Shown here: piece after piece, positions 1 to 64,000 of the stretch | Position numbering within the stretch: position 1 is the first letter of the stretch | Layout: each line of letters opens with the position of its first letter | From: Gemmatimonadaceae bacterium | Lineage (GTDB): Bacteria; Gemmatimonadota; Gemmatimonadetes; Gemmatimonadales; Gemmatimonadaceae | NCBI GenBank assembly: GCA_039924785.1 | Contig: JBDTAE010000164.1 | Location: 4,101-68,100 of the forward strand | DNA length: 64,000 nucleotides | Direction: 5' to 3' | The notes under the pieces: model-generated | The model's database searches: none | The model's input: the letters and a program-made list of their open reading frames with translations, nothing else | Told to the model about the DNA's origin: nothing | Translations under genes and position numbers: made by a program

Positions 1-127
1 ACAAGTCTGAACGTTGGGGATTGTACAGGACTGTCGGCGAGAACGTTTTGAACGACGATTCCAGTCTCGCGAGCCTCACCGTCCACCGCGTGCTTCCGGC
101 GATCGATCGCGTGTGGGGCCAGGCAGG

Positions 128-416
128 CTGGCGGTCAGATTAGCCGCGAATTTCGTACGCTGGCGGTGCGTTTAGCCGCGAATGTCGCCGACACCGGGGG
201 CGGAGAACCGCGGAAAGAACACAAAACCTCTGATGAACGTCCGCCGTCTCAGTCAGAAATGATGAAATAACGAACTTCGGCGCGCCGAGAGGGCACTTTC
301 TTAGTTCTTACAGCACTCCGTGGTGTTCCACGGAACCCGCGGAATGCCGCGGAATAAAACCAGAAAGAGAATCCGTGCTTTTCGCAGTTTCATTTCCGCG
401 GAGTTTCCGCGGCTAA
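128..416. repeat. Intergenic repeat island of the CCGCGGAA / TTAGCCGCGAAT family
   Basis: Two ~32-bp tandem units (128-159 and 160-191, about 24/32 identical), each with CTGGCGGT and TTAGCCGCGAAT. CCGCGGAA at 208, 337, 347, plus variant CCACGGAA at 328. Inverted TTCCGCGG at 394 and 405. CCGCGGCTAA at 407-416 is the reverse complement of TTAGCCGCGG. No ORF of 60 aa or more lies in 1-428. Confidence 0.8.
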
Positions 417-428
417 TCTCACGACAGC

Positions 429-1598
429 CTACGCGCGATTCACCAACCGGTGAATGAGCGAATCGATCATCGCCGCATCGGGAACGCTCCCTTGCGCGAT
501 TCGCGGCGAACCGCCGCCGCGGCCGCCGACCGCCGCCAAACGTTCCTTCAACACCTTTCCCGCGTCGACCCCTGAGTCCTCCGAGGCAGCAAAGAGTACC
601 GACGGCGGCGTCGTCAACGCACCCACCACGACTGTCTTTGGCAGGGCAAGCGACGCCTGTGCGAGATCTCTAATTTCGCCGATCGAACCAGCGTCGCGGA
701 CCACGATCGTGCGAAACCCGCTCGCGTCGGGCGTCGCTGCATCGTACCGTGCCCGCGCGCGAAAGCCTGCCAAGTCGCGCTCCAACTTTCGCTTCGCGTT
801 CTCCGCCTCCTTCGCGCGCTCCTGACTGGCGGCCACCAGCGGCGCTGCGTCCTCGATTGACGCCGACAGCGAGGTGGCAACGTGCGTCAACGCCTCGAAA
901 TCGTTTCGCGCCCGTCGGAGCGCGCGCGTTCCGCACACGAACTCCACGCGAGTCGCCTTTCGAATTTTCTCAACCGACCGAATCATCACTGGACCAAGCT
1001 CCGCGGTCGTCCGAACGTGCGTTCCGCCGCACGCGCTCCGGTCCACGCCCTCGATGTTCACGACCCGCAGCGTGCCGTCGCGACCGGATGCCTTTCGCAG
1101 GCCGATCGCGGTCGCGGCGTCCTCGACCGTGATCGTTACCGGCCGCGCTTCGCCGACAATCGCGTTCGCGCGTTCCTCGGCGGCAACGAGCTTGGCGCGC
1201 GACAGAGAATCCGTCTCGACATCGACCGTCGAATACTCGTCGCCGAAATGCACGCTGACCGTCTTGAAGCCGAACAAATCCTCGAACACCGCGGACAGCA
1301 AATGTTGCCCGGTGTGCTGCTGCATGTTGTCGTAGCGACGCGTCCAGTCCACCACGCCGTTCACGGTGCCGGCCGCGCCTAGCTTCGCCGCGAGCACGTG
1401 GCCGATTCGAGAATCCTCATCGATGACGTCCACGACCTGCACGCCGCCGAGGGTGCCGAGGTCGTGCGGTTGTCCCCCGGAGGTGGGGTAGAACGCCGTC
1501 TCGTCGACGTACACCGTCAACCCGTCAGCGCTCACGCCCACGACTGACGCGGTAAACTCGGCGCGATAAGCGTCCGTGTAGTAGATCCGGTTGGTCAT
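429..1598 (-). CDS. alaX: AlaX-L type alanyl-tRNA editing protein (Ser/Gly-tRNA-Ala deacylase)
   Basis: 389 aa. Zinc motifs HTGQHLL (HxxxH) and CGGTHV (CxxxH) of the Thr/Ala-tRNA synthetase second additional domain. C-terminal DHHA1-like region ending GGRGGGSPRIAQG. ATG at 1598. Confidence 0.85.
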   Translation of the reverse strand: MTNRIYYTDAYRAEFTASVVGVSADGLTVYVDETAFYPTSGGQPHDLGTLGGVQVVDVIDEDSRIGHVLAAKLGAAGTVNGVVDWTRRYDNMQQHTGQHLLSAVFEDLFGFKTVSVHFGDEYSTVDVETDSLSRAKLVAAEERANAIVGEARPVTITVEDAATAIGLRKASGRDGTLRVVNIEGVDRSACGGTHVRTTAELGPVMIRSVEKIRKATRVEFVCGTRALRRARNDFEALTHVATSLSASIEDAAPLVAASQERAKEAENAKRKLERDLAGFRARARYDAATPDASGFRTIVVRDAGSIGEIRDLAQASLALPKTVVVGALTTPPSVLFAASEDSGVDAGKVLKERLAAVGGRGGGSPRIAQGSVPDAAMIDSLIHRLVNRA

Positions 1599-1696
1599 CG
1601 GTCCTTGGAGTGGCCTTGCGATCCTGCCGAAGTCCGGCGAGCAGCGCTCGCGGCCCGATCACAAGCTAGACGGCGGAGCGCAGCGGTGAGTAGTAG

Positions 1697-2194
1697 CTAG
1701 AAACCGATTCCGAAGTCGATGCTGCCGAACCAGCGACGGTCGGTTGGATTCCCGGCGATGCTTCGAAATAGGCCAACGCGCGGTCCAACGAAGAGGACGG
1801 GCCAGAGGAGCACTTCCCCGCCGGCGTACGTCGCGTTGTCCCGAAACACCCACGGTTCCTTCCAGGTCCGTAGCACTGTTCCCGCCACCGCGAATCCCGA
1901 CCCGAAGCTTCCGTACCCGTGTCGAACGAAGGCGACCGACGCGCGGCCGGCGTCGAGACCGGGTTCGACGAACAGGGCAACGTGCCGGGAGTGGTCACGG
2001 CCGTCCTTCTGCCAATCTTCTCCGAGGACAACGCCGACGGCCGCCGACGCCTTTTGTGGCGCCCCAACATGGAGGCCGAGGGCCGGAAAGATGTGCGAGC
2101 GCGGAACGGTATCCTCGGCGGCGGAGCTCGAAGATCGCTGCGCCGCCGCCGAGACAAGCGGACAGAACAGCAATACCAACGCCTGTTTCACCAT
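1697..2194 (-). CDS. Hypothetical outer-membrane beta-barrel-like protein
   Basis: Internal ATG at 2194 gives the signal-like N-terminus MVKQALVLLFCPLVSAAAQ. Alternating Gly/aromatic strands and a C-terminal ...DFGIGF typical of OM barrels. No named family recognised. Confidence 0.55.
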   Translation of the reverse strand: MVKQALVLLFCPLVSAAAQRSSSSAAEDTVPRSHIFPALGLHVGAPQKASAAVGVVLGEDWQKDGRDHSRHVALFVEPGLDAGRASVAFVRHGYGSFGSGFAVAGTVLRTWKEPWVFRDNATYAGGEVLLWPVLFVGPRVGLFRSIAGNPTDRRWFGSIDFGIGF

Positions 2195-2222
2195 AGTTCT
2201 CGTCTTCCCGTACGCCGCGCGA

Positions 2223-2576
2223 TCAAGGTGTAACGGTGATCGTCGCGGATCCGCTAACCGTGGTGTCCGTTGCAAGCCGGCCGACGATGGATGCCGTTCC
2301 GGCGGCGATTCCCGTCACCAGCCCCGACGGTGAGATAGCAGCGACCGTCGACTGAGACGAGCTCCACTCTACGCTCGACGCCTGCGCGGTGCCCCCACTC
2401 ACGGACAGTTGAACCGTCGCGCCCACCCGCACCGTGGCCGTGCTCGGCGTGATTGTCAGTCCGGAGCTCCCCGTTGTGGTCGTTCCGACGCCTGCGATGT
2501 ACGGAGTGGTGGAGGCATCGCAGGCCGCGAGGCTAAGAGCCGCAGCGGACGCTAAGAAAATCGCTGAGAGTCGCAT
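2223..2576 (-). CDS. Lipoprotein with a bacterial Ig-like (Big_2-type) domain
   Basis: 117 aa. Lipobox LSLAAC after the signal peptide. TATVRVGATVQLSV...WSSSQSTVAAISPSGLVTGIAAGTASI resembles the Big_2 pattern. Confidence 0.7.
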   Translation of the reverse strand: MRLSAIFLASAAALSLAACDASTTPYIAGVGTTTTGSSGLTITPSTATVRVGATVQLSVSGGTAQASSVEWSSSQSTVAAISPSGLVTGIAAGTASIVGRLATDTTVSGSATITVTP

Positions 2577-2680
2577 GCCGATCTGTACGACAGAAAGCGT
2601 GCCACACGGATCAGGAAAACTGAACGCTAAGAATTGCTCACACCGACCGCGACCAGGAATCGATTCGCCAACTTGACTCC

Positions 2681-3427
2681 ATGGCCTATTCTCCAGACGA
2701 TTCGTATAGCTCCAACACCGGATTGATGCCCGACGCAGAACTGGTGCTGATCATCGACGATGAGCCGCAGATTCGTCGTGCTGTTCGTGACGCGCTCCGC
2801 GACGTCACGGCGCGCGTCGACGAGGCGGCGAACGGCTCGGCGGGAATCGAGTCGGCCACGACTGGCCGGCCGGATCTCGTCGTGCTGGATCTCGGGCTGC
2901 CCGATATGGCCGGTGTCGACGTCTGTCGCGAAATCCGGCAGCGGTCCGCGGTGCCGATCATCGTGCTGTCGGCGAGACATTCGGAGCACGAAAAAGTTGA
3001 TCTTCTGAACGCGGGGGCCGACGACTACGTCACGAAGCCCTTCAGCGTGCTCGAACTTGCGGCGCGCGCGCGGGCGCAGATTCGCCGCGCCAAGACGCTG
3101 GCTGCCGCGACGAGCAGCATGGCTCCGGTGACGATCGGCGGCCTGCTCGTAGATAGCGTGACGCGAAAAGTCACCCGTAACGGGATCCAGCTTCATTTGA
3201 CCCCGATCGAGTGGCAGATTCTCGCCACGTTGATTTCGTCCGCCGGCCGCACGCTCACGCACCAGCAGATTTTTGACGCGGTGTGGGGACGGCAGTTCGG
3301 GAGTCCGCAGCAGTATCTCCGTGTCCACATAACGAACTTGCGTCGCAAAATCGAACTCGATCCGGCGGCACCGCAGATCATCATCACCGAGCCGGGCGTC
3401 GGATACCGCGCCGAGCTTTCGACCTAG
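2681..3427 (+). CDS. OmpR/KdpE-family response regulator
   Basis: Receiver domain (LIIDDE..., DLVVLDLGLPDMAG, KPF) followed by a winged-helix output (LTPIEWQIL...GVGYR). The start could instead be the Met at about 2726. Confidence 0.9.
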   Translation: MAYSPDDSYSSNTGLMPDAELVLIIDDEPQIRRAVRDALRDVTARVDEAANGSAGIESATTGRPDLVVLDLGLPDMAGVDVCREIRQRSAVPIIVLSARHSEHEKVDLLNAGADDYVTKPFSVLELAARARAQIRRAKTLAAATSSMAPVTIGGLLVDSVTRKVTRNGIQLHLTPIEWQILATLISSAGRTLTHQQIFDAVWGRQFGSPQQYLRVHITNLRRKIELDPAAPQIIITEPGVGYRAELST

Positions 3428-3431
3428 CCGT

Positions 3432-4991
3432 GTGAACTGGCGCGCCGTCATCACGTGGCTGGGTTGGATCTCCATCATGGCGGTCGCGACCGTCGTCATG
3501 TTTCAGATCCGCGCTACGATCGACCAGGTTCACGTCGTCCTGGTCTACCTGCTCATCGTGCTCGGCGCGAGCGCGACGAGTGGCCGCCTGCTGGCGATCT
3601 CGCTCGCGTGCACCGGGTACCTGCTGATCGACTATTACTTTCAGCGGCCCTACGGCAGTCTGATCAACGACAAGCCCGTCGATCTGATGGCGCTCGCGGC
3701 GTTTCTCGTCACTGCGATCGTTGCGACAAACTTGCTCGTGCGCGCGCAGACGCAGGCCGAGGAGGCCAAGCGGCGCGCTATTGAAATTGGTTCGCTCGCG
3801 CGGCTCGGGTCGGAGACCCTCAGCATTGGCCGCGCCGAAGACGCGCTGGCGCGAATTGCCACCGTGATCGGCACCACGCTTGGCATGGAGGACTGCTCGA
3901 TCGTCGCGTGGAACGCCGACACCGGCTTCGGGGCGTCGGCGCGCAGTCGCGCGAGCGACAACCCGGCGATCGCCGATCCGCTGACGCGCACGGTGGTCGA
4001 GCAGCCCGGTTGGACCTGGGTGCGTCCGTCGGGCGCGATGGTGCGCGTGGTCCCCGGCGACTCGCGCGAGCGACCGCCGGCGCCGGCGGACGAAATTAAG
4101 AAGTTGCTCATTCCACTTTCGGTGCAGAATCGCGTCGTCGGCGTGCTGCGGCTCGAAGCGGTGACGCCGGTGCGGCTGGCAGCGGCGCAGCGGCGCTTTC
4201 TCGAAGCGATCACGTTTTACGCAGCCCTCGCGGTCGATCGCGTGCGACTGGTGGCCGAAGCCGAGCATGCGGAGGCGTTGCGTGAGGCGGATCGGCTGAA
4301 GGACATCGTGCTGGCGTCAGTGTCGCACGATTTGCGCACGCCGCTGACGACGATCAAGGCACTCGCGCAGAGCGAGGCGATGCAAGGAAACAAGTCGGCC
4401 GGCGCGATCGAAGAGCAGGCCGACCGACTCACGCGACTCGTAAGCGATCTGCTCGACCTTTCCCGTCTCAAAGGCGGCGGTTTTGCGGTCACGCCCGAGC
4501 TCAACACGGCAGAAGACCTCATCGGAGCCGCGGTGCGACAGACGCGGGGTCTGTTTGCCGACCGCGCGTTACGCACGGTGATCGATCTCGATAGTCCGGC
4601 GCTGATCGGACGATTCGACTTCTCTCAATCGCTTCGCGTGCTCTGCAATCTGCTCGAGAATGCGGTGCGCTACTCACGCGGCAAACCGGTGGAGCTTGCT
4701 GCGTGCCGAGAGGGCGATATGCTGGTGTTCAACGTGTCCGATTTTGGTCCGGGCGTTCGCGAGGAGGACCTCGCGCGCATCTTCGAGCCGTTCTTTCGCA
4801 CGTCCAACAGCGCGCCTGACACCGGTCGCGCGGGGCTTGGCCTTTCGATCGCGAGGACGCTTGCGGACATGCAGGGCGGGTCGGTCCGGTACAACCCACG
4901 CGTCGGCGGTGGCAGCGTTTTCAGTCTTCGGCTGCCGGCGACCGAACTCGGTGCCGACGCACTCGAGCAGACCGCGGACGGGCATTCCTGA
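3432..4991 (+). CDS. Sensor histidine kinase, KdpD C-terminal-like (DUF4118 membrane domain + GAF + HisKA + HATPase)
   Basis: GTG start 5 nt after the regulator stop. Four-TM N-terminus typical of DUF4118. H-box SVSHDLRTPLTTI. N/G boxes NLLENAVRY, DFGPGV, GLGLSIAR. It lacks the N-terminal KdpD/Usp sensor module. Confidence 0.85.
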   Translation: MNWRAVITWLGWISIMAVATVVMFQIRATIDQVHVVLVYLLIVLGASATSGRLLAISLACTGYLLIDYYFQRPYGSLINDKPVDLMALAAFLVTAIVATNLLVRAQTQAEEAKRRAIEIGSLARLGSETLSIGRAEDALARIATVIGTTLGMEDCSIVAWNADTGFGASARSRASDNPAIADPLTRTVVEQPGWTWVRPSGAMVRVVPGDSRERPPAPADEIKKLLIPLSVQNRVVGVLRLEAVTPVRLAAAQRRFLEAITFYAALAVDRVRLVAEAEHAEALREADRLKDIVLASVSHDLRTPLTTIKALAQSEAMQGNKSAGAIEEQADRLTRLVSDLLDLSRLKGGGFAVTPELNTAEDLIGAAVRQTRGLFADRALRTVIDLDSPALIGRFDFSQSLRVLCNLLENAVRYSRGKPVELAACREGDMLVFNVSDFGPGVREEDLARIFEPFFRTSNSAPDTGRAGLGLSIARTLADMQGGSVRYNPRVGGGSVFSLRLPATELGADALEQTADGHS

Positions 4992-5072
4992 CCTTGTGGT
5001 GGTTGGACTGCCGGCGTATTTCGACATCCGTTAGGCTGGCTCGCTCTCGCTTCAGTTCCTAGCTTCGTCGGG

Positions 5073-8000
5073 ATGGAACTCCGCGACCAGCTGGAATCGG
5101 TTCTTGGGAGTACGTACACCATCGAGCGCGAGCTCGGCGGCGGCGGGATGTCGCGCGTGTTCGCTGCGACGGAGAAGGCGCTTGGCCGAAGCGTCGTGAT
5201 CAAGGTCGTGCCGCTCGAGCTGAGCGCTGGCGTCAATCTCGACCGGTTCAAGCGCGAGATTCTGCTGGCGGCGAATCTCCAACACCCTCACATCGTGCCG
5301 GTGCTGACCGCGGGCGAGATCGACGGCGTTCCGTATTACACGATGCCGTTCGTCGCGGGTGAGTCACTCCGTGTGCGGCTCGAGCGCGGCGCGCTGCCGA
5401 TTTCGGAGGCGGTGGGCATCATGCGGGACGTCGCGAAAGCGCTCGCGTACGCCCATGCGCACGGCGTCGTTCATCGCGACATCAAACCCGACAACGTGTT
5501 GATGTCGGGCGGTTCGGCGGCAGTGGCGGATTTTGGAATTGCAAAAGCCCTCGCGGCGGCGGGAGAAGATACGTCCGACGCGTCGAGCACTTCGACGGGA
5601 GGCCTGACGCAGATCGGCATGTCGATCGGGACGCCGATATACATGGCGCCGGAGCAGGCGGCGGCCGACCCGAATGCGGATCATCGCGCGGACATTTATT
5701 CATTCGGCTGTCTTGCGTACGAGCTGCTGGCCGGCACTCCGCCCTTCAGTGGTCCGCCGCACAAGTTGCTGGTCGCGCATATGAGCGAACGCCCGCGATC
5801 CGTGGCTGAGTTGCGGGCGGAGACGCCGCGAGCGCTGAGCGATTTGGTGATGCGGTGTCTCGAGAAGGATCCGGATCTCCGCCCGCAAAGTGCGGGGGAG
5901 ATCGTGCGTCAGTTGGAGGAGGTGACGAGCACGACATCGATGGAGGCGATTCCGGCGGCGGTGCTTGCGCGCCCGGGAGCGCTTCGCCGCGCGCTGGTCG
6001 TGTATGTGGCGGCTATTGCCGCGATGGTGGTGGTTTCGCGCGCGGCGATCGTGGGAATCGGATTGCCCGATTGGGTCTTGCCCGCGTCGATCGTGCTGCT
6101 CGCGCTCGGTTTTCCGGTCATCGCGGCGGTCGCGTACTTTCGACAATTCTCATGGCGGAAGACGGCGGGGGTCGGCATCGCGGCCGTGATCGCGTTCGTG
6201 GCGTTAATTGGCGGATTCATGACGCTGCGTGCGTCCGGCGTCGGACCGTTCGGGTCGTTGCTTGGCGCGGGAAAGTTGAATCAACGCGACAAGATTCTCG
6301 TCGCCGACTTTACGTCGACTGGTTCCGACACCACGTTGGGAGGCGTCGTATCCGAGGCCGTCCGCGCGGACCTCGGCCAGTCGCCGATCGTGCAGTTGGT
6401 AACGCCGCAAACGGTGGCGGCGGTATTGCAGCGGATGCAGCTGCCGGCGAGCACGCGTGTGGATACGTCGGTCGCGCGGCAGCTTGCGAAGCGCGAAGGC
6501 GTGAAGGCGATCGTCAGTGGCGACGTGCATTCCCTCGCGGGCGGCGGATTCGTGGTGACGATGCGCCTCGCGAGCGCCGATTCCGGGCAGGAGCTCGCGT
6601 CTGAACAGGCCAGCGCGGATGGCGCGAAGGACCTCATCCCGACGATCGGCAAGCTCACGCGTGCGCTGCGCGGAAAGATGGGCGAGTCGCTCAAGCACTT
6701 GCAGGCGTCTCCGGAGTTGGCGCAGGTGACGACGGCGTCGCTTCCCGCGCTGGAGAAGTATTCGCAGGGCCAACGGGCGATGTCGACGGAGGGAGATTTC
6801 GATAAGGCGGTTCCGTTGCTCCGCGAGGCCATCAAGCTCGATACCAACTTTGCGTCGGCGTATCGCGCGTTGGCGATCGCGCTCGGCAACCAGGGCCAGG
6901 ATCGCACGGGCCAGATCGCGGCCCTTGAAAAAGCGATGGCGCATTCGGATCGGCTGCCGGAGGTTGAGCGTTTTCTAACGACGGCGGCGTACTACTCGCA
7001 AGGTCCGAAGCCCGATCCCGACAAGGCGGCGGACGCGTATCAAGCTTTGCTCGCCGTTCGCCCGACGAACTACGCGGCGCTGAACAATCTTGCGCTGATC
7101 TTTGCGCAGAAGCGCGACTTCGCGAAAGCCGAAGAATATCTGCGCCGGTCGATCGCGTCGAATCCGGCGGCGATCGTCGCGTACGGCAACTTGATGGGGT
7201 ATCAGGCCGAGCTTGGGCAGGTGGCCGCGATGGATTCCACGTTCGCTGCGGAGGTGAAGGCGTCGGAGAACAATCCCCGAGTCGTCCTCGGGCGCGTCTC
7301 GATTCTTTTCGCGCGCGGTGACTATGACGCCGCCGGTGCGCTGATGGATTCGTTGGCGCGCACGAACCCAACCGCGACCGATCTTGCGCTTCAGCGTCTC
7401 GGTGTGAACGAAGCGATCGCGATGACGCGCGGAAAGCTCAACGAATCGCTTCGTCTCGCGAGCCAGAACGCCGTACTCGGGCGGGAGCGGGGGTCTCCCG
7501 GTGCCTTGTTGGGCGCCGCGTTCGATTCCGCGATGGTGGAGTCGTGGTATCGGGGCAACAAGGTGAAGGGGCTCGCGCGCATTCAGGCCGGGTTGGCGCG
7601 AACGCCGTTATCCAGCCTCGCGCCCTTCGATCGGCCGTATGAGTCTCTGGCAGAGCTTTATGCGATCAGCGGGCGCGCGGATCTGGCAAAGGAGGCGTTC
7701 GCGGAATTCGAGCGCACATCGAGCGCCATGGCCCCGGACGAGCTCGCGGCCACCCGCCACGAGTTTCGCGGCGCGATTGCGTTCGCCGAGGGGAAGTACC
7801 TGGATGCCGCGCACGAAACGATTGCCGGTGATATCGGGCCGTGCACGACCTGCGTGCTCCCGATCGTCGCGACGGCGTACGACCTGGCGGGACAGCCTGA
7901 CTCCGCGATCGCGGCGTTCACGAAATACGTGGAGTCCCCCTCAATCCTGAACCGCTTCAACAACGACGAAATTTTCCTGGCCGGCTCGTACAAACGATTG

Positions 8001-8162
8001 GGCGAATTGCTCGAGTCCAAGGGCGATCGGAGTAAAGCAGTTCACTACTACACAAAGTTTGTCGAACTATGGAAGAATGCTGATGCCGAGCTTCAACCTT
8101 CCGTGGCGGATGTGCGTAAACGTCTCGCGCGATTGAGCGATACTGAAGGCAAGAATAAATGA
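5073..8162 (+). CDS. Ser/Thr protein kinase with transmembrane segments and a large C-terminal TPR region
   Basis: 1029 aa. GGGGMSRVF...VIKV, HRDIKPDNVL, ADFGIAK, YMAPEQ. Hydrophobic segments near aa 300-390, then TPR-like repeats. Confidence 0.9.
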   Translation: MELRDQLESVLGSTYTIERELGGGGMSRVFAATEKALGRSVVIKVVPLELSAGVNLDRFKREILLAANLQHPHIVPVLTAGEIDGVPYYTMPFVAGESLRVRLERGALPISEAVGIMRDVAKALAYAHAHGVVHRDIKPDNVLMSGGSAAVADFGIAKALAAAGEDTSDASSTSTGGLTQIGMSIGTPIYMAPEQAAADPNADHRADIYSFGCLAYELLAGTPPFSGPPHKLLVAHMSERPRSVAELRAETPRALSDLVMRCLEKDPDLRPQSAGEIVRQLEEVTSTTSMEAIPAAVLARPGALRRALVVYVAAIAAMVVVSRAAIVGIGLPDWVLPASIVLLALGFPVIAAVAYFRQFSWRKTAGVGIAAVIAFVALIGGFMTLRASGVGPFGSLLGAGKLNQRDKILVADFTSTGSDTTLGGVVSEAVRADLGQSPIVQLVTPQTVAAVLQRMQLPASTRVDTSVARQLAKREGVKAIVSGDVHSLAGGGFVVTMRLASADSGQELASEQASADGAKDLIPTIGKLTRALRGKMGESLKHLQASPELAQVTTASLPALEKYSQGQRAMSTEGDFDKAVPLLREAIKLDTNFASAYRALAIALGNQGQDRTGQIAALEKAMAHSDRLPEVERFLTTAAYYSQGPKPDPDKAADAYQALLAVRPTNYAALNNLALIFAQKRDFAKAEEYLRRSIASNPAAIVAYGNLMGYQAELGQVAAMDSTFAAEVKASENNPRVVLGRVSILFARGDYDAAGALMDSLARTNPTATDLALQRLGVNEAIAMTRGKLNESLRLASQNAVLGRERGSPGALLGAAFDSAMVESWYRGNKVKGLARIQAGLARTPLSSLAPFDRPYESLAELYAISGRADLAKEAFAEFERTSSAMAPDELAATRHEFRGAIAFAEGKYLDAAHETIAGDIGPCTTCVLPIVATAYDLAGQPDSAIAAFTKYVESPSILNRFNNDEIFLAGSYKRLGELLESKGDRSKAVHYYTKFVELWKNADAELQPSVADVRKRLARLSDTEGKNK

Positions 8163-8398
8163 CGCGCGAAGAATTTCATCTTTGTGGAATCTTTACCCAC
8201 GACACAACGTCTCACGGATAGTTTTTCTCTACGTCATCGAGTGCCCCCCAAACGTCTCTCGGTGGCGGAGCAGGAGTAAACGGCAGGAGCTTGGGTGTAT
8301 GTGTCATGAGGGGTGGGTGGGAAATCATGCGCTGCACCTGACTCCTGTTCGTTTTCCTCTCCCGCGAACAGGGTCATAGATAGAAAACGATACTTTCG

Positions 8399-8428
8399 AA
8401 TCCGGCGATGAGCCGGATTTTTTTTTTG
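8399..8428 (+). terminator. Rho-independent terminator (orphan, plus-strand oriented)
   Basis: ATCCGGC-GATGA-GCCGGAT hairpin followed directly by a run of ten T. It lies about 240 nt after the kinase stop, with no annotated plus-strand gene in between. Confidence 0.8.
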
Positions 8429-8599
8429 GCCGGTGATTCAGGAGCACGGAGTTCTCGGACATGCAACCGCGATTGTCGCGGAGAAATACGAGGCACTCGC
8501 CGGACTCTGAATGTGATGCAGGCGGTGGATCGATGCCGGCGCGATTCAAATTCCTTGATACGACAAGAGGAACATCGGTAACGATGGTTGTTTTCGGCG

Positions 8600-10207
8600 T
8601 CAGTGCGCAACCGCCGGGCTTTCACGAAATGATTTCGTACTTCCAAGAATCATCACGAGCGCGGCAAAGCCGGCGTACGCCACGGTCCAGTGATACGGGA
8701 GGATCGAACCCGTCGTCCACGGCAGATAGATCCCGCCCGTGGGCGTTACAGAGTGGATGAACCCAAAGAACGACAGGAACGCACACGCCGCGAGCGACGC
8801 GGCGGCCGCCTTGATCCGTCGATCGATCAAGAACGCGACCGCTGCGCCCCACAACATCGCAGTGAGAATAAACCCGTGCGCGAGCAACACCATCACGCCA
8901 ACCGTGCTGATGAAATCGGGATTCGTTAAACCCGTTGCCTTCATGGTGCCCGCGGGATCGATCGCCGCACTCATGAGCTGACCATTGTACACCTGGGACA
9001 GGAAGATCTGCACGAGCTGAGCGACCGACGGAAAAATCGCGAGCGTCACCGCGGCCGCGTGCCGCTTCGGCGTCGCGAGGTAACTCTGCTCCGTAATGTC
9101 GAGCGCAACGAAGACGAGAATCGGCGCGAGCGCAGGCTTCGGAAGCGCATCCGCCATGAAGGCGATGTAGCCGAAGATTCCACCGAGTCCGATGAAGAGA
9201 CCGGTCGCAAGCGTGTATCCGGCCCGCCCGCCCATCGCCTTGTAGGCGGGATGCCCGATGTACGGCGTCGACTGGCTCACGCCGCCGCACACACCGGCAA
9301 TCAACGTCGCAATTGCTTCCGTGAGCAGAATATCGCGCGTGTTGTAATCGTCTCCCGCGATGCGCGCACTCTCCGTCACGTTGATACCGCCAATCACCGT
9401 GAGAATCGCGAACGGAAGCGCGAGCGGAATATATTCGCGGACCGCGATCGGCATACCTTGCAAGAATCCTAAAGTCGGGAGCGGGAAGCCGATCGGGAAA
9501 TTCGCCACCGGCGCAACGACGTGATGCACCGACAATCCAAGCGCCCCGAGTCCGTAATACAGCGCGGCGCCGAGAACCACGCTCGCCAACACCTCAGGCG
9601 CGCGGAACGGAAGCCGGATTTTCGCCACCAACGCGTACAGAATGACGCCGAGCGCCATCATGCCGACGATTGGCTCGCCGTAGATCTCGCCGAGTTGCAG
9701 AGTGCCGAGCAGCGCGATGCCGACACCGCCGATCGAACCGAGCAAACCGGCTTCGGGAATCGCGCGACGAATGCGATCACCGACGAATGACATGATGAGC
9801 TTGAACACGCCCATCAGCACCATCACCGCCATCCCGACCTGCCACGCGACGACGGCTGCCTCGTTCGCCGGCATCTTCGCTTTCGCCGCCAGGAACGCGG
9901 GGCCGAGCACGGTGAGCGCCATTCCGATGGTCGACGGCGCATCGAGCCCGAGCGGCATGGCCGTCACATCAGTTCGGCCGGTCCGTTTCGCGAGGCGAAT
10001 CGCCATCACCGTGTAAACCACGTCGCCGAACAGGACGCCGAGCGCTGTGCCCGGAAACATTCTCGTGTAAACGAGCGTGGCGGGAAAACCGAAACCGGCG
10101 ACGAGGATTCCCGCCAGGACCGCGAGATTTACCACGTTGTCGAGCATCAAGCCGAAGAATGCGTTGATGTCGCCCGCGGCTGCCCACTTGTACGAGGGTG
10201 TGTTCAT
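8600..10207 (-). CDS. NCS2/AzgA-like nucleobase (purine) permease
   Basis: ATG at 10207 gives MNTPSYKWAAAGDINAFFGLMLDNV..., a 535-aa polytopic membrane protein resembling COG2252-type xanthine/uracil/adenine permeases. The upstream part of the long ORF is Arg-rich and unlikely to be coding. Confidence 0.75.
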   Translation of the reverse strand: MNTPSYKWAAAGDINAFFGLMLDNVVNLAVLAGILVAGFGFPATLVYTRMFPGTALGVLFGDVVYTVMAIRLAKRTGRTDVTAMPLGLDAPSTIGMALTVLGPAFLAAKAKMPANEAAVVAWQVGMAVMVLMGVFKLIMSFVGDRIRRAIPEAGLLGSIGGVGIALLGTLQLGEIYGEPIVGMMALGVILYALVAKIRLPFRAPEVLASVVLGAALYYGLGALGLSVHHVVAPVANFPIGFPLPTLGFLQGMPIAVREYIPLALPFAILTVIGGINVTESARIAGDDYNTRDILLTEAIATLIAGVCGGVSQSTPYIGHPAYKAMGGRAGYTLATGLFIGLGGIFGYIAFMADALPKPALAPILVFVALDITEQSYLATPKRHAAAVTLAIFPSVAQLVQIFLSQVYNGQLMSAAIDPAGTMKATGLTNPDFISTVGVMVLLAHGFILTAMLWGAAVAFLIDRRIKAAAASLAACAFLSFFGFIHSVTPTGGIYLPWTTGSILPYHWTVAYAGFAALVMILGSTKSFRESPAVAH

Positions 10208-10290
10208 GGCGCACGAAGATAGGATGGCGGACCTCGCCGGGCCACCGTACTTTGTCGGGCACTTCCAAACTTTTCTTATCCAATGAGGCG

Positions 10291-10692
10291 ATGATGCGTC
10301 ACTGCTTGATGTATCAAGGCGGGTTCGAGCGGAATTTTTCCGGGCTGAAGGCTGGCGCCACAACGTTCGTAGGCACCGACGGTTCCGCGCACGAGATTCC
10401 CGCGATGCCGGCGGAGGTCGACGGCGTGTGTGTTGGATATATGGAAAAGGCAGGAAAGAAATTCGCCGCGGTCCGCGTGCAGCACGGAACGGGCGACGTG
10501 GTGCTGCAGCATGAGGTGCTCCTCGATCCATCGCGCCACATGAGCCACGGCAAGCGATTCTCGCCCGAGCCGACGATCGTCGACGACGAAGCGATGGCGA
10601 CCTTGCTCGCCGACATCATGGCGAAGAACGTCGATCAACAGAAGGAATTGGCAAAGATTCGCAGCAGCTTCTCGATCACCGGCCACAAATAG
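10291..10692 (+). CDS. Hypothetical protein
   Basis: 133 aa from the ATG ATG at 10291, divergent from the permease. No family recognised. Sense-like composition and position in a compact plus-strand gene run. Confidence 0.5.
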   Translation: MMRHCLMYQGGFERNFSGLKAGATTFVGTDGSAHEIPAMPAEVDGVCVGYMEKAGKKFAAVRVQHGTGDVVLQHEVLLDPSRHMSHGKRFSPEPTIVDDEAMATLLADIMAKNVDQQKELAKIRSSFSITGHK

Positions 10693-10726
10693 CGCCGGAT
10701 TGTGCGCTGTCGCGAGTGAGGTGACG

Positions 10727-11254
10727 ATGGCGCACGTCGTATTTCTTCGAGCGGCAAACGTCGGCGGAAACAACGTGTTCCGCCCGTCTCAACTCGTGCT
10801 CGCGCTGTCGCATCTCGACGTCGTCAACATCGGGGCCGCGGGCACGTTCGTCGTTCGAGCCAAGGCGACGCCGACAGCAATTCGTCGCGAGATCGTTTCG
10901 CGACTGCCGTTCGAAACGGCGATCGTGATCCGGCCCGGGAAGGACGTCCTGTCGCTCGTGAAGAGCGATCCGTTTCGCGGGGAGAAATTCTCGAAAGACC
11001 TTCGCGGCTGGGTGGGCGTGCTCACGGGGAAGCCCAAGAGACAGGCTGTCTTTCCGATCGCGTCCCCGCCAAAAGACGACTGGAGCGTTCGATTCGACGC
11101 AGTCGACGGCGCATTCGCGCTCGGCATGTGGCAACGGCGACCCGGCAGCTTTCACATTCCCGCTACCGTCGTCGAAAAAGCGATCGGCGTGTCTTCGACC
11201 GTGCGTTGGTGGGAGACCATCGTAAAGATCGGGAAAGTGCTGGAACAGCGCTGA
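10727..11254 (+). CDS. DUF1697 family protein
   Basis: MAHVVFLRAANVGGNNVF... matches the characteristic DUF1697 N-terminus (LLRGINVGG-type). GAGG lies upstream of the ATG at 10727. Confidence 0.7.
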   Translation: MAHVVFLRAANVGGNNVFRPSQLVLALSHLDVVNIGAAGTFVVRAKATPTAIRREIVSRLPFETAIVIRPGKDVLSLVKSDPFRGEKFSKDLRGWVGVLTGKPKRQAVFPIASPPKDDWSVRFDAVDGAFALGMWQRRPGSFHIPATVVEKAIGVSSTVRWWETIVKIGKVLEQR

Positions 11255-11278
11255 CCGCAATCCTCCTACAAAATCGCG

Positions 11279-12775
11279 ATGCATCTGACACAACTCTTCG
11301 ATCTCTCGTTTCGAGGACGCGCAAGCGAGATCGGGTTGGAGTACGCGGCCGCGGGTGAGTCGACGGAAGCGTTCACGTTCGGCGAAATAGACGCGCGCGC
11401 AAACCGAATGGCGGCCGAGCTGGTACGGCGAGGCATTGGCAAAGGCGACCGACTGTGCCTTCACCTCGAAAATCGCATCGAATTCATCGACCTCTACCTC
11501 GCGTGCACACGCCTCGGCGTCATCATGGTGCCGATGAATGTGCTGTACCGCGAACGCGAGCTTCGCCACATCATAAGCGATGCGTCGCCAAAAGCGGTGG
11601 TCGTCGCGCGCGAAACCGGCGCCGTGTATCCCGACGACGCGACGATCTGGTACATCGACGACCTCTCGACGAGTGCGGAAAAGCAAAACGCCGCTCGACC
11701 CCCACTGAATCTCGACGGTGACGATCCCGCGTTGATCGTCTACACATCGGGCACGACCGGCGTCGCGAAGGGCGCTGTGCTCTCGCACAACAACCTTGCG
11801 GCAAACGGCATCACCGTCACGACGACATGGCGCATCACAAGCGCTGACCGATATCTCGGGGTGCTGCCGCTCTTTCACGTGCACGGACTCGGAAACGGAA
11901 TTCATAGTTGGCTCATCAGCGGCTGCCGAATGCGACTGCTCGAGCGCTTCGACCAGCGGACCACGCCGGCGGTGCTCGCCGAGTTCAAGCCGACGTTGTT
12001 CTTCGGTGTGCCGACGATCTATGTGCGATTGCTCGATCCGGCGATTGTGTCCGACGAACAAGCGAAGACGATCGGCGCGAGCGCGCGTCTCTTCGTCTCG
12101 GGGTCTGCTCCACTTCCAGCTCACGTGCACGATGCGTTTCGCAGCCGCTACGGCACGACGATTCTCGAGCGCTATGGTATGAGCGAAGCGCTGATGATCA
12201 TGAGTAATCTTTATGAAGGCGACCGACGCGCCGGATCTGTTGGGCCGCCGTTGCCGGGAGTTTCTGCGAGAGTCGTCAGCGAGAAAGGCGACGTGCTGGG
12301 CGATGACGAGGTCGGTGAAGTCGAAATCCAATCGCCGCACCTCTTCGCCGAATATTGGCAGCGACCCGACGCGACGACGGCCGCGTTTCACGACGGCTGG
12401 TTTCGCACTGGCGATGTCGCCGTTCGTTCGCCCGACGGGTTCTACACGCTGCGCGGGCGACGGGGCGACCTGATCATCAGCGGCGGCTTCAACATCTATC
12501 CACGCGAGATCGAGGAGATGCTGCTCGAAGATTCGCGCGTGTATGAGGCGGCGGTTGTCGGCGTGCCCGACGACGTTCGCGGCGAGGTGCCGATCGCGTA
12601 CATCGCCGCGTCGGACGACCTGAACGTCGCGGAGCTCGAGGCGGGGTGCCGGTCGCAGCTCGCGTCGTTCAAGATTCCTCGTGCCTTCGTTCGCGTCGCG
12701 ACGCTTCCACGAACGGCACTCGGCAAGGTGCAGAAGCATCTGCTGCCGCCGTGGACGCCGCCGACCAAATCGTGA
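11279..12775 (+). CDS. AMP-dependent acyl-CoA synthetase/ligase (class I adenylate-forming)
   Basis: 498 aa. AMP-binding motif YTSGTTGVAKGA, GWFRTGD, C-terminal GKVQK. Confidence 0.9.
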   Translation: MHLTQLFDLSFRGRASEIGLEYAAAGESTEAFTFGEIDARANRMAAELVRRGIGKGDRLCLHLENRIEFIDLYLACTRLGVIMVPMNVLYRERELRHIISDASPKAVVVARETGAVYPDDATIWYIDDLSTSAEKQNAARPPLNLDGDDPALIVYTSGTTGVAKGAVLSHNNLAANGITVTTTWRITSADRYLGVLPLFHVHGLGNGIHSWLISGCRMRLLERFDQRTTPAVLAEFKPTLFFGVPTIYVRLLDPAIVSDEQAKTIGASARLFVSGSAPLPAHVHDAFRSRYGTTILERYGMSEALMIMSNLYEGDRRAGSVGPPLPGVSARVVSEKGDVLGDDEVGEVEIQSPHLFAEYWQRPDATTAAFHDGWFRTGDVAVRSPDGFYTLRGRRGDLIISGGFNIYPREIEEMLLEDSRVYEAAVVGVPDDVRGEVPIAYIAASDDLNVAELEAGCRSQLASFKIPRAFVRVATLPRTALGKVQKHLLPPWTPPTKS

Positions 12776-14067
12776 ACGACGCATCGGCAACGCGTGCCCC
12801 TTCGACGCGAACGAAGCTCAACCGGCAGCAGATCGTGGGCTTCTGGGCGGCGTGGACCGGCTGGCTGCTCGACGGAATGGATTCGGTCATTTACGCGCTC
12901 GTGCTCGCGCCCGCGCTGACCGAACTATTACCGCGGTCGGGGATGGACGCGTCTCCAACAAATGTTGGATTCGTCGGCTCGGTATTGTTCGCGGTATTTC
13001 TCGCCGGGTGGGGGTTTTCGTTTCTGTGGGGTCCGATCGCGGACCGGTTCGGACGCACGCGTGCGCTCGCAGCGACGATCCTCGTCTACGCATTATTCAC
13101 GGGCGCGGCGGCGTTCTCGCAGAACGTGTGGCAGCTTGGCCTCTTTCGATTTCTCGCCGGCGTTGGTGTAGGCGGCGAGTGGGCGATGGCGGGAACGTAT
13201 GTCGCCGAAGCGTGGCCGGAGGACCGGCGAAAGATGGGAGCGGGATACCTGCAGACCGGCTACTACTTCGGATTTTTCTTCGCGGCAGCGCTCAACTACA
13301 CCGTCGGCGCGCACTATGGCTGGCGTGCGATGTTCCTCTGCGGGTTCGTGCCGGTGATCGTCTCGGTGCTGACGCTACGCAAAGTCAAAGAACCGGCGCG
13401 ATGGGTCGCGCACGCGGGAGAGGCGAAGCGCGCGCACCCGCTCGCCGAGATTCTCGGTCCACGCTATCGAAAGCGAACGCTCGTCAATGCAGGTTTGCTC
13501 ACGGTTGCGATCATTGGCCTTTGGGCGGGCGCGGTGTACGAGCCGGCCGCGATCACGACGCTCGCGAAGAAGGCGGGCCTGATCGGACCAGCGGTATCGA
13601 AGATGGTGTCCATCGGAACAGGTGTCCTCTCGATTGGTACCGTACTCGGCTGCATCTGTCTGCCGATTCTTGCCGAGCGGTGGGGCCGCAAGACGACCCT
13701 CGCGATGTACTTCGCGGGAATGGCCGTCACGATTCCGCTCGCGTTCGGATGGGCATTCTACCTGGAGAACGGACTCACGCCCTTCATTGTGGTCCTGTTC
13801 TTCATGGGGTTCGCGGGCGGGAGTTTCGCGGCGTTCAGTCTGTGGTTGCCGGAGCAGTATGACACGCGGGTTCGCGCGACGGCGTTCGCGTTCTCCACGT
13901 CCGTCGGCCGATTCGTCGGTGCGTTCGTGAACTTCGCGCTCGCCGCCTTGGTGCTTCGCATGGGAACGCTCGGAAAGCCCGTTGCATTCACGGCGATCGC
14001 GTTCGTGTTGGGAATTCTCATCATTCCATTCGCGATCGAAACGACTGGTCAGCGATTGCCGGAGTAG
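12772..14067 (+). CDS. MFS transporter
   Basis: GTG at 12772 overlaps the ligase stop (GTGA). About 12 predicted TM segments. MFS loop motif GPIADRFGRTR. Confidence 0.8.
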   Translation: MNDASATRAPSTRTKLNRQQIVGFWAAWTGWLLDGMDSVIYALVLAPALTELLPRSGMDASPTNVGFVGSVLFAVFLAGWGFSFLWGPIADRFGRTRALAATILVYALFTGAAAFSQNVWQLGLFRFLAGVGVGGEWAMAGTYVAEAWPEDRRKMGAGYLQTGYYFGFFFAAALNYTVGAHYGWRAMFLCGFVPVIVSVLTLRKVKEPARWVAHAGEAKRAHPLAEILGPRYRKRTLVNAGLLTVAIIGLWAGAVYEPAAITTLAKKAGLIGPAVSKMVSIGTGVLSIGTVLGCICLPILAERWGRKTTLAMYFAGMAVTIPLAFGWAFYLENGLTPFIVVLFFMGFAGGSFAAFSLWLPEQYDTRVRATAFAFSTSVGRFVGAFVNFALAALVLRMGTLGKPVAFTAIAFVLGILIIPFAIETTGQRLPE

Positions 14068-14074
14068 CAAAGCA

Positions 14075-14105
14075 GAAGGGCGGCGCATCGATCGCGCCGC
14101 CCTTC
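14075..14105. terminator. Bidirectional hairpin terminator between convergent genes
   Basis: Perfect 12-bp stem GAAGGGCGGCGC / GCGCCGCCCTTC with a 7-nt loop, between the MFS (+) and Spy-like (-) stops. The flanking T-tracts are weak. Confidence 0.6.
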
Positions 14106-14117
14106 GACTTCTCTCAT

Positions 14118-14591
14118 CTATCGATCAACCGGCGGAGCCGGCGGTGGTCCACCGCGACGGCCGCCAGGGCCGCCACCGCCCGGTGCAGGCGGAATGCATC
14201 CCGCGGCAACCTGCGCGGGTGTCAGGTACGTCGTGACAGTCTCAGCGAACTGCTTTCGGAATGGTGCGAGCTCGGCATTGATCGGCGCACCTTGCTCCAT
14301 GATCCCGCGAATCGCATCCTGCGTGCTTCCCGCTTGACGTGCGGCCCGCGACGCTTCCATGATCGCGCGCAAACTGTCCATCTGAGGCTGGTGCGCTTTG
14401 ACGAACGCGTCGCTCAGAGCTCTCACCTGCGCCTTCTGAGAATCAGTGAGCGAATCCGCGGTTGTTGCGGACCGCATCATCATACCAGGGCCACCGCGAC
14501 CGCCCGGCGGGCCGCCCGAGCGCTGCGCTCCGGCAACCGCCGTCGCCGCGAGCAACAACGGCGCGACGAACTTCCAAGTTCTAATTATCAT
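14118..14591 (-). CDS. Spy/CpxP-like periplasmic protein (LTxxQ motifs)
   Basis: ATG at 14591 gives a signal peptide MIIRTWKFVAPLLLAATAVAGA. LTDSQKAQV and LTPAQVAA motifs. Gly/Pro/Arg-rich termini. Confidence 0.65.
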   Translation of the reverse strand: MIIRTWKFVAPLLLAATAVAGAQRSGGPPGGRGGPGMMMRSATTADSLTDSQKAQVRALSDAFVKAHQPQMDSLRAIMEASRAARQAGSTQDAIRGIMEQGAPINAELAPFRKQFAETVTTYLTPAQVAAGCIPPAPGGGGPGGRRGGPPPAPPVDR

Positions 14592-14654
14592 GTATTCCTC
14601 GTTGCGAATGTTCAGGTGAATTGACATTCGCATGATGATTGTCATTCCATCAGC

Positions 14655-15410
14655 TTACGACGCGCTTCCGAACTCAGCGAGACAGGCTCTCGGGCCGCCA
14701 GTGAGACCGTTGCGGAAGTTCTGCATTCGCTGATCCTTCGTGCCGTGACTCTGCTGAGCGATGCGCGAGGCAATCCTCGCGTCAACACGCTCGTTGCCGG
14801 TCGGCTCCGGAATCGGATCGCCGGCGAGTGACATTCCAAAGAACGCCTCTTCGATGTCGCCCTTTTCGAGGTTGCCGTCGCGCTGCGATTGTTCCGCAAA
14901 CGCGCCAGCGAGACAATCTGCCGTCGCTTCATTCTGATACGATGATCGCGAATCGTGGCCGAGTTGAATCGCAACCGCATGTCCCATCTCGTGCGCGATG
15001 ATCCCCACCGCGGCCATGTCACCGTCAGTGCCGAGCGACAGGGCGGCCTGCTTTGCCATGCCCGCGGCGAAAACTTCGTCGTAGAAAATGGTATTCGCCT
15101 CAGGACAGTACTCCGCGTTGTTCGCCTGAATGACTCCGCACGAAGTCATGATCGTATGCTCATAACGGGCGATTCGCGGAACCTCGAACCGCGCGCCGGC
15201 GGTCTTGAATTCCTGGGTCCACATGGTCGCAAGCGCGCCGTACGCCATACGAATTTTTTCGTTCGACGCGTTCACGTCTTCCATCGTGACGCGAACGACC
15301 GGATCGCGGTCCGCGATGTGGCCAGCGGGAGCCGCGAAAGCAAATGAAGCAGACGCGGCCGCAAGCAACGTCGCTGTCGCAACCGTTTTGAATAACAGAG
15401 AACGAGTCAT
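14655..15410 (-). CDS. YpfJ-like neutral zinc metallopeptidase
   Basis: 251 aa. Signal peptide, HEMGH zinc motif, and YCPEANTIFYD / ADCLAGAF conserved blocks of PF04228-type proteins. Strong GGAGGA Shine-Dalgarno sequence. Confidence 0.8.
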   Translation of the reverse strand: MTRSLLFKTVATATLLAAASASFAFAAPAGHIADRDPVVRVTMEDVNASNEKIRMAYGALATMWTQEFKTAGARFEVPRIARYEHTIMTSCGVIQANNAEYCPEANTIFYDEVFAAGMAKQAALSLGTDGDMAAVGIIAHEMGHAVAIQLGHDSRSSYQNEATADCLAGAFAEQSQRDGNLEKGDIEEAFFGMSLAGDPIPEPTGNERVDARIASRIAQQSHGTKDQRMQNFRNGLTGGPRACLAEFGSAS

Positions 15411-15452
15411 TGTTTCCTCCGGCTGCTTACTACACGGAGAAACTCGCCATGT

Positions 15453-16706
15453 TCACGAACCTCGCGATTCGTACTCCGGTTCGCCCAGTTCCGGGGTGGC
15501 GCCCAATGAGCCTCTACTCGACAGCAGCCCTAACTTTCGGGTCACCCACGGTACCGTCGATCCGGGCAGAATCGAACCCACGACGACGACGAAAAACACA
15601 ACGTCGAATAGTGATCGCGCACCGGGTGCTCCACTCATCACCGGAATGGTCGCGAGAATGATCGGCACCGCGCCGCGCAATCCAACCCATCCGACGTACG
15701 CGATCTCACGCGGCGGGTAGCGAAACGGAGCGAGGCAGATTGCGACGACAAGCGGCCGCGCGACGAACGCGAGAAGGAGCGCGAGTGCCAGCCCCGTCTC
15801 CGCGACGGCCAAGAGTCGCGACGGGAACACGAGCAATCCGAGAAGTAGAAACATCACGATCTGGCTCAACCAACCCATTGCGTCGTGCACGCGCCGCAGG
15901 CTCGCGCCCTCAGGTAGCTCGCCATTGCCGAGCGTGATCCCGGCGACATACACCGCGAGAAAGCCGCTGCCATGCAACAACGTGGGCAATCCGTACGCGA
16001 GGCACGCGACGCCCAGCGTGAACACTGGATATAGGCCGGCTGCCGGCAACGTCACCTTGTTCACGCGCCATCGGCCCAGACGTCCAACTGCCCAGCCGAG
16101 CACTGCACCGATCACCAGTTCGGAAAGGACGTCACGGATCATTCTCGGAATCGTCTCGGAGCCGGGCACGAGCAGGTTCGCGGTGAGCGCAGTGGTAAGA
16201 ATGACGGCCATCGGATCGTTGAGGCCGGACTCGAGCTCCAACAAATGCGCGACGCGCTTCTTGAGATGCGTTCCGCTCGCGACGAGAACCGAAAACACGG
16301 CGGCGGCGTCGGTCGACGAAACAATGGCGCCGAGCACGAGCGCAGTCGGCCAGGGAAACGCGAGCAGGTGCGCGGCGAAGGCGGTGAGCAGCGCGGTGAG
16401 CACCACGCCGACAGTGGCGAGAACGCCCGCAGGTGCCGCGACTTCAGCAACCGCCGACGCCGGCGTATTCAATCCGCCATCAAAGAGAATCAGCACCAGT
16501 GCGCCGACGCCGATCTGAAACGTGACATGATAGTTCTCGAACGGGATTCGGCCGATGCCCTCCGACCCCGCCAGCACCCCGATCACGATGAACCCGAGCG
16601 CTAGCGGGACGCCCAGCCGCACGGATGCACGGCTGAGCGAAACCGCGACGGTAAGCAGCAGACCGAAGGCGGCGATGACGAGCGCAGGTGTCAGCGGCTC
16701 AACCAC
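15453..16706 (-). CDS. CPA1-type cation/proton antiporter (NhaP-like membrane domain)
   Basis: 417 aa, GTG start, polytopic. LESGLNDPMAV motif typical of Na+/H+ exchanger family proteins. Confidence 0.8.
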   Translation of the reverse strand: MVEPLTPALVIAAFGLLLTVAVSLSRASVRLGVPLALGFIVIGVLAGSEGIGRIPFENYHVTFQIGVGALVLILFDGGLNTPASAVAEVAAPAGVLATVGVVLTALLTAFAAHLLAFPWPTALVLGAIVSSTDAAAVFSVLVASGTHLKKRVAHLLELESGLNDPMAVILTTALTANLLVPGSETIPRMIRDVLSELVIGAVLGWAVGRLGRWRVNKVTLPAAGLYPVFTLGVACLAYGLPTLLHGSGFLAVYVAGITLGNGELPEGASLRRVHDAMGWLSQIVMFLLLGLLVFPSRLLAVAETGLALALLLAFVARPLVVAICLAPFRYPPREIAYVGWVGLRGAVPIILATIPVMSGAPGARSLFDVVFFVVVVGSILPGSTVPWVTRKLGLLSSRGSLGATPELGEPEYESRGS

Positions 16707-16724
16707 CGCACTCCGTCGCGTTCG

Positions 16725-17078
16725 TCATGACGTACCGGCAGTTCGCCGAGCGGTTCTGTCGCGCAAGAGCATTCCGAAACCAGAAAGGAAAAAGGCGGCC
16801 ATCGCGACGCAGATCGGAACAAGCAGCTTCGTCAGAAGCGCGTGCGGAAGGAAGAAAATGAGTGAGCCCGGCAAAAACGTAAGTAGCGTAACGGCGAGCC
16901 AGGGCTCAAAGCGCGGCGGCGAGTCGTCGGTGCCGAGGAACGGCGCCTCCGAGGACTCGGGCGAGGCGGGCCGAGTTGCGACGCGCGGCGCGGCAATCGG
17001 CATTGGCGTCGTTGTTGGGACTGAGGCGCGAACGACAAAGTCCTTTTTATCAGCCGGTTTCTTGGTCGAAATTGACAT
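16725..17078 (-). CDS. Small membrane protein, hypothetical
   Basis: ATG at 17078 preceded by GGAGGGG. 117 aa with two C-terminal TM helices. Ends 18 nt before the antiporter start, so co-transcription is likely. Confidence 0.5.
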   Translation of the reverse strand: MSISTKKPADKKDFVVRASVPTTTPMPIAAPRVATRPASPESSEAPFLGTDDSPPRFEPWLAVTLLTFLPGSLIFFLPHALLTKLLVPICVAMAAFFLSGFGMLLRDRTARRTAGTS

Positions 17079-17196
17079 TAAGTATTCCCCTCCGCGTGAG
17101 GTCACGCAGAAATAGTTTAAAATTGTGATAGTCGGATTTCGCGGTCGGCGATCGCTCGGCGAGTGCAAGAGCGGCCGACGGCGCGGGTAGAGCGCG

Positions 17197-17586
17197 CTAC
17201 AGACCGACTATGGACGGAGGGGCGGTGGCATCGTACGTGAACGCGCGCGCGTCGCGGGGGCGAAGACCTGTGGTCTCGACGTCGAGTCGTGATGTCGACG
17301 ATGTGGCGTCGAGGCGCGCAAGTCGCGCCGTAATCCACGCGTGCGGGAAATGCGCGGTGCGCGGTGCGCGGGCGTTGGGACCGGCGTTCGTCGCCAGATT
17401 CCAGAACGCGGGAATCGCGGCGGTGGAGAGCGAATGGCTCTGGACGACCGGCGCATTGCTCGCGCGCGCGGCAGAACGATCGGGCGCGATCGTGCCGAGA
17501 ACGAATGCGAGAACCGTGAAGAACGCCCGTACCGGGCTGCGCCGAAGATCCATACGAGAAAGATAACGATGCTGACGCACGAGCAT
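17197..17586 (-). CDS. Hypothetical secreted protein
   Basis: High third-position GC by eye. Signal-like MDLRRSPVRAFFTVLAFVLGTIAP. The ATG at 17586 overlaps the stop of the upstream DinB-like gene (TGATG). An alternative start is at 17553. Confidence 0.45.
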   Translation of the reverse strand: MLVRQHRYLSRMDLRRSPVRAFFTVLAFVLGTIAPDRSAARASNAPVVQSHSLSTAAIPAFWNLATNAGPNARAPRTAHFPHAWITARLARLDATSSTSRLDVETTGLRPRDARAFTYDATAPPSIVGL

Positions 17587-18077
17587 CAGCCGAACTCAAC
17601 CCTCGGCGGAGCCTGATCGGTGCCCACGCGTCCGCACTCGATGTCGGCCTTGTGATAGTTCTCGCCGCGAATGGGACTGCCGAACAGGCGCCGTAGCATT
17701 GTCAGTTGGCCAATGTGCTGCAACGCGTCGGCAACCGGACCTTGGAAGATCTTCTCTGGAGTGGCGCGGAGCGGCTCATCGCTCGTGAGGTGGTCATCCA
17801 GTGTCTGGAGGCCGGCGTGGAAACGCGAGACGTCACTTGCCCAATCCGAGGGCGTCGAATTCACCCATCGTTGCTCGCCGCGCAGCATCCAACTCGCCCA
17901 ATCGAGCAGATCGCAGACGTGCGCGAGAATTTCTCCGGGCGTTCGAGACCCAGGCGCGACGCAGAATGTGGCGAAATCGTGCGGCGCGTCGCGGAGAGGT
18001 TTATTGCCGCGGTACGCGACGGTCGCGAGTGTGTGGCGGAGCAGCTCGCGCGCCGAGATGTCGTGTGATGCCGTCAT
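17586..18077 (-). CDS. DinB_2-like (four-helix bundle, metal-binding) family protein
   Basis: 163 aa from the ATG at 18077. Spaced His residues (LRHTLATVAYRGN..., ILAHVCD..., LQHIGQL) typical of the DinB/YfiT-like superfamily. Confidence 0.6.
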   Translation of the reverse strand: MTASHDISARELLRHTLATVAYRGNKPLRDAPHDFATFCVAPGSRTPGEILAHVCDLLDWASWMLRGEQRWVNSTPSDWASDVSRFHAGLQTLDDHLTSDEPLRATPEKIFQGPVADALQHIGQLTMLRRLFGSPIRGENYHKADIECGRVGTDQAPPRVEFG

Positions 18078-18238
18078 GGTAGCCTTTCCGTGATGGTGCA
18101 ACGCCGAAGCTCGTCGCACTTACCGCGTTTGTCGAGCCTCGGGTTGCCATCACAGGCAGGGACGGGCCGCCGCTACGCCAAGCTGACGCGAGTCGAGCGG
18201 CCCCTCCGCGCCATTGCCCTTCGACGTACATTGGCGAA

Positions 18239-18832
18239 ATGAACACATCCCGACTCGAAGCGTTCAGCGATGGCGTGATCGCGATTCTCATCACGATCAT
18301 GATGCTCGAACTCCATGCGCCGCGTGGAGCGGATTGGCCGGCTCTCCGAGCTGTCTTTCCGTCGTTGCTCTCGTACTTACTGAGCTTCGTCTTTCTCGGG
18401 ATCTACTGGAACAATCATCACCACATGGTGCACCTCGTCGAGCGCGTGACGGGTGGAATCCTCTGGGCGAATCTACATTTGCTGTTCTGGCTGTCGCTCG
18501 TGCCGTTTGTAACCGGTTGGGTCAGCGAGGATCACTCGGAGCCGCTTCCGACGGCGATCTACGGATGCGTGCTGCTCGCATCGGCGGTCGCGTACACGAT
18601 TCTTCAGCAAACTATCATTGCGTCGCAGGGAGCGAAGTCGCCATTGCGAGCGGCCATTGGCAACGACGTGAAGGGACGACTGTCTGGACTGACGTACATC
18701 GCGGCCATTCCGCTCGCGTTCGTTCATCCGATGATCTCTGACGCGCTCTACACGGCAGTCGCAATCACATGGCTCGTGCCCGATCGCCGGATTGAACGGG
18801 TCAACATGAGAGCGGAGCGAGGGACGAGTTGA
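18239..18832 (+). CDS. TMEM175-family (DUF1211) potassium channel
   Basis: N-terminal signature RLEAFSDGVIAILITIMMLEL, followed by six TM helices. Confidence 0.8.
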   Translation: MNTSRLEAFSDGVIAILITIMMLELHAPRGADWPALRAVFPSLLSYLLSFVFLGIYWNNHHHMVHLVERVTGGILWANLHLLFWLSLVPFVTGWVSEDHSEPLPTAIYGCVLLASAVAYTILQQTIIASQGAKSPLRAAIGNDVKGRLSGLTYIAAIPLAFVHPMISDALYTAVAITWLVPDRRIERVNMRAERGTS

Positions 18833-18875
18833 TCGCGCGTCGCCGGCGAACACCGGATTCAGGGCCGTTTTGATA

Positions 18876-20213
18876 CTACGCGTACTTTATCCACTTCATG
18901 ATCTCCGCCAGACCCGGCTTCTTGCCGTACATGAGCATTCCCACACGATAGATCCGCGCCGACAGCCACATCGCCCCAACCGATCCGAGAATCGCGACGA
19001 GAATGGATCCGATCACCGACAATGGCGCCACCGACGTCAGCCCCATTCGCATCGGCATGATGATTGGCGATGACCACGGCAGCCACGACAGCACCACCGC
19101 AAGCTTGCTGTTCGGCGCAAGCAACACCGGATTCACCAGCAGCCACGCGCTCATGATGAGCATCATCACCGGCACCGCCGCCTGCTGTGCCTCCTGCTCG
19201 CTGTTCACCATCGATCCCGCCGCCGCGTATAGCGTGGCGTAGAAGACAAATCCGACGATGAAGTAGATGAACGCAACAGCGATGACGATGATCGAGCCGC
19301 TGTTGAAGATGTTGCTGATGGGATTCGTGCTTACGCCAGCAGCCGCGGCACTCGACGCAACCGCCGAGCCTTTCAGTACGAGCGGCAACAGGAAGCTCGT
19401 CAGGTAGCCGCCGATCGCGAGCCATGCGACCTGCTGCGTCAGTCCCACCGCGCCGACGCCGAGCACTTTGCCGGCGAGTAGGGTCTCCGGTTTGACACTC
19501 GAGATAACGACTTCAGCGACGCGCGACGATTTCTCCTCGAGCACGCCTCGCAGAATGTTCTGGCCGTGGATGACGATGAGCATCATCAGCATGATGCCGA
19601 CGCCCAGTCCTGCGAAGAGGCCCGCCGTGCCCGATCCACCACGACCGCGTTCGTTCAATCGCTCGGAGTTGAGACGAAGCTTCGTGCGCGCCAGGGGTCC
19701 GACGATGTCTGCGCGAACCCCTTCGCGCTCGAGTCGCACGATCATCACTTCCTCGCGGAGCACGGACTGCAGCTTTTCCATGTCCGCGGGGCTCGACGCG
19801 TCGCGCCCCGCGTAATTTGCCGACTCGCCTGCGAGCGTACTGTCGGTAAGCACGAGATAGCCGCTCAAGTGCTGCGGCATCTGCACTTCCGCCGCGGCAG
19901 CCTTCACTTTCGCCGGGAGGTCCGCCGCCGACACGACCTCGACGCGAGGGGTCACGCTGTCTGGCGCGGAGGCCAAGCTCTTGTCGGCGATCAACGATTT
20001 CGCAACACGGTCGCCGAGTCCGGCGCCAGTTGCGTCGAGGATGGCGATGTGGCGAATGCTGCTCGACGCGCCACTGCGCATCGCCATATACGTCGGGATG
20101 AGAATCGCGCCCGCCATCAGCACGGGAACCGCGAGGGTCATGATCACGAACCAACGCGTGCGGACACGCTCGAGGTATTCCCGTTTTGCGACGATGAAGA
20201 TTTTCTTATCCAT
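18876..20213 (-). CDS. natB: ABC-2 type transporter permease (NatB-like)
   Basis: ATG at 20213 gives MDKKIFIVAKREYLERVRTRWF.... Large periplasmic loop followed by five or six TM segments. Overlaps the ATPase stop by 8 nt. Confidence 0.8.
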   Translation of the reverse strand: MDKKIFIVAKREYLERVRTRWFVIMTLAVPVLMAGAILIPTYMAMRSGASSSIRHIAILDATGAGLGDRVAKSLIADKSLASAPDSVTPRVEVVSAADLPAKVKAAAAEVQMPQHLSGYLVLTDSTLAGESANYAGRDASSPADMEKLQSVLREEVMIVRLEREGVRADIVGPLARTKLRLNSERLNERGRGGSGTAGLFAGLGVGIMLMMLIVIHGQNILRGVLEEKSSRVAEVVISSVKPETLLAGKVLGVGAVGLTQQVAWLAIGGYLTSFLLPLVLKGSAVASSAAAAGVSTNPISNIFNSGSIIVIAVAFIYFIVGFVFYATLYAAAGSMVNSEQEAQQAAVPVMMLIMSAWLLVNPVLLAPNSKLAVVLSWLPWSSPIIMPMRMGLTSVAPLSVIGSILVAILGSVGAMWLSARIYRVGMLMYGKKPGLAEIMKWIKYA

Positions 20214-21171
20214 GGCCGGACATCCCCCTCTCGATGCCGGTGGCACCGACGCGTTGGAGAAAGATTTGATGAAGTGACGGCTGCACGAGCTCGAAGCGCT
20301 GAATTTCCGCGCCGGCTTCGATCAGCCGGTGCAACAGCACCTGCGGGTTCGCGTCAGCGGCGAGCTCGATCTCGAAGAAGTTGTTGCTCTCGTCGAGTTT
20401 CGCGACGAGAGATCTATCATGCAGTACGGCGGTGACGCCGTTCTGCGCACCGCCGGCGAGGCCCAGCGCGACGTTGCGCGTGCCCGCGGCCGCCTTCACG
20501 TCCGCCAACGAACCGTCGAGCACCTTCGTGCCCTGCGCCACGATGCACACCGAATCGCACATCTTCTCGGCGTTGTCCATCACGTGCGTGCTGAAGATGA
20601 CCGTCTTGCCGCGCTGCTTGAGCTCGAGCACCGAATCCTTCAGTGCCTGCGCGTTGATCGGGTCGAGTCCACTGAACGGTTCGTCGAGAATGACGAGATC
20701 GGGATCGTGCAGCAGCGTCGCGATGAATTGGACCTTCTGCTGCATCCCGCGCGACAGCTCGTCAACTTTTGCCTCGCCCCAATCCTTGTCCGGGGTGCGC
20801 AGGCTGAGACGATCGAGCCAAATGTCGATGCGTCGCGACGCTTCGGACGCGCCGATTCCCTTCAACTCGGCGAGGAACAACAGCACGCGCCGAACCTGCA
20901 TCTTCTTGTAGAGTCCGCGTTCTTCCGGCAGATAGCCGACGCGGTCGAGCACGCCGATCGTCGTGTGCGGCTTTCCGAACAGCGAGATCGAGCCGGAATC
21001 GGGCGCGATGATATCGAGAATCATGCGGATGGTCGTCGTCTTGCCGGCGCCATTGGGGCCGAGCAAACCGTACACCGAGCCGCGCGGTACTTGGAGCGAC
21101 AAATCGCGAACGGCGACATGCTCCTCGTATCGCTTTACGACATTGCGAATGTCGATTGCAAGGTCAGACAT
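20206..21171 (-). CDS. natA: ABC transporter ATP-binding protein (NatA-like)
   Basis: ATG at 21171. Walker A GPNGAGKTT, signature LSRGMQQK, Walker B LVILDEP. Confidence 0.9.
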   Translation of the reverse strand: MSDLAIDIRNVVKRYEEHVAVRDLSLQVPRGSVYGLLGPNGAGKTTTIRMILDIIAPDSGSISLFGKPHTTIGVLDRVGYLPEERGLYKKMQVRRVLLFLAELKGIGASEASRRIDIWLDRLSLRTPDKDWGEAKVDELSRGMQQKVQFIATLLHDPDLVILDEPFSGLDPINAQALKDSVLELKQRGKTVIFSTHVMDNAEKMCDSVCIVAQGTKVLDGSLADVKAAAGTRNVALGLAGGAQNGVTAVLHDRSLVAKLDESNNFFEIELAADANPQVLLHRLIEAGAEIQRFELVQPSLHQIFLQRVGATGIERGMSGHG

Positions 21172-21312
21172 CGGAGCTGTGTTAGGAGAGGGGAAGGGAG
21201 AAAATACCAAGCCCAAAGTTGAGACACCTTGACCGCCGCGCAAGCGAACGGCCGGAGTCTTGGCTCCAAGAAGGAAAACGGCCCGCCGGAGGCGGAAGTT
21301 TCGAGCGGCAGA

Positions 21313-22290
21313 ATGGGGGCGGACATGGCGGCAGTCCTCGCGCCGCGCTTTCTTTTCCCCATGCTGCCGATTCTCGCCGACACACTGGTTCTCTTCATCG
21401 CCGCCAGCCTGACGAAGCCCATGCAGCCCCTCCTCGACGTCTTCTCGGCGCGAACCGGTGTCGTCGTCGAACGAGAAAGCGGCGCGTCGCTCGAGCATGT
21501 TCGCAAGATCACCGAGCTGCACCGCGTTCCCGACGTCCTGCTGCTCGCGGACGCTGATGTCTTTCCGAGATACCTCGTTCCAAAATACGTGTCATGGTAT
21601 GCGACCTTCGCCCGCAATCGGATGGTCATCGCGTACACCGCGCGATCGAGGCGCGCGAGCGAAATCAACGCGGCAAACTGGATCAGCATCCTGCAACAAA
21701 AGGACGTCGAGGTCGGTCGCACGGATCCGAATCTCGCGCCCGTCGGCTATCGCACGTTGCTCATGCTGCAACTCGCCGAACGGTTCTATGCGAAGCCGGG
21801 CTTGGCCGCGTCGCTTCTGAAGAACGCGCCCGATCGCAACATTCGTCCGAATGCCGCCGAGTTGGCCGCGCTGCTCGCGGCGGGCGAGCTGGATTACATC
21901 TATGACTATCAATCGGTGGCCGAATCGAACGGGTTCAAGTTCATCGCGCTGCCGCCGGCAATCGACCTCGGCGACCCAAAAAGCGGGAGGTCGTATGCGA
22001 CGGTCTCGACGCGCATTCACGGAAGCACGCGGGGAAGCGAGGAAACGATTCGAGGCCAGCCGATTCTGTACGGCTTGAGCGTGCCCACTGGCGCACCACA
22101 CCCCTCCGCCGCCAAGCAGTTTCTGTCGTACCTCCTGGAGCCAGCGACAATTACCGCGTTGCGCGCTGCCCACGTCGACATGCTCGATCGGCCGATTATT
22201 ACGGGAACCGGCGCGCCGTCGGAAATGCGTCGGCTGCCCGTTGGCGGAAAGGCACCGCGGCCACCGCGACAACGAGGATCGACCCATTAG
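21313..22290 (+). CDS. modA: Molybdate/tungstate ABC transporter substrate-binding protein (ModA/WtpA-like)
   Basis: LVLFIAASLTKPMQPL..., TDPNLAPVGYRT, DYIYDYQSVA blocks of oxyanion-binding periplasmic proteins. Alternative start at 21325. Confidence 0.75.
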   Translation: MGADMAAVLAPRFLFPMLPILADTLVLFIAASLTKPMQPLLDVFSARTGVVVERESGASLEHVRKITELHRVPDVLLLADADVFPRYLVPKYVSWYATFARNRMVIAYTARSRRASEINAANWISILQQKDVEVGRTDPNLAPVGYRTLLMLQLAERFYAKPGLAASLLKNAPDRNIRPNAAELAALLAAGELDYIYDYQSVAESNGFKFIALPPAIDLGDPKSGRSYATVSTRIHGSTRGSEETIRGQPILYGLSVPTGAPHPSAAKQFLSYLLEPATITALRAAHVDMLDRPIITGTGAPSEMRRLPVGGKAPRPPRQRGSTH

Positions 22291-22360
22291 CGTTCTAGAA
22301 CGAAGTAGCGGTGAGGTGAATCGTTCGCCCACCGTGGAATTGGGCGGCGCCCGGCGCGCG

Positions 22361-23131
22361 ATGCTGACCGTCGTCGTCGCGCTTGTGTCGTCGCTCTTTC
22401 TGCTCTTCATTCTCGCGCCGGTGGTTGGTCTGGTCGCATCGGGCGGCGGGCGAGGAATCGCGAGTCTCGGATCGGATAGCGAGCTTCGCTCCGCGCTTTT
22501 GCTGACCGCGACGACGGCGACAGTCGCGACGGTCCTCGGGATCCTCGGTGCGACACCGCTCGCGTACCTCATGGCCCGTCGCGCGTTTCCCGGCCGAGCC
22601 GTCGTTGCCGCCTTGATGGATCTTCCGTTGGTGATTCCACATCCCGTCGCAGGAATCGCACTCTTGCTTGTGCTCGGCCGCGGCAGCTCGCTTGGCGGGG
22701 CGCTCTATGCGGCGGGAATTCGGGTCGCGGGTTCGCCGGTCGGAATCATCGCGGCCATGCTATTCGTCTCGGCGCCTCTTTACCTGAGTGCGGCGCGCGA
22801 AACATTCGCTCGCGTCGATCCGAGATACGAGGCGGTTGCCCGGACGCTTGGCGACAATGCTTGGCGCGCATTCCGTAGAGTGACGCTGCCGTTATCGCTC
22901 CGCGGGTTGACCGCGGCAGCCGTCGTGATGTGGGCTCGAGCGGTAAGTGAGTTCGGGGCGATAGTGATTCTTACGTATAACCCGAAAGTCGCGAGCGTCC
23001 TGAGCTACGATCGCTTCACCAGTTACGGCTTGAGCGAGGCCCTCCCTGCGGCCGCCGTGCTCGTGGTGCTAGCTCTCATTCCGCTCGCCGCGCTTCGAGC
23101 GCTGCGAACCGGCGATGCACTCTCTCGCTGA
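22361..23131 (+). CDS. modB: Molybdate/tungstate ABC transporter permease
   Basis: ATG at 22361 (a GTG at 22316 is possible). Six TM segments and an EAA-like loop (ARTLGDNAWRAFRRVTLP). Confidence 0.8.
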   Translation: MLTVVVALVSSLFLLFILAPVVGLVASGGGRGIASLGSDSELRSALLLTATTATVATVLGILGATPLAYLMARRAFPGRAVVAALMDLPLVIPHPVAGIALLLVLGRGSSLGGALYAAGIRVAGSPVGIIAAMLFVSAPLYLSAARETFARVDPRYEAVARTLGDNAWRAFRRVTLPLSLRGLTAAAVVMWARAVSEFGAIVILTYNPKVASVLSYDRFTSYGLSEALPAAAVLVVLALIPLAALRALRTGDALSR

Positions 23132-23140
23132 TCGCCAGCC

Positions 23141-24283
23141 GTGATCTCCCTGCAAGGCGTGAGCGCGAAGGCTGGCGACTTTCGCCTCGTCGATATCACG
23201 ATCGACGTACCGCAAGGCGAATACGGCGTCGTGATTGGACCGGCCGGGTCTGGCAAGACCACGTTGCTCGAAACGATTGCCGGAGTGATTCGAACGACCG
23301 CCGGGCGAATCATCGTCGCGGGCGCTGACGTCACGGCGGCCGCGCCCGAGCATCGTCGCCTCGGCATCGTGTATCAGCACGCGTATCTGTTTCCGCATCT
23401 CACTGTGCGAGAGAATATCGAATACGGTGCGTCGACGGCCAAGTCTGCGGCGGACATCACCGCCCAATTCGAGCTCGGCCCACTGGCGAATCGCTCGATA
23501 CACTCGCTGAGCGGCGGCGAACGACAACTCGTCGCGATCGCCCGAGCGCTGGCTCGTCAGCCGGACGTTCTTCTGTTGGACGAACCGTTCAGCGCGCTCG
23601 ATCCGCGTACGCGCGACCGCGCGCGTCGAATGCTGCGGAGCATTCATAACCAGCGTCGATTCACCGTTCTTCAAGTCACGCACGACTTTGTGGAAGCAGG
23701 CACGCTTGGAAACGTCGCGATCGTGATGGACGCCGGGCGCGTGCTGCAGCAAGGAGATCCGTCCAACGTATTTACAAAACCTGCATCGGCGTATATCGCG
23801 GATTTTGTTGGCGCCGAGAATGTGTTCGCCGGTACGGTCCGCGCGAGCGCGAGCGAGCACGATACCACGGAACACGATATCGCCGAACACGACACCAGCG
23901 AACGCAACCCCAACGGACGCGACTCCACCGAACGCGCGGGCGGAGCTGACGGTCAGAATCGAGCCGCAGAATTTTCAACGGGCGCGTTGCGATTTTACGT
24001 AGTTGGTGAAGTCACCTTTGGCGCAGCACATGCCGTGATACGCGCGGAAGAAGTCGCCCTTTCCGCGACGCGGAGTACGCGGGCCGAATCGTCGGTGCAG
24101 AATCAGTTTGCCGGAAAAATCGTCGAGATCCTGAATTCTGGCCCGCTCGCGCGAGTGGCGGTGAACGCGAGCGGAACGATCATCGTCGCGATGGTTACCG
24201 CTCGCTCGGTGCGCGACTTGGAGCTGAGAGCCGGATCCGACGTCGTCGTCGGGTTCAAAGCCACCGCGGTTCACATTTGTTGA
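23141..24283 (+). CDS. modC: Molybdate/tungstate ABC transporter ATPase with C-terminal TOBE/Mop domain
   Basis: GTG start. Walker A GPAGSGKTT, LSGGERQ, LLLDEPF. TOBE-like C-terminus (NQFAGKIVEI...VVVGFKATAVHI). An unusual repeat linker is listed separately. Confidence 0.85.
   Translation: MISLQGVSAKAGDFRLVDITIDVPQGEYGVVIGPAGSGKTTLLETIAGVIRTTAGRIIVAGADVTAAAPEHRRLGIVYQHAYLFPHLTVRENIEYGASTAKSAADITAQFELGPLANRSIHSLSGGERQLVAIARALARQPDVLLLDEPFSALDPRTRDRARRMLRSIHNQRRFTVLQVTHDFVEAGTLGNVAIVMDAGRVLQQGDPSNVFTKPASAYIADFVGAENVFAGTVRASASEHDTTEHDIAEHDTSERNPNGRDSTERAGGADGQNRAAEFSTGALRFYVVGEVTFGAAHAVIRAEEVALSATRSTRAESSVQNQFAGKIVEILNSGPLARVAVNASGTIIVAMVTARSVRDLELRAGSDVVVGFKATAVHIC
23855..23944 (+). repeat. 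Degenerate in-frame 15-bp tandem repeat (about 6 units) inside the modC linker
   Basis: Units GAGCACGATACCACG / GAACACGATATCGCC / GAACACGACACCAGC / GAACGCAACCCCAAC / GGACGCGACTCCACC / GAACGCGCGGGCGGA encode EHDTT-EHDIA-EHDTS-ERNPN-GRDST-ERAGG. Confidence 0.8.
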
Positions 24284-24302
24284 ACGGGCGCACTGCGGAG
24301 CC

Positions 24303-24815
24303 TCATTTCTTCGTCGTGGCTGGCGGCGGCGCGTCGCAGTACGCAGTTCCGCTGCAGGTCGTTTGCACGAACGTTTCCGCGATGATGCGCCACGAACCAT
24401 CCGACTCACGCTTCCACTTGGCGAAATAGACGCCGCCAATTTTCGTCGTTCCGGCCGCGCCGCCCCATTGACCCGTCCACTGTCCGCTCTCCGCGGCCTG
24501 GCCCCAGCCCGCGTTCACGACGACTGACGACGGAGTTCGCACGTAGACGGCGTCGTTCCGAGCCGAAAAGATGTTCGCGACGTGCTGACGTTCCGCGTCG
24601 CGGCCCACGGTGCGCACGTTGCTCGACGAAACACCGACATAGTCGACCGACCAGATCGCGGCAGCCGCATCGGCATCGTGCGCGGCGATTGCCCGATTGG
24701 ATGCGGCGCGCGCCGCGCGGATGGCGGCTCGATCTGTCGGACGCGCCTGTCCGCTCAGAGGCAAACCCGCTATCAACAGGGCCGAAGCGCAAAGGAACCT
24801 GCGAAGCTTCGTCAT
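24303..24815 (-). CDS. SnoaL-like / DUF4440 (NTF2-fold) secreted protein
   Basis: Signal peptide MTKLRRFLCASALLIAGLPLSG. IRAARAASNRAIAAHDADAAAAIWSVDY... and ...YFAKWKRESDGSWRII match the DUF4440 pattern. Start could be 24821. Confidence 0.6.
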   Translation of the reverse strand: MTKLRRFLCASALLIAGLPLSGQARPTDRAAIRAARAASNRAIAAHDADAAAAIWSVDYVGVSSSNVRTVGRDAERQHVANIFSARNDAVYVRTPSSVVVNAGWGQAAESGQWTGQWGGAAGTTKIGGVYFAKWKRESDGSWRIIAETFVQTTCSGTAYCDAPPPATTKK

Positions 24816-24899
24816 TGGCATTGTTGCTGTCTCCAATAAAGTCCAAGGAACCCAAACTGCCGATCTTCACGGGCGCGTGCAACGGCGCTACGTTGGGCC

Positions 24900-26171
24900 A
24901 TGCCGAACTTCAGGTTGTCTTCCGCTGCCCTCGTCATCGTCGCCGCATCGCTTGGCGCGCAGGGCACGCCGCCGATCTCCAACGCCAAAGTCCGCGCCGC
25001 GCTGGACATGATCAAAGCCGATAACGCATGGACGCTTCAGCAGCAGGTCGAGCTGACTCGAATTCCAGCGCCGCCATTCAAGGAAACGGCGCGCGGTCTG
25101 GAGTACAAAAGGCGTCTCGAAGCGCTTGGTCTGCGCAACGTTCGAGTGGATTCGGTCGGGAACGTCATCGCCGAGCGGAAGGGAAGCGGAACTGGTCCGA
25201 CCGTCGTGATCGCCGGGCATCTCGATACGGTGTTTCCCGAAGGAACCGATGTCACCGTAAAGCATGACGGCGACAAATTGCGCGCACCCGGTATCGGCGA
25301 CGACGATCGTGGACTCGCCGTGGTGCTGGCGATCGCTCGGGCCTTCGAAAAGACGGGGCTTCGAACGAACGGCACGGTGTACTTCGTTGGCGACGTCGGC
25401 GAGGAAGGACCAGGGAACCTTCGCGGCATGCGTCAGCTGTTCAACAAGGAGCTCAAGGGCAAAGTCGACTATTTCATCTCGGTCGATGACGCCGGACTCG
25501 GCATCGCGAGCCGGGCCGTTGGCAGCTATCGATATAGAATCTCTTACAAAGGCCCTGGCGGGCACAGTTACGGCGCGTTCGGAATTCCCAATCCAATTCA
25601 CGCGCTGGGCCGCGCAATTTCGGGGATCTCCGACATTCAGGTTCCGACCATCCCGAAGACGACGTTCAATGTCGGCATCGTCGAAGGCGGAACGTCAGTC
25701 AACTCGATCTCCGCGACAGCAACGATGGAAGTCGACATGCGATCCGAAGACGCGGCGTCGCTCGCGGCCGTCGACGTAAAGGTGCAGCGCATCATCCGCG
25801 AGGCACTGACCGCCGAGAATGCGCGATGGACGAGCCCCGCGGCCGCGAAAGCGAAGCTGACGTTGACGGTCGACACAATGGGTATTCGCCCGACCGGCGC
25901 CCAATCCGACAACGCCCCGATCGTCCAAAGCGCACTGGCGTCGGCCAAGGCGCTGGGGTTCACGTCGTCGACGACTGCCTCCAGCACCGATGCCAATCTT
26001 CCGATCAGCCTCGGAATTCCCGCAATTCGAATTGGTGGCGGCGGCAACTCAGAGGGCGCTCACTCCCTTGGCGAGTCGTACTCCGATGGTCCAACCGGTT
26101 ACGTCGGCGTGCAGTGGGCCGCGCTGCTGGTTGCGATGCTCGCCGGCGTTCATGCGGGAGTGACGCCGTGA
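24900..26171 (+). CDS. M20-family metallopeptidase (peptidase T / deacylase-like), secreted
   Basis: 423 aa. Signal peptide, HLDTVF, GIGDDDRG, GEEGPGNLRG metal-ligand blocks. Confidence 0.85.
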   Translation: MPNFRLSSAALVIVAASLGAQGTPPISNAKVRAALDMIKADNAWTLQQQVELTRIPAPPFKETARGLEYKRRLEALGLRNVRVDSVGNVIAERKGSGTGPTVVIAGHLDTVFPEGTDVTVKHDGDKLRAPGIGDDDRGLAVVLAIARAFEKTGLRTNGTVYFVGDVGEEGPGNLRGMRQLFNKELKGKVDYFISVDDAGLGIASRAVGSYRYRISYKGPGGHSYGAFGIPNPIHALGRAISGISDIQVPTIPKTTFNVGIVEGGTSVNSISATATMEVDMRSEDAASLAAVDVKVQRIIREALTAENARWTSPAAAKAKLTLTVDTMGIRPTGAQSDNAPIVQSALASAKALGFTSSTTASSTDANLPISLGIPAIRIGGGGNSEGAHSLGESYSDGPTGYVGVQWAALLVAMLAGVHAGVTP

Positions 26172-26191
26172 GCGCGCCGTCGGCCGCTGTT

Positions 26192-27590
26192 ATGAAACGC
26201 TCATTGGCGTCGCTCGCCGTTCTCCTCGGCGCGGGGTTTCCGCGCGCGCGCAGCAGCAGTCGACCGAAACATTTCACCAGCTCGGCCACGCCATTCTCCG
26301 CGAACTGATCGAGACGAACACCACAGCGTCGAGCGGAAATACGTCGGTCGCAGCGGAGCAACTCGGCGAACGGTTCAAAGACGCCGGGTTTCCAGCCGCC
26401 GACATCCAAGTCATTGGGCCAACAACGAAGAATCGCAACATCGTCGTTCGCTATCGCGGTACCGGCAAAGCGAAGCCGATTCTTCTGCTCGCGCATCTCG
26501 ACGTCGTTGAGGCGAAGCGTGAGGACTGGACGTACGATCCGTTCAAACTGATGGAGAAGGACGGCTACTTTACGGGCGCGGTACGCAGGATGTCAAAGGC
26601 GCCGCGACGACGCTGATTACCACGCTGTTGCGTCTCAAGACCGAGGGCTGGGTTCCCGACCGCGACCTCATCCTCGCCCTGACGGCCGGCGAAGAAGGCG
26701 GAATGCCGTATGTCGGCGCCGAGTGGCTGGTCAAGAATAAGAGAAGTCTCATCGACGCCGAGTACGCGATCAACGTCGATGCCGGCGGTGGAGAGATCGA
26801 TCACGGCAAGCACACGTTGTTCGACGTGCAAGCCGCGGAAAAGGTCTATCACTCCGTGGCGCTCGTGGTGAAGAATTCAGGAGGACACAGTTCGCTGCCG
26901 CGGAAGGACAACGCGATCTACTCGCTCGCGGCGGCCCTCGACCGCATCGCGAAGTTCGAGTTTCCGGCAAAGCCAAACGACGTCGTGAAAGCGTACTTCG
27001 CGAAGGCGGCCGTAGCGGCGAGTCCGACCGTTGCGGCCGATATGCGCACCGTCGCAACGTCGTCGCTTTCCGCGAGCGCCGCTGCGATTGCCCGGCTGAG
27101 CGCCTCGCCGCTGTACAACGCCAACCTTCGCACGACGTGCGTCGCGACGCAACTCGAAGGCGGGCACGCACCGAACGCGCTTCCGCAAACAGCGCGAGCG
27201 GTCGTGAACTGTCGCATGTTGCCCGGCGAAGATCCCGCCGCCGTTGAGAAGACGCTTGTGCGAGTCATCAACGACACATCCGTTCACCTCTCGCCAATCG
27301 ACACCGCGATTCAAAGTCCGCCGTCGCCACTTCGTCCGGATCTGTTCACCGCAATCGGCGCGTCGGTGAAAGCCATCTTTGGTCCACTACCGATCGTGCC
27401 GACGATGGAAACGGGCGCGACCGACGGGCTCTACCTTCGCAACGCGGGAATTCCGGTGTACGGCTTGAGCGGCCTGTTCATCCCGATCGACGACAATCGA
27501 ATGCACGGAAAGGATGAGAGAATCATCGTCGTCGAATTCGACAAGGCACTCGACTTCACGTACGACCTCTTGAAGCGCATCACACGCTGA
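26192..27590 (+). pseudogene. M20-family carboxypeptidase paralog interrupted by two -1 frameshifts (or sequencing errors)
   Basis: Three consecutive frames carry one protein. Frame a: MKRSLASLAVLLGAG. Frame b: VSARAQQQSTETF...HLDVVEAKREDWTYDPFKLMEKDGYFTG. Frame c: (R)GTQDVKGAATTLITTLLRLKTEGW...GEEGG...GGHSS... to 27590. The shifts sit at the G4 run 26233-26236 and the G3 run 26574-26576; one extra G at each restores the frame. Confidence 0.8.
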
Positions 27591-27595
27591 GGCGA

Positions 27596-28159
27596 CTATC
27601 GATCGAGCACTCGATGGAAATAGTCGACGAGATCGATCACGAGCGGCTCGCTCGCGCCGTCCGGAAGCCATTCGATCTTCTCATCGCACAGTTCGATTCT
27701 TGATTCGCTCGGCGTCGACCGCTCGACGGTCCGAGCGTCGAGATCGACCACCCAATATTCCGGAACGCCTTCGTCGCGGAACACGTTGCGTTTTGCGACG
27801 CGATCTGCGCGCGCGGTGCTCGGCGAAAGAATCTCGACTGCGAGCACAAGCCCTTTCAACTTCTCGAAACGCTCCGGTCGTCGCCCGCCTGCCAGCGGCA
27901 AAACGAACATGTCGGGCTGAACGCCGCGACGAGGAGAGAACACGATATCGCCAGGCGCGATGAAGGCATGCCCGACGCGCTGCCGTTCCAGATATGACGC
28001 GATAAGCCGCGCGAGCTGAAACACTGCCTCCTGATGGCGAAGCGTCGGCGACGGGCTCACGAGCAACTCCCCGTCGATGACTTCGTACCGATTGCCGTCG
28101 TCCGGCAGCTCGTCGCGTTCAACGACAGTCCACCGCCGCTTGAGATCAGGCATGGCCAT
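27596..28159 (-). CDS. Uma2-family (DUF820) endonuclease-fold protein
   Basis: ATG at 28159. RYEVIDGELLVSPSPTLRHQ..., PDMFV, LAVEILSPST..., DR..K...Y...GVPEYWVVD conserved pattern. Confidence 0.8.
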   Translation of the reverse strand: MAMPDLKRRWTVVERDELPDDGNRYEVIDGELLVSPSPTLRHQEAVFQLARLIASYLERQRVGHAFIAPGDIVFSPRRGVQPDMFVLPLAGGRRPERFEKLKGLVLAVEILSPSTARADRVAKRNVFRDEGVPEYWVVDLDARTVERSTPSESRIELCDEKIEWLPDGASEPLVIDLVDYFHRVLDR

Positions 28160-28264
28160 ACGATACACCCTCGGCGGCGAGTGAGCAAGCGAACATGGCG
28201 GCAAGGTACGACTACCGTCGCGTCGACTCACCACCATTCCCCTGCGCCGCGTCTCAAACGAACG

Positions 28265-28308
28265 CAGAAAAAACCTCAGAGAAGCTCCGTTAGAACTCCG
28301 CCGAGGTT
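28265..28308 (-). terminator. Possible terminator of the suf-yciI operon
   Basis: On the minus strand, AACCTC...GAGGTT is followed by TTTTTCTG, about 30 nt after the yciI stop. The stem interior is imperfect. Confidence 0.4.
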
Positions 28309-28338
28309 CAGCGGCTGCGCTTGCCGTTGGCGACAAGA

Positions 28339-28641
28339 CTATTTCGGCAATGCTCTGTCGAGATCTTCCTTGCCCGTGTTCACGTTCCACGGAATGAGCT
28401 CGTACTGGGCGAGTCCGAACGTCACATACGGATCGCCATCGCGCACCCGATCGAGCGCGCCGATGACATCGTCGTCGGGTATGTTGAGCAACAAAATCCC
28501 GCCCGATCGCGGATCCATCGGCCCGGACGCGACGAGCGTTCCGTCCTCCTTCAAGTCGCGGAGGTATGCGCGATGCCGCTCGGTCACTGCGAGAACTTCG
28601 TCCAACGGACGGCGATACCGAATGATGGCGATGGCGTACAT
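28339..28641 (-). CDS. YciI-family protein
   Basis: 100 aa from the ATG at 28641, 1 nt after the sufS stop. MYAIAIIRYRRPLDEV...HRAYL...G.L..SGP...GG pattern of the YciI-like fold. Confidence 0.7.
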   Translation of the reverse strand: MYAIAIIRYRRPLDEVLAVTERHRAYLRDLKEDGTLVASGPMDPRSGGILLLNIPDDDVIGALDRVRDGDPYVTFGLAQYELIPWNVNTGKEDLDRALPK

Positions 28642-28642
28642 A

Positions 28643-29863
28643 TCAGGCGAAGACCTCGAGTGCATGTTCCACTCCGGCAACGAGCGCGTCGACGTCGGCC
28701 GGCGTGTTATAGATGTAGAATGACGCACGAGCAGTCGCGACCACATTCAATCGGCGCATGAGCGGCTGCGCGCAGTGGTGTCCCGCGCGCACGCACACAC
28801 CGGCTTCGTCCAGGATCGTCGCGACGTCGTGCGGGTGAATTTCACCCACCGTAAAACTGGCGACGCCACTGCGTTCCGTCGAGGCCGGCCCGTGCACTTT
28901 CACGCCAGGCAACGACGAAAGCCGCTGCGACGCGAGCGCCGTGAGCGCTTGCTCATGACGACGAACGTTCGCCATCCCGATTCGATCGAGATACTGGCAG
29001 GCTGCGGCCAATCCCACCGCGTCGGCGACATTCGGCGTGCCCGCTTCGAACTTGTGCGGCAACACATTCCACGACGTTCGCTCGTCGCCGACGAATTCGA
29101 TCATGTCGCCGCCGGTCTGATACGGTGGCATAGTCTCGAGCAGCGCGCGCGTCCCAACAAGCACGCCGCAGCCCATCGGACCGAGCATCTTATGCCCGCT
29201 GAATGCGTAGAAATCCACGTCGAGCGAATCGATATTCAACGGCAGATGCGGCGCAGCCTGAGCTCCGTCACACACGACGACCGCTCCAACCCTTCGCGCA
29301 ATTGCGCTGAGTTCGGCGATAGGATTGATCGTGCCGAGCGCGTTGGAAACATGCCCGAACGCGACGAGCTTCGTGTGAATGCCAACAATCGACGAAAACT
29401 TGTCGACGTCAATACGACCTTCGGGCGTGATGTCGCAAATGCGCAGCACAGCGCCCGTTTCGCGAGCAATCTGCTGCCACGGGACGAAGTTGGCATGGTG
29501 CTCGAGCCCGGTCACCACGATTTCGTCGCCCGCACCGAGGTTCGCGCGCCCCCACGCCGCTGCAACGAGATTCAAAGACTCGGTCGTTCCACGTGTGAAG
29601 ATCAACCGCGCCGAATCCTTCACGCCAACGAACTTCGCGACCGTTTCGCGGGCCTCGTGATACCGCTCCGTTGCGCGCGCGGATAGCGCGTATGCGCCGC
29701 GATGCGGGTTCGCATTGTCGTGCGTGTAGTAGCGTATCATCGCATCGAGCACCGCCCGCGGCTTCTGGCTCGTCGCAGCGGAGTCGAGATAGTGCAAACC
29801 AAGATTCGCCGCGAGCAGCGGAAAATCCTGGATTGAAACCAGATCTATCGTGGCATTGGTCAT
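28643..29863 (-). CDS. sufS: Cysteine desulfurase SufS
   Basis: YLDSAATSQKP, PLP-lysine block FSGHKMLGPMG, catalytic Cys in RAGHHCAQP. The ATG at 29863 has GGAGG 4-5 nt upstream. An ATG at 29899 is also open but overlaps sufU. Confidence 0.9.
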   Translation of the reverse strand: MTNATIDLVSIQDFPLLAANLGLHYLDSAATSQKPRAVLDAMIRYYTHDNANPHRGAYALSARATERYHEARETVAKFVGVKDSARLIFTRGTTESLNLVAAAWGRANLGAGDEIVVTGLEHHANFVPWQQIARETGAVLRICDITPEGRIDVDKFSSIVGIHTKLVAFGHVSNALGTINPIAELSAIARRVGAVVVCDGAQAAPHLPLNIDSLDVDFYAFSGHKMLGPMGCGVLVGTRALLETMPPYQTGGDMIEFVGDERTSWNVLPHKFEAGTPNVADAVGLAAACQYLDRIGMANVRRHEQALTALASQRLSSLPGVKVHGPASTERSGVASFTVGEIHPHDVATILDEAGVCVRAGHHCAQPLMRRLNVVATARASFYIYNTPADVDALVAGVEHALEVFA

Positions 29864-29889
29864 CCCGCCTCCGATCGTAGACGCGCCAG

Positions 29890-30381
29890 TCACGCCCACG
29901 CGCCTTCGCCCGGCGCCCCGGTTGGATCGCTGGTCTCGGTTACGATGCGATCGTCACCATCGAGCGCGGACTTGAGCGCATGCCACGCCATGCTCGCGCA
30001 TTTTACGCGCTGCGGGAAACGGGCGACGCCACCGAAGGCACGAAGAGAGCCGAGGGATTTTTGTTCGTCTTCCGGAAGCGTGCCCTTGACGAGATTGTGA
30101 AACTTCTCGAAGACCGCAGCCGCCTCAGCGCGGGTCTTCCCCTTGACCGCCGTCGTCATGATCGACGCGGACGATTTAGAGATTGCGCATCCCTCGCCTT
30201 TGAAGCTGACGTCGGCGATCCTGTCGTCGTCGCCCCACTTCACCCACAAGGTGAGCGCGTCGCCGCACATCGGATTGCGACCCTGCACCGTGCGATCAGC
30301 ATCCGGCATCTCCCGGAAATTGCGCGGTTTCCGGTTGTGCTCGAGGATGATCTCCTGGTAAAGCGCCTCGGTGTCGCTCAC
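29890..30381 (-). CDS. sufU: SufU (NifU/IscU-like) Fe-S sulfur-transfer/scaffold protein
   Basis: GTG start. NPMCGD, GEGCAISKSSAS, RVKCASMAW cysteine ligands. Confidence 0.85.
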   Translation of the reverse strand: MSDTEALYQEIILEHNRKPRNFREMPDADRTVQGRNPMCGDALTLWVKWGDDDRIADVSFKGEGCAISKSSASIMTTAVKGKTRAEAAAVFEKFHNLVKGTLPEDEQKSLGSLRAFGGVARFPQRVKCASMAWHALKSALDGDDRIVTETSDPTGAPGEGAWA

Positions 30382-30400
30382 GATGCCGTGGCCCCGAACA

Positions 30401-31717
30401 TCACACGAATCGGTCGAGCGTCATTTCTTCGAGACCCTCGCGAACCGCGTCGACCTCGAGCGTCTCCAGCACGTCGGCACAGAACGCATACGTCAGCAAC
30501 CGCCGCGCGAGCGCATTCCCGATTCCTCGGCTCTCCAGGTAAAACAGCGCCGTGCGATCGATCTGGCCAACGGTCGCGCCGTGCGTGCACTTCACGTCGT
30601 CCGCGAAGATCTCGAGCTGCGGCTTGGTGTCGATGTGCGCCGTCTCGGACAGCAGCAGGGTGTTGTTCGTCTGCTTGCCGTCGGTCTTCTGCGCGATCGG
30701 ATGCACGTAGACCTTGCCGTTGAACACACCGTGCGACTTTCCGTCGAGCACGCCCTTGTACAACTCTCGGCTGAACGTGTTCGGCTGCGCGTGCACGACA
30801 CGCGTCTGATGGTCGCAATGCTGATCGCCGTCGAGCATATAGAGTCCGTTCAGCGTAGTGCCGGATCCTGCGCCGTCGAGCGTTGTGTACACGTTGGTGC
30901 GCGACAACGCCGCGCCGAGCGCCAGCGAGAACGAAATGAAGTGGCTGTCTTTCGCTTGGGCTGCCTCAACCGTCGCCACGTGAAACGCGTTCTCGCTCTC
31001 CCGCTGCACTTTGTAGTGCCGAAGTGTCGCACCATCGGCGACCGCGACTTCGGTCACCGCGTTCGTGAAGTACGACGCGTCGCCGAGCGACACGTAGCTC
31101 TCGATCACGGTCGCTTTCGCGTTGCGGCCCACCAGAATCAGGTTGCGCGGGTGCATCATCCCGTTCGCCGCCGCCGCGTCGGTGACGAAGAGAATGTGAA
31201 TCGGTGTCTCGACGTCGACGTCCTTCCCGATCTGCAGCACCGCGCCGTCGTGCATAAACGCGGCATTCAACGCCGTGAAGGCTGCGTCGTCGTAGCTCGT
31301 GATCCGACCCACACGGTCGACGACATGGGGCGCGTCGGTCCACGACGATGCGAGATCTCTAACCAAAACACCTTTGGGCAGCGCAGAAACGTTCGAAAGC
31401 GACGGCGAGAATTGGCCGTTTACGAAGACCATGGTGTGCCAATCAGTCGCGCCGAAGCCAAATTGCGCGAGCTGTTCCATGGTCACCGACGGTGCACCGC
31501 CGCCATCGAGCAGCGAAAACTCCCGATCGGCGATCGCCGCCGGACTCGTATAGTGCCAGTCCTCGTTCTTCGTGGTGGGGAAGCCGAGCGCGCTGAATCG
31601 CTCGAACGCCGCGCGGCGCATCGACTGCACCCACGAGGGTGCGCCGTTCCCCGCACGCTCGTCGAACGCCGACACGTACGAATCCATTGCCGAGTCAGGA
31701 GCAACCGACGTCGTCAC
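30401..31717 (-). CDS. sufD: Fe-S cluster assembly protein SufD
   Basis: 438 aa. GTG start overlaps the sufC stop (GTGA). C-terminal beta-helix blocks (...KPQLEIFADDVKCTHGATVGQID...LFYLESRGI). Confidence 0.9.
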   Translation of the reverse strand: MTTSVAPDSAMDSYVSAFDERAGNGAPSWVQSMRRAAFERFSALGFPTTKNEDWHYTSPAAIADREFSLLDGGGAPSVTMEQLAQFGFGATDWHTMVFVNGQFSPSLSNVSALPKGVLVRDLASSWTDAPHVVDRVGRITSYDDAAFTALNAAFMHDGAVLQIGKDVDVETPIHILFVTDAAAANGMMHPRNLILVGRNAKATVIESYVSLGDASYFTNAVTEVAVADGATLRHYKVQRESENAFHVATVEAAQAKDSHFISFSLALGAALSRTNVYTTLDGAGSGTTLNGLYMLDGDQHCDHQTRVVHAQPNTFSRELYKGVLDGKSHGVFNGKVYVHPIAQKTDGKQTNNTLLLSETAHIDTKPQLEIFADDVKCTHGATVGQIDRTALFYLESRGIGNALARRLLTYAFCADVLETLEVDAVREGLEEMTLDRFV

Positions 31718-32490
31718 GCCCCGGCTCCAACCGCCGCCTGCGCCGGCGACGTGACCCAGTCGTACCCTTTCTCCTCGAGCTCCAGCGCCAACTTCTTGCC
31801 GCCCGACTTCACGATGCGCCCGCCGACCAGCACGTGCACGAAATCCGGGACGATGTAATTGAGCAAACGCTGATAGTGCGTGACGACGATCGTCGCGTTG
31901 TCGGGCCGCTTGAGCGCGTTTACGCCGTCGGCGACGATCCGCAACGCGTCGATGTCGAGGCCGGAGTCGGTCTCGTCGAGAATCGCCAACCTGGGCGACA
32001 ACACCGCCATCTGAAGAATTTCATTGCGCTTTTTTTCACCACCGGAGAAGCCGGCGTTCACCGAGCGCGTGAGCATGGCCGAATCCATCTCGACGAGCTT
32101 GAGCTTCTCTTCCATGATGTCGGCAAACTCGAGCGGGTCGATCTCCTCATCGCCGTGCGCTTTGCGGATCTCGTTGTACGCCGCGCGCAGAAAATACGCG
32201 TTCGACACACCGGGAATCTCGACGGGATACTGAAACGCGAGGAACACGCCCTTCTGGGCGCGCACCTCCGCCGCCATCGCAAGCAAGTCGTTGCCGTCGT
32301 ACGACACTGACCCGCCGGTGACCTCGTACGCCGGGTTGCCCGCGAGCACCTGGGCCAGCGTGCTCTTGCCGGAACCGTTCGGACCCATGACCGCGTGCAC
32401 TTCGCCCGCATTCACGGTGAGACTCAAGCCCTTCAAGATTGCTTTATCCGCGACAGTCGCGCGAAGCTCGTTGATTTCTAATAGTGACAT
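31714..32490 (-). CDS. sufC: Fe-S cluster assembly ATPase SufC
   Basis: ATG at 32490. GPNGSGKST, GFSGGEKKRNEI, LAILDETDSGLD. Confidence 0.95.
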   Translation of the reverse strand: MSLLEINELRATVADKAILKGLSLTVNAGEVHAVMGPNGSGKSTLAQVLAGNPAYEVTGGSVSYDGNDLLAMAAEVRAQKGVFLAFQYPVEIPGVSNAYFLRAAYNEIRKAHGDEEIDPLEFADIMEEKLKLVEMDSAMLTRSVNAGFSGGEKKRNEILQMAVLSPRLAILDETDSGLDIDALRIVADGVNALKRPDNATIVVTHYQRLLNYIVPDFVHVLVGGRIVKSGGKKLALELEEKGYDWVTSPAQAAVGAGA

Positions 32491-32494
32491 TGAA

Positions 32495-33928
32495 TTATCC
32501 GACGCTTCCCTCGAGCGTGATTCCGAGCAGCGCCTGAGCCTCGAGCGCAAACTCCATCGGAAGCTCCTTGAACACTTCCTTGCAGAACCCACTCACGATC
32601 ATCGACACGGCCTGTTCCGCGCTGAGACCGCGCTGCTTCAAATAGAAAATCTGGTCTTCACCGATCTTCGACGTCGACGCCTCATGCTCGACGATCGCCG
32701 TGTTGTTCCCGACCTCGATGTACGGGAACGTGTGCGCGCCGCAGCGATTGCCGACCAGCATCGAATCACACTGCGTGTAATTCCGCGCACCGCTCGCTTT
32801 CGGCAGCACGTGCACGCGGCCGCGATATGAATTCTGTCCCTCACCCGCCGAAATGCCCTTGCTGACGATCGTCGATCGCGTGTTGCGACCGATGTGAATC
32901 ATCTTCGTGCCCGTGTCGGCCTGCTGCTTGTTGTTGACGACAGCCACGCTGTAGAACTCGCCAACCGCGTTGTCGCCTTGGAGAATCACGCTCGGATATT
33001 TCCACGTGATCGCGGAGCCGGTCTCGACCTGCGTCCACGAAATCTTCGCGTCTTCAGCGGCCTTGCCGCGCTTGGTGACGAAGTTGTAGATGCCGCCGTT
33101 GCCTTCCTTGTCGCCGGCATACCAGTTCTGCACGGTCGAGTACTTGATCGTCGCGCCCTTGAGCGCCACGAGCTCGACGACAGCCGCATGCAGTTGATTC
33201 GTGCTGCGCTTCGGCGCCGTGCAGCCCTCGAGGTAGCTGACGTACGAACCCTCGTCTGCGACGATGAGCGTTCTCTCAAACTGTCCGGTGTCCGCCGAAT
33301 TGATGCGGAAATACGTCGACAGCTCGATCGGGCAGCGCACGCCTTTCGGCACGTACACGAACGAACCGTCGGAGAAGACGGCGCTGTTCAACGCGGCGAA
33401 ATAGTTATCGCTATACGGCACCACGGAGCCGAGGTATTTCTCGACGAGCTCGGGGTGCTCGCGCAACGCTTCGCCGAACGAGCAGAAGATGATGCCGTAC
33501 TTCGACAGCTCGCTCCGCATCGTGGTGCCGACGGAGACCGAGTCGAAGATGGCGTCGACCGCGACCCCCGACAGCATCTTCTGTTCGAGAAGTGGAATGC
33601 CAAGCTTCTCATACGTCTTGAGAAGCTCCGGATCCACGTCGTCCAGGCTACCGAGCGGTTTGGCGGTTTTCGGCGCGGAGTAGTAGCTGATGCCCTGGTA
33701 GTCGATCGCCGGATACTTCACGTTCTGCCAATGCGGCTCCTTCATCGTCAGCCAGCGTCGATAGGCCTTGAGGCGCCACTCCACCATGAAGGCCGGCTCG
33801 GTCTTCTTCGCCGAAATCGCCCGAACGACGCTCTCGCTCAATCCGGGCGGAAACGTGTCCGACTCGATGTCGGTCACGAAGCCGTGCTGATACTCTCGGC
33901 TAATCAGGGTCTCGATCGAGCTACTCAT
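32495..33928 (-). CDS. sufB: Fe-S cluster assembly scaffold SufB
   Basis: 477 aa. Conserved SufB blocks (...YVPKGVRCP..., TWKYPS..L.G, KPQLEI-type, [20 protein letters not shown]). Confidence 0.95.
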
Positions 33929-34064
33929 GCGTCCAACTCTTTGGCCTTGAACCGGTTACCGGTCGGCGGAGACACCGCCGCCGCGCGATCCCGGCGAGAC
34001 TTCAGCCCGAGGATCCGCTAAGCAGATGAATTTAGTCGGGTTTAACCGGCAATGGCTAGTACCG

Positions 34065-34871
34065 CTACGGACTCGTGGTCCAATTGAGCAGATGCCACAT
34101 GTAGATGATGAAGCAGATGAACGCCAAAATGCCGACAATGACGATGAGCGGAACCGTCGCGCTTTCGGCATCCGCGCCGTCCTCATCCACGACCCATTCG
34201 GTGGCGATCGTCGGCTTTCTGGTCGTCTCGTCATTCTCGCCGGCATGCTCCGGCGCCACCTCGACGCCAGGCGGAAGCGGCGCGTGGGTGAATTCGAAAA
34301 TCGTAAATGCGATTTCGACCAGGTCCCCGTCGCGAAGGAGCGCGGGCTCCTTCATCAGACGACCATTCAACACGGTCCCAGCGGATCCCATGGAGTGCAG
34401 CGCGAAGCCGCCGGCTTCGCGCCGAATGTCCGCATGAAAACGCGATGCCGTTGGGTTCCGGATGACGATATCGTTCGACGCATCGCGCCCAATCGAAGTC
34501 GACCTATGGCTCAATGGATGAGCGACTCCGGCGCGTTCTTCGATCAGGTAGGCGTCCGCCACGCGCGTTGCCTCCGCCCCGATCACACGGGGAGACTTCT
34601 CGCTAAACACGAACCGGGCGATCCCCGCGGCAATGACGTCGCCGTCGACGAGAATACGAGGCTCGTTGTGAAGCTGCGTTGTGCCCACGACGACGACGCT
34701 CTCGTGCATGAACGGCCGCACCACAACACGATCCTCGACCACGTTGACCGCAAAATGGCGCGGCATCAGATCCGCCGTCTCGACGCGCCAGTTGGCCTCC
34801 GGCCCGCTGCCGACGACGGTTTCGCCCTCGCGTAGCTCGTACGTCAACGTGCCGACTGAAAGCCACGCCAT
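34065..34871 (-). CDS. Membrane-anchored double-FHA-domain protein
   Basis: The second domain has canonical FHA residues (IGRDASNDIVI..., ASRFHA, TVLNG, GDLVEI). The first domain is degenerate. C-terminal TM helix PLIVIVGILAFICFIIYMW. The ATG directly abuts the stop of the upstream FAD-subunit gene. Confidence 0.8.
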   Translation of the reverse strand: MAWLSVGTLTYELREGETVVGSGPEANWRVETADLMPRHFAVNVVEDRVVVRPFMHESVVVVGTTQLHNEPRILVDGDVIAAGIARFVFSEKSPRVIGAEATRVADAYLIEERAGVAHPLSHRSTSIGRDASNDIVIRNPTASRFHADIRREAGGFALHSMGSAGTVLNGRLMKEPALLRDGDLVEIAFTIFEFTHAPLPPGVEVAPEHAGENDETTRKPTIATEWVVDEDGADAESATVPLIVIVGILAFICFIIYMWHLLNWTTSP

Positions 34872-35876
34872 TTACGCGAGCTCCCGAATGACTTGCCGAA
34901 GCAGCGATCCCGCCAAGTCGACCTTGTACCCATTCTTCGACAACGGACGCGCGTCGTACAGCGCACGCTCGGCGAGCGTCTCGATGACGTCGTCGTCCAA
35001 GCCCCCCGACGACACGTCCTCTTCGATCGAGGTGTTCACGCGCCATGGGCGCGGCGCCACACCGCCCATGACGATTCTCACATCGCCGTTTTGTCGCTTG
35101 CAGCCGGCGATGCTGACGAGCGCAAAATCCCAGGCCTCGCGCTGCATGAGTTTGTGATAGTGCTGGGCTCCACCCGCCGCAGCCACCGGAAGAATCACCG
35201 CCGAGACGAATTCATCCTGCTCGAGAACCGTTTCGCGGTCGGCCCGGTGGCCCGGCAGAATATAAAATTCACTCATTGGAACACGCTGGAGGCGGTTCAT
35301 TGAAGCAATCTCGACCACCGCGTCAACTGCCGCCAGAGCAACGGCAGGGTCCGACGGATGCACGGCGTAGCATGGACCGCCGTCGAGGATCGCGAGATAT
35401 TGGTTCTCGCCGGCAAACGCGGGGCACGAAATGCCCCCGCTCTTGAGACACGACACACCACGCCGGAAGTACCAGCATCGTGGACGCTGGCACAGATTGC
35501 CGCCCAGCGTCCCGCTGTTGCGAAGCGCCGGCGTGCCGACCGCATCGCAGGCCTGCGCAAGAACGCCGAATCGTTCACGGATCAGTTGATTGCGCGCGAG
35601 CGCGGCAAGGCTCACGGAGGCGTCAATGCGAACGCTCCCATCGGCCAGCTCGGTGATCGTTCCCCCCGCGCCATTCGGGATGCCGCGCAGATCAACGAGT
35701 GTTTGCGGCCGAACGATTTCTTCGGCAATCGATACGAGCAAGTCCGTTCCGCCGCCGAGTGCAACGGCGCCGGGCTCGGCAAGATGCCGAGCCGCGTCGT
35801 CGCTCGAAACTGCCCGGTGGTAAGAGAATGGAGTTGTCACGGAGATAAAAAAGGCGAGACCGGTCGGTCCCGCCAT
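34872..35876 (-). CDS. FAD-binding subunit (CoxM/XdhB-like) of a xanthine dehydrogenase-family molybdenum hydroxylase
   Basis: FSYHRAVS..., GGGTDLL, RNSGTLGGNL FAD_binding_5 motifs plus a CO-dehydrogenase flavoprotein C-terminal domain. The start is uncertain (ATG 35876 or GTG 35840). Confidence 0.85.
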   Translation of the reverse strand: MAGPTGLAFFISVTTPFSYHRAVSSDDAARHLAEPGAVALGGGTDLLVSIAEEIVRPQTLVDLRGIPNGAGGTITELADGSVRIDASVSLAALARNQLIRERFGVLAQACDAVGTPALRNSGTLGGNLCQRPRCWYFRRGVSCLKSGGISCPAFAGENQYLAILDGGPCYAVHPSDPAVALAAVDAVVEIASMNRLQRVPMSEFYILPGHRADRETVLEQDEFVSAVILPVAAAGGAQHYHKLMQREAWDFALVSIAGCKRQNGDVRIVMGGVAPRPWRVNTSIEEDVSSGGLDDDVIETLAERALYDARPLSKNGYKVDLAGSLLRQVIRELA

Positions 35877-35929
35877 AGCGTTTTAATCGATTCTTACGAA
35901 TCCGCCCTTGCGAGCTCGGACGAGCGCTC

Positions 35930-36109
35930 CTACTTGACCATGCCGCCCGAGCCGCCGACCCACGATACGTCAGTGGGATTCTTGTAGGACTTGTTGTGGA
36001 TGTAGGTCGCGGTAGCTATGCAGACGGCGGCGAGGAATATGACGAAGGTCGCGAATCCCCACCCGCCATTCGTATCTGCTCGAACGAAACGATCCTTGTG
36101 CGGCGCCAT
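35930..36109 (-). CDS. Small single-pass membrane protein, hypothetical
   Basis: 59 aa from the ATG at 36109, with AAGGAA upstream. One TM helix (WGFATFVIFLAAVCIATATYI). Heads the minus-strand run leading to the FAD subunit and the FHA gene. Confidence 0.45.
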   Translation of the reverse strand: MAPHKDRFVRADTNGGWGFATFVIFLAAVCIATATYIHNKSYKNPTDVSWVGGSGGMVK

Positions 36110-36296
36110 CGAGATTCCTTTGAGTCTTTTTTGAAACGAGCGGTGTACTGGACCGCGACGACGGGAATATAGCAGACACTGATATCGTCGGGAATACGTA
36201 TAGAAATCGTGTTTTCGACAACCATTGATTCCCTGGCATTGTCTCAGTGGTGACCGGGCCACACGACGGGGCGCCGGCGGCTTCAACGCATTTGAC

Positions 36297-38747
36297 GTGA
36301 CTGTTCTCCGAGACGAACTGCAGCGTACGCTGGGCAGCGCCTACACCCTCGAGCGGGAGCTGGGAGGTGGAGGGATGTCGACGGTGTTCGTCGCCCGAGA
36401 CACCGCGCTCGGGCGTGCAGTAGTAGTAAAGGTTTTGCCGTACGAGCTTGCGGCTTCCGTCTCCGTTGACCGGTTCAAACGTGAGATCATGCTGTCAGCA
36501 GCGCTACAGCATCCGCACATCGTGCCAGTCTTGAGCGCCGGCGAGGCTGACGGACTGCCTTTCTTCATCATGCCCTTCGTCGAGGGTGAGTCGCTCAGGG
36601 CCAGGCTCGCCCGCGGGCCGCTCTCCGTTCGAGAGGCCGTCAGCATTCTCAAAGACGTCGCCCGCGCGCTCGTATACGCACACGGTCGAGGCATCATCCA
36701 TCGCGACATCAAACCCGACAACATCCTCCTTTCGGGAGGATCCGCCACGGTCACCGACTTTGGCGTCGCCAAGGCCGTCGCCGTATCGCGCGGACGAGAA
36801 CGCCTATCCGCTCCCGGACACTCCGGCACCATTACGATGGTTGGGACGTCTATCGGAACACCGGCATACATGGCCCCAGAGCAAGCCGCCGGCGATCCGA
36901 ACACCGACCAGCGCGCCGACCTCTACGCGCTCGGCATTGTCGGATACGAGATGTTGGTCGGAACACCACCCTTCCACGGACGCGCGCCGCAGCAACTGCT
37001 CGCCGCGCAACTCACCGAGCCACCGCCGCCGATCGGCTCGCGCCGATACGACGTCCCGCAGGCGCTCTCCGCGCTGATCATGAAGCTGCTCGAGAAAGAC
37101 CCGGGCAACCGACCGCGCCAGGCCGCCGACGTCGCCCGAACGCTCGAAGATCCCACCGTCGTCAGCGGAACCTACGCGTCCGCGACGATGCCTCGCGCCA
37201 CCAAGCCGAAACGCGTGTTGTGGGCACTGGCCGGCGCTGGAATTCTCGCGTCGATCGCCGCAGGCGGGGCCTGGTTCAACAATCGAAAAGCCGAACCGAC
37301 CAATCCCGGCGCGGACGGCGTTCCCGCCCTGGCGGTCGCATCGACCAAATCGATCGCCGTGATGTCGCTCGTGAATCTCAGCCGCGATACGAGTGACGCC
37401 TACTTCGCCGCGGGCATGACCGCCGAGGTGTCGAGTGCGCTGAGCCGAATTCCGGGACTGCGCGTTGCAACGAACGATCGCAATGCAACCGATCAACCGA
37501 CCAGCCCCGCGGAAATCGGAAAGGCGCTGAACGTCAATATGGTGTTGATGGGCACCGTGCAGCGCGACAAGACGCGGCTGCGCGTCACCGCCCGCCTCGT
37601 GAACACGTCGGACGGCTTCACCGTATGGTCGGACATGTTCGAGCGGGAGGCGAAAGACGTGTTCGCCGTGCAGGATGAGATCTCGAATGCGATCATCGCC
37701 GCGATTTCGCCCGAGCTCACCACCGCACCGGCGGTGGCCTCCACCGCCGCGGCGGAGAATCACGGAACGAACGATCTTCAAGCGTACGACCTCTATCTTC
37801 GCGGCCACTACTTCTTTGAGCGGCGCGGTGAAACGGGCCTTCGTCGCGCGCTCGACTATTACGAGCAAGCGTCGCGCAAAGACTCGATGTTCGCGCGCGC
37901 GTACGCAGGAATCGCGAATGTCTACGCACTCCTGCCGCTCTACGCGAACCTTCGGATCGACTCGGTAATGCCGGTCGCCTTGGTCGCGGCAAATCACGCG
38001 GTACGACTCGACAGCACGCTCGCCGACGCGTTCGCGGCTCGCGCGTCGTTGCTGCAGGCAGACTGGAAGTTTGCCGACGCCGAGCGAGACTACCTCCGCG
38101 CGTTGAAGCTCGATCCGAATTCGGCGGCGATCCATCAGTGGTACGGTGAGCTGCTGCTCTTGAACGGCCGCATGCGCGATGCGCAGATGCAGCTTCGCCG
38201 CGCAACGGAGCTCGATCGACTGTCGCCGATCGCCTTCGGATCGTACGGACTTGGACTGGCCGCGAGTCGGCGCTCCGATTCGGCGATCGTAGCCGCAAAG
38301 CGGGCCGTCGAGCTCGACTCTACGCTCGTCGTCGCCCGGTTCATGCTCGGCAGCGTGTACCTCGAAGCGGGCAAACTGCCGGAAGCCACGGCACAACTCG
38401 AGGCGGCCGCAGCGCTGGACTCCGGCTCCGTTCCGACGATGAGTCTGTTGGGATACGCATATGCGAAGGCGGGCAATCCGACACACGCGTCGGAGATCGC
38501 AAGATCGCTCGAAACGAGTATTGGCAAGACCAGCGGTGCGGCTGCGGCGGCCGCACGCGTTTACATCGGACTTGGCGATTTGACGCGCGCGCAGTCCTTG
38601 CTTGAACGCGCGGCGGCGGATCACGACGTATTTTTCTCCAGCGAATCCCTGGTCGAGGGTTTTTTCGATCCGATTCGGGGTACGCCATGGTTCGCGGCGC
38701 TGGTGAAACGGGTTGGCCTCGATGATCGCGTGACGTTAAAACAGTAG
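36297..38747 (+). CDS. Ser/Thr protein kinase with TM segment and C-terminal TPR region (paralog of 5073-8162)
   Basis: GGGGMSTVF, HRDIKPDNILL, TDFGVAK, YMAPEQ, then TPR repeats. GTG 36297 is chosen by alignment with the paralog N-terminus (MELRDQLES... vs VTVLRDELQ...). The open frame begins at TTG 36225. Confidence 0.85.
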   Translation: MTVLRDELQRTLGSAYTLERELGGGGMSTVFVARDTALGRAVVVKVLPYELAASVSVDRFKREIMLSAALQHPHIVPVLSAGEADGLPFFIMPFVEGESLRARLARGPLSVREAVSILKDVARALVYAHGRGIIHRDIKPDNILLSGGSATVTDFGVAKAVAVSRGRERLSAPGHSGTITMVGTSIGTPAYMAPEQAAGDPNTDQRADLYALGIVGYEMLVGTPPFHGRAPQQLLAAQLTEPPPPIGSRRYDVPQALSALIMKLLEKDPGNRPRQAADVARTLEDPTVVSGTYASATMPRATKPKRVLWALAGAGILASIAAGGAWFNNRKAEPTNPGADGVPALAVASTKSIAVMSLVNLSRDTSDAYFAAGMTAEVSSALSRIPGLRVATNDRNATDQPTSPAEIGKALNVNMVLMGTVQRDKTRLRVTARLVNTSDGFTVWSDMFEREAKDVFAVQDEISNAIIAAISPELTTAPAVASTAAAENHGTNDLQAYDLYLRGHYFFERRGETGLRRALDYYEQASRKDSMFARAYAGIANVYALLPLYANLRIDSVMPVALVAANHAVRLDSTLADAFAARASLLQADWKFADAERDYLRALKLDPNSAAIHQWYGELLLLNGRMRDAQMQLRRATELDRLSPIAFGSYGLGLAASRRSDSAIVAAKRAVELDSTLVVARFMLGSVYLEAGKLPEATAQLEAAAALDSGSVPTMSLLGYAYAKAGNPTHASEIARSLETSIGKTSGAAAAAARVYIGLGDLTRAQSLLERAAADHDVFFSSESLVEGFFDPIRGTPWFAALVKRVGLDDRVTLKQ

Positions 38748-38774
38748 ACCTCAACCAACGAGCGCTTCAACGAC

Positions 38775-39236
38775 ATGCTCACTTCGCCATCGAAAGCCGG
38801 ACGGGTGACACAGCTCGCGATGCTGGCGTCCGCGGTCGCCACAGTCGCGGGTTGCGCAGGTGAGCTGTCGACGGCGAGCAATCGAACGACGCTCTACGTC
38901 TTTGCAGACTACGCTTCGCCCGACGTTGCCGTGTCGATCAACGGCGTGTCGCTCGGCACCATCACCAAGCAGTACGCCGGCAGCACGAGCTGCGATACGC
39001 TCGCCGCAACGGGTTCTGCCGGTGGCGTGTTCGCGACGACGGTGTCCGGGGATGTGCACTATTCGATCAACTGGACATACGCAGCGGGAAAGCCCGATTC
39101 AGCCGCGTTCACGGCGACCGGCGAGTTTTTCCAGTACCCATGTCTGTTGCAGGGAATCGAAGCGCCCACCGCCGACCTCGCGCCCTCGCCGCTGCGCGGT
39201 TCACCGCACGGAGTGCTACCGGGCCAAGAGCGCTGA
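38775..39236 (+). CDS. Hypothetical lipoprotein
   Basis: Lipobox TVAGC after a hydrophobic leader. 153 aa, no family recognised. Confidence 0.55.
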   Translation: MLTSPSKAGRVTQLAMLASAVATVAGCAGELSTASNRTTLYVFADYASPDVAVSINGVSLGTITKQYAGSTSCDTLAATGSAGGVFATTVSGDVHYSINWTYAAGKPDSAAFTATGEFFQYPCLLQGIEAPTADLAPSPLRGSPHGVLPGQER

Positions 39237-39311
39237 CATCACCCGAAGCGCGAACATCGCTACACTGACTACTATGACCGAGGCAATCGGGACCACACGC
39301 TTCCAAAGCAT
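39216..39311 (-). CDS. Candidate 31-aa hydrophobic mini-protein (below the ORF-track cut-off)
   Basis: Translated by hand: ATG at 39311 preceded by AGGAG with a 9-nt spacer. Product MLWKRVVPIASVIVVSVAMFALRVMSALLAR, stop TAG at 39216-39218. About 70 percent GC at third positions. Overlaps the 3' end of the convergent lipoprotein gene by 21 nt. Confidence 0.25.
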   Translation of the reverse strand: MLWKRVVPIASVIVVSVAMFALRVMSALLAR

Positions 39312-39418
39312 GCCGAGCGTCTCCTGATGAGTGTGTTTGTAAGATCTACGTCAGGCATCGGCAATTGGATTTCAGCGGTCGCGTGCAACCTTAGGCTCGA
39401 CGAATCGTCAAGCGAGAG

Positions 39419-40108
39419 ATGCGCGCGATAGCTTGGTGGGCCTCATTGGGATTGATCGGCGGCGCGGCCTGCGCGCGCCCCGTCTTGTACTACCCAACGT
39501 CCACTCCGGCACGGTCAGCGACGAAGGCGGCTGCGGCTGCTCCGGCGGCTTCCCCGCCTTCACCATCTTGGAGTGGAAATCCGACGTTGATGATGGTGAG
39601 CGGGTCGAGCATGTCCGACGTCGACTACCTTCGCGCGCGGTCAATCGTCGTGCCCGTCGCCGGCGCGGACATGACCCGCGTCGAAGACAGCTTCAGCGAC
39701 CCGCGCGACGGCGAGCGCGTGCACCGGGCGATCGACATTCTCGCTCCCCGCGGAACGCCGATCCTCTCCGCGGACGACGGCAAGATTCTTCGAATGACCA
39801 CGAGCTCACTCGGCGGTATTTCGATGTACACCGTTGACCCCGTGAACCGGCTCGTTTACTACTATGCTCATATGGAGCGGTACAACGACGGAATGTCGGT
39901 TGGCCGCGTCATCTCCAAGGGCGATACCCTCGGTTTTGTCGGGACGACGGGCAATGCTCCGAAAGACACGCCGCATCTCCATTTCCAAGTGATGCGCTGG
40001 CCGTCGGACGGCAAATACTGGAACGGCGACCCGATCGATCCGTTCGAGGCCCTCGGCGGCGTGCATCACGCCGGCTCGCTCCGACGCGAAGATTTTGATC
40101 TGCGCTAA
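39419..40108 (+). CDS. M23-family (LytM-type) peptidoglycan endopeptidase
   Basis: HRAIDI, GNAPKDTPHLHFQV zinc-ligand motifs. Signal/lipoprotein-like N-terminus. Confidence 0.85.
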   Translation: MRAIAWWASLGLIGGAACARPVLYYPTSTPARSATKAAAAAPAASPPSPSWSGNPTLMMVSGSSMSDVDYLRARSIVVPVAGADMTRVEDSFSDPRDGERVHRAIDILAPRGTPILSADDGKILRMTTSSLGGISMYTVDPVNRLVYYYAHMERYNDGMSVGRVISKGDTLGFVGTTGNAPKDTPHLHFQVMRWPSDGKYWNGDPIDPFEALGGVHHAGSLRREDFDLR

Positions 40109-40116
40109 CTTTCGAA

Positions 40117-40428
40117 ATGGCTCTTACATCGAAAGAACGCGCCGCCCTCCGCGCCGAGGCGCACCGACTATCCGCCCTCGTGCACGTGGGTCAGCACGGA
40201 TTGACTGACGCACTGCGCCAGACCGCGGATGATGCGCTCCGCACGCACGAACTGGTGAAGTTCCAGCTAACGAAAAACGCCGACGTCACGGCGAAAGAAG
40301 CGGCGAACGCCTTGGCCGATTCGCTCGGCGCCGACGTGGTGCAGGTCATCGGAAAGACTGCGACGCTCTATCGCGAAAATTCGGAGCTCAAGAGCAAGAA
40401 TGGCGTGCCGCCGTGGCGGCAATCGTAA
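40117..40428 (+). CDS. yhbY: YhbY-like CRM-domain RNA-binding (ribosome assembly) protein
   Basis: LTSKERAALRAEAHRL...VHVGQHGLTDAL...ELVKF... and GKTATLYR match the YhbY pattern. Confidence 0.8.
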   Translation: MALTSKERAALRAEAHRLSALVHVGQHGLTDALRQTADDALRTHELVKFQLTKNADVTAKEAANALADSLGADVVQVIGKTATLYRENSELKSKNGVPPWRQS

Positions 40429-40443
40429 GTCGGGCGCCTGCGA

Positions 40444-41004
40444 TCAAACGAACTTCACGAAGCGCAAAGCAACCGAGTCGATGCAGTATCGGAGGCCGGT
40501 CGGCTTCGGGCCATCGCTGAATAGGTCGCCGAGGTGCGCGTCGCAGCGCCGACAGGTGACTTCGCTCTCGACGTCGCCGGGACTCGGCTTGCCGTGATGA
40601 ACATTCTCTTCCGCGATCGGTTGCCAGAAGCTTGGCCAGCCGGTTCCTGAATCGAACTTCACGGCGGAGTCGAACAGCGGTGTGTCGCAGCATATGCAGC
40701 GGAACAGTCCCTTCTCGTGCAGGTTCCAATAAGCGCCAGTGAATGGACGTTCAGTGCCACGCTCGCGAGCGATCTCGAATGCAAGCGGCGCAAGTTGTTT
40801 GCGCCACTCCGCGTCTGTCTTGACGATTTTGGGAACTTTGATTGTTCCCTGGCGCTCGCCCTTGTCGGAAAACTGGACGATGGTGACCTCGACAGGCGCG
40901 AGTGGACTGCGGCGCAGGAGCGCGGCCGCGGCGGTCGCGACGATGAATTCCCGGCGGGTGAAGCTGTTCTCGAACACGGACATGAGGTTCTCCATCAAGG
41001 ACAC
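40444..41004 (-). CDS. msrB: Peptide-methionine (R)-S-oxide reductase MsrB with a Tat-type signal
   Basis: TRREFIVATAAA twin-arginine leader. CxxC pairs RCICCDTPLF and CRRCDAHLG. GWPSF and RYCIDS motifs. Confidence 0.9.
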   Translation of the reverse strand: MSLMENLMSVFENSFTRREFIVATAAAALLRRSPLAPVEVTIVQFSDKGERQGTIKVPKIVKTDAEWRKQLAPLAFEIARERGTERPFTGAYWNLHEKGLFRCICCDTPLFDSAVKFDSGTGWPSFWQPIAEENVHHGKPSPGDVESEVTCRRCDAHLGDLFSDGPKPTGLRYCIDSVALRFVKFV

Positions 41005-41094
41005 CTGGGGAGTTTAGCAGGGGTTGCGCCACGGGGCGACCGGTCGGAGGTTGGCTGTGGCCGAACTCCTTCACCTTCCCTCCGTCGCGGATAC

Positions 41095-42165
41095 ATGCGC
41101 TCTCTTCCGTATCAGTTCGCCGTCGCCTGCACCGGTGCCTCGATCGCTCTCGCGCCGGTCCGCGCCCAAGAGTCCGTTCCAGAGATCAAATTCGACGCAA
41201 ATGTGAGCTTGCTTAAGATGCCGAACGGCGTACACCTGGGCGAAGTCGCCGGCGTCGCGACCAATTCGAAGCACCACATCTTCGTATTCGTCCGCAGCGG
41301 GGAGCGCACGACGGTGCATGGTGCGACGGCGGCGCAATTATTTGAGTTCGGGCCGGACGGTACCTACCTCCGAGAAATCGGCCAGAACCTGTACGGGTTT
41401 GCCTTCGCGCACACCGTGCGCATCGACAAGGATGACAACATCTGGGCCACGGACGAAGGCACGAACATGGTCATCAAGTTCAATCCCGCCGGGCACGTGA
41501 CGATGGTGCTTGGAAGAAAGGAGGAGGCCGTCGAGCCGGCGTCTGCTGCGCCTCCGGGCGGCGCGCGACCGCAGTGGGGCGGATTCAATCGACCGACCGA
41601 CGTTACGTGGGACACGCAGGGCAACATCTTCATCGCCGACGGCTACAACAATTCGCGCGTCGTAAAGGTCGATCCGAACGGCCGATGGGTGAAGACGTGG
41701 GGAACGCGGGGCACGGAACCGGGGCAATTCAACATCTTGCATAGCATTGCCGCGGATGCGAAGGGGAACATTTATGTTGGCGACCGCACCAACCGCCGCA
41801 TTCAGGTGTTCGACAACAACGGGACGTTTCTCAAGCAATACACCATCGATGTTCCCTTCACGAAGCCGGTGAACGTGATGCTCGGCGCCGATCCATCGAC
41901 TGGAAATCCACTGGGTGTGTCCGGCGCGCCCTGGGCGATCTGCATCAATCCCGGCGCATCACAGTTTTTGTACGTGGCCGACGCAGTGCCGGGTCGCATC
42001 TACAAGCTCACGCTTGACGGCAAAGTCGTAGGTGTGCTGGGTGAGGCGGGGAAGGAGCCGAAGCAGTTCGGTTGGATTCACGAGATCGCGTGCCCGTCGG
42101 AGAACGAACTTTATGTCGCCGAGTTGCTGAATTGGAGAATGCAGAAGCTCGTCCTGCATCCTTAG
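41095..42165 (+). CDS. Secreted NHL-repeat beta-propeller protein
   Basis: ATG at 41095, signal peptide ...ALAPVRAQ. Repeated blocks (DKDDNIWATDEG, QGNIFIADGYNNSRVVKVD, GNIYVGDRTNRRIQVFD, LYVADAVPGRIYKL, LYVAELLNWRMQK). Confidence 0.8.
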   Translation: MRSLPYQFAVACTGASIALAPVRAQESVPEIKFDANVSLLKMPNGVHLGEVAGVATNSKHHIFVFVRSGERTTVHGATAAQLFEFGPDGTYLREIGQNLYGFAFAHTVRIDKDDNIWATDEGTNMVIKFNPAGHVTMVLGRKEEAVEPASAAPPGGARPQWGGFNRPTDVTWDTQGNIFIADGYNNSRVVKVDPNGRWVKTWGTRGTEPGQFNILHSIAADAKGNIYVGDRTNRRIQVFDNNGTFLKQYTIDVPFTKPVNVMLGADPSTGNPLGVSGAPWAICINPGASQFLYVADAVPGRIYKLTLDGKVVGVLGEAGKEPKQFGWIHEIACPSENELYVAELLNWRMQKLVLHP

Positions 42166-42204
42166 GACACGGGTCGGCGATAACCTAGCACAAGGAAGAT
42201 CTAC

Positions 42205-42267
42205 GGCGGAATCCGCGGATTCCCGCGGAATGATCCGCGTGGTTCGTGGACTCAGCGGGCTCCGCGG
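42205..42267. repeat. CCGCGGAA-family repeat cluster with a perfect 16-bp palindrome
   Basis: GGAATCCGCGGATTCC at 42208-42223 is a perfect palindrome. CCGCGGAA at 42223, TCCGCGTGG at 42234, TCCGCGG at 42261. It lies immediately upstream of the TldD/PmbA remnant. Confidence 0.85.
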
Positions 42268-42270
42268 CAA

Positions 42271-42680
42271 ATGCTGATCATGAACACCACGTCGACAGGC
42301 TGGACTTCCGCCGGCATTCTCTCGCCACCGACCCTCAGAAAATGTCTTCATCATGACACAGCGTCGTCTGGCGGAACGAAGAGTACCGAAGAACTCATCG
42401 CTGGATGCCGGCGCGGCATTCTCGTCACGCACTTCTTCTACATTCGCTTCCTCGATCAACGAACCATTTTGCCGACCGGCCTCACGCGCGACGGCACGTT
42501 CCTCATCGAGAAGTGCCAGGTCACGCAGGCGGTGAAGAATTCCGATGGAGCGAAAGTCCGCTGTGTCTGATCAGCAAGATCTAAGAACTCGGTCGCGCGG
42601 AGCGGACGGCGACGGGTCAGATGATGCCGGCGATTCGCGCGAAGAACTTCAATCTCTCTTCACCGTCGGACGCCGTTTAG
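42271..42680 (+). pseudogene. 5'-truncated, frameshifted and nonsense-interrupted TldD/PmbA-family metalloprotease remnant
   Basis: Only the C-terminal part is present: GGTKSTEELIAG..RGILVTHFFYIRFLDQRTILPTGLTRDGTFLIEK.QVTQAVKN. It continues in the -1 frame as FRWSESPLCLISKI-TAA(42582)-ELGRAERTATGQMMPAIRAKNFNLSSPSDAV-TAG(42678). The shift lies at the TT run near 42539-42541. Confidence 0.7.
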
Positions 42681-42741
42681 CATCCGCTCATTGTGCCGTC
42701 GCTTCGGCGAGCCGATGAGAACTCTTGACCGCGAGCGACAG

Positions 42742-44325
42742 CTACGGTTTGCAGTTCGGGTACCACACGGGCGTGAATCCATCGGCGAGCAATCGCACCA
42801 CGCTGATGCCGGCGTCGATCACGCCGGCCATGTGATTGAAATCCGCCAGATTGACATCATCGTTCGACTGGTGGTAGTCGGCGTGCAGGTCGAACGAGGA
42901 TAGCGTATGCGCCGGAATTCCCATGCGCGCAAACGCGATGTTGTCGCTGCGTGAAAAGAAGCTCTGATCGGGGCGCGGGTCCTTCACGATTGGCAGTCCG
43001 TGCGCGGCGAGCGTGTCGCCGAGGGTCGAGCGCTCGAATCCGGTCAACCATGCTTTCCCCGGCCCGCCCGCGAGCGCGTCGGGACGATCCATCATCTCGA
43101 TCTCGAGGTTGGCGGCCATCTGCGAGAGCGGACGAACCGGATGCGCGATGTACCAATTGGTGCCGAGCAGACCGACTTCCTCGCCGGTCGTCGCGATGAG
43201 GACGACAGTGCGCTTGGGCGGCGGTCCAGCCTTGAGCGCGCGCGCGATCTCGATCACGGCGGTCGTCCCCGAGGCATCGTCGTCCGCGCCGTTGTAGATC
43301 GAGTCAGTCGAGCCGGCGGGCGGCATAGCGATGCCGAGGTGGTCGTAATGCGCGTCGACGAGAATCACTTGGTTCTTCATCGTCGGATCCGATCCCTCGA
43401 CAATACCGACGACGTTGCCGCCGGTCGCCGGCCGCTCGACGAACTTTACAGAACTATGAATCGTTTTTCCGGCGGCGCCCTTCGCGAGGCCCGTGATCGG
43501 CGCGCCGAGCAGAACCGTTGCCGCGTGCGAGGTGATCGATACCGTGGCAGCCGCAGGCGCCATGGTCGGCGCGGGTGCCGACGGATCCTTCACGAACGCC
43601 GTCCCCGTGTGCTTCGCCCCCCACACCGTGCGCGCCGACAGCTGGTCGCCTTCAATTGTCGCAATACCGGCGGCGTCAGCAAACGCGTTGTTGCCGCCCA
43701 GCCCACCACGTCCGCCGCGACCACCACCGCCGCCGCCGCCGCGCGGAGCCGCAACAACCGGCGCGGCATCCGCCGGAAGATCCCGGCAGCTTGTTGGCGC
43801 TGGCGGTCGGCCGCCACCGCCAGCCGCGCCACCTCCGCGCGCGCCCGTCGCTATCGGTGCCGCGGAAAAGATGACAAGCTTGCCGCGAACCTGATCGGGC
43901 GTGAGAGGATCAGGGTCATTCCGCATTCCGCCGTAAATCACGGCGACGCCGTCAAGCGAGCGCGGTTTCACGCGGCCGGCCGTCACGGCGAAGTCCGATC
44001 CCGCGCGCAGCGTCGTTCCGTCGACGGTAATCGTCGATGAGGGATCGGTCATGCGCGTTGCCATTGGGACGTGCTGAAAAAATCCGCTGTCGCCAGCGGG
44101 CGTCAGACCCGCGGCTTGGAATTGCGACGCGATGAACTTTGCTGCGCGCATCGAACCGCGCGTTCCAGTGCCGCGACCTTCCATGGAATCGTGCGCGAGC
44201 GCCGTGAGAATGAATTTTATGTGGTCGGGTGTGGCGACCGACTTGGTTGATTGCGCGCTCAGAACGTTCGCGCTGAGAGTGAGACCGAGCGCGGCTGCAG
44301 TGCGCAAGAGAGCTGGTGGTTTCAT
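42742..44325 (-). CDS. Secreted M28-family aminopeptidase with PA domain and Gly/Arg-rich insert
   Basis: ATG at 44325, signal peptide. M28 blocks (VDAHYDHLG, GADDDASGTTAVIEIAR, TGEEVGLLGT, ...HQSNDD). Insert RGGGAAGGGGRPP...PRGGGGGGGRGGRGGLGG. Confidence 0.85.
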   Translation of the reverse strand: MKPPALLRTAAALGLTLSANVLSAQSTKSVATPDHIKFILTALAHDSMEGRGTGTRGSMRAAKFIASQFQAAGLTPAGDSGFFQHVPMATRMTDPSSTITVDGTTLRAGSDFAVTAGRVKPRSLDGVAVIYGGMRNDPDPLTPDQVRGKLVIFSAAPIATGARGGGAAGGGGRPPAPTSCRDLPADAAPVVAAPRGGGGGGGRGGRGGLGGNNAFADAAGIATIEGDQLSARTVWGAKHTGTAFVKDPSAPAPTMAPAAATVSITSHAATVLLGAPITGLAKGAAGKTIHSSVKFVERPATGGNVVGIVEGSDPTMKNQVILVDAHYDHLGIAMPPAGSTDSIYNGADDDASGTTAVIEIARALKAGPPPKRTVVLIATTGEEVGLLGTNWYIAHPVRPLSQMAANLEIEMMDRPDALAGGPGKAWLTGFERSTLGDTLAAHGLPIVKDPRPDQSFFSRSDNIAFARMGIPAHTLSSFDLHADYHQSNDDVNLADFNHMAGVIDAGISVVRLLADGFTPVWYPNCKP

Positions 44326-44426
44326 GCGTCGATGATGCACGGTGGACGTGGCAAGATCAATGGCTGGACATGCGGGCGGTCGCGAGAGAGCTTCTTCGAT
44401 CCTCAACCTTCGAGAATATCGCCCTC

Positions 44427-44945
44427 ATGTCTATTCGATCGTGCGGTTTCGCGCTCGTCCTCGCGGTCGCTCCGGCCGTCGGGTTTGCCCAGACCGCTCC
44501 TGTCGCCGCGGCGTTCAAAAACAACGAAGCGGAAATGGCGAAGAATCTGGTCGCCGCAGCGAAGTTGATGCCGGCCGACAAGTACGGATTCAAGCCCACC
44601 CCCGCGCAGATGAGCTTTGGCGAAATCGTCCTCCATCTGGCGGGCGGCAACGACGTGCTCTGCGGCGCGATCGGCGGAGCCAAGGCGCCCGCGCACGCCA
44701 AGGTAACCGCCGCCGACGGGAAGGAGAAACTGGTGGCTGCGCTCGAAACGTCTTTTAAGTTCTGTGATGGCGTCGCCGCCAAGCTCGATGACTCGAAGTT
44801 GAGCGAGGCGCTGGAATTATTCGGCACGAAGATGTCGCGAGCAGCCGCCATCGTCGGAGCGGCGGGCGATTGGGCCGACCACTACAGCCAGTCCGCGATC
44901 TATCTTCGTCTGAACGGCCTGTTGCCGCCCACGGCAAAGAAGTAA
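44427..44945 (+). CDS. DinB-family protein, secreted
   Basis: ATG at 44427, signal peptide MSIRSCGFALVLAVAPAVGFAQ. F..I..H....N and ..DH..Q..IYLR pattern. Confidence 0.65.
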   Translation: MSIRSCGFALVLAVAPAVGFAQTAPVAAAFKNNEAEMAKNLVAAAKLMPADKYGFKPTPAQMSFGEIVLHLAGGNDVLCGAIGGAKAPAHAKVTAADGKEKLVAALETSFKFCDGVAAKLDDSKLSEALELFGTKMSRAAAIVGAAGDWADHYSQSAIYLRLNGLLPPTAKK

Positions 44946-44953
44946 TGCCGCGA

Positions 44954-44998
44954 AATGAAAACGCCGCCGTGACACGATGTCACGGCGGCGTTTTCATT
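44954..44998. terminator. Bidirectional terminator hairpin
   Basis: Perfect 21-bp stem AATGAAAACGCCGCCGTGACA / TGTCACGGCGGCGTTTTCATT with a 3-nt loop, between convergent genes. A/T runs at the stem bases give U-tracts on both strands. Confidence 0.7.
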
Positions 44999-45011
44999 CC
45001 TCTAAACTCCG

Positions 45012-45281
45012 TCAGGCCTTTTTGCGACGACGACAGCCGGCGCCGCCGCCGAGGCCGAAACCGGTCGCGAGCAGTGCGATCGACGCAGGCTCCGGCGTTC
45101 CGACGACCGGCGCCGTAGGCGCACCCGTCAGACGGATGTCGATGGTCGCATCGAGCGTATGGCTGCCCTCCCACTCGTAATAGAAGACGTCCACTTCGAG
45201 ATCGCCTTCGGCAAACCGCGGCGCGTGATTTATGGGCGCCGGGATTGCCGCGCGCTTGATCAACGTGTCGTACCGGTGCAA
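45012..45281 (-). CDS. Small protein ending in a PEP-CTERM sorting signal (no signal peptide seen)
   Basis: C-terminus TPEPASIALLATGFGLGGGAGCRRRKKA has the PEP motif, a TM helix and a basic tail. The only in-frame start is TTG 45281 and the N-terminus is not hydrophobic. Confidence 0.45.
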   Translation of the reverse strand: MHRYDTLIKRAAIPAPINHAPRFAEGDLEVDVFYYEWEGSHTLDATIDIRLTGAPTAPVVGTPEPASIALLATGFGLGGGAGCRRRKKA

Positions 45282-45294
45282 CGATACGTCGCGG

Positions 45295-46503
45295 CTAATC
45301 TCGATACGGCGACGCGGGCGAATCCTCGACCGCGGCGCCGGCCGACTGCTTCGGTGGCCGGGAAATGCCCTTCAAAGCCTTTAGAAAATCCTCGCCGAGC
45401 ACCGATCGTTGCCAGTCTCGTAACTCCGTGACGGTCGCGAGGTCCTCGCGCGTTGTCGGATTCTTCCGCGCAACCGCTTCCATCCGATCCCGCGCGCACA
45501 AGACGCCAGGATCGAGATCGAGCCGCGTCGCGGTCGCGTCCCGCACGACTTTCAGCGCATTCACGCGCGTGTCGAAATGCGGATCGCGGTCCCACCGCGG
45601 CGACTTCGGAAAACGCGGAAGATCGCTCTCGGGCACCGCAAGTCCGCGGCGCACCGCGTCGAGCAACTCGTCTCCGCGCGACTCGAGCAATCCGCGAGGC
45701 ATTCCCTTGATGGCCGCGAGCGCGTCCTTCGTCGACGGCTGCACGCGCGCCACTTCGAGCAGCTGCTCGTTGCCAATCACGCGAAACGTCGCGCGATCGA
45801 GCTGGCGGGCGATCGAATCACGCCACGGCGCAATTTCGCGGAGCAGGCCGAGCTCGCGACGCGTGAGATCGCGCGCGCCTTTGATGCGAAGAAACGCGTT
45901 CGCGGGATCGTCGTTCGGCCACTTGGTGCCCTCGAGCAATCCGAACTCCTCGCGCGCCCAATCCCAACGACCCGCGTTCTCGAGCTCCTGCTTCAACTGA
46001 TCGCGAAGCTGCAGGAGGTGGATCGTATCCTGCGCGGCGTAGTCGAGCATGCCCTGCGGCAGCGGACGCATGGACCAGTCCGCACGCTGATGCTTCTTGT
46101 CGAGCTTTACCCCGAAATACTTGTCGAGCAACGCCGCGAGCCCGAACGCGCGAAAGCCGAGCAACTGCCCCGCTACACGGGTATCGAAAATGTTGCGAAT
46201 GTTCCACGCATAGTCCTGGTGCAGCAGACGCAGATCGTAGTCGGCGTCGTGGAACACGACTTCGACATTTGGATCCTCGAGCATCTTTCCCAAGCCCGCG
46301 GGTCGACCGATGGGAATCGGATCCAGAACGGCCGTTCGATCGCGCGTCGAAAGCTGAAGCAGGTAGATTCGATCGATGAACCGGTGAAAGCTCGCGCCTT
46401 CCGTATCCAGCGCGAGAATTCGCGCACCGGCGATCGAATCGGTGAACGCCTCGACGGTTTCCGCCGTGTCGAGATAAATGGGCGTGTGAACAGGGTTGGA
46501 CAC
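45295..46503 (-). CDS. rnd: Ribonuclease D (DEDD 3'-5' exonuclease + HRDC)
   Basis: GTG start. LALDTEG, VFHDADYDL, YAAQDT exonuclease motifs and two HRDC-like regions. Confidence 0.9.
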   Translation of the reverse strand: MSNPVHTPIYLDTAETVEAFTDSIAGARILALDTEGASFHRFIDRIYLLQLSTRDRTAVLDPIPIGRPAGLGKMLEDPNVEVVFHDADYDLRLLHQDYAWNIRNIFDTRVAGQLLGFRAFGLAALLDKYFGVKLDKKHQRADWSMRPLPQGMLDYAAQDTIHLLQLRDQLKQELENAGRWDWAREEFGLLEGTKWPNDDPANAFLRIKGARDLTRRELGLLREIAPWRDSIARQLDRATFRVIGNEQLLEVARVQPSTKDALAAIKGMPRGLLESRGDELLDAVRRGLAVPESDLPRFPKSPRWDRDPHFDTRVNALKVVRDATATRLDLDPGVLCARDRMEAVARKNPTTREDLATVTELRDWQRSVLGEDFLKALKGISRPPKQSAGAAVEDSPASPYRD

Positions 46504-46561
46504 GCCAGCAATCTAACCGGCATTCGCGTTGGCAGGCGCAACAATATGACAAAATCAGAAA

Positions 46562-47554
46562 TTGCGTAGTCCATCTCGCAACATCCGCACGACCATTCCA
46601 CTCGTCGAACGATTCCCAACACTCGCGAACGTGTCACGCGTGTCGCTCGGCCGTTTTCCCACGCCGATCGTGCCGCTCACTGCGCTATCGACGGGGCTCT
46701 GGATCAAGCGCGACGACCTGTGCGCCGACCCAATAGGCGGCAACAAAGTTCGCGCATTGGAGTTCTTGCTTGGTGGAGTCGGCGAGGATGATGAGCTCGT
46801 CACCGTTGGCTCCGCAGGGTCAACCCACGCGCTCGCGCTGGCGACGTACGGACATCGTCTCAACGCCAAAGTCGCGCTGGGACTCTGGCGCCACGAGATG
46901 AATCCGACCGCCACCGTCGTCGCTGAGCGTTTGCTAAAGCAGCGGGCCGACATCGCGAACTTCCGATCACCCGTCGGCGCATACCTTTGGGGGTTCATCC
47001 GGCGCGCGCGAGGGGCAAAGTGGATCGCCGCGGGCGGCAGCGATCCCCTTGGGGTACTCGGCCACGTGAACGCCGGCCTCGAGCTCGTCGAGCAGATCGA
47101 AGCAGGCATCCTCCCACAGCCATCGTACGTCGTCGTGCCAGTCGGCACGGGTGGAACTGCGGCTGGACTGGCGCTGGCGTTTGCGATCGCCGGTCGAGAC
47201 ATCACCGTCGTTGGTGTTCGCGTCGTCCCCAAAATCATCGCGCGAAAAGGCCATGTGCTGAGCCTCGCCTCAAGCACGGCCAAACTCATCGCGTCGCACA
47301 CTGGCGCCAAACTCCCGCGCGTAAATCCCGGCTCGATCGACATCGTGCACACCGAATTCGGAGGCGCGTACGGCCGCGAGACCGACTCCGCGCGTGCGGC
47401 GTCGACCAAACTCGATGAGCTCCGCCTGCGACCACCCCTCTCGCTCGACGGCTCATACAGCGCAAAGGCGTTCGCCCACGCAATTGGCTTGGCCGCGCGC
47501 AAGCCGACCCTGTTCTGGTTAACCTTCGATTCTCGAATACTCAACGCGCGATGA
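46562..47554 (+). CDS. PLP-dependent ACC deaminase / D-cysteine desulfhydrase family enzyme
   Basis: TPIVPL..., KRDDL...GGNKVRALEFLL (PLP lysine), GSAGSTHA, VPVGTGGTAAG. The start codon is TTG at 46562 and is uncertain. Confidence 0.8.
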   Translation: MRSPSRNIRTTIPLVERFPTLANVSRVSLGRFPTPIVPLTALSTGLWIKRDDLCADPIGGNKVRALEFLLGGVGEDDELVTVGSAGSTHALALATYGHRLNAKVALGLWRHEMNPTATVVAERLLKQRADIANFRSPVGAYLWGFIRRARGAKWIAAGGSDPLGVLGHVNAGLELVEQIEAGILPQPSYVVVPVGTGGTAAGLALAFAIAGRDITVVGVRVVPKIIARKGHVLSLASSTAKLIASHTGAKLPRVNPGSIDIVHTEFGGAYGRETDSARAASTKLDELRLRPPLSLDGSYSAKAFAHAIGLAARKPTLFWLTFDSRILNAR

Positions 47555-47964
47555 CCAAACTTCCCGAAGTCACGTTCCACATCTACCCGACCGACTGCGA
47601 CATGCTCGGGCATCTCAACCATGCCACGATGTTGAATTTCCTCGAGCGCGCGCGCTGGGCGCTGTTGGAGCCGCAGATCAACATTCGCGATTGGGCAAAG
47701 CAGGACGTGTTTTCGGTCGTGCGGCACGTCGACATCGGATACATGGCGCAATCGCTGCCCGGCGAGGATTTGGTGATTCGTTCGGGACTGCTCGCCGTCA
47801 AGCGCACAAGCTACATCATCAGACAGGACGTCAGAAAAATAGGAAGCAATGAGCTCGTGGCCGAAGCATCGATCGTCTTCGTGGCGGTGAATCAGCAAGG
47901 CCAGCCGGTTCCTGTGCCCGAGTCGTGGCGCGACATGCTTCCCCAGTGGCCCGACGCGGAGTGA
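47551..47964 (+). CDS. 4HBT/YbgC-type acyl-CoA thioesterase
   Basis: YPTDCDMLGHLNHATMLNFLERAR hot-dog thioesterase signature. Its ATG overlaps the upstream stop (ATGA). Confidence 0.8.
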   Translation: MTKLPEVTFHIYPTDCDMLGHLNHATMLNFLERARWALLEPQINIRDWAKQDVFSVVRHVDIGYMAQSLPGEDLVIRSGLLAVKRTSYIIRQDVRKIGSNELVAEASIVFVAVNQQGQPVPVPESWRDMLPQWPDAE

Positions 47965-48755
47965 TCGCACTCGTCGGCGACACGGAAATCGGCTACGACG
48001 ACATCGGCTCGGGACTGCCCGTCGTCTTTCTTCACGCATTCCCACTCAATCGCACGATGTGGGAACCTCAGATCGGCGCGTTGGTCGCGGAGTGTCGCTG
48101 TATTCCAATCGATTTCCGCGGCTTCGGCGACTCCGCGGCGTGTCCGCCATACTCGGTCGATCAATACGCCGACGACGTCGCCGGCGTGCTCGACGCACTT
48201 CAGATCGAGCGCGCGGTCTTTGTCGGTCTCTCGCTCGGCGGATATGTCGCGTTCGCGCTGTGGAGACGCCACCGCCAGCGCGTGCGCGGACTTGTGCTTG
48301 CCGACACGCGCGCCTCAGCGGACGTCATCGAGACGATTGCCCGTCGACGCGAGTTGATCAAGATCGCCCAAACGCAGGGCAGCGCCGCCGTCGCAAATAT
48401 GCAGATTGCCGGTCTCATGGGAAAAACCACGCGCGATAAACGCCCCGACCTCTACGACGCGTCGCATCGCTCGATGTCGCAAGCTCCAGTCGACGGAATC
48501 GTCGGAGCGCTCGAAGCGATGATCGATCGCCCTGATTCCACCGACACGCTCGCGACGATCGATGTGCCAACGTTGATCATCGTTGGCGATGAGGATGTGC
48601 TCACGCCGCCAAAGGAAGCAAAAGGCATTCAAGCCGGAATCCCGGGCAGCCGGTTGGAAATCCTGCAGCGGGCCGGCCATCTGTCGAACGTCGAACGGCC
48701 TGCCTCGTTCAACACCGTCGTGAGCGAGTTCCTCGGCGGTCTCTTGTACAGTTAG
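47961..48755 (+). CDS. Alpha/beta hydrolase (enol-lactonase-like)
   Basis: GTG at 47961 overlaps the thioesterase stop (GTGA). HAFPLN, nucleophile elbow GLSLGG, C-terminal GH. Confidence 0.8.
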   Translation: MIALVGDTEIGYDDIGSGLPVVFLHAFPLNRTMWEPQIGALVAECRCIPIDFRGFGDSAACPPYSVDQYADDVAGVLDALQIERAVFVGLSLGGYVAFALWRRHRQRVRGLVLADTRASADVIETIARRRELIKIAQTQGSAAVANMQIAGLMGKTTRDKRPDLYDASHRSMSQAPVDGIVGALEAMIDRPDSTDTLATIDVPTLIIVGDEDVLTPPKEAKGIQAGIPGSRLEILQRAGHLSNVERPASFNTVVSEFLGGLLYS

Positions 48756-48765
48756 CTTTCGCGCG

Positions 48766-49386
48766 ATGTCACCCAACCCGCCATCTGCCTCAGCTTCCGC
48801 CGCCGAGCGCACGGGCCCAGCGCGCGCGGGCGCGGTGCTGTTTCGCTACCGAAGCTGGCTGCCCGTTCCGTTCGTCCTCATCGCGCTCGGCGTTCCGGCG
48901 CACATAGGGCCGATCAACTGGATCGTCGGTGCGATCTTGATCGTCGTCGGCGAAGGCATTCGTCTCGCCGGAGTCGCGGCCGCGGGAACGGTGACGCGCC
49001 GCCGTTCCCGCGATGTCCAACGACTCGTGACGTACGGAATCTTCCGTTGGATGCGGAATCCCCTTTACGTCGGCAACTACCTGATCTGGATGGGTTTTGT
49101 CGTGATTTCGGGCGTGCTGTGGTTTCTCGCCGTGGCCACGGGGCTTTTCGGACTTGAGTATTCTCTAATAGTTGCGTACGAGGAAGGCGTGCTCGAGTCG
49201 ATCTTCGGACAGGAGTATCTCGACTACAAGCCCACGACGCCGCGCTGGATTCCGACCCCTCCGGCAAATCCGGAAAAGGGCCCGCACGATTGGGGCGAGG
49301 CGTGGCGCAGCGAGATCAGCACGTTCCTGCAGTACGCCGCGCTTTGTGTGGCGTTCGCGCTCAAGGCCGTCTACTGGCACGGCTGA
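48766..49386 (+). CDS. ICMT/PEMT-family membrane methyltransferase
   Basis: Polytopic. LVTYGIFRWMRNPLYVG signature, followed by E.E...FG..Y..Y. Confidence 0.75.
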   Translation: MSPNPPSASASAAERTGPARAGAVLFRYRSWLPVPFVLIALGVPAHIGPINWIVGAILIVVGEGIRLAGVAAAGTVTRRRSRDVQRLVTYGIFRWMRNPLYVGNYLIWMGFVVISGVLWFLAVATGLFGLEYSLIVAYEEGVLESIFGQEYLDYKPTTPRWIPTPPANPEKGPHDWGEAWRSEISTFLQYAALCVAFALKAVYWHG

Positions 49387-49422
49387 TGCGCCGGCTGGCC
49401 GGCGCGGGCTGCGAAACGCGTT

Positions 49423-49686
49423 TTACTTCTGCGGCTTGCCTGGCGGCGTCGGGCTCTTGAAGACGTCGCGATTGATCTGGATGTACTTCGCCTGCGCGCT
49501 CGGCACGTCTTCTTCAGGGAAGATTGCCGTTACGGGGCACTCGGGCTCACACGCGCCGCAATCGATACATTCGTCCGGGTGAATAAAAAGCTGATCCGGA
49601 CCTTCATATATACAGTCGACCGGGCAAACGTCGACGCAAGCGCGGTCCTTCGTTCCAATGCAAGCTTCGGTTATTACGTAAGGCAT
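49423..49686 (-). CDS. Ferredoxin (FdxA-like, 3Fe-4S/4Fe-4S type)
   Basis: 87 aa. [17 protein letters not shown] and [12 protein letters not shown] cysteine clusters. Confidence 0.9.
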
Positions 49687-49738
49687 GCGTACCTCATGGT
49701 ATCCTGCGATTTGAAGTCTCCCGAGCTAAGATAGTTCC

Positions 49739-50203
49739 ATGCGTCTCATCGTCAACGGACGCCCGCACGACGTCGTCGCCCCGGATCATGAGACGCTGCT
49801 TCTCACCCTGCGCGAGCGCCTCGGATTGACGGGCACGAAGCTGGTTTGCGGCCGCGGCGAATGCGGCGCCTGTACCGTGCTCCTCGACGGTGACTCCGCG
49901 TACGCATGCCTGACGCTGACGGCCGCCTGCGCCGAGCAGAAAATCACCACGATCGAAGGCATTTCGATCGAAGGCAAGCTACATCCGATGCAGGCCGCAT
50001 TCTTCGAACACGACGCGCTGCAATGCGGTTTCTGCACGCCGGGTCAGATTCTGGCGGCGATTGCGCTGTTGTCACAAAGCCCGAATCCCACCGAAGACGA
50101 CGTGCTCTACGGCATGTCGGGCAACATCTGTCGGTGCGGTGCCTATCCGAAAATCCTCCGCGCCGTGCTGGCCGCCGCCGAGGGAGTGCGGGACAATGGC
50201 TAG
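49739..50203 (+). CDS. (2Fe-2S)-binding small subunit of a xanthine dehydrogenase-family molybdenum hydroxylase
   Basis: CGRGECGACTV, CLT, QCGFCTPG, CRCGAY cluster motifs. Confidence 0.9.
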   Translation: MRLIVNGRPHDVVAPDHETLLLTLRERLGLTGTKLVCGRGECGACTVLLDGDSAYACLTLTAACAEQKITTIEGISIEGKLHPMQAAFFEHDALQCGFCTPGQILAAIALLSQSPNPTEDDVLYGMSGNICRCGAYPKILRAVLAAAEGVRDNG

Positions 50204-52496
50204 GCGCTTCGTCACCACCAAAGTCGAGATCGAAGGGCGCGAGGAGACGAAAATCGTCGAGCTCCCGTCGCGCAATCCGGAGCCGTGGGGCGACGACGCC
50301 GTGCTGCACGTCGTTGGCCAGCGAACGCTACGGGCAGACGCGCTCGAGAAAGTTACCGGAACCGCACGCTACACCGCTGACGTTCAACGGCCGGGAATGC
50401 TTCACGCCGCGATTCTTCGCGCGCCTGTCGCATCGGGTCGCGTGACGAAGCTCGATCTCGCTCCCGCGCTCGCGATCGACGGCGTGCGCGGCGCGGTGAC
50501 GTTCGGCGATGTACCGGGGGTGAAGATCGACGGCGTTCCATTGATGGATCGCACGATTCACTACGCGGGCCAACCGGTCGCGGCCCTCTGCGCCGATTCG
50601 ATTGACCTTGCGTATCGCGCGCTGCAGTCGATCGTGATCGAGATCGACGAAACGACGCCGGTGCTCACGGCTGATGCCGCGCTCGAGGAAGGCTCTCCGC
50701 TCGTGTGGCCGCACGGCAACAAGCACCGCGCGTCGCCGCGAGTGTCCGTTCGCGGCGACGTCGACGCGGGGCTTCGCGACGCGGATGTCGTCGTGACTCG
50801 CGAATATCGCACCCCGGTCGCGCTGCATTCCGCGCTTGAGCCGCACGGTGCGGTCGCCGATTGGTCGGGCGGACGGCTTACGGTCTACGAGTCGACGCAA
50901 GGCATTTTCATGACGCGTCGCGAGGTCGCAAAAGCGTTCAACGTGCCGCACTCGTCGGTCGTCGTGATTTGCCAATACATGGGCGGCGGCTTCGGTGCGA
51001 AGAACGGCGCGCCGGCGTCGACGTACATCGCCGCGTCGCTCGCGAAACAGAGTGGCCGTCCGGTGCGCTGCATTCTCGACCGAGAAGGCGAACAGACCGA
51101 TGCCGGCAATCGCACGTCGACGTTCCAGCGCGTCACGATCGGTGCCAAGAACGACGGCACCCTCACCGCCATTTCCGTCGATGCCACGATTCCCCTCGGC
51201 GTCGGCGGCTGGCTCGCGAGTCCCGGAAAGATCTATCACGAGCTCTATCAGTGCGCGAATGTACGCAGCAGCGAGATGTTCGTGTTCACGAACACTGCGC
51301 CGATGGCGAGCTTCCGCGCGCCTGGCCACGTCGAGGGCGCCTTCGGTCTCGAGCGAACGATGGATGTCGTCGCGCGTGAGATCGGATTGGATCCGCTCGA
51401 GTTGCGTCGTCGCAACTACGCGACGCGCGACCAAGACAAGGATCGTGAATATTCTCATAAGATGCTCGAAGCGTGTTACGATCAGGGCGCCGAGCGATTC
51501 GGGTGGAATGCAGCGCGCGGGGCGCCGGCGGCCGACGGGCGCGTGCGCCGTGGCGTGGGCATGGCGTCGCTCGTGTGGGGCGCCGGCGGCGGTCCGCCCG
51601 CGTATGCAACGGTGCGCGTCAATCGCGACGGTACGGTCGACGTGCTGACCGGCGCGCAGGACCTCGGCACCGGGGCTCGCACGGTCCTCGCGCAGATCGC
51701 CGCCGAAACGCTCGGCGCAAACCCGGCGGACGTGCGCACGATTCTCGGCGACACCGAGCGTTTGCCGTTCGCGTCGAACTCGTGGGGGTCGATCACGACG
51801 GCGTCGGTCGGACCGGCGGTTCGCGTCGCGGCCGAAGAAGCGCGCGACTCACTGATCGAGGCCGCGGCGGAAATGATGAACGTCGACGCGAGCGATCTCG
51901 AATCAAAGAACAGTAAAATTCACGCTCGCACCACCGACAAATGCATGCTCTTCAAGGACGTGTGCGAAAAGCTCGGCGACGTGATGATCATCGGACAGGG
52001 CAGCCGCGGTCCGAATCCAGAGAACACCGCGCTCGCCGCATTCGGCGCGCAATTCGCAGAGGTCGAGGTCGACACGGAGACGGGACGCGTGCGCGTGCTG
52101 CGAATCGTATCGGCGCACGATTCGGGGCGCATCATCAATCCGACACTGGCCGAGAGTCAGCTCGAGGGCGGGGTCATTCAAGGACTTGGATATGCGTTAT
52201 TTGAAGAACGCGTCATCGACCCACGGTCCGGCGTCACGCTGAACGCGTCGCTGCACGACTACAAGGTGCCGCTCCTTCCCGACGTTCCCGAGATCGACGC
52301 GTTCTTCGTGAACGGCGCGGACACCGTCGCGAACCACACCGGAGCAAAGGGACTCGCCGAGCCACCGATCATTGGGACCGCGCCCGCGATCGCGAACGCC
52401 GTCGCACACGCGCTCGGCATCGACGTCGACGAAATTCCGTTGACGCCGTGGCGGGTCTTGCGGCAAGCGCGCGGAGATGAAAGTTACGCTCGCTAG
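50196..52496 (+). CDS. Molybdopterin-binding large subunit of a xanthine dehydrogenase-family hydroxylase
   Basis: ATG at 50196 overlaps the small-subunit stop. 766 aa. GTARYTAD, GGGFG, ...AHDSGRIINP..., GLAEPPI conserved blocks. Confidence 0.9.
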   Translation: MARRFVTTKVEIEGREETKIVELPSRNPEPWGDDAVLHVVGQRTLRADALEKVTGTARYTADVQRPGMLHAAILRAPVASGRVTKLDLAPALAIDGVRGAVTFGDVPGVKIDGVPLMDRTIHYAGQPVAALCADSIDLAYRALQSIVIEIDETTPVLTADAALEEGSPLVWPHGNKHRASPRVSVRGDVDAGLRDADVVVTREYRTPVALHSALEPHGAVADWSGGRLTVYESTQGIFMTRREVAKAFNVPHSSVVVICQYMGGGFGAKNGAPASTYIAASLAKQSGRPVRCILDREGEQTDAGNRTSTFQRVTIGAKNDGTLTAISVDATIPLGVGGWLASPGKIYHELYQCANVRSSEMFVFTNTAPMASFRAPGHVEGAFGLERTMDVVAREIGLDPLELRRRNYATRDQDKDREYSHKMLEACYDQGAERFGWNAARGAPAADGRVRRGVGMASLVWGAGGGPPAYATVRVNRDGTVDVLTGAQDLGTGARTVLAQIAAETLGANPADVRTILGDTERLPFASNSWGSITTASVGPAVRVAAEEARDSLIEAAAEMMNVDASDLESKNSKIHARTTDKCMLFKDVCEKLGDVMIIGQGSRGPNPENTALAAFGAQFAEVEVDTETGRVRVLRIVSAHDSGRIINPTLAESQLEGGVIQGLGYALFEERVIDPRSGVTLNASLHDYKVPLLPDVPEIDAFFVNGADTVANHTGAKGLAEPPIIGTAPAIANAVAHALGIDVDEIPLTPWRVLRQARGDESYAR

Positions 52497-52522
52497 AATT
52501 TTTCCCTCGGAGACCTCAAAAC

Positions 52523-53425
52523 ATGCGCCGCATTTCCCTCCCGCTCGCCGCCGCGCTCCTCTGCGCGTGCTCGCCAAAGCCCGCCATGATGGCATCGGGC
52601 AGTCCCACGCCGTCGCGCTCAAATCAACCGCTCGTCGAGTTCGAGATGATGACCTGGCCCGAAGTGAAAGCGGCCCAGGCCCAAGGCAAACTCACCGCGC
52701 TGGTGTACACCGGCGGAACCGAACAGCGTGGTCCGCAGAATGTGAACGGCGGCCACACGCTCATGGGCCGCGCCACCGTCAAAGCAATCGCGCTGCAACT
52801 CGGCAACGCCATCGCGATGCCCGTGCTTCCGTACACGCCGAACAACGCGAGCGCCGACTTGCCGGGCACCATCGGCCTTACCCCTGAATTGCTGGCGGCG
52901 GTGCTCGAACGCGTCACGCAACAGTCGCTCGCGAGCGGCTTCAAGACCGTCATTCTCATGGGAGATCACGGCGGCGGCCAGCCGGCGGTCTATGCGCAGG
53001 TTGCGAAGAAGATGGACGACAGCGTGAAGTCGAAAGGCCTGCACGTTTACTTCTGCGATCAAGTGTACGCCACGGCGAATGGGGACTTCGACAAGTTCTT
53101 GACGGAAAATCATCTGCCGGTGAGCGGTCACGCCGGAATTCCGGATACGTCCGAGATGATGTACCTCGACAGCACCAATACGTGGGTCCGGCGCGAGCTC
53201 GTCGCGACCGCAGTGGGCGACACGACGCCGCGCCCCGCACGTGGTGCCGCTCCGGCAGGCGGTGCAGGAGCGGGACGCGGCGGTGCGGCCGCCGTTCCTC
53301 GAAATCCCGGCAACGGCATCAGCGGCGACGCCCGCCCCTCAACCGTGGAACTCGGCAAGAAGATGTTCGACATGAAAGTCGATTACGCCGTGCGTCAGAT
53401 CCGCGCGTTCCAGGCGATGAGGTAA
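52523..53425 (+). CDS. Creatininase-family amidohydrolase-like lipoprotein
   Basis: Lipobox LLCAC. TGGTEQRGP, GDHGGG, HAGIPDTSEMM blocks reminiscent of the creatininase/MftE fold. Gly/Ala/Arg-rich C-terminal segment. Confidence 0.65.
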   Translation: MRRISLPLAAALLCACSPKPAMMASGSPTPSRSNQPLVEFEMMTWPEVKAAQAQGKLTALVYTGGTEQRGPQNVNGGHTLMGRATVKAIALQLGNAIAMPVLPYTPNNASADLPGTIGLTPELLAAVLERVTQQSLASGFKTVILMGDHGGGQPAVYAQVAKKMDDSVKSKGLHVYFCDQVYATANGDFDKFLTENHLPVSGHAGIPDTSEMMYLDSTNTWVRRELVATAVGDTTPRPARGAAPAGGAGAGRGGAAAVPRNPGNGISGDARPSTVELGKKMFDMKVDYAVRQIRAFQAMR

Positions 53426-53481
53426 GACGGGCGCCGTTTAGAATTCGTCGGATCGCTGCCATTCGTTACTTCGTCGAGGAG

Positions 53482-53769
53482 ATGTCGATGTCGGAAACGT
53501 GCAAGCATTTGGATCAGGTCCGCCACGTCGAACCGCGCACGCCGCAGGGCTGCGAAGAATGCGTGAAAACGGGCGGCCGGTGGGTGCATCTCCGAATGTG
53601 CTCCTCGTGCGGACATGTGGGTTGCTGCGATCAGTCGCCCGGCAAGCACGCGACGAAACATTTCCACGAAACGAAGCACGCCGTGATGCGCAGCTTCGAA
53701 CGCGGTGAGGACTGGGGCTGGTGCTACATCGAAAATCTCTTCATCGAGCCCGCGCCGCGTCCTGCCTAA
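53482..53769 (+). CDS. Stand-alone UBP-type zinc-finger protein
   Basis: 95 aa. CKHL...CEEC...W.HLR.C..CGHVGCCD....H...H...H pattern of zf-UBP. Confidence 0.75.
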   Translation: MSMSETCKHLDQVRHVEPRTPQGCEECVKTGGRWVHLRMCSSCGHVGCCDQSPGKHATKHFHETKHAVMRSFERGEDWGWCYIENLFIEPAPRPA

Positions 53770-53794
53770 CTAAACGAGGTCGCCCTCGGAGAGC

Positions 53795-55750
53795 TCAACG
53801 CGGTGGGACGCCAGTCAGCATTCGCGCCGCCGTCACGCGATCGCCGAGTTGGATTCTGTCGACCGCGTCCATCCCGCGGATCACTCTGCCGAGTGAGGTG
53901 AAGTCGCCTTCGTTGTGCGGCTGGGGAGTGTGATTGAGCGTGTAGCCGGGGCTTCCGGTGTCGAGCCCGGCGGTGGCCCACGCGAGGTTCGCACGCGTGA
54001 GGCGATGGCGATTCACCTCGTCGCGCAGGATGTTCTCGTCGCGAATCGTTCGTTGCTGATCGACGAAGTCCGGAACCACGCGCGTGAATTCTGTGCCGAC
54101 GATGGCGCGCGATTCGATCGTTCTGACGAAATCGTCGACGGCGAGCGGCGCGTCGCCAGGATACAGCTCGAGCTCGATCGGGCCGCGCGGTGTTTCCCAA
54201 ACTGCGATGGGATGCGGCTTGCCTTCGTAATCAGGAACGATCCATCGCTCGACGATGGCTCGGTACGCCGATGCCGGTCGTTGCGCCGGAGCGGCCGCCG
54301 GCCACGCCGGCCACGCCTGCCACGCCTGCCGCGCCGCGGCTCCGAACGCACGCTCGACGTCGCGTCGTAGTGAGGTGCTCGACGGTGGCGTGGTGAATCT
54401 GGCGAAGAAGATCGAAGCACCGGCACCGTGGCGACGTTGCACGCCCGCAACAGCCGCCGCTGCGGCAGAGGCGATCGCGGTCGATGAATCGGTTCGAGTC
54501 TTGTCGAACACATCGAGCAGGAATGGCAGATCGCTCGTGTCACCCCAAGCGCCCATCGCGCGCAACGCCGCCGCGCGCACGATCGGATCAGATGACGAAA
54601 CATCCGCGCGGCGATCGGCCATCGACCGAGTCGTGTCGCGGGCAATCGCCTGCAACGCGGTCGTTCGGCAATACCCCGGCGTGTCTCCGGCGATCTTCTT
54701 TGCGGCGGCGAGTGCTTCCGCCGGCGCGAACGCTTGGAGCGACTGCATGGCAGTGAGTCGCACGGCGCAGGGACGATTGCCCGCGGTTGCGCCCACGAGG
54801 CGAGCGACGCTCGAGTCGCCGCGCATTCGGCCGAGTCCCTCCGCAGCACTGACGGCAATCCAGGAATCGTTCGCGCGGAGACCGGCATACATCGCGCTGA
54901 ACGCGGGGCCGTCGCCGTATGTCGCGAGTGCGCGGATCGCTTCGGTCCGCACGCGGCGATCGGGATCTTTCGCGGCGGCGAGCAGGAGAGTTTCCGCCGC
55001 GACGGTGTTGTTACTCGAGTCGGCCTGTGGCTTGGTGAGACCGCGCACCGCCCATGAGCGGACGAGCGCCGATGAGTCTTTGCTCATGACCAGCAGTGTT
55101 GCGACCGCGGCTGGGTCTCGCGGGCGAAACAGTGCCCATGTCGCGCGCCAGCGTATTTCCTCGTGTGTCGAGTGGGTCCATTTTATGATTGGCGCGAGGT
55201 CGCCTCGTGGGAGCGCGCGCCCGATGGAGAGCAGCGCTTCACCGATCGTCGCGGTGTTTCTCGGGATCGCGGTCGTTCGGGCGAGGTACACGGCGAGCGC
55301 GGCGCGAGCGTGCGCGGTTTTCAGTTTTCCGAGGGCCACGGCCGCTTCGGTGGCGACGGTCGGCGCGGATTTCGGGTCGGTAAGTAACGAATCGAGCCAG
55401 GCAACCGTCCCAGTGTCGCGGAGCTGGCCCACGGCGAACACCGTGGTTGCGGCGACGGCGGTGTCGTGGTCGAGCGGGTTCGCGCGGAGCATGGCAATGC
55501 CTCGTTTGTCGGCGATGCGGGCAATCGCGAGGGCCGCTCGGCGTCTGAGTTCCGGGTGCGGGGCAGCGAGGATGCGGCCGAGGTCGTTGGTATCGAGGAG
55601 GCGGCGGTCTTCGAGGAGTTCGAGGCGGGCGATGTCGTCGACGTCGGCCGAGGAAAGTGCGGGGTGTGCCGCGGATCGGGATTGTGCGTTTCCCGGCGCG
55701 GCGATTGCAGCATAGAGGAGCAGGGCGGCGCCGGCGATTTTTGGATGCAT
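53795..55750 (-). CDS. Secreted HEAT-repeat protein fused to a C-terminal cyclophilin-type peptidyl-prolyl isomerase
   Basis: ATG at 55750, signal peptide. About 450 aa of HEAT-like repeats (...RRRAALAIARI..., VRSWAVRGL, VRTEAIRAL, VRAAALRAMG). C-terminal cyclophilin blocks (IELELYPGDAPLAVDDF, F.RVVPDFV.Q, LAWATAGLDTGSPGY). Confidence 0.8.
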   Translation of the reverse strand: MHPKIAGAALLLYAAIAAPGNAQSRSAAHPALSSADVDDIARLELLEDRRLLDTNDLGRILAAPHPELRRRAALAIARIADKRGIAMLRANPLDHDTAVAATTVFAVGQLRDTGTVAWLDSLLTDPKSAPTVATEAAVALGKLKTAHARAALAVYLARTTAIPRNTATIGEALLSIGRALPRGDLAPIIKWTHSTHEEIRWRATWALFRPRDPAAVATLLVMSKDSSALVRSWAVRGLTKPQADSSNNTVAAETLLLAAAKDPDRRVRTEAIRALATYGDGPAFSAMYAGLRANDSWIAVSAAEGLGRMRGDSSVARLVGATAGNRPCAVRLTAMQSLQAFAPAEALAAAKKIAGDTPGYCRTTALQAIARDTTRSMADRRADVSSSDPIVRAAALRAMGAWGDTSDLPFLLDVFDKTRTDSSTAIASAAAAAVAGVQRRHGAGASIFFARFTTPPSSTSLRRDVERAFGAAARQAWQAWPAWPAAAPAQRPASAYRAIVERWIVPDYEGKPHPIAVWETPRGPIELELYPGDAPLAVDDFVRTIESRAIVGTEFTRVVPDFVDQQRTIRDENILRDEVNRHRLTRANLAWATAGLDTGSPGYTLNHTPQPHNEGDFTSLGRVIRGMDAVDRIQLGDRVTAARMLTGVPPR

Positions 55751-56123
55751 AAATGCTTGGTTTTGTGCGTGCAGATTGTACATCAAATTCGGGTGGAGAC
55801 AGATCCGTTCGCCAGAGGATTTTCCGTCGCGAGGGCTCGTAGAGAGGGTCCAGCGCGGGGGTCGATTGACGCAACGATTTTCAGCGTCTTGCGCACAACT
55901 TTCGAACGTCTGATACTCCTTGTGCGTAGACGAATGATAGATGGTGATGGTCGCTCGTCAGTTAGTGGTGAGTTAGTCAGCCGTTTGAACAAACGGGGCT
56001 CCGATGGGTGATATCGCAACGCAGTACAGCGATTTCGAGAGCATAATCGTGCCGCGCCGGCTCGCTCAGAGCCCTGCGCTCGCGGCCGATTTTCATACAT
56101 GTCTTATAGCCGTGTCGGCTCGT

Positions 56124-56160
56124 AGCAGCGGAGTTTCCGCGGTACCGAATCGTCGCTGCT
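56124..56160. repeat. Stem-loop presenting a CCGCGGAA-family motif in its loop
   Basis: 7-bp stem AGCAGCG / CGCTGCT encloses GAGTTTCCGCGGTACCGAATCGT. The 15-mer GCGGAGTTTCCGCGG (56128-56142) is identical to 398-412. About 80 nt upstream of the DUF1592 gene. Confidence 0.65.
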
Positions 56161-56238
56161 GATAGCTTTCAAGGCTTGGGAAGGGCCGCGTTGCGACAAC
56201 CGCGCGCGGAGGTTCGCTGGATCGGGGGATCGTCGATC

Positions 56239-58734
56239 ATGAAGCTTGTTTTTGCCACGACTGCGATCGTTACAGCGGGTGTTGCGTTCACCGTCGGAAC
56301 CGCGACTGGTCGCGACGCGCCTCATTGGACCGCGGGTGCAAAGTCGCTGGCGACCGTGCCGATGCGGACAGCCAAGTCGGTAAAGCGCAGCGCGCCGAAG
56401 GATCCGCGCGCAATCACCAACGCGTTCAACGGCGTCGTCCAGAACTACTGCACCGATTGTCATAGCGACCAGACGCTGTCTGGCAACTTGTCGCTCGAAC
56501 ATTTCGATCTTGATTCGGTCATGATCGATGACCGTCGTGAGGAGTCGGAAAAGCTCATTCGAGAGCTTCGGGCGCACATGATGCCGATTCCCGGCGCGCC
56601 GGTCCCCGCCAATGACTCGCTCGATCTGCTCGTGTCGTTGATGGAGCAGAGGATCGATAAGGCGTCGACAAAGGCCAATCCCGGCACGCGCACGTTCCAG
56701 CGCCTCAACCGGTCCGAGTATGACGCGGTCATCCGCGACCTGCTCGGCCTCGAGTTCGATTCGGGCGAGTATCTCCCGCTCGATACCAAGAGCGCGAACT
56801 TCGACAACATCGCCGACGTGCAGATGCTGTCGCCGACGCTGCTCGAGTCCTACCTGAATGCTTCGTCCGCTGTCACGCGCGCGGCGGTCGGCGACCGTAA
56901 GGCGACGTCGCAGCTCATCAGCTATTACGCGTCGCCGTTTACATCCCAGCACCCGTGGGACCACATTGAAGGCACGCCGTACGGAACGCGCGGTGGAATC
57001 GTCGCCGAGAACATCTTCCCGGCCGACGGTCTGTATTCGTTTCGCATCAACGTATCGGGCGGCGTTGGCACCAAGCTCGAGGACCTCGACATCTCGGTCG
57101 ACGGAAATCAGGTGGCGCTGCTTCATTATGAAAAGGGAACCGACCAGAACCTTGCGTCGGCAGATGCGCCGGCTGGCGCCGACTACGTCAAGAGCGATCC
57201 GATTCAGCTGAAGGCCGGCCAACATCACGTTAGTGTGGCGTTCGTCCGCCGTGGCGATGGTCCGTACGAAGATCTCATCATGCCGCATGGCTGGTCAAAG
57301 GCTTCCAACGGCAACGGGAGCGACGGTACGACCGAGCCGCCCCACGTCATGGAACTCGGCATCGTCGGACCGGTCAAGACGACCGGTATGTCCGAAACGC
57401 CGTCGCGAAAGATCATCTTCACGTGCCATCCGACGGCCGCAGTGGCTCAGCGCGCCTGCGCCGAGCAGATCATCAACAACCTCGGCAGCAAGGCCTATCG
57501 TCGTCCGCTTACGCAGCACGATCGCGACGGGCTGATCAAGTTCTATGACAAGGCGGTCGCGAAAGACGGTTTCGAGGAGGCAGTGCGGGTTTCGCTGCAG
57601 GCCATGCTCGCCAGCCCGTATTTCGTGTTTCGGTTCGAAGCGCCGCCGGCGAACGTTGCGCCGGGCCAGGTCTACGCGATCAACGACTACGACCTTGCGA
57701 CGCGCTTGTCGTTCTTCCTCTGGGGCAGCATTCCGGACGACGAGCTCCTTTTGATGGCGAAGGAGCACAAGCTTTCCGACAAGAAGACCCTGGATGTCGA
57801 GGTCAACCGCATGTTGGCCGACCCGCGGTCGCAGGTGCTGTCGACCCGGTTTGTCTACCAGTGGCTGCGGCTGTCGGATATCGACAAGGTTCGTCCGGAC
57901 GCGTTCTACTTCCCCGATTACAACCAGCAGCTGGCCGACGCGATGAAGACGGAGACTGAGCTCTTCTTCAACGACATCGTTCGCAACAACCACAGTGTGC
58001 TCGACCTGTATACGGCCGACTACACGTTCGTGAATGAACGATTGGCCAAGCACTATGGTATTCCGAACGTCTCGGGCGACGAGTTCCGCAAGGTCACGTA
58101 TCCCGACGACACGCGCCGTGGCTTGCTTGGCCAGGGTAGCGTGCTGGTGCAGACGTCGTTCGCCAATCGCACTTCGCCGACGGTTCGCGGCAAGTACGTG
58201 ATGGAGGTGCTGATTGGAAAGGCACCGCCGCCGCCGCCGCCGAACGTGCCTGGTCTGGACGAGACGTCGGGTGGTAAAGAAGGCCGCCCGCTGACGACCC
58301 GGGAGCGCATGGAGATTCACAGAAAGAACCCCACGTGCCGAACGTGCCATCAGTACATGGATCCGATCGGCCTGGCGCTCGACAACTTCGACGTCACCGG
58401 TAAGTGGCGGTATCGCGAAAACGGCACGGGTCTGGACACGCAGGGCCAAATGTACGACGGTACACCGATCAGCAAGCCGTCCGATTTGACGAATGCGTTG
58501 ATCAAGCGTCCGATTCCGTTGGTGCGGACGTTTACGGAGAACTTGATGGCCTATGCGTTGGGCCGCCGGGTTGAAGATTATGATGAGCCCACGGTGCGCG
58601 CGATCGTACGCGACGCCGAGGCGAATGGTTATAGAGTTTCCTCATTTGTTGTTGGCGTCGTGAATAGCAGCGCATTCCGCAGCAAGCGAGCCGATCCGGT
58701 TGTTTCGGCCGACAAAGACAAAGACCGCCATTAG
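56239..58734 (+). CDS. DUF1592/DUF1587/DUF1588/DUF1595/DUF1585-type protein with an N-terminal c-type heme motif
   Basis: ATG at 56239, signal peptide. CTDCH heme-binding motif followed by LSLEHFD. C-terminal CRTCHQYMDPIGLALDNFD block typical of the DUF1588/1585 end. Confidence 0.75.
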   Translation: MKLVFATTAIVTAGVAFTVGTATGRDAPHWTAGAKSLATVPMRTAKSVKRSAPKDPRAITNAFNGVVQNYCTDCHSDQTLSGNLSLEHFDLDSVMIDDRREESEKLIRELRAHMMPIPGAPVPANDSLDLLVSLMEQRIDKASTKANPGTRTFQRLNRSEYDAVIRDLLGLEFDSGEYLPLDTKSANFDNIADVQMLSPTLLESYLNASSAVTRAAVGDRKATSQLISYYASPFTSQHPWDHIEGTPYGTRGGIVAENIFPADGLYSFRINVSGGVGTKLEDLDISVDGNQVALLHYEKGTDQNLASADAPAGADYVKSDPIQLKAGQHHVSVAFVRRGDGPYEDLIMPHGWSKASNGNGSDGTTEPPHVMELGIVGPVKTTGMSETPSRKIIFTCHPTAAVAQRACAEQIINNLGSKAYRRPLTQHDRDGLIKFYDKAVAKDGFEEAVRVSLQAMLASPYFVFRFEAPPANVAPGQVYAINDYDLATRLSFFLWGSIPDDELLLMAKEHKLSDKKTLDVEVNRMLADPRSQVLSTRFVYQWLRLSDIDKVRPDAFYFPDYNQQLADAMKTETELFFNDIVRNNHSVLDLYTADYTFVNERLAKHYGIPNVSGDEFRKVTYPDDTRRGLLGQGSVLVQTSFANRTSPTVRGKYVMEVLIGKAPPPPPPNVPGLDETSGGKEGRPLTTRERMEIHRKNPTCRTCHQYMDPIGLALDNFDVTGKWRYRENGTGLDTQGQMYDGTPISKPSDLTNALIKRPIPLVRTFTENLMAYALGRRVEDYDEPTVRAIVRDAEANGYRVSSFVVGVVNSSAFRSKRADPVVSADKDKDRH

Positions 58735-58769
58735 TTCGGTAACCACAGGCATCGGGGAGCAAAGGGACA

Positions 58770-60173
58770 ATGAAATTCCTCAGCGGCAAGGCGATGGAAC
58801 GGCGCACGTTTCTCCGCGGCGTGGGCGCAGCAGTCGCCCTGCCATACTTGGACGCGATGGTCCCGGCGTTGGGCGCGATCGGCAAGCGATCGGCTCCGTC
58901 GACGGCAGCCGCGAACAAGACGCGTTTCGTGTGCATCGAGTCGGTGCACGGTGCGGCGGGATCGAATGCGTGGGGCGCCAGCAGAAACCTGTGGGCCCCG
59001 GCGGGCGTCGGCCGCAACTTCGATCTCATTCCTGACAGCGCGTTGTCGCCTCTGGATCCCTACAAGAAGTATTTGACGATCGTCAGCAACACCGACACGC
59101 GCATGGCCGAGGCGTTCGATGCGCCGGAAATCGGCGGCGACCACTTCCGGTCCAGCGCCGTGTTCCTCACACAGTCGCACCCGAAGCAGACGCAGGGTTC
59201 CGATCTGTACGTGGGAACGTCGGTCGACCAACTCGTGGCGCGTCACATTGGCAAGGACACGGCAATTCCGTCGATCCAGCTCTGCATCGAGAACCTCGAT
59301 CAGGCCGGTGGTTGCTACTACAACTACGCATGCGCCTACACCGACACGATCAGCTGGTCGAGCCCGAGCGAGCCACTTCCGATGATCCGCAACCCGCGCA
59401 CGGCGTTCGAGCTGTTGTTCGGCGCCGGCAAGGACAATACGGATCGTAGCGCGCGCCGCCAGGCGAACGAGAGCATCCTCGACTGGATCAGCAGCGAGTC
59501 GAACAACCTCAAGCGCCAGCTTGGACCCGCCGATCGTCAGCGCCTCGAGAAGTATTTCGAGGATATCCGCGAGCTCGAGCGTCGCATTCAGAAGGTCGAA
59601 GCCCGTAATACGAGCGGAGAACAGCGCGATTTGCCTGAAGCTCCTGCTGGTGTGCCGGATTCCTTCGCAGAGCACGTGAAGCTGATGTTCGACTTCCAGG
59701 TGCTCGCGTTCCAGTCGGACATGACGCGCGTCATCTCCTTCAAGACCGGCCGCGATGCATCGAGCCGCGCCTACCCGGAGAGCGGATCGAACAAGGGCTT
59801 CCATCCGGCCTCGCACCACGGCGGAAAGGAATCGGCCATTCTCGATTTCAACCTGATCAACAAGTACCACGTGAGCATGCTTCCATACTTCCTTGACAAG
59901 CTCAAGGCCAGCACGGAAGGCGATAAGGACCTGCTCGAGAAAACGGTCATCGTCTACGGTTCGCCGATGTCCGATCCGAACATCCACGCGCATCGCCGCT
60001 GCCCGCTCATTCTGTTGGGCAAGGGCAACGGTCAGCTGGAGGGCAACCTGCACCTCAAGGCGCCAGATGCAACGCCGATGGCGAACGTGTTCCTTAGCCT
60101 CATGCACAAGATGGGCGTCGACGATCTCAAGTCGTTCGGCGACAGCTCGGGCGAGTTCGCGCTCACGGCGTGA
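58770..60173 (+). CDS. DUF1552 family protein with a Tat signal
   Basis: MERRTFLRGVGAAVALPYLDAM leader. 467 aa. This is the usual downstream partner of DUF1592-type genes. Confidence 0.75.
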   Translation: MKFLSGKAMERRTFLRGVGAAVALPYLDAMVPALGAIGKRSAPSTAAANKTRFVCIESVHGAAGSNAWGASRNLWAPAGVGRNFDLIPDSALSPLDPYKKYLTIVSNTDTRMAEAFDAPEIGGDHFRSSAVFLTQSHPKQTQGSDLYVGTSVDQLVARHIGKDTAIPSIQLCIENLDQAGGCYYNYACAYTDTISWSSPSEPLPMIRNPRTAFELLFGAGKDNTDRSARRQANESILDWISSESNNLKRQLGPADRQRLEKYFEDIRELERRIQKVEARNTSGEQRDLPEAPAGVPDSFAEHVKLMFDFQVLAFQSDMTRVISFKTGRDASSRAYPESGSNKGFHPASHHGGKESAILDFNLINKYHVSMLPYFLDKLKASTEGDKDLLEKTVIVYGSPMSDPNIHAHRRCPLILLGKGNGQLEGNLHLKAPDATPMANVFLSLMHKMGVDDLKSFGDSSGEFALTA

Positions 60174-60212
60174 GCCGTAGTCCGAAAGACGTGATTTAGA
60201 GGATTCTAATAG

Positions 60213-60256
60213 ACGAAGGATCTGCTCTCAAGAGTCATGGTGAGCGGATCCTTCGT
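60213..60256 (+). other. Intergenic stem-loop between the DUF1552 and ankyrin genes
   Basis: 10-bp stem ACGAAGGATC / GATCCTTCGT with an inner GCTC/GAGC pairing. No T-tract follows, so it is not a classical terminator. Confidence 0.4.
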
Positions 60257-60298
60257 TGCGTGGGAACGGGAACGGTACATACGAGAGGGAGAGGCCAC

Positions 60299-62365
60299 AT
60301 GAAACGTTTGACCTTGATCGGCGCACTGCTCGCGCCGATGGTACTTGGCGCTCAGGACAAGGCGAAGTCCGTCGCGCTGCCCCGCCCAGCGACAGCCGCC
60401 CCGGCGACAGCCCCGGTCGTTGCCGATGCCGCCATGAAAGGCGACATCGAAACGGTGCGCAAGCTCATCAAGCAGGGCGCTCCGGTTAACACCGCCCAAG
60501 GGGACGGTATGACCGCGTTGCATTGGGCCGCGGAGCGCGGCGACATCGCGATGGCGAACGCACTGCTCGCGGCGCACGCCAACGTGAAAACGACCACGCG
60601 CATCGGCGATTACACGCCGCTGCACATCGCCGCGCGAAACGGCAATGGCGCGATAGTGACCGCTCTGCTCAAGGCCGGCGCCGATCCCAAGGCGTCCACG
60701 ATGTCCGGCTCCACTCCGCTGCATCTGGCCGCCGCGTCAGGAAACGCCGAGGCAATCAGCGCACTGCTCGATCACGGCGCGGATCCGAACGCCCGGGAAG
60801 CCGCGTGGGGGCAGACGCCTCTCGTCTTCGCCGCAGAATACGATCGGCCGGCGGCGATCACGGCGCTGCTCAAGCACGGAGCGGATCCGTCGATCCGCAC
60901 CAACGTGATCAGCCTGCAGGACGAGGCGGCCAAGGAACAAGCGGCCACCAAGAAGCGCAATGAAATACTTATTTCGTTCGAACCAGAAAAGCACAAGAAG
61001 GACACCGTCAAGACGCCGGCCGACACGATTGGCGGGGGTTTGGGTGGAGCCGGAGCGCCGGCGTTCGGCGTCGCCGGCTACGGCGGACGCGGTCCCAAGG
61101 GTCCGGTGCCGAAAGGTCCGTTCACGCCAGATCAGATTCAGCAAGCCATTAACGCCGGCCGCGAGATCATGCTCGCGCCGATCGTGCCGAAGGGACCGAT
61201 TACCGAATTCGTCGATACGTTGAACGGCGGCGTCGCGGGTTATGCGAAGACGGTTGGCGGCATGGGCGGCATGACGGCGCTGCACCACGCCGCGCGCGAA
61301 GGCAACGTCGCGGCGGTGGATGCACTGCTCGACGGGGGCGCGAACATCAACGACACGAGCTACGTCGATCACACGACGCCACTGCTTTTGGCGGCCATTA
61401 ACGGCCAGTACGATACGGAACTCGAGCTCATCAAGCGCGGCGCCAATCCGAACATCGCGAGCCACCCGAACATGACGCCGCTCTACGCGACGATCAACGC
61501 CGAGTGGGCCCCGAAGTCGCGCTTCCCGCAGCCGCAGGCGCTGCAGGTTCAGAAGTACTCGTACATCGATGTGATGGAGGCGTTGCTCAAAGCCAAGGCG
61601 GATCCAAACGTTCGGCTGACCCAGCAGCCGTGGTACTTCGCGTTCAACAACTGCGGTAACGCGAACTGCGGTCTCGAAAACATCGAAGGCACGAACGCCT
61701 TCTGGCGCGCAGCGTACGCGCTCGACGTGCCGGCGATGAAGCTGTTGGTCAAGTATGGCGCCGACTACAACGTGCCGTCGCAGCGCACTGCGGTGGCGGG
61801 TGGTCGTGGCGGTCGTGGCGGCGGTGCAGCCGCTGGTGGTGCCCGCGCGGGCCGCGCAGGCGCGCCTCCGGATACCGGTGCGGCAGCTGCCGCAGGCAAC
61901 CGCGGTGCACAGGGTGGTGGTCGTGGCGGTGCTCCGCAGGGCCCGCCGCCGCCGCCGGAAATCGAAGCGCTCGCCAAGGCGGCGCCAGTCGGAGCCGGTG
62001 TATACCCGATCCACGCAGCGACGGGTGTGGGCTACGGCAACGGCTTCGCCGGAAACTCGCACCATCATGCTCCTGACGCCTGGATGGCTGCGCTCCGCTA
62101 CCTCGTGGAAGATCTGCATGCCGATGTCAACCAGCGCGACCAGCAGGGCTTTACGCCCATGCATGACGCGGCGGCTCGCGGCGACAACGAGATGATCCTG
62201 TATCTCGTTGCGCACGGCGGCGACGTGAAAGCGGTAACGAAGACTGGCAAGACGACGGTCGATCTCGCAAACGGACCGGTGCAGCGCGTGAGCCCGATTC
62301 CGGAAACAATCGCGCTCCTCGAAAAGCTCGGCGCGGTCAACACGCATCGCTGCGTGTCCTGCTGA
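60299..62365 (+). CDS. Secreted ankyrin-repeat protein with Gly/Arg/Ala-rich inserts
   Basis: ATG at 60299, signal peptide MKRLTLIGALLAPMVLGAQ. Multiple ANK units (GMTALHWAAERGD..., TPLHIAARNG..., TPLHLAAASGN..., TALHHAAREGN..., TPMHDAAARGD...). Low-complexity GGRGGRGGGAAAGGARAGRAG...GGGRGG at about 61781-61962. Confidence 0.85.
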   Translation: MKRLTLIGALLAPMVLGAQDKAKSVALPRPATAAPATAPVVADAAMKGDIETVRKLIKQGAPVNTAQGDGMTALHWAAERGDIAMANALLAAHANVKTTTRIGDYTPLHIAARNGNGAIVTALLKAGADPKASTMSGSTPLHLAAASGNAEAISALLDHGADPNAREAAWGQTPLVFAAEYDRPAAITALLKHGADPSIRTNVISLQDEAAKEQAATKKRNEILISFEPEKHKKDTVKTPADTIGGGLGGAGAPAFGVAGYGGRGPKGPVPKGPFTPDQIQQAINAGREIMLAPIVPKGPITEFVDTLNGGVAGYAKTVGGMGGMTALHHAAREGNVAAVDALLDGGANINDTSYVDHTTPLLLAAINGQYDTELELIKRGANPNIASHPNMTPLYATINAEWAPKSRFPQPQALQVQKYSYIDVMEALLKAKADPNVRLTQQPWYFAFNNCGNANCGLENIEGTNAFWRAAYALDVPAMKLLVKYGADYNVPSQRTAVAGGRGGRGGGAAAGGARAGRAGAPPDTGAAAAAGNRGAQGGGRGGAPQGPPPPPEIEALAKAAPVGAGVYPIHAATGVGYGNGFAGNSHHHAPDAWMAALRYLVEDLHADVNQRDQQGFTPMHDAAARGDNEMILYLVAHGGDVKAVTKTGKTTVDLANGPVQRVSPIPETIALLEKLGAVNTHRCVSC

Positions 62366-62397
62366 GCCGAACGAGTTAAGTATTCTTTAAAGCTGTC

Positions 62398-62643
62398 ATG
62401 CCCGTATTCGAATACAAATGCCGCGCATGTTCGCACAAGTTCGAAGCGCTCGTGCGTGGCACCAAGGTTCCGAGCTGTCCGAAGTGCGTAAGCCCGGACC
62501 TGGATCGCCTGTTGTCGATGCCGGCGGTTCGGTCTGAGACTACCACCGCGTTAGCAATGAAGGCGGCCAAGCGTCGCGACAAGAGCCAGGCGAGTGACGC
62601 GGATCGCGCGCAACGAGAGTACGAGGCACATCACGACGACTGA
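62398..62643 (+). CDS. FmdB-family CxxC zinc-ribbon protein
   Basis: MPVFEYKCRACSHKFE...SCPKC signature. Confidence 0.85.
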   Translation: MPVFEYKCRACSHKFEALVRGTKVPSCPKCVSPDLDRLLSMPAVRSETTTALAMKAAKRRDKSQASDADRAQREYEAHHDD

Positions 62644-62663
62644 GCGCAGCCTGCGAAATGAGA

Positions 62664-62702
62664 GAGAGCCACGTTGACTTCGGTCGTCGTGGCTCTTGTC
62701 TT
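62664..62702 (+). terminator. Probable terminator after the FmdB-family gene
   Basis: GAGAGCCACG ... CGTGGCTCTT stem with an inner GAC-TTCG-GTC (UUCG loop), followed by the moderately U-rich GTCTTGG. Confidence 0.55.
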
Positions 62703-62707
62703 GGACA

Positions 62708-62883
62708 GCTGGCGGCGAGATCAGCCGCGGAGTCCGCGGAATTGTGAACGGCGAAACTCCGCGGATGCAGGAGATTCGTGCACCCCGACTAATTGTTTAC
62801 CCGGCGGCGAGTGCCGGCAAGTTAGCCGCGGAATCCGCTGAGCCCGCGGAACACCGCGGAACACCGCGGAACACCGCGGAATG
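62708..62883. repeat. CCGCGGAA-family repeat island including a 10-bp-phased tandem array
   Basis: GCTGGCGGCGAGATCAGCCGCGGAGTCCGCGGAA at 62708-62741 is homologous to 127-150. CCGCGGA at 62759. TTAGCCGCGGAA at 62822-62833. CCGCGGAACA x3 plus CCGCGGAATG at 62844-62883, with starts at 62844, 62854, 62864 and 62874. Confidence 0.9.
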
Positions 62884-62975
62884 AGTTGGTCGGCCCGATC
62901 GACGGTAACTCGGCGCGGAACTTGGGCTCTTTTGCCGCCGGAGTTGACTGGCGTTCGCCACAGTCCCGCAAATGC

Positions 62976-63003
62976 CAAAAAATGCGACGCCAACATTGGC
63001 GTC
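62976..63003 (-). terminator. Possible terminator for the minus-strand gene ending at 63138
   Basis: On the minus strand, the GACGCCAATGTTGGCGTC hairpin is followed by GCATTTTTT. It lies about 135 nt downstream of the stop. Confidence 0.45.
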
Positions 63004-63137
63004 CCGCGCAATCAAAGACAACACAGACATGAGCTTGGCACTGGCCTCTCGAGCGCCGAGGAAGCCGATCCGCGCTCGTCGCAGTTTCCTTCCGCCAAAC
63101 TCCGTGGCTAAGGCGCGCGGGCCTGTTACCGGAAGAA

Positions 63138-64000
63138 CTACCGGCCGCCCGTCGTCGGTGAGCCCTCGGCCGCAAGCATCAGCTGCATGTGATCCTGCGC
63201 CTGTTGAAGGCCGCCTTCCCCCGGATCGGTGGCCGTGATGCGACCATCGCCGTTGAGGTCGGCGCCAGAGGTGAGCTGTGCCGTAATTGAAACCAGCTGG
63301 CTGACCAACGCGGCCGCCTCGGCAGCCGTGGTCGCTGCCTGGATGCGTTGCGCGATCGACAAGGCCTGGTCGCAGCGATCGAGTGTGTTCTTCGACACCA
63401 TGACCACGTGCCCAGCGTGGAGAATCACGTTCTGCGAAGCGCCGGGGACCTTTGCCGCGAGCTCGATGTGCGTCTCGACGCCCAGTGTAGCCTTCTTGAC
63501 GCCGTAGCCAAGTCCGGGCCCCATAGGCATGATGGTCGGGTCGATGGCGTTGATGACGTGGCCGGCGTGCAGCTTCATCATCTCGAGGTTTGTCGGAGTA
63601 CGCTGGGCAAGCGCGGCGTGCTGTGCCGCGGTCCGGGCCTCAGCCAATGCGACCGGCAGCAAGCCCATCTTGTTCGGCGTGTCGTTGAAGCTGTTCATGA
63701 CGTGGCCGATGTGCGTCCCGACCATGCCGGCCGGCACCTTGACCGTTGGCGCGGCAGCGACGACGCCGGGCGTGGGGGCACCGGTCAGCTGCGCGATGAT
63801 GACGTCGAACGACCTGCGGAGCGTGGAGTCGGTGCTGATGACGAAAATCTTCTTCTGGTAGTCGGCATCGGTGAGCCCGTTCTTCTGCAAAATGCCCGCG
63901 ACCTCGGTACGAAGCTTTACCTGCAGCTGCTCCTGCGCTTCGGGCTTTTTGTTTCGAGCCTGTGCAAACTGCAGATCGGCCGAGTCGTGCGCCTGCGTGA
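63138..64000 (-). CDS. Hypothetical protein with three H-x-G-H-V motifs and an EF-hand/dockerin-like DxNxDG loop (N-terminus outside the window)
   Basis: The frame stays open from 63138 to the window edge; I hand-translated 63891-63998 and found no stops. Motifs THIGHV, LHAGHV, LHAGHV, then DLNGDGRITATD near the C-terminus. Confidence 0.6.
   Translation of the reverse strand, partial: TQAHDSADLQFAQARNKKPEAQEQLQVKLRTEVAGILQKNGLTDADYQKKIFVISTDSTLRRSFDVIIAQLTGAPTPGVVAAAPTVKVPAGMVGTHIGHVMNSFNDTPNKMGLLPVALAEARTAAQHAALAQRTPTNLEMMKLHAGHVINAIDPTIMPMGPGLGYGVKKATLGVETHIELAAKVPGASQNVILHAGHVVMVSKNTLDRCDQALSIAQRIQAATTAAEAAALVSQLVSITAQLTSGADLNGDGRITATDPGEGGLQQAQDHMQLMLAAEGSPTTGGR

Follow-up and report, generated by a model that had tools for sequence, protein, structure and literature searches.

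A candidate MITE/BIME-like mosaic repeat family with inverted ends of phased octamer motifs in a Gemmatimonadaceae lineage

Bacterial MITEs such as Correia/CREE of Neisseria, ERIC and RUP have been reviewed (PMC10969869). The three repeat islands described here, found in a 64-kb stretch of Gemmatimonadaceae DNA (the window), resemble them in being small (85-430 bp, compared to about 50-600 bp for MITEs), non-coding, intergenic and present in several copies within one genome region. Like MITEs, they carry terminal inverted repeats of ~25-45 nt, fold into long hairpins, are present or absent between related lineages and can supply new gene ends. They differ in that no target-site duplication can be recognised and a partner IS with matching ends is not known, in that their interiors have nothing in common while copies of a classical MITE resemble each other over the whole length, and in that their inverted repeats are themselves phased 8-mer arrays.

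The BIMEs or REP clusters and the REPINs mobilised by RAYT transposases form a second group for comparison (PMC2817692, PMC3116915, PMC3733652). Like BIMEs, the islands are mosaics of a short GC-rich unit, designated R, in alternating orientation with variable linkers, and they favour sites after gene 3' ends, convergent pairs included. Island 3, with two inverted units in one hairpin, resembles a REPIN. Unlike REP sequences, R is a direct-repeat array of 55-65 nt and not a single imperfect palindrome of 20-40 nt, it has no GTAG or CGTC tag, single R units show no significant folding, and the window was found to contain no gene for a RAYT, the Y1 HuH transposase associated with REP families of more than about 100 copies per genome.

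The pneumococcal BOX element is organised as boxA-(boxB)n-boxC. BrickBuilt is a modular MITE of Porphyromonas gingivalis (PMC4596501). With both, the islands have in common a head, a variable number of short tandem units, a tail and small inverted ends, as well as a strictly intergenic location, restriction to a species or lineage and a repeat number that varies between copies. However, the tandem unit of the islands measures 10 bp compared to 23 nt in BrickBuilt and 45 bp in boxB, it is part of the inverted ends and not a central minisatellite, and there is no sequence similarity.

Transposon or recombination ends with several phased repeats for protein binding, and origins of the iteron type, are also known from Tn7, Mu and IS21, from the arm sites of lambda attP, from the octamer iterons of phage P4 ori/crr and from R1 parC. 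The islands may be likened to these in that opposed clusters of short direct repeats flank an AT-richer centre at a spacing of about one helical turn, and the viral contigs L160 and L161 have arrays of nearly the same motif beside replication proteins. In contrast to such systems, no transposase, integrase, Rep or Par gene lies adjacent to the islands, three copies occur within 64 kb of an ordinary chromosomal region, and the repeat unit is shorter than the typical transposase site of 19-22 bp. This comparison is a functional analogy only.

With a probability of roughly 0.55, island 1, which lies beside alaX, is a copy of a lineage-specific, non-coding and non-autonomous mosaic family of the MITE/BIME type whose inverted ends consist of phased putative protein-binding motifs. 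The family would be new and has so far been seen only in this Gemmatimonadaceae lineage. The CCGCGGAA-rich patch by alaX is real, yet it represents an ordinary bacterial "junk/mosaic" repeat and not a new type of system.

Island 1 (~117-428, ~312 bp) is a non-coding insertion between the 3' end of a family-9 glycosyltransferase (GT9, heptosyltransferase-like) gene (1..143, plus strand) and an alaX-type alanyl-tRNA editing protein gene (429..1598, minus strand). The latter was assigned by NCBIfam AlaXM and AlaS editing-domain matches, and its C-terminus is intact in the alignment with relatives. The former was recognised by alignment of C-termini: the frame-3 translation KSERWGLY...DRVW matches those of the convergent genes in L030 and L031, and the L031 gene carries PF01075 (Glyco_transf_9). 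An earlier note, made from the letters alone, had described a 428-bp non-coding stretch downstream of alaX; this holds except for the left quarter, where bases 1-116 are the end of the convergent gene. The homology of GT9 to its relatives stops at ...DRVW (base 116), the tails beyond differ in every relative, and the last eight codons (GQAGWRSD) together with the TAG stop at 141-143 come from an R head. Island 1 has replaced the C-terminal tail and the stop codon of GT9.

Island 1 begins on the left with a terminal inverted repeat (120..190, plus strand) that consists of two tandem R heads, GCTGGCGG-N5-TTAGCCGCGAAT. The 32-bp tandem seen here by the earlier note (127-158 and 159-190) was confirmed, with identity at 25/32 positions (78%), and TRF assigns 127-190 a period of 32 with 1.9 copies and 86% matches. 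Alignment of the left edge with unit U3 of island 2 (62708) and with the reverse complement of 362-431 yielded z = 6.8-10.3; the proposed alignment of GCTGGCGGTCAGATTAGCCGCGAA with 62708-62731 comprises 20 identical positions of 24. The left-hand motif copies had been misread and are TTAGCCGCGA, not TTAGCCGCGG. A solitary forward motif (GGCGGAGAACCGCGGAA; 199..215, plus strand) is followed by the interior (216..320), which has 49.5% GC compared to 62.6% for the window, and by three phased forward motifs (320..356, plus strand), namely CCACGGAA at 328 and CCGCGGAA at 337 and 347, with spacings of 9 and 10. The motif at 328 belongs to a small palindrome, CCGTGG-tgtt-CCACGG. The right terminal inverted repeat is the full R unit U5 (362..428, minus strand; nhmmer E = 1e-12 and 6e-10), which directly adjoins the alaX stop codon (429-431); in pairwise comparison it scores z = 11.3 with U3 and z = 8.1 with its ortholog in L033. 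The island is indeed internally inverted, with terminal inverted repeats of ~27 nt (CAGGCTGGCGGTCAGATTAGCCGCGAA / TAGGCTGTCGTGAGATTAGCCGCGGAA, about 23 matches), and over its entire length it forms a single long hairpin (z = -4.5 for one strand, -3.9 for the other).

Island 2 (62705-63137, ~433 bp) starts with R(+) and ends with R(-). Its left edge is the full R unit U3 (62705..62775, plus strand; nhmmer E = 1e-9 and 3e-11), which starts right after the terminator hairpin of a Zn-ribbon gene (62668-62704). A second forward unit of subfamily B, U4 (62800..62885, plus strand; nhmmer E = 1e-7), has its array expanded to four perfect 10-bp CCGCGGAACA units (62844-62881; TRF period 10, 5.8 copies). 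The interior (62886..63059), which is unlike the other interiors, contains, on the minus strand, the hairpin GACGCCAATGTTGGCGTC and behind it a T-run, together resembling a terminator (63003-62976). The right end is the degenerate reverse unit U6 (63060..63128, minus strand; nhmmer E = 6e-9, z = 8.5 to U5), ending 10 nt from the stop codon (63138-63140) of a minus-strand hypothetical gene. Island 3 (42190..42285, ~95 bp; nhmmer E = 7e-8 and 3e-7) is a minimal element between the stop of an NHL-repeat gene and the tldD promoter, composed of R(+) at 42195-42245 and R(-) at 42228-42280 with their heads outward; its unit U8 has the CCGCTGAG variant in common with U4 (z = 11.1). A solo fragment (56124..56168) in a divergent intergenic region contains, within a small hairpin GCAGCG...CGCTGC, the 15-nt GCGGAGTTTCCGCGG, identical to 396-410 of island 1 and missing from the corresponding region of L154. 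The islands hold only short ORFs without codon bias. Taken with the fragment, the three islands show that the family is dispersed over the 64 kb.

The suggestion that the family shares more than an octamer was borne out by the 55-65 nt unit R common to the islands, with pairwise z values up to 12 compared to shuffles. R consists of a head of ~20 nt, caGGCTGgCGG..AGATyAG, and three to four CCGCGGA(A/T) motifs every 9-11 bp; the ends of the family may be written GGCTGNCG..AGATTAGCCGCGG. The tetranucleotide directly before the first CCGCGG is TTAG, TCAG, CTAC or TTGG. The similarity between R copies spans 40-60 nt and includes positions outside the octamer, a profile built from some copies recovers the remaining ones in the islands and L033 only (nhmmer), and a combined 21-position R signature has 2 matches in the window versus 0.00 expected. 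Most adjacent motif pairs keep the 9-11 bp spacing, which places the motif copies on one face of the DNA because it equals one helical turn. R is forward at the left edge and reverse at the right edge in all three islands. The interiors are mutually unrelated, a feature of composite or mosaic repeats, and only the R ends are alike; the same applies to the interior of island 1 in comparison with that of island 2 or of the orthologous L033 island (local alignment z = 0.1-2.2 versus shuffles).

U4 and U8 have CCGCTGAG(C/T)CC in common, and ..AAC.GCGA..CGCGGAT is common to U3, U5, U6 and the L033 copy. Derived variants are thus common to the members of a subfamily, which indicates that the units arose by copying and did not converge independently on a motif. 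The motif array varies in length: in island 1 a 32-bp head is duplicated, while island 2 carries 4 x 10 bp. These changes are consistent with slippage. Since the R copies are old, being diverged to 65-80% identity, nothing points to recent mobility; U6 and the copy in L155 are clearly decaying.

The enrichment of the octamer was examined by exhaustive counting. The positions given for CCGCGGAA in island 1 proved correct throughout (208, 337 and 347 on the plus strand, 394 and 405 on the minus strand). The window contains 19 exact copies, compared to 7.6 +/- 2.7 and a maximum of 13 in 100 dinucleotide-preserving shuffles, none of which reached 19 (0/100). A crude gene model based on codon bias places 13 of these copies in the non-coding 15.7% of the window (binomial p ~4e-7), in agreement with the claimed intergenic enrichment. 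These 13 are distributed over four non-coding patches, as had been noticed: five in island 1, six in island 2, one in island 3 and one at 56135, so that islands 1 and 2 hold 11 of them in ~1.2% of the window. The coding copies number six (26833, 26898, 37507, 39748, 43860 and 48114) and not three as noted before; that they occur at chance level was upheld. With one mismatch allowed, the octamer is not enriched across the window (167 versus 150 +/- 12), which identifies the signal as local clusters and not as a genome-wide bias. The observed/expected ratio of CCGCGG is 1.05; there is therefore no avoidance of this restriction site and no restriction-modification signature.

Comparison with relatives revealed empty and filled sites. 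The alaX/GT9 junction is empty, with overlapping stops, in L030 (AlaX 79% identical), L032 (79%) and the outgroup L031 (73%), and it is filled in the window and in L033 (81%). The Zn-ribbon/hypothetical junction is empty in L154 (84%), where only a bidirectional terminator of ~70 nt is present, and in L159 (88%), which has the terminator and an unrelated spacer of ~90 nt; it is filled in the window, in L001 (a 1.2-kb Logan contig of a near-identical strain) and, in diverged form, in L155 (87%). At the NHL/tldD junction, the R unit is absent from L156 (86%) and L158 (83%), and ~70 kb of flanking DNA of relatives contains no motif clusters. The closest relatives are empty at all three sites and one other lineage has diverged islands at two of them; compared to sister lineages, the islands are therefore insertions specific to this lineage. 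The AlaX neighbour-joining tree is a star (bootstrap 11-23%) and therefore does not tell apart gain in a common ancestor, parallel gain and loss in sister lineages. When filled and empty sites were compared by eye at the six junctions of the three loci, no direct repeat suggestive of a target-site duplication was recognisable, the flanks being too diverged; in island 1, moreover, the inverted repeat shares its last bases with the stop codon of alaX.

After alaX, the orthologous R(-) of the window and that of L033 agree at 46/61 positions (75%). For the same pair, identity at the four-fold degenerate sites of alaX is 46%, compared to a saturation value of 37%, and the interiors of the two islands cannot be aligned. 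The preservation of R(-) next to a decayed interior therefore suggests that purifying selection or gene conversion acted on it, or that it was re-inserted later. In a purely selfish relic, R(-) ought to have decayed like the interior. The metagenome contigs L033 and L155, which have filled sites, both end inside their islands; assemblers typically break at multi-copy repeats.

Searches directed at other classes of elements were negative. Transposase, RAYT and integrase genes are absent from the ~45 window proteins scanned, the tRNA/tmRNA scan gave no match and neither did the plasmid database in distant mode. In genome contigs of GTDB representatives, which do not include the source lineage, the head pattern GCTGNCGN{2,3}AGATYAGCCGCGRA yielded 28 single matches in unrelated phyla, about the chance number and none with motif clusters; two head-like matches in L023 turned out to be paralogous coding sequence. 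In metagenome contigs, the 21-position signature, too GC-rich and coding-like for such a scan, matched >120 loci, almost all of them coding for Ala/Glu-rich sequence (GCCGCGGAG...), and nhmmer with the R profile found no true family member among the metagenome loci listed. The literature on the motif and on Gemmatimonadetes repeats provided only primers and general MITE/REP papers. The integron attC core is GTTRRRY, which GTTAGCC does not fit. Other sequences with some resemblance are the KorB operator TTTAGCCGCTAAA, ParB parS, the Noc NBS (TTTC-NNNN-GAAA palindromes) and the Chi-like GCTGGCGG; palindromes of the KorB/parS/Noc type were rejected, the islands being mostly asymmetric half-motifs.

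An element has the form R(+), variable interior (0-250 bp) and R(-), a layout which resembles two transposon or recombination ends face to face. We propose that the phased motifs are bound by a protein, the likeliest candidate being a transposase or recombinase whose gene lies outside the window and the alternative a host DNA-binding protein, and that this binder would bring the two inverted ends together. The family presumably spread by transposition or recombination in an ancestor of the lineage and would now consist mostly of decaying relics, some copies perhaps being retained as suppliers of gene ends or 3'-UTR sequence. The description of island 1 as a degenerate composite element, offered before alongside that of a binding-site cluster, fits the presence and absence of islands in relatives, but mobile element and binding-site cluster are not fully separated by these data. 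The two readings are not mutually exclusive.

It is possible, but in our view doubtful, that the islands are host-functional arrays bound cooperatively by a putative lineage-specific protein and kept by selection, not selfish DNA. The binder might be an iteron-, partition- or nucleoid-type protein or a direct-repeat binder of the OmpR/PhoB type, and the islands would be selected because they help to organise the chromosome, insulate convergent transcription or regulate a transcript that is not annotated. The phasing at 9-11 bp, including four motif copies at 10-11-10 bp in the L033 unit, argues for such arrays, as does the conservation of sequence, not base pairing, among R copies and the persistence of the R(-) ortholog over a distance at which neutral sites approach saturation. 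The similarity of the L033 copy to U3 (z = 12.1), which is not its ortholog, is no lower than that to its ortholog U5, as expected if one consensus constrains all copies. Moreover, 10-bp arrays of TTCCGCGGAA and CCGCGGAAGT lie beside replication proteins with DnaA_C helix-turn-helix and AAA_25 domains on the two viral contigs, and arrays of the motif can therefore be protein-binding iterons. However, equally close relatives lack islands at all three sites and compact junctions suffice for them, the neighbouring genes (alaX, GT9, Zn-ribbon, hypothetical, NHL-repeat and tldD, none of them Rep or Par) have no function in common, and at two of the three sites the island is flanked by gene 3' ends on both sides, a position in which a promoter would not be expected; a promoter scan found no sigma-70-like promoter in islands 1 or 2. 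The visible decay of U6 and the L155 copy likewise speaks against maintenance by selection, and the binding protein is putative.

An unlikely variant combines an origin as an insertion element with later use: the R units would be domesticated cis-sites under purifying selection for a putative lineage-specific binder at gene 3' boundaries. A transposase or an iteron-binding protein might be the ancestor of this binder, and possible uses of the sites include insulating convergent transcription or organising the chromosome. The sites would then be gained and lost fast between sister lineages.

Quite improbable is an RNA-level function of R as a 3'-UTR element, in which R units would be transcribed at the ends of alaX and the other upstream genes and their CCGCGG-loop-CCGCGG hairpins would terminate transcription or block 3' exonucleases like E. 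coli REP. In five of five cases, an R unit comes after the upstream gene's stop codon and points the same way as that gene, but this rule is automatic for any element bounded by inverted repeats between convergent genes. The R(-) of island 2 should be transcribed because the minus-strand terminator-like hairpin, the sole such site in the terminator scan of islands 1 and 2, lies beyond it. Complementarity is kept in the palindrome variants CCGTGG-tgtt-CCACGG (322-337) and CCGCGA-atc-TCGCGG (L033), which dyad-symmetric DNA sites explain equally well. The U4 array is more stably folded than its shuffles (z = -3.0), whereas 6/7 single R units are not (z = +1.2 to -2.0). The folding and covariation analysis across copies recommended by the earlier note gave the RNA option no support: the seven-copy alignment yields a consensus of 5 pairs at -5 kcal/mol with zero compensatory changes. 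Furthermore, no U-tract follows the hairpins, the terminator scan was empty for island 1, and Rfam gave no match at gathering threshold in the whole window and none relevant in islands 1 and 2 even at E <= 1.

The notion that composition and slippage in GC-rich low-complexity DNA produced unrelated patches with a common octamer, to which the 10-bp and 32-bp tandems as possible slippage products and the lack of window-wide one-mismatch enrichment would be agreeable, is effectively refuted by the shuffle counts, the signature matches and the R-R similarity reaching beyond the motif, and the same architecture recurs in three islands and in a second organism.

For the Gemmatimonadaceae, called a phylum-level group, we know of almost no described mobile or repetitive non-coding DNA. 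If the reading as a MITE/BIME-like mosaic family is true, the islands would constitute a previously undescribed repeat family for these bacteria. They would also provide a clean example of an element that rewrites the C-terminus and stop codon of a gene, and of one that parts a gene from its ancestral bidirectional terminator. In practice, such islands break metagenome assemblies, as in L033 and L155, and can be misread as small-RNA genes or regulatory regions; their array lengths are possible strain markers. The more interesting point is that the ends are arrays of octamers spaced by one helical turn and that the conservation of one orthologous copy far exceeds that of neutral DNA. Should a binding protein exist, its discovery would offer a tractable entry to DNA-protein recognition in an uncultured lineage.

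The octamer CCGCGGAA occurs 19 times in the window (62.6% GC; placed in the Gemmatimonadaceae from protein matches), compared with 7.6 ± 2.7 and a maximum of 13 in 100 dinucleotide-preserving shuffles. The intergenic enrichment proposed in an earlier note was upheld by this exhaustive count, as 13 of the 19 copies lie inside the 15.7% of the window that a crude codon-bias gene model left as non-coding (p about 4e-7). Five of them belong to island 1 at the junction of alaX with a family-9 glycosyltransferase (GT9) gene (~117-428), six to island 2 at the Zn-ribbon/hypothetical junction (62705-63137) and one exact copy, accompanied by variants, to island 3 at the NHL/tldD junction (42190-42285); the last, at 56135, lies in a fourth patch (56124-56168), a solo fragment with 15 bases identical with island 1. 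The coding copies number six, not three as had been noted, although the judgement that they occur at chance level holds. One-mismatch variants showed no enrichment across the whole window, hence the signal is one of local clustering. The gene model missed a Uma2-family gene at 27596-28390 (putative restriction endonuclease-like, PF05685), and several other stretches exceeding 400 bp that look non-coding are found at 16707-17585, 21523-22240, 23891-24899 and 49387-50060.

Within 118-431, the octamer stands at 208, 337 and 347 on the plus strand and at 394 and 405 on the minus strand, as read in the earlier note, which was also right about the 32-bp tandem (127-190; units agree at 25 of 32 positions; TRF 86%, 1.9 copies) and about the likeness of the head sequence to that at 62708 (20 of 24 positions). 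Two readings had to be corrected: bases 1-116 are not non-coding and encode the C-terminus of the convergent GT9 gene, and the left-hand copies described as TTAGCCGCGG actually read TTAGCCGCGA.

Alignment of all islands revealed that they have in common, beyond the octamer, a unit R of 55-65 nt. Sub-repeat alignment resolved it into a head, caGGCTGgCGG..AGATyAG, followed by three to four CCGCGGA(A/T) copies at 9-11 bp spacing and, in the main subfamily, the end ..aAC.GCGAa..c.CGGAT. Pairwise local alignments of R copies scored up to 12 standard deviations over shuffles, and at E < 1e-6 nhmmer profiles of R matched these copies but no other part of the window. One forward copy of island 2 (U3), the reverse copies of islands 1 and 2 (U5 and U6) and a copy from the relative's contig L033 form subfamily A; the other forward copy of island 2 (U4) and a copy of island 3 (U8) form subfamily B, with the common derived string CCGCTGAG(C/T)CC. 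Such derived strings, common to subfamily members, indicate relatedness through copying rather than independent motif convergence.

In all three islands the left edge is formed by R in forward and the right edge by R in reversed orientation. Island 1 consists of two head copies and one motif, an interior of ~105 nt (49.5% GC), three phased forward motifs and a full reverse R adjoining the alaX stop codon; its inverted termini measure ~27 nt, and each strand of the whole island forms a single long hairpin (z = -4.5 and -3.9). Island 2 comprises a forward R, a second forward R with a 4 x 10 bp array, an interior of ~175 nt and a degenerate reverse R, while island 3 is made of one forward and one reverse R alone, which overlap each other. 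No alignable similarity was found between the island interiors (z = 0.7-2.2). The changes in array length are consistent with slippage. A different tandem repeat, the 15-bp CGACACCACCGAACG (~5 copies, 74% matches), lies at 23854-23936 at the edge of a minus-strand ORF.

Comparison with contigs of relatives, whose AlaX proteins reach only 79-81% identity at best, showed the islands to be lineage-specific additions, because the same junctions are compact in relatives. The GT9 gene and alaX are convergent in L030, L032 and the outgroup L031, where their ends overlap by 4-42 nt and no spacer exists; in the window, ~312 nt separate the last GT9 codon with homology (...DRVW) from the alaX stop. Here the GT9 frame ends with eight new codons and TAG, all within the R head; the gene end was rewritten by insertion. 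L033 (AlaX 81% identical) carries an island at the alaX site, with a recognisable reverse R directly behind the stop codon and an interior rich in A; the contig ends inside this island. At the island 2 site, L154 (84%) has a bidirectional terminator alone (~70 nt), L159 (88%) a terminator and an unrelated ~90-nt spacer, and L155 (87%, same sample as L033) over 268 nt that include a remnant with weak similarity to R. Island 3 is an extra segment of ~85-115 nt, delimited with the help of the tldD promoter and start codon, both of them conserved, and no R unit was found at its site in L156 (86%) and L158 (83%). Neither motif clusters nor R units were detected in ~70 kb of flanking DNA of the compared relatives. 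The branching order of the AlaX tree has bootstrap values of 11-23%; the islands may have been gained once, gained in parallel or lost from sister lineages.

tldD is a pseudogene (42330-42700): its promoter, start codon and opening few codons (ATGACACAGCGTCGT...) show conservation with L156 and L158, what follows after a jump of the reading frame is a frameshifted fragment of the TldD/PmbA C-terminus, and ~4.5 kb present in L158 is gone (most of tldD, pmbA and one M28 peptidase gene). Three lineages share an orthologous hairpin behind the Zn-ribbon (FmdB-family) gene (window 62668-62704; L154 11025-11075; L159 ~950-1000), and the L154 version is a textbook case of a bidirectional terminator, with A-tract, stem GCCACGAAG/CTTCGTGGC and T-tract. 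In the window, island 2 parts the minus-strand gene from this hairpin and, at 63003-62976, contains a new hairpin resembling a terminator. Another M20/M28-type peptidase gene, the second (ORF 26628-27590), appears to have its N-terminal part lost or frameshifted (26172-26627), with coding-like sequence in another frame at 26400-26627.

The R family and its inverted architecture exist, and the islands probably represent a mosaic repeat that is non-autonomous and of the kind to which MITEs, BIMEs, BOX and BrickBuilt belong. The family resembles MITEs in its inverted termini, its small size, its lack of coding potential and the empty sites seen in relatives, but likeness between copies does not extend over their full length. 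Unlike REP sequences, the family has no short stable palindrome and no GTAG or CGTC tag. The closest structural analogues are BOX and BrickBuilt, with head, tandem units and tail (PMC4596501), and BIMEs, with alternating unit orientation and variable linkers (PMC2817692). No sequence relative was found in Rfam, the plasmid collection or the genome and metagenome scans, among the matches listed. A metagenome contig that matched the signature pattern (JGI Ga0066388_100184043, 100-330) holds a long 21-nt-period array of GCCGCGGAGCCCGCGGACCGC and variants, which is unrelated to R and may be a coding repeat.

Phased motif arrays as in the island ends also occur at some transposon ends and at recombination or iteron sites. 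The inverted ends would be arrays of putative binding motifs, recognised by a host factor or by a transposase or recombinase whose gene lies elsewhere; this protein would pair the two ends, and the family would have spread in an ancestor of this lineage. Viral contigs scanned for three octamer copies in phase yielded two loci, both in IMG/VR. L160 (4890-4945) has TTCCGCGGAA x 3-5 at a 10-bp period adjoining a DnaA_C-type helix-turn-helix protein, and L161 (2520-2715) more than 10 copies of CCGCGGAAGT at the same period in three clusters, directly after a 736-aa protein whose AAA_25 domain was confirmed and which, by eye, looks like a primase-helicase. Both arrays look like replication-origin iterons. 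By their example, arrays of the motif can serve as sites of protein binding; the viral ones give no link of the chromosomal islands to any replicon.

A host function of the islands is rather unlikely, yet kept alive by the reverse R after alaX, which is 75% identical between window and L033 (46 of 61) at a site where the interior is randomised and four-fold degenerate alaX positions are near saturation (46% identical vs 37% expected). This suggests that the unit was kept by purifying selection, homogenised with other copies through gene conversion, or inserted anew. Neither a target-site duplication nor a partner gene was found in these 64 kb of genome, whose ~45 scanned proteins all look like housekeeping genes; together with the conserved reverse R, this counts against a purely selfish relic. 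That R acts as an RNA element of 3′-UTRs is possible but very doubtful. Two palindrome variants keep their complementarity (CCGTGG/CCACGG in island 1, CCGCGA/TCGCGG in L033), as a dyad-symmetric DNA site equally predicts. Of seven single R units, six folded no better than their shuffles, the seven-copy alignment contained no compensatory change (consensus of 5 pairs, -5 kcal/mol) and Rfam gave no match even at E <= 1, so the RNA-level option raised in the earlier note found no support. Restriction-modification is not indicated, CCGCGG not being avoided in the window (observed/expected 1.05). As motif sequence and one-helical-turn spacing are what is conserved, the comparison points to protein recognition of the R motifs on duplex DNA.

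The R family is a real and tidy repeat, of use in annotation and unsurprising to a specialist.

What the first reader, a model, noticed from the sequence alone, without database searches (positions are those of the whole stretch)
34065..38747. Ser/Thr kinase divergent from a mini-operon coupling a redox flavoprotein subunit to a membrane FHA protein
On the minus strand, a 59-aa membrane protein gene is followed by the FAD subunit of a molybdenum hydroxylase. That stop codon (34872-34874) is directly followed by the ATG (34871) of a double-FHA, C-terminally membrane-anchored protein, with zero-nt spacing. This implies co-transcription and probably coupled translation. Across a 115-nt (TTG 36225) to 187-nt (GTG 36297) gap, divergently, sits a TPR Ser/Thr kinase. 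FHA domains read phospho-threonine, so the arrangement suggests kinase-dependent control or membrane tethering of the hydroxylase through its flavoprotein subunit. I am not aware of this being described for xanthine dehydrogenase-family enzymes.
Basis: inference. Interest (0 to 1): 0.6.

Follow-up and report, generated by a model that had tools for sequence, protein, structure and literature searches.

The report
Membrane FHA gene coupled to flavoprotein

Summary

- **What is there.** On the minus strand a 59-aa membrane protein gene (TM59), a PaoB/HcrB-type FAD subunit gene and a tail-anchored double-FHA gene lie upstream of sufBCDS. FAD and FHA join as TAAATG. A TPR Ser/Thr kinase gene diverges from TM59.
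- **Corrections.** The FAD gene most likely starts at GTG 35840, not ATG 35876. A conserved terminator-like hairpin separates TM59 from FAD. Only the second FHA domain keeps the phospho-threonine pocket.
- **The adjacency is not unique.** Both genes were located in 40 of 251 Gemmatimonadaceae genomes, and in 39 of those FHA lies co-oriented just downstream of FAD. In 14 loci examined closely the junctions were -4 to +31 nt.
- **The two genes do not co-occur.** FHA was found in 129 genomes and FAD in 109, but both in only 42 (56 expected). 87 FHA-bearing genomes have neither the FAD nor the Moco ortholog.
- **Other neighbours.** FHA's constant neighbour is sufB. The kinase's constant neighbour is TM59.
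- **A likely phospho-site.** The FHA family has an invariant Thr221 in a disordered linker next to the membrane anchor.

Best reading: a GarA/Rv1747-like membrane phospho-switch, co-expressed with the hydroxylase subunit here through inherited gene order. Dedicated kinase control of the hydroxylase is unlikely (about 15%). Interest is moderate.

The parts
35930..36109 (-). TM59: a 59-aa single-pass membrane protein with no Pfam or NCBIfam hit. Conserved motifs are DR[YH]vPa.TN.GWG at the N-terminus and hK.TY[KR]hPTD.TW after the helix.
   Evidence: Alignment of 36 orthologues. It is always divergent from the kinase when the kinase is present.
35841..35874 (-). Conserved intrinsic-terminator-like hairpin (GGCGGGACC-N4-GGTCTCGCC, then T6) between TM59 and the FAD gene. 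It ends 6 nt before GTG 35840.
   Evidence: scan; an equivalent hairpin plus T-run occurs in about 20 related loci, with stem and loop substitutions, and the reading frame from the ATG is not conserved.
34872..35840 (-). FAD-binding medium subunit of a xanthine-oxidase-family molybdenum hydroxylase, PaoB/HcrB subgroup, carrying the Cys insert that binds an extra [4Fe-4S].
   Evidence: PF00941 1.4e-34 and PF03450 1.6e-08. Best NCBIfam hit is 4-hydroxybenzoyl-CoA reductase beta. Best PDB hits are PaoB 5G5G_B 3.9e-42, 5Y6Q_B and HcrB 1RM6_B, with Cys134/143/151/169 aligned to PaoB cysteines. It is the only PF00941 gene in the genome.
34065..34871 (-). Tail-anchored double-FHA protein. FHA1 (residues 1-95) is degenerate. 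FHA2 (105-200) has a canonical pThr pocket (G128, R129, S143, R144, H146). A disordered linker carries the invariant Thr221. The TM helix spans 242-266.
   Evidence: Pfam. (37-sequence alignment with invariant columns). (AF2 pLDDT 86, linker below 50). (closest folds are GarA, OdhI, EmbR and FhaA FHA domains).
34025..34041 (-). Operator- or promoter-like motif ACCCGACTAAATTCATC between the FHA stop and sufB. It is unique in the genome and conserved upstream of sufB in same-genus loci with and without the FHA gene.
28643..33928 (-). sufB (32495-33928), sufC (31714-32592), sufD (30401-31717) and sufS (28643-29899): the Fe-S assembly operon and the constant downstream neighbour of the FHA gene across the family.
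   Evidence: Distances between FHA and sufB.
36297..38747 (+). Hanks-type Ser/Thr kinase with a TM segment, a TolB/FlgO-like region and a TPR sensor domain. The start is probably GTG 36297 (alternative TTG 36225).
   Evidence: Orthologues align from about residue 19-25. The genome has 38 Pkinase hits.
49423..52496 (.). Partner genes of the FAD subunit: a 4Fe-4S ferredoxin (49423-49686, minus), the 2x[2Fe-2S] small subunit (49739-50203, plus; no Tat leader) and the Moco large subunit (50196-52496, plus).
   Evidence: The Moco orthologue co-occurs with the FAD orthologue in 72 of 76 genomes.

Best explanation
The locus is an inherited Gemmatimonadaceae gene block.

**The hydroxylase.** An ancestral FeS-Moco-FAD operon for a cytoplasmic PaoABC/4-hydroxybenzoyl-CoA-reductase-type molybdenum hydroxylase was split. 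Its FAD/[4Fe-4S] subunit gene now sits upstream of sufBCDS.

**The FHA gene.** Between FAD and sufB lies a gene for a family-specific, tail-anchored FHA protein. In this genome FAD and FHA are made from one transcript with coupled translation. The junction is shown; the coupling is inferred.

**How the FHA protein most likely works (inferred).** It is a membrane-tethered phospho-switch of the GarA/OdhI or Rv1747 kind.
1. One or more of about 35 Hanks kinases phosphorylate the invariant Thr221 in its disordered linker.
2. The competent FHA2 pocket binds this pThr, in cis or between molecules.
3. That binding changes which partner is held at the membrane.
4. The degenerate FHA1 is a phospho-independent interaction surface.

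**Its partner.** The partner is not specifically the hydroxylase, because most genomes with this FHA protein have no hydroxylase. The divergent kinase is paired by gene order with TM59, not with FHA or FAD.
For: **Split operon**
- Outside the family, the closest FAD homologues (35-42% identity) lie in contiguous FeS-Moco-FAD operons.
- Inside the family, FAD and Moco are never within 1.5 kb of each other (0 of 49 same-contig genomes), yet 45 of 49 lie within 12 kb.
- Moco tracks FAD in 72 of 76 genomes.
- In several genera a MocA/PucB-type cofactor gene sits between FAD and FHA.

**Coupling**
- The junction is TAAATG with an SD-like GGGAG 9 nt upstream.
- Junctions of -4 to +31 nt occur in 14 loci.
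- FHA lies directly downstream of FAD in 39 of 40 genomes.

**Independence from the hydroxylase**
- The FHA x FAD table is 42 / 87 / 67 / 55, odds ratio 0.40.
- All 20 FHA-only loci examined have FHA next to sufBCD. The nearest upstream ORFs listed are mostly on the opposite strand.
- In 61 of 67 genomes FHA lies within 12 kb of sufB on the same contig, and none is further away on the same contig.

**Phospho-switch features**
- G128, R129, S143, R144, H146 and T221 are invariant in 37 sequences, including the single-FHA forms.
- The linker is disordered in the AF2 model.
- The best sequence and fold matches are GarA, OdhI, EmbR and FhaA.
- Precedents: unphosphorylated OdhI/GarA bind enzymes and are released by phosphorylation (PMC9769921, PMC12321487). 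Rv1747 has two FHA domains with acceptor threonines in an unstructured linker (PMC8339232).

**Kinase**
- Orthologues (at least 45% identity in the sensor half) were found only in a few genera. At this locus the kinase sits next to TM59 whether FAD, FHA or both are present.
Against: - Where FAD and FHA coexist, the junction is kept extremely tight across genera. Overlapping stop and start codons suggest selection for co-expression, and perhaps for stoichiometry.
- FHA genes are also interleaved with hydroxylase-related genes: FAD-FHA-MocA-FHA in one genome and MocA-FHA in three others.
- The presence/absence statistics are not corrected for phylogeny.
- FHA detection used an E-value cut-off of 1e-12, so divergent copies could be missed.
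- No phosphorylation, binding or expression data exist.
- Phosphorylation of Thr221 is inferred from conservation alone.
Confidence: 0.5

Rival explanations
1. The divergent kinase phosphorylates a Thr on the FAD subunit or on TM59. The co-translated FHA protein reads it and tethers or regulates the hydroxylase at the membrane, for example to route electrons from its FAD/[4Fe-4S] subunit to a membrane acceptor.
For: - Conserved FAD-FHA stop/start coupling and 39 of 40 positional conservation.
- The hydroxylase is cytoplasmic: its small subunit has no Tat leader. It therefore shares a compartment with the FHA domains.
- PaoB/HcrB-type subunits carry an extra [4Fe-4S] used for external electron transfer (Unciuleac 2004, as cited in PMC3958847).
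- GarA and OdhI show that FHA proteins can regulate metabolic enzymes (PMC9769921).
Against: - 87 of 129 FHA-bearing genomes have no FAD or Moco orthologue, and 67 of 109 FAD-bearing genomes have no FHA.
- No S/T in FAD or TM59 is conserved specifically where FHA is present.
- The kinase is absent from FHA-bearing loci in several genera and present in FHA-less loci.
- A terminator-like hairpin separates TM59 from FAD.
Confidence: 0.15
2. The FHA protein belongs functionally with the suf operon. It would be a phospho-regulated membrane adaptor that modulates Fe-S cluster assembly or delivery, with the Fe-S-rich hydroxylase as one client.
For: - sufB is the one constant neighbour: 61 of 67 genomes within 12 kb, 40 within 1.5 kb upstream and 30 of those co-oriented.
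- All 20 FHA-only loci have FHA beside sufBCD, mostly heading into it.
- No terminator was detected between FHA and sufB in the window.
Against: - The whole region is syntenic family-wide. Moco lies within 30 kb of sufB in 31 of 32 genomes, so adjacency may be historical.
- A suf-specific operator-like motif lies between FHA and sufB and is present with or without FHA, which suggests separate control.
- 122 of 251 genomes have suf but no FHA hit.
- Insertions of 1-2 kb and inverted orientations between FHA and sufB are common.
- The held paper library contains nothing linking FHA domains to suf.
Confidence: 0.2
3. FHA, TM59, the kinase and the neighbouring M23 peptidase form an envelope or cell-division signalling module, in the manner of mycobacterial FhaB/FipA with PknA/B. 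The FAD gene would be a passenger.
For: - M23, the kinase (where present) and TM59 recur on the far side of the block in many genera.
- P0001 hits the NCBIfam FhaB/FipA model weakly (7.4e-08, below the cut-off).
- TM59 and FHA persist together without FAD in some genera: L042, L134-L136, L142 and L144.
Against: - Many FHA loci have no M23, kinase or TM59 within 5 kb.
- The TM anchor is C-terminal, whereas in FipA it is N-terminal.
- No other division or wall genes are in the block.
Confidence: 0.1

Closest known systems
GarA / OdhI (actinobacterial FHA regulators of TCA-cycle enzymes)
   Same: - A single competent FHA domain, which is the best sequence and fold match.
- A conserved threonine in a disordered extension, which could give a pThr-FHA switch.
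- A precedent for an FHA protein binding metabolic enzymes (PMC9769921, PMC12321487).
   Different: - GarA and OdhI are soluble and about 140-160 aa. Their acceptor ETTS motif is N-terminal, and they are restricted to Actinobacteria.
- This protein has an extra degenerate FHA domain. Its candidate acceptor Thr is C-terminal to the FHA domain, and it has a C-terminal membrane anchor.
- The NCBIfam OdhI score is 35 against a cut-off of 200.
Rv1747 regulatory module (M. tuberculosis ABC transporter with two FHA domains)
   Same: - Two FHA domains.
- Phospho-acceptor threonines in an unstructured linker.
- Attachment to a membrane protein, and phosphorylation by a Hanks kinase (PMC8339232; PDB hit 6CAH).
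   Different: - In Rv1747 the linker lies between the two FHA domains, and the module is fused to an ABC transporter.
- Here the linker follows FHA2, and the protein ends in a bare TM helix with no transporter.
FhaB/FipA (Rv0019c), a membrane-anchored single-FHA protein
   Same: A small FHA protein with one TM helix that is a substrate and partner of Hanks kinases.
   Different: - FipA has an N-terminal TM helix and a C-terminal FHA domain, and it lies in a division and wall gene cluster.
- The NCBIfam score is 32.6 against a cut-off of 125.
PaoABC (E. coli) and 4-hydroxybenzoyl-CoA reductase HcrABC (Thauera)
   Same: - The FAD subunit aligns end to end with PaoB and HcrB, including the Cys insert.
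- The small and large subunits also score best against the Xdh, Hcr and Pao models.
- A MocA-type MCD gene lies nearby in relatives.
- A ferredoxin gene is adjacent.
   Different: - The genes are split: FeS-Moco lies 14 kb from FAD here and is never contiguous with it in the family.
- There is no Tat leader, so the enzyme is cytoplasmic, unlike PaoABC.
- All NCBIfam scores are below the equivalog cut-offs, so the substrate is unknown.

Membership tests
Xanthine-oxidase-family FAD (medium) subunit, PaoB/HcrB subgroup | FAD_binding_5 (PF00941) plus CO_deh_flav_C (PF03450) domains | tested here: met
   119.8 bits (cut-off 27) and 35 bits (cut-off 25.5).
Xanthine-oxidase-family FAD (medium) subunit, PaoB/HcrB subgroup | Cysteine insert that ligates an additional [4Fe-4S] cluster | tested here: met
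   Cys134, 143, 151 and 169 align with cysteines of PaoB (5G5G_B). That these cysteines ligate a cluster in PaoB and HcrB rests on my own knowledge and on Unciuleac 2004 as cited in PMC3958847. It is not shown for this protein.
Xanthine-oxidase-family FAD (medium) subunit, PaoB/HcrB subgroup | Partner 2x[2Fe-2S] and Moco subunits encoded in the genome and co-inherited | tested here: met
   The Moco orthologue is found with the FAD orthologue in 72 of 76 genomes.
Xanthine-oxidase-family FAD (medium) subunit, PaoB/HcrB subgroup | Contiguous three-gene operon | tested here: not met
   The genes are 14 kb apart here. In 0 of 49 family genomes are FAD and Moco within 1.5 kb.
FHA domain (pThr-binding) | Conserved Gly-Arg, Ser-Arg-x-His and Asn-Gly pocket residues | tested here: met
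   In FHA2, G128, R129, S143, R144 and H146 are invariant. FHA1 does not meet this feature, having GS and PRH.
GarA/OdhI-type phospho-switch | Phospho-acceptor Thr in a disordered extension that binds the protein's own FHA domain | tested here: inconclusive
   T221 is invariant in a linker with pLDDT below 50. Phosphorylation and cis-binding cannot be tested with these tools.
GarA/OdhI-type phospho-switch | Equivalog-level sequence membership (NF041660) | tested here: not met
   35 bits against a cut-off of 200. The protein is also membrane-anchored and carries an extra FHA domain.
T6SS TagH/Fha (the name given to homologues by JGI) | TIGR03354 membership and a T6SS gene neighbourhood | tested here: not met
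   39.8 bits against a cut-off of 120.25. The neighbours are FAD, suf, a kinase and M23, with no T6SS genes.
Hanks-type Ser/Thr kinase | Pkinase catalytic domain | tested here: met
   PF00069 at 152.7 bits.

The most novel reading that the evidence does not exclude
A Gemmatimonadaceae-wide family of tail-anchored FHA phospho-switches with an invariant Thr221 is stationed at the head of the suf operon. It would couple Ser/Thr-kinase signalling to Fe-S cluster supply or to the maturation and membrane docking of Fe-S/Moco enzymes. The translationally coupled PaoB-like flavoprotein would be a direct client in the lineages that keep it.
Probability: 0.12. Interest if true: 0.65.

Novelty: new variant of a known kind. 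Interest (0 to 1): 0.36.

Why it matters
**If the FHA protein does bind the flavoprotein or the Suf machinery**
- It would be the first link between Hanks-kinase/FHA signalling and a xanthine-oxidase-family enzyme or Fe-S biogenesis.
- It would extend the GarA/OdhI principle of FHA proteins as enzyme regulators beyond Actinobacteria and to a membrane-anchored form.

**Even without that**
- The work defines an abundant, unnamed protein family with a clear candidate phospho-site: 433 homologues in public data, often mislabelled as a T6SS component.
- It also documents an anciently split molybdenum hydroxylase operon in a poorly studied soil phylum.

**As it stands**
- The central functional claim is not supported by the gene distribution, so the value lies mainly in a well-defined hypothesis and target list.

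Tried and rejected
- **Is the adjacency unique or due to chance?** Rejected: 39 of 40 genomes keep it.
- **Is FHA dedicated to the hydroxylase?** Rejected as an obligate link by presence/absence and by FHA-only loci.
- **S/T sites in FAD or TM59 conserved only where FHA is present.** None found.
- **Is FHA a T6SS (TagH) or T3SS (YscD) component, as JGI names and PF16697 suggest?** Rejected: scores are below the cut-offs and there is no secretion-system context.
- **Tandem-FHA similarity to the EssC N-terminus.** Foldseek aligns 215 columns but with an rmsd of 15.5 Å, so the arrangement is not the same.
- **ATG 35876 as the FAD start.** Rejected in favour of GTG 35840.
- **Is the FAD protein a Suf-associated flavoprotein and not a hydroxylase subunit?** Rejected, because it tracks the Moco orthologue and because outside homologues sit in FeS-Moco-FAD operons.
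- **Close-relative search with the FHA protein in genome contigs.** It found only an unrelated myxobacterial FHA.
- **Literature searches.** FHA with the suf operon, and FHA with xanthine dehydrogenase, returned nothing relevant.
- **The look-up of sequencing runs was closed.** No transcript evidence could be obtained.
- **Earlier notes of this scan.** No look-alike was found by sequence or by words.

Full report
**What is in the window**

The minus strand carries, in order:
- TM59 at 36109-35930, a 59-aa single-pass membrane protein with no family hit.
- A PF00941/PF03450 FAD-binding subunit gene ending at 34872.
- A 268-aa FHA protein gene at 34871-34065.
- After a 136-nt gap, sufB, sufC, sufD and sufS (33928-28643).

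The plus strand carries a kinase gene (TTG 36225 or GTG 36297 to 38747), built of a kinase domain, a TM segment and TPR repeats. An M23 peptidase gene follows.

The FAD stop and FHA start read TAAATG, with a GGGAG 9 nt upstream. GC content is uniform at about 0.60-0.65, so nothing suggests a foreign island. Titles of related records place the organism in Gemmatimonadaceae, as a metagenome-assembled genome.

**Corrections to the observation**

- *FAD start.* The ATG at 35876 lies inside a strong hairpin (9 bp, 7 GC) followed by T6. An equivalent hairpin plus T-run sits between TM59 and the FAD gene in about 20 related loci. Stem and loop vary, and the ATG-to-GTG frame is not maintained. Homologues align only from residue 9-16. 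The FAD gene therefore most likely starts at GTG 35840, and a terminator- or attenuator-like element separates TM59 from FAD. The tightly coupled unit is FAD-FHA, not TM59-FAD-FHA.
- *The hydroxylase is complete.* This is the only PF00941 gene in a 95%-complete genome. A 2x[2Fe-2S] gene and a Moco gene lie at 49739-52496 in the same window, next to a 4Fe-4S ferredoxin gene.
- *Enzyme type.* All three subunits score best against Xdh, 4-hydroxybenzoyl-CoA reductase and Pao models, all below the equivalog cut-offs. The small subunit lacks the PaoA Tat leader, so the enzyme is cytoplasmic. The FAD subunit aligns end to end with PaoB, a Methylobacillus aldehyde oxidase medium subunit and HcrB. Four cysteines match the PaoB insert.

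**Comparative genomics within the genus**

I examined 29 loci from the same genus and close genera.
- The order kinase <-> TM59-FAD-[slot]-sufBCDS is conserved.
- The slot holds the FHA gene in 8 same-genus genomes, 2 of them with single-FHA forms.
- In roughly ten genomes the FAD-sufB gap is only about 270 nt.
- In seven it is 1.3-2 kb. The ORFs read there in several of these are unrelated opposite-strand genes.
- In other genera:
  - FeS-Moco, <-M23, TM59, FAD, FHA and sufB occur with no kinase (L045, L098-L100).
  - TM59-FHA-sufB occurs with no FAD and no kinase (L042).
- Outside the family, the closest FAD homologues sit in contiguous FeS-Moco-FAD operons.

**Comparative genomics across the family**

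I searched a sample of 251 Gemmatimonadaceae genomes (scripts 26, 29, 42, 56).

| Gene | Threshold | Genomes with a hit |
|---|---|---|
| FHA family | E <= 1e-12 | 129 |
| FAD orthologue | E <= 1e-70 | 109 |
| Moco orthologue | E <= 1e-200 | 76 (72 also FAD-positive) |

- By the genome tables, FHA and FAD co-occur in 42 genomes against 56 expected (odds ratio 0.40, not corrected for phylogeny).
- 87 FHA-bearing genomes have neither FAD nor Moco. In the genome table, many of these are 95% or more complete.
- Match places were printed for both genes in 40 genomes. In 39 of them FHA is co-oriented directly downstream of FAD.
- In 14 loci examined closely the junctions were 0, -1, -4, 0, -4, 0, 0, -1, 31, -4, 13, 12, -4 and 23 nt.
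- In about a dozen genomes a gap of 600-690 nt separates the two. In the loci examined, the gap holds a MocA/PucB-type molybdenum-cofactor cytidylyltransferase gene.
- FHA lies within 12 kb of sufB in 61 of 67 genomes. The other six are on different contigs. It is within 1.5 kb upstream in 40.
- All 20 FHA-only loci fetched show FHA beside sufBCD, usually heading into it. The nearest upstream ORFs listed are mostly on the opposite strand.
- The whole block is syntenic. FAD and Moco are never contiguous (0 of 49) but lie within 12 kb in 45 of 49. Moco lies within 30 kb of sufB in 31 of 32.

**The kinase**

The genome has 38 Pkinase hits and 6 FHA-protein genes. Two other contigs carry Pkinase and FHA hits within about 200 nt of each other.

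Orthologues of this kinase's sensor half (at least 45% identity) occur in only about 21 of 251 genomes. At this locus the kinase is found:
- in the window's genus, where FAD is present in every locus examined and FHA in some;
- in a second genus where FHA is present and no FAD orthologue was found;
- in a third genus where FAD was found in all six genomes sampled and FHA in two of them.

In every fetched locus that has the kinase, it sits divergent from TM59. The kinase's constant partner by gene order is therefore TM59.

**The FHA protein itself**

- 433 homologues (E <= 1e-10) exist in public data. The 120 best listed are mostly about 255-270 aa and are named generically or as a 'T6SS component'.
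- A 37-sequence alignment that includes single-FHA forms has these invariant positions: L109, G128, R129, S143, R144, H146, G162, L179, D183 and T221.
- G128-R129, S143-R144 and H146 form the canonical pThr pocket of FHA2.
- T221 lies in the motif NDExxR[RK]PT[IL], about 20 residues after FHA2 and about 20 before the TM helix.
- FHA1 lacks the pocket Arg and Ser throughout the family.
- AlphaFold2 (mean pLDDT 86, pTM 0.72) gives two FHA sandwiches, a disordered linker (pLDDT below 50, including the T221 region) and a helix at 242-266.
- The best fold and sequence matches are EmbR, FhaA, GarA and OdhI FHA domains.
- No S/T of the FAD subunit or of TM59 is conserved specifically in FHA-bearing genomes.

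**Interpretation**

*Shown:*
- the gene order and the junction;
- the domain content;
- the conservation figures above.

*Inferred:*
- FAD and FHA are co-transcribed and translationally coupled here.
- T221 is a phospho-acceptor read by FHA2, as in GarA/OdhI (PMC9769921, PMC12321487) or the Rv1747 linker threonines (PMC8339232).
- The protein acts as a membrane-tethered phospho-switch.

The distribution argues that the switch is not dedicated to the hydroxylase. The FAD-FHA adjacency is best explained by common descent of a block in which a split hydroxylase operon and the FHA gene both sit upstream of suf.

Alternatives I cannot exclude, with rough probabilities:
- a lineage-specific partnership with the flavoprotein (about 15%);
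- a Suf-related role (about 20%);
- an envelope-signalling role with TM59, the kinase and M23 (about 10%).

A suf-specific motif (ACCCGACTAAATTCATC, unique in the genome) lies between FHA and sufB, whether or not FHA is present. This argues that suf has its own control.

**Novelty and limits**

Nothing in the held paper library links FHA domains to suf or to xanthine-oxidase-family enzymes. Earlier notes of this scan hold no look-alike.

The protein is a new architectural variant (double FHA, C-terminal acceptor linker, tail anchor) of known FHA phospho-switch adaptors.

Limits:
- The statistics are not corrected for phylogeny.
- Most genomes are metagenome-assembled.

Noticed in passing
window 35841-35874 (-); L036-L041 and L076-L092 between TM59 and FAD: A GC-rich hairpin plus T-run (GGCGGGACC-N4-GGTCCCGCC-T6) is conserved immediately upstream of the FAD GTG start in about 20 genomes, with stem and loop substitutions. 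It may be an intra-operon terminator or attenuator that sets the TM59:FAD-FHA expression ratio. No room is left for a separate FAD promoter.
   Followed up: partly
window 34025-34041 (-): The motif ACCCGACTAAATTCATC lies about 100 nt upstream of sufB and occurs once in the 4.9-Mb genome. It is conserved upstream of sufB in same-genus loci with or without the FHA gene. It is a candidate operator for an unidentified suf regulator of the Rrf2/IscR kind.
   Followed up: partly
L152:3115-3720, L153, L154-L157, L043, L138, L148: In several other Gemmatimonadaceae genera a MocA/PucB-type molybdenum-cofactor cytidylyltransferase gene sits between FAD and FHA, or directly upstream of FHA where FAD is missing. 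The window's genome has only a weak match (29% identity) on another contig (C292).
   Followed up: partly
L132, L133, L146, L150, L154, L157 (e.g. G165:C14:63886-65668): Some genera carry two or three paralogous tail-anchored FHA genes side by side upstream of sufB, often as a convergent pair. One genome (L157) has the order FAD, single-FHA, MocA, double-FHA.
   Followed up: no
L076 and L078, between TM59 and FAD; L079, L084, L092: Insertions of about 350 nt with very long inverted repeats built from CCGCGGAAT units (MITE-like, fold energy -167 to -229 kcal/mol) lie in this spacer, as do tandem GGTGGACC repeats.
   Followed up: no
window 49423-49686 (-): An 87-aa 2x[4Fe-4S] ferredoxin gene lies divergent from the FeS-Moco pair. 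It is a plausible electron partner of the [4Fe-4S]-bearing FAD subunit, as in 4-hydroxybenzoyl-CoA reductase.
   Followed up: partly
window 31714-32592 (-): The longest sufC ORF overlaps the sufB end by 98 nt. Distant relatives align only from about residue 35, so the true sufC start is probably further downstream.
   Followed up: no
L083 and L086 (kinase hits cover only residues 8-495): In two same-genus genomes the orthologous kinase appears to lack its TPR sensor half. In L079 and L082 many genes of the block show frame breaks, which are probably assembly errors.
   Followed up: no

Follow-up and report, generated by a model that had tools for sequence, protein, structure and literature searches.

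REP/REPIN sequences are short, GC-rich extragenic repeats that carry a 4-nt end tag, form many inverted doublets, and are located chiefly 3' of genes, where the adjoining ORFs are in tandem or convergent (Di Nocera et al. 2013, PMC3733652). In a second described system, the Ssn nuclease binds and cuts its NTS/SRM repeat (Chenal et al. 2025, PMC11893778). Here we describe a gene-less copy of a hairpin repeat in a soil Gemmatimonadaceae genome (G000), located in a stretch of 64,000 nucleotides that we refer to as the window. It is similar both to REP/RAYT and to the Ssn/NTS system already published; the associated nuclease, however, is a different one, a member of the GxxExxY family. MITEs and foldback-type elements, which have terminal inverted repeats made of short tandem subrepeats, offer a third comparison.

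The likeness to REP/REPIN-RAYT lies in the inverted doublets found mostly 3' of genes (16 convergent pairs, and 14 of 17 gene 3' ends by crude gene calls) and in a single-copy gene whose flanking repeats are also scattered through the genome. However, the gene framed here encodes a 127-aa PD-(D/E)XK protein rather than a Y1 HUH protein, and there is no RAYT. The arms consist of 3–6 tandem 9–10-bp units, whereas a REP is one imperfect palindrome of 20–40 bp, and the leader tag is TTWG where REPs have GTAG or CGTC. With Ssn/NTS, the family shares a small nuclease gene framed on both sides by hairpin repeat copies, a repeat dispersed in tens to hundreds of copies, and a gene-repeat association that extends across phyla. 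Ssn, in contrast, belongs to the GIY-YIG superfamily, while the protein found here is a predicted nuclease of the PD-(D/E)XK type, and NTS consists of one ~30-bp hairpin, where the arms here are tandem arrays of units. As in MITEs and foldback elements, the sequences are non-coding, with inverted arms, a variable middle, a patchy presence in related species, and expanded spacers, but we saw no target-site duplication and found neither a parent insertion sequence nor a transposase, and single arms were duplicated alone.

The doublet and its palindrome

The features of the locus, of two further repeat clusters in the window, and of a related cassette elsewhere in the genome are listed in Table 1. 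The target is a compact head-to-head pair of arms at 42203-42277, 38 bp past the stop of the NHL-repeat gene. It is an unusual doublet, with a three-unit plus-strand arm that has a degenerate leader and an overlapping four-unit minus-strand arm. Both arms consist of at least three tandem 8–10-bp units (four on the minus strand, three on the plus). The minus-strand arm, whose reverse complement reads CAGCATTTG, CCGCGGAGC, CCGCTGAGT, CCACGAACC, ACGCGGAT, was matched by nhmmer from 42275 to 42228 over profile positions 5–53 (E 6.5e-6, whole-genome search). The plus-strand arm gave a partial match at 42206-42238 over profile positions 24–56 (E 9.4e-4).

Table 1. Coordinates of the features discussed. 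Positions are those of the window, except for the last three lines, which refer to contig C328 of the same genome.
Feature	Position	Strand	Details
Cluster 1, plus-strand arm	327..357	+	CCACGGAAC, CCGCGGAAT, GCCGCGGAA; nhmmer E 2.4e-4
Cluster 1, short two-unit arm	394..412	-	TTTCCGCGGAGTTTCCGCGGCTAATC; convergent partner of 327-357
NHL-repeat exported protein gene	41095..42165	+	ORF; E <= 0.001 matches in all 30 other genus genomes
Plus-strand arm of doublet	42203..42233	+	Three units: CTAC-GGCGGAAT, CCGCGGATT, C-CCGCGGAA; degenerate leader
Perfect palindrome GGAATCCGCGGATTCC	42208..42223		Bridges junction of two tandem units; site counts 1 vs 5
Minus-strand arm of doublet	42228..42277	-	Full length, four units; nhmmer
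Spacer, ~86–88 bp	42278..42363		blastn: no match to repeat family, pmbA orthologs or rest of genome
3' remnant of PmbA-like gene, second gene of tldD/pmbA pair	42364..42681	+	tblastn and blastn
M28 peptidase gene	42742..44406	-	Convergent with NHL gene
Cluster 3, two-unit arm	62720..62742	+	CAG, CCGCGGAGT, CCGCGGAA; nhmmer E 0.027
Cluster 3, expanded arm	62819..62885	+	Six units, including three copies of 10-bp CCGCGGAACA; nhmmer E 8.9e-12
C328 cassette, plus-strand arm	3135..3187	+	
C328 cassette, gene	3194..3574		127 aa
C328 cassette, minus-strand arm	3573..3627	-	

An earlier note, made from the sequence of the window, had drawn attention to a palindrome at this locus, and the positions it gave for the palindrome and the neighboring motifs were all exact when the sequence was re-read. 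GGAATCCGCGGATTCC, at 42208-42223, is a perfect 16-bp palindrome, CCGCGGAA at 42223-42230 shares its last base, and TCCGCGTG and TCCGCGGC follow at 42234-42241 and 42261-42268, respectively. The 4.9-Mb genome holds one site of GGAATCCGCGGATTCC and five of GGAATCCGCGGAATCC, the normal junction of tandem 9-bp units, and the two differ by a single A-to-T change. The unit core, CCGCGG, reads the same on both strands, and this is what gives rise to the palindrome: GGAAT-CCGCGG-AATCC becomes GGAAT-CCGCGG-ATTCC through a single base change at a tandem junction or a strand switch inside the core. The palindrome is an incidental by-product of the two-armed repeat, a one-base variant of the tandem junction.

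The same note had read the perfect 16-bp dyad as an operator for a homodimeric transcription factor, a role that we now find scarcely credible. The dyad is unique in the genome, an outcome named beforehand as speaking against this role, it is located 3' of a stop codon, before a dead gene, the surroundings of the doublet contain no promoter consensus, and a variant tandem junction accounts for the dyad in full. Hairpin folding of the doublet was modestly better than that of shuffled sequences (z -1.5 for RNA and -2.2 for DNA). No terminator-like sites or U-tract were found within 41900-42900; a T run is located at the 5' side of the arm. Rfam families had zero matches across the whole window.

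The arm family across the genome

The consensus arm is ~45 bp long and reads TTWG, followed by the units CCRCGGAAT, CCGCKGAAY, CCGCGGAAT, and ACCRCGGAA. Because the fourth unit lies at a 10-bp offset, a search with strict 9-9-9 spacing misses arms. With an nhmmer profile made from 34 genomic arms, and counting arms at E < 1e-2, we found 56 arms at 35 intergenic loci of the genome, 16 of which are convergent plus/minus inverted pairs. Similarity from locus to locus ends at the arm ends, and no internal sequence beyond the arms was common between loci, except between two compact doublets. The duplicated unit is the ~40-bp arm alone, not the entire element. The tandem CCGCGG cores are able to pair with one another.

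The repeat family that had been proposed from motif copies is real when judged by its unit profile, which also matched both other clusters in the window, but simple counts of the motif showed no enrichment. ATCCGCGGA, at up to one mismatch, had 33 matches in the window vs 42 expected, while the 16-mer at up to three mismatches had 3 vs 0.87 expected, a count reached by 6 of 100 shuffles. The family signal resides in phased tandem units and not in motif counts. At cluster 3, the spacer measures 522 bp in this genome vs 33 bp in G005 and G017. In MAGs of Gemmatimonadaceae, many otherwise puzzling GC-rich palindromes and enlarged spacers are explained by these arms.

In 17 cases a gene lay no more than 100 bp from the leader side of an arm, and in 14 of them the gene's 3' end faced the arm, based on crude gene calls. 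The arms sit mainly 8–60 bp 3' of stop codons with the leader end toward the gene, and they are commoner in convergent and tandem spacers than in divergent ones. This placement, which follows the preference reported for REPs (PMC3733652), and the mutual pairing of the cores would suit REP-like elements that serve the host through RNA or DNA structure, as 3'-end stabilizers, pause or termination sites, or binding sites for nucleoid proteins or gyrase, with the GxxExxY gene sharing a spacer or being regulated by them. We consider a host-serving role rather unlikely, given that there is no U-tract or terminator consensus and the fold z-scores are modest. The arms are also patchy within one genus, so a conserved host role is not evident, and each GxxExxY paralog is flanked on either side by a unit type of its own, for which co-residence alone is insufficient. 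A host-serving role is compatible with a selfish origin.

The suggestion that the family is mobile in a MITE-like manner was borne out in part. The arms are dispersed, intergenic, mostly in inverted pairs, and patchy among species, and the corresponding spacers are 33–100 bp and empty in relatives. On the other side, inspection by eye of the compact pairs revealed no target-site duplications, and no transposase was found inside arm pairs; the longer arm-to-arm intervals contain a GxxExxY gene, a tRNA gene, or ordinary genes. A classical MITE, meaning a deletion derivative of a DDE-transposase insertion sequence with common terminal inverted repeats, would have inverted terminal arms and a variable interior as observed, and in G004, G015, and G012 the element is uniform, ~250 bp long, and palindromic, with a conserved core. 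It is still a very unlikely origin, as no target-site duplication accompanies the compact pairs, no pair encloses a transposase, and it is the ~40-bp arm that duplicates.

The truncated PmbA-like gene beside the doublet

Orthologs of the NHL gene are listed for most of the 30 other genomes of the genus. In G008, the M28 gene comes directly after the NHL gene, with a 77-bp spacer that lacks the repeat. The same spacer measures 576 bp here (42166-42741) and holds both the doublet and the PmbA-like fragment. The fragment retains residues 368–470 of 470, the last 103, so that 78% of the protein is lost, more than the N-terminal two-thirds estimated earlier. It is interrupted by one frameshift near 42540 and by a TAA in frame at 42582-42584, as identified by tblastn. 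Its DNA is 78–79% identical to the orthologs in G009, G012, and G002 (blastn), and its amino-acid identity is 81% to the ortholog vs 49–54% to the pmbA of the genome's three intact paralog pairs. By these identities, the remnant is the true ortholog of a tldD/pmbA pair that is otherwise lost from this genome.

The repeat cluster had been described as ending 4 bp before the remnant, a distance that proved too short. The ATG at 42271 merely opens the reading frame, while homology to the intact PmbA-like gene starts at 42370 in the protein and 42364 in the DNA, the latter ~86–88 bp beyond the arm end at ~42277. This bears on the idea that recombination between repeats, or breakage at a repeat, removed tldD and the first 78% of pmbA and left the doublet as a scar. 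The atypical overlap of a three-unit and a four-unit arm is what a fusion product might look like, the remnant is the ortholog of a pair that is otherwise lost, and both of its neighbors differ from those in G009 and G002. Even so, we regard a repeat-mediated deletion as quite improbable, and this part of the earlier note was not upheld. The breakpoint is ~90 bp off the repeat with unrelated sequence between, tldD/pmbA was not found beside the NHL or M28 gene in any relative, and synteny is kept at the two other arm loci that were compared. The adjacency of NHL and M28 in G008 also suggests that the fragment was brought in and not left behind.

In-situ decay of a tldD/pmbA pair was considered as well and rejected: none of the relatives has such a pair next to the NHL or M28 gene, and orthologs of the genes flanking the G009 pair are on other small contigs. 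The co-location of the doublet and the gene fragment is best explained by their both occupying a dispensable, expanded spacer, rather than by one having caused the other.

An arm-enclosed GxxExxY gene and its distribution

Outside the window, at C328:3135-3627, the same genome has a ~490-bp cassette in which the arms directly adjoin a gene at its start and its stop. Its product belongs to PF13366 / TIGR04256 (GxxExxY), a very common prokaryotic protein family with its function listed as unknown (PMC3424549). The minus-strand arm of the cassette is nearly identical to gene-less arms on contigs C7 and C326. The structural model of the protein (pLDDT 91.7) had its best matches in Cas4 SSO0001, lambda exonuclease, MGME1, and Hjc, and on this model the protein is a predicted PD-(D/E)XK-fold nuclease. 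In our comparison of GxxExxY proteins, G28xxE31xxY34, D70, and K82 were invariant and E80 nearly so. Other GxxExxY paralogs were observed to be framed by inverted arrays of different 9–10-bp units. A literature search found no paper with the arm sequences, nor, among the papers examined, one tying PF13366 / GxxExxY to flanking repeats.

Meanwhile, RAYT (Y1_Tnp, PF01797) was absent from this genome (95% complete), from G004 and G012, from Marinobacter G047, and from the Halobacteriales MAG G049. Among this and five other repeat-bearing genomes it was present in Tamilnaduibacter alone, while the search was positive in 6 of 14 control genomes. A REP/REPIN family mobilized by a RAYT (Y1 HUH) transposase could account for the inverted doublets and for their intergenic position 3' of genes, and the 4-nt leader, TTAG or TTTG, recalls the GTAG tag. 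With PF01797 missing from all but one of these genomes, and with a PD-(D/E)XK protein rather than a Y1 protein between the arms, we judge this highly improbable.

Within the genus, the best hits of the C328 protein at >=53% identity were in G012, G043, G004, G021, G014, and G006. Matching arms were next to the gene in five of these six, on both sides in G012, G043, and G004 and as one arm or side in G021 and G006; in G014, degenerate arms beside the gene are visible by eye. None of the 24 best hits at <=52% identity carried matching arms. In relatives at 49–53% identity the unit types drift (GCCGCGGAT, GCCACGGAT), and unit type and protein therefore correspond only coarsely. Four genomes are rich in arms (34, 37, 21, and 20 copies), and these four and no others have the syntenic master locus with intact arms. 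Because the master loci are syntenic within the genus, they represent about two independent events, not six. The arms are patchy among species of the genus, and the master-locus spacer is ~100 bp and empty in at least six species; the evidence for gain and loss consists of such presence or absence between species. An exact 29-mer scan of metagenome contigs for strain-level alleles found nothing, and searches for exact copies of the NHL and C328 proteins returned no matches.

The 18-mer arm core was found to be abundant in three phyla, represented by Gemmatimonadota, Gammaproteobacteria, and a Halobacteriales MAG. Marinobacter G047 and Tamilnaduibacter G048 have 113 and 89 copies of it (control 0), and each has one GxxExxY gene between such arms. 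The association of gene and arms thus recurs in G012, G043, G004, G006, G021, G047, and G048, which amounts to three genomic contexts. The arm-flanked proteins of Gemmatimonadota and Gammaproteobacteria are only 37–46% identical, and the tree does not resolve them as a single clade. The Halobacteriales MAG has 29 arms, and none of its seven PF13366 genes has the CCGCGGAAT unit type; in G015 there is a single element, and no close ortholog of the C328 protein. This pattern means either that arms may survive in the absence of a cognate gene or that the MAGs are missing sequence.

Taken together, 42203-42277 is probably a gene-less doublet of the GxxExxY-associated arm family, and its palindrome is incidental. 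The arms would be the sites recognized by the GxxExxY nuclease, a proposal to which we give an even chance. Gene-less arms and doublets would then be non-autonomous derivatives, spread or maintained via the action of the nuclease, which may cut extruded hairpins or single-stranded DNA, with repair copying afterwards. Arms would persist where they are tolerated, mostly directly 3' of genes. That such recognition drives the spread of the arms is possible but somewhat doubtful. A bolder conjecture, which we hold to be unlikely, is that the CCGCGGAAT arms are specific sites of both recognition and cleavage for the nuclease within an unpublished self-propagating element that has passed between Gemmatimonadota, Gammaproteobacteria, and haloarchaea. 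A break made by the nuclease at the doublet would then have been repaired with the 3' part of pmbA as captured filler, in which case elements of this kind would shuffle gene fragments as well.

Seen against the repeat family, the palindrome is unremarkable. What matters more is that a member of the GxxExxY family is tied to a defined and easily synthesized DNA site of four 9-bp units, with ~50 genomic copies, and that near-identical copies of the arm occur in three phyla. The pairing of arm and gene offers a direct biochemical test of GxxExxY function. If GxxExxY proteins are site-specific like the GIY-YIG nuclease Ssn, they would make up a set of small nucleases, each with a specificity that could be deduced from the sequence flanking its gene.

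The repeat between the NHL-repeat gene and the PmbA-like remnant

An earlier note had described a perfect palindrome and overlapping short copies beside a PmbA-like gene remnant, and reading window 42180-42280 bore out every motif position it claimed. The window corresponds to G000:C164:4101-68100, G000 being the source genome (a 4.94-Mb draft of 371 contigs, 62.9% G+C). The motifs alone are a weak observation because short-motif counts were not above chance in the window: ATCCGCGGA with one mismatch was found 33 times versus 42 expected, and the 16-mer with three mismatches 3 times versus 0.87 expected. A profile of the arm, a ~45-bp array of tandem ~9-bp units with a T-rich leader, matched the locus once on each strand, and window 42203-42277 is therefore a compact head-to-head doublet. 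Its minus-strand arm, given in reverse complement, reads CAGCATTTG, CCGCGGAGC, CCGCTGAGT, CCACGAACC, ACGCGGAT. Its plus-strand arm reads CTAC-GGCGGAAT, CCGCGGATT, C-CCGCGGAA. Doublets resembling it were found on contigs C31 and C83 of the source genome.

Features in and around the doublet (window coordinates)
Feature	Position	Strand	Basis
GGAATCCGCGGATTCC (16-bp palindrome)	42208-42223		sequence reading
CCGCGGAA	42223		sequence reading
TCCGCGTG	42234		sequence reading
TCCGCGGC	42261		sequence reading
Minus-strand arm, full	42228-42275	-	profile match, E 6.5e-6
Plus-strand arm, partial	42206-42238	+	profile match, E 9.4e-4
NHL-repeat gene	41095-42165		
Remnant, DNA homology, ending at stop codon	42364-42681		78-79% identity
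Remnant piece 1 (residues 368-424)	42370-42540		tblastn, 81% identity
Remnant piece 2 (residues 423-470, past frameshift; one in-frame TAA)			tblastn, 58% identity

The suggestion that the palindrome serves as an operator for a homodimeric regulator is refuted, since the perfect 16-mer occurs only once in the 4.94-Mb draft and is a one-base variant of a tandem junction. It covers the end of one unit, all of the next, and the start of a third, and the regular unit junction GGAATCCGCGGAATCC, present at five sites in the source genome, is one A-to-T change away. A strand switch inside the core would yield the same palindrome because CCGCGG is its own reverse complement. The doublet folds as an imperfect hairpin, modestly better than shuffled sequences (z -1.5 as RNA, -2.2 as DNA), and no promoter or terminator consensus and no Rfam match were found for it. 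The palindrome is incidental, and the doublet belongs, as a copy without a gene, to a family of hairpin repeats associated with a nuclease.

Arms that frame a GxxExxY gene

Genome-wide chaining of units followed by a fixed-register search produced 35 seeds that share a layout: a T-rich leader with a terminal G (TTTG, TTAG or TTGG), then four units with the consensus CCRCGGAAT, CCGCKGAAY, CCGCGGAAT, ACCRCGGAA. A profile HMM built from 34 seeds, with one mis-registered seed left out, identified 56 arms (E < 1e-2) at 35 loci of the source genome, all of them intergenic. At 16 of the 35 loci, a plus-strand and then a minus-strand arm form a pair with leaders outward, at inner distances of -10 to 443 bp. 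The DNA between paired arms is heterogeneous and frequently a low-complexity stretch rich in A or T. An all-against-all BLAST comparison of the loci found no similarity past the arms, two compact doublets excepted, so the repeated module is the ~40-45-bp arm. Divergent genes beside the loci are far rarer than convergent or tandem ones. There are 17 cases of a gene no more than 100 bp from an arm on its leader side, and in 14 of them the gene's 3' end faces the arm, a count from crude gene calls anchored on stop codons only; the target fits, as its plus-strand arm starts 38 bp past the stop of the NHL-repeat gene.

The other two clusters in the earlier note (window ~320-412 and 62720-62885) are tandem CCGCGGAA(T/C) copies with a period of 9-10 bp. 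Arm arrays vary in copy number in a minisatellite-like way; at window 62852-62885, three copies of the 10-bp form CCGCGGAACA sit inside one arm of six units total. Two copies of TTAGCCGCGAAT(T/G)TCG at window ~141 and ~173 (130-215), just past the stop of the upstream gene, resemble the sub-type TTAGCCGCGGAWTTCGCGGA of contigs C225, C235, and C236 and look like decayed arms.

One arm pair, at G000:C328:3135-3627 (the master locus), encloses a 127-aa ORF of the PF13366 / TIGR04256 family, 'GxxExxY protein'. The plus-strand arm stops 7 bp ahead of the start codon, while the minus-strand arm overlaps the stop codon. The AlphaFold model of this C328 protein (pLDDT 91.7) best matched Cas4 SSO0001, lambda exonuclease, MGME1, and Hjc resolvase, and its predicted fold is PD-(D/E)XK. 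Across 30 relatives, G28xxE31xxY34, D70, and K82 never vary, and E80 almost never does. A PD-(D/E)XK survey (PMC3424549) labels PF13366 'unknown' and notes multiple Bacteria-Archaea transfers, and no publication that we found connects it with repeats at its flanks. We infer that the nuclease may recognise the arms and, with lower confidence, that this recognition would drive their spread. The source genome has two further GxxExxY genes: one at C148:7700-8300, apparently without its N-terminus, has an ACGGAC-type inverted arm right at the frame start, and the other, at C96:7310-7639, is accompanied by an ACGGAC-type doublet on its upstream side alone.

In two published systems, an enzyme acts on a dispersed hairpin repeat whose copies also frame the enzyme's own gene: REP/REPIN with RAYT (PMC3733652), and Ssn nucleases of the GIY-YIG type with NTS/SRM repeats. 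Of the Ssn homologues, 42% have the repeat on both flanks, and the enzyme's cut in single-stranded DNA falls at the repeat (PMC11893778). The C328 family appears alike in anatomy. However, its arms are tandem arrays rather than the single palindromes of those systems, the framed protein has no GIY-YIG domain, and there is no Y1 transposase, so membership of either system was rejected. A RAYT gene would make the arms a REP/REPIN system; Pfam Y1_Tnp had no match in the source genome (95% complete), in a search that picks up the family in six controls, and none in the Marinobacter MAG, Halobacteriales MAG, G004, or G012.

Recurrence within and beyond the genus

The 18-mer GCCRCGGAATCCRCGGAA, allowing up to one mismatch, was counted across the genus in 31 species genomes, which are Gemmatimonadaceae MAGs. 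There were 34 copies in the source genome, 37 in G004, 21 in G043, and 20 in G012, with at most 4 in each of the rest; the reversed pattern matched once in all 31. A stricter arm pattern had no match in any of the 16 genomes searched from two further families in the order. The best matches of the C328 protein were in G043 (64%), G012 (62%), G021 (58%), G004 (57%), G014 (55%), and G006 (53%). C328-type arms lie on both sides of the gene in G012, G043, and G004, one arm adjoins it in G021, and G006 has them on one side only, while degenerate arms were seen by eye in G014 and G018; none of the 24 best matches at 52% identity or below had them. The gene-arm association recurs, but as about two events within the genus rather than six, because the G000, G012, G043, G004, G014, and G018 loci share one syntenic context and G006 and G021 a second.

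Arms are gained and lost between species. The master-locus spacer between two conserved flanking genes is ~707 bp in the source genome and ~100 bp and repeat-free in G023, G045, G017, G005, G019, and G024. Some of the orthologous spacers compared in 14 species (L213-L226) hold unrelated hairpin elements with the same plan, inverted arrays of short tandem units: GGTCTCAGG in G001 and G011, GTGCCAAACGRCGG in G003 and G042, and an NTS/SRM-like GTCATTCCGAGCGCAGCGAGGAATC element in G006. At window cluster 3, two convergent genes lie 522 bp apart in the source genome versus 33 bp in G005 and G017. In G004, G015, and G012, arms are part of a uniform, fully palindromic element of ~250 bp with a conserved core (GCGCAACGAGCC...GGGGACTGCCGCTCGGGA...) and a central loop found in both orientations. 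Only two full copies exist in the source genome (C56:15078-15336 and C236:9959-10249), and G009 has the core with arms of another unit type (ACGCGGAT).

Scanning an arm 19-mer against ~186,000 species genomes returned many single matches, chance-like in appearance, and clusters in a Marinobacter MAG and M. daqiaonensis, Tamilnaduibacter salinus DSM 28688, and a Halobacteriales MAG. The 18-mer had 113 copies in the Marinobacter MAG, 89 in Tamilnaduibacter, and 29 in the Halobacteriales MAG (reversed controls 0), with arms mostly in convergent pairs. The unit type is nearly identical in hosts from three phyla. The Marinobacter MAG has a single PF13366 gene and Tamilnaduibacter has two; such arms enclose the former and one of the latter. 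In the Halobacteriales MAG, the CCGCGGAAT unit type was at 0 of 7 PF13366 genes despite 29 such arms. The arm-flanked GxxExxY proteins of the two phyla share 37-46% identity and fall in the same poorly separated part of the tree, which allows for a single origin or for separate ones.

Other PF13366 genes in arm-bearing genomes have flanks of identical architecture built from different units: CGCGGATTA, CNGCAGAT, CATCGGTG, and CACGAATT in the Halobacteriales MAG, GCGCAGATT in G004, GGTCGCAAR in G012, CACGGAAA at the second Tamilnaduibacter gene, and ACGGAC-type at the other two source-genome genes. C328-protein relatives at 49-53% identity in other phyla, including a Phycisphaerae genome, have GCCGCGGAT or GCCACGGAT units. 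Unit type tracks the protein only in a coarse way.

Arm pairs can also bracket ordinary cellular genes, because a convergent pair in T. salinus (L070:2898-3621), with an inner GCCACGGAA-type pair, surrounds a complete tRNA-Asp gene whose promoter reads TTGACA/TATAAT. At Marinobacter and Tamilnaduibacter loci L053, L089, and L095, outer GCCGCGGAAT arms surround inner GCCACGGA(A/C) arms in elements of 130-200 bp, and this inner unit type frames the second Tamilnaduibacter GxxExxY gene (L169). Halobacteriales locus L117 has two compact doublets 1.5 kb apart, with a HicB-like gene and an msrA gene between them.

The PmbA-like remnant and its spacer

An intact tldD/pmbA pair is present in G009, G012, and G002, and only two pieces of the 470-aa second gene aligned to the window by tblastn. 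The source genome has three other intact pairs (C68, C286, C95), which are paralogues because they are only 49-54% (pmbA) and 57-60% (tldD) identical to the G009 pair; the remnant is the leftover of the true orthologue of that pair. The repeat cluster of the earlier note is real, but it was mis-anchored to the remnant, whose homology starts ~86-88 bp past the repeat, across DNA with no match to anything. The idea of a deletion scar is unsupported: this distance, the unrelated filler, and the conserved synteny at the other arm loci tested all speak against a simple deletion mediated by the repeat.

The 576-bp spacer (42166-42741) is an expansion holding the doublet and a stranded gene fragment, because none of the relatives has a tldD/pmbA pair at this site and their spacers 3' of the NHL orthologue are short. 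In G009 that orthologue is followed by a molybdenum hydroxylase gene and in G012 by a GNAT/nucleotidyltransferase gene, with no more than 12 bp between them in either genome. In G008 an M28 peptidase comes directly after it, and the 77-bp spacer has an ordinary hairpin without the repeat. The neighbours of the G009 tldD/pmbA pair have their counterparts on other small contigs of the source genome. Loss of this fourth pair need not abolish function, as three intact pairs remain.
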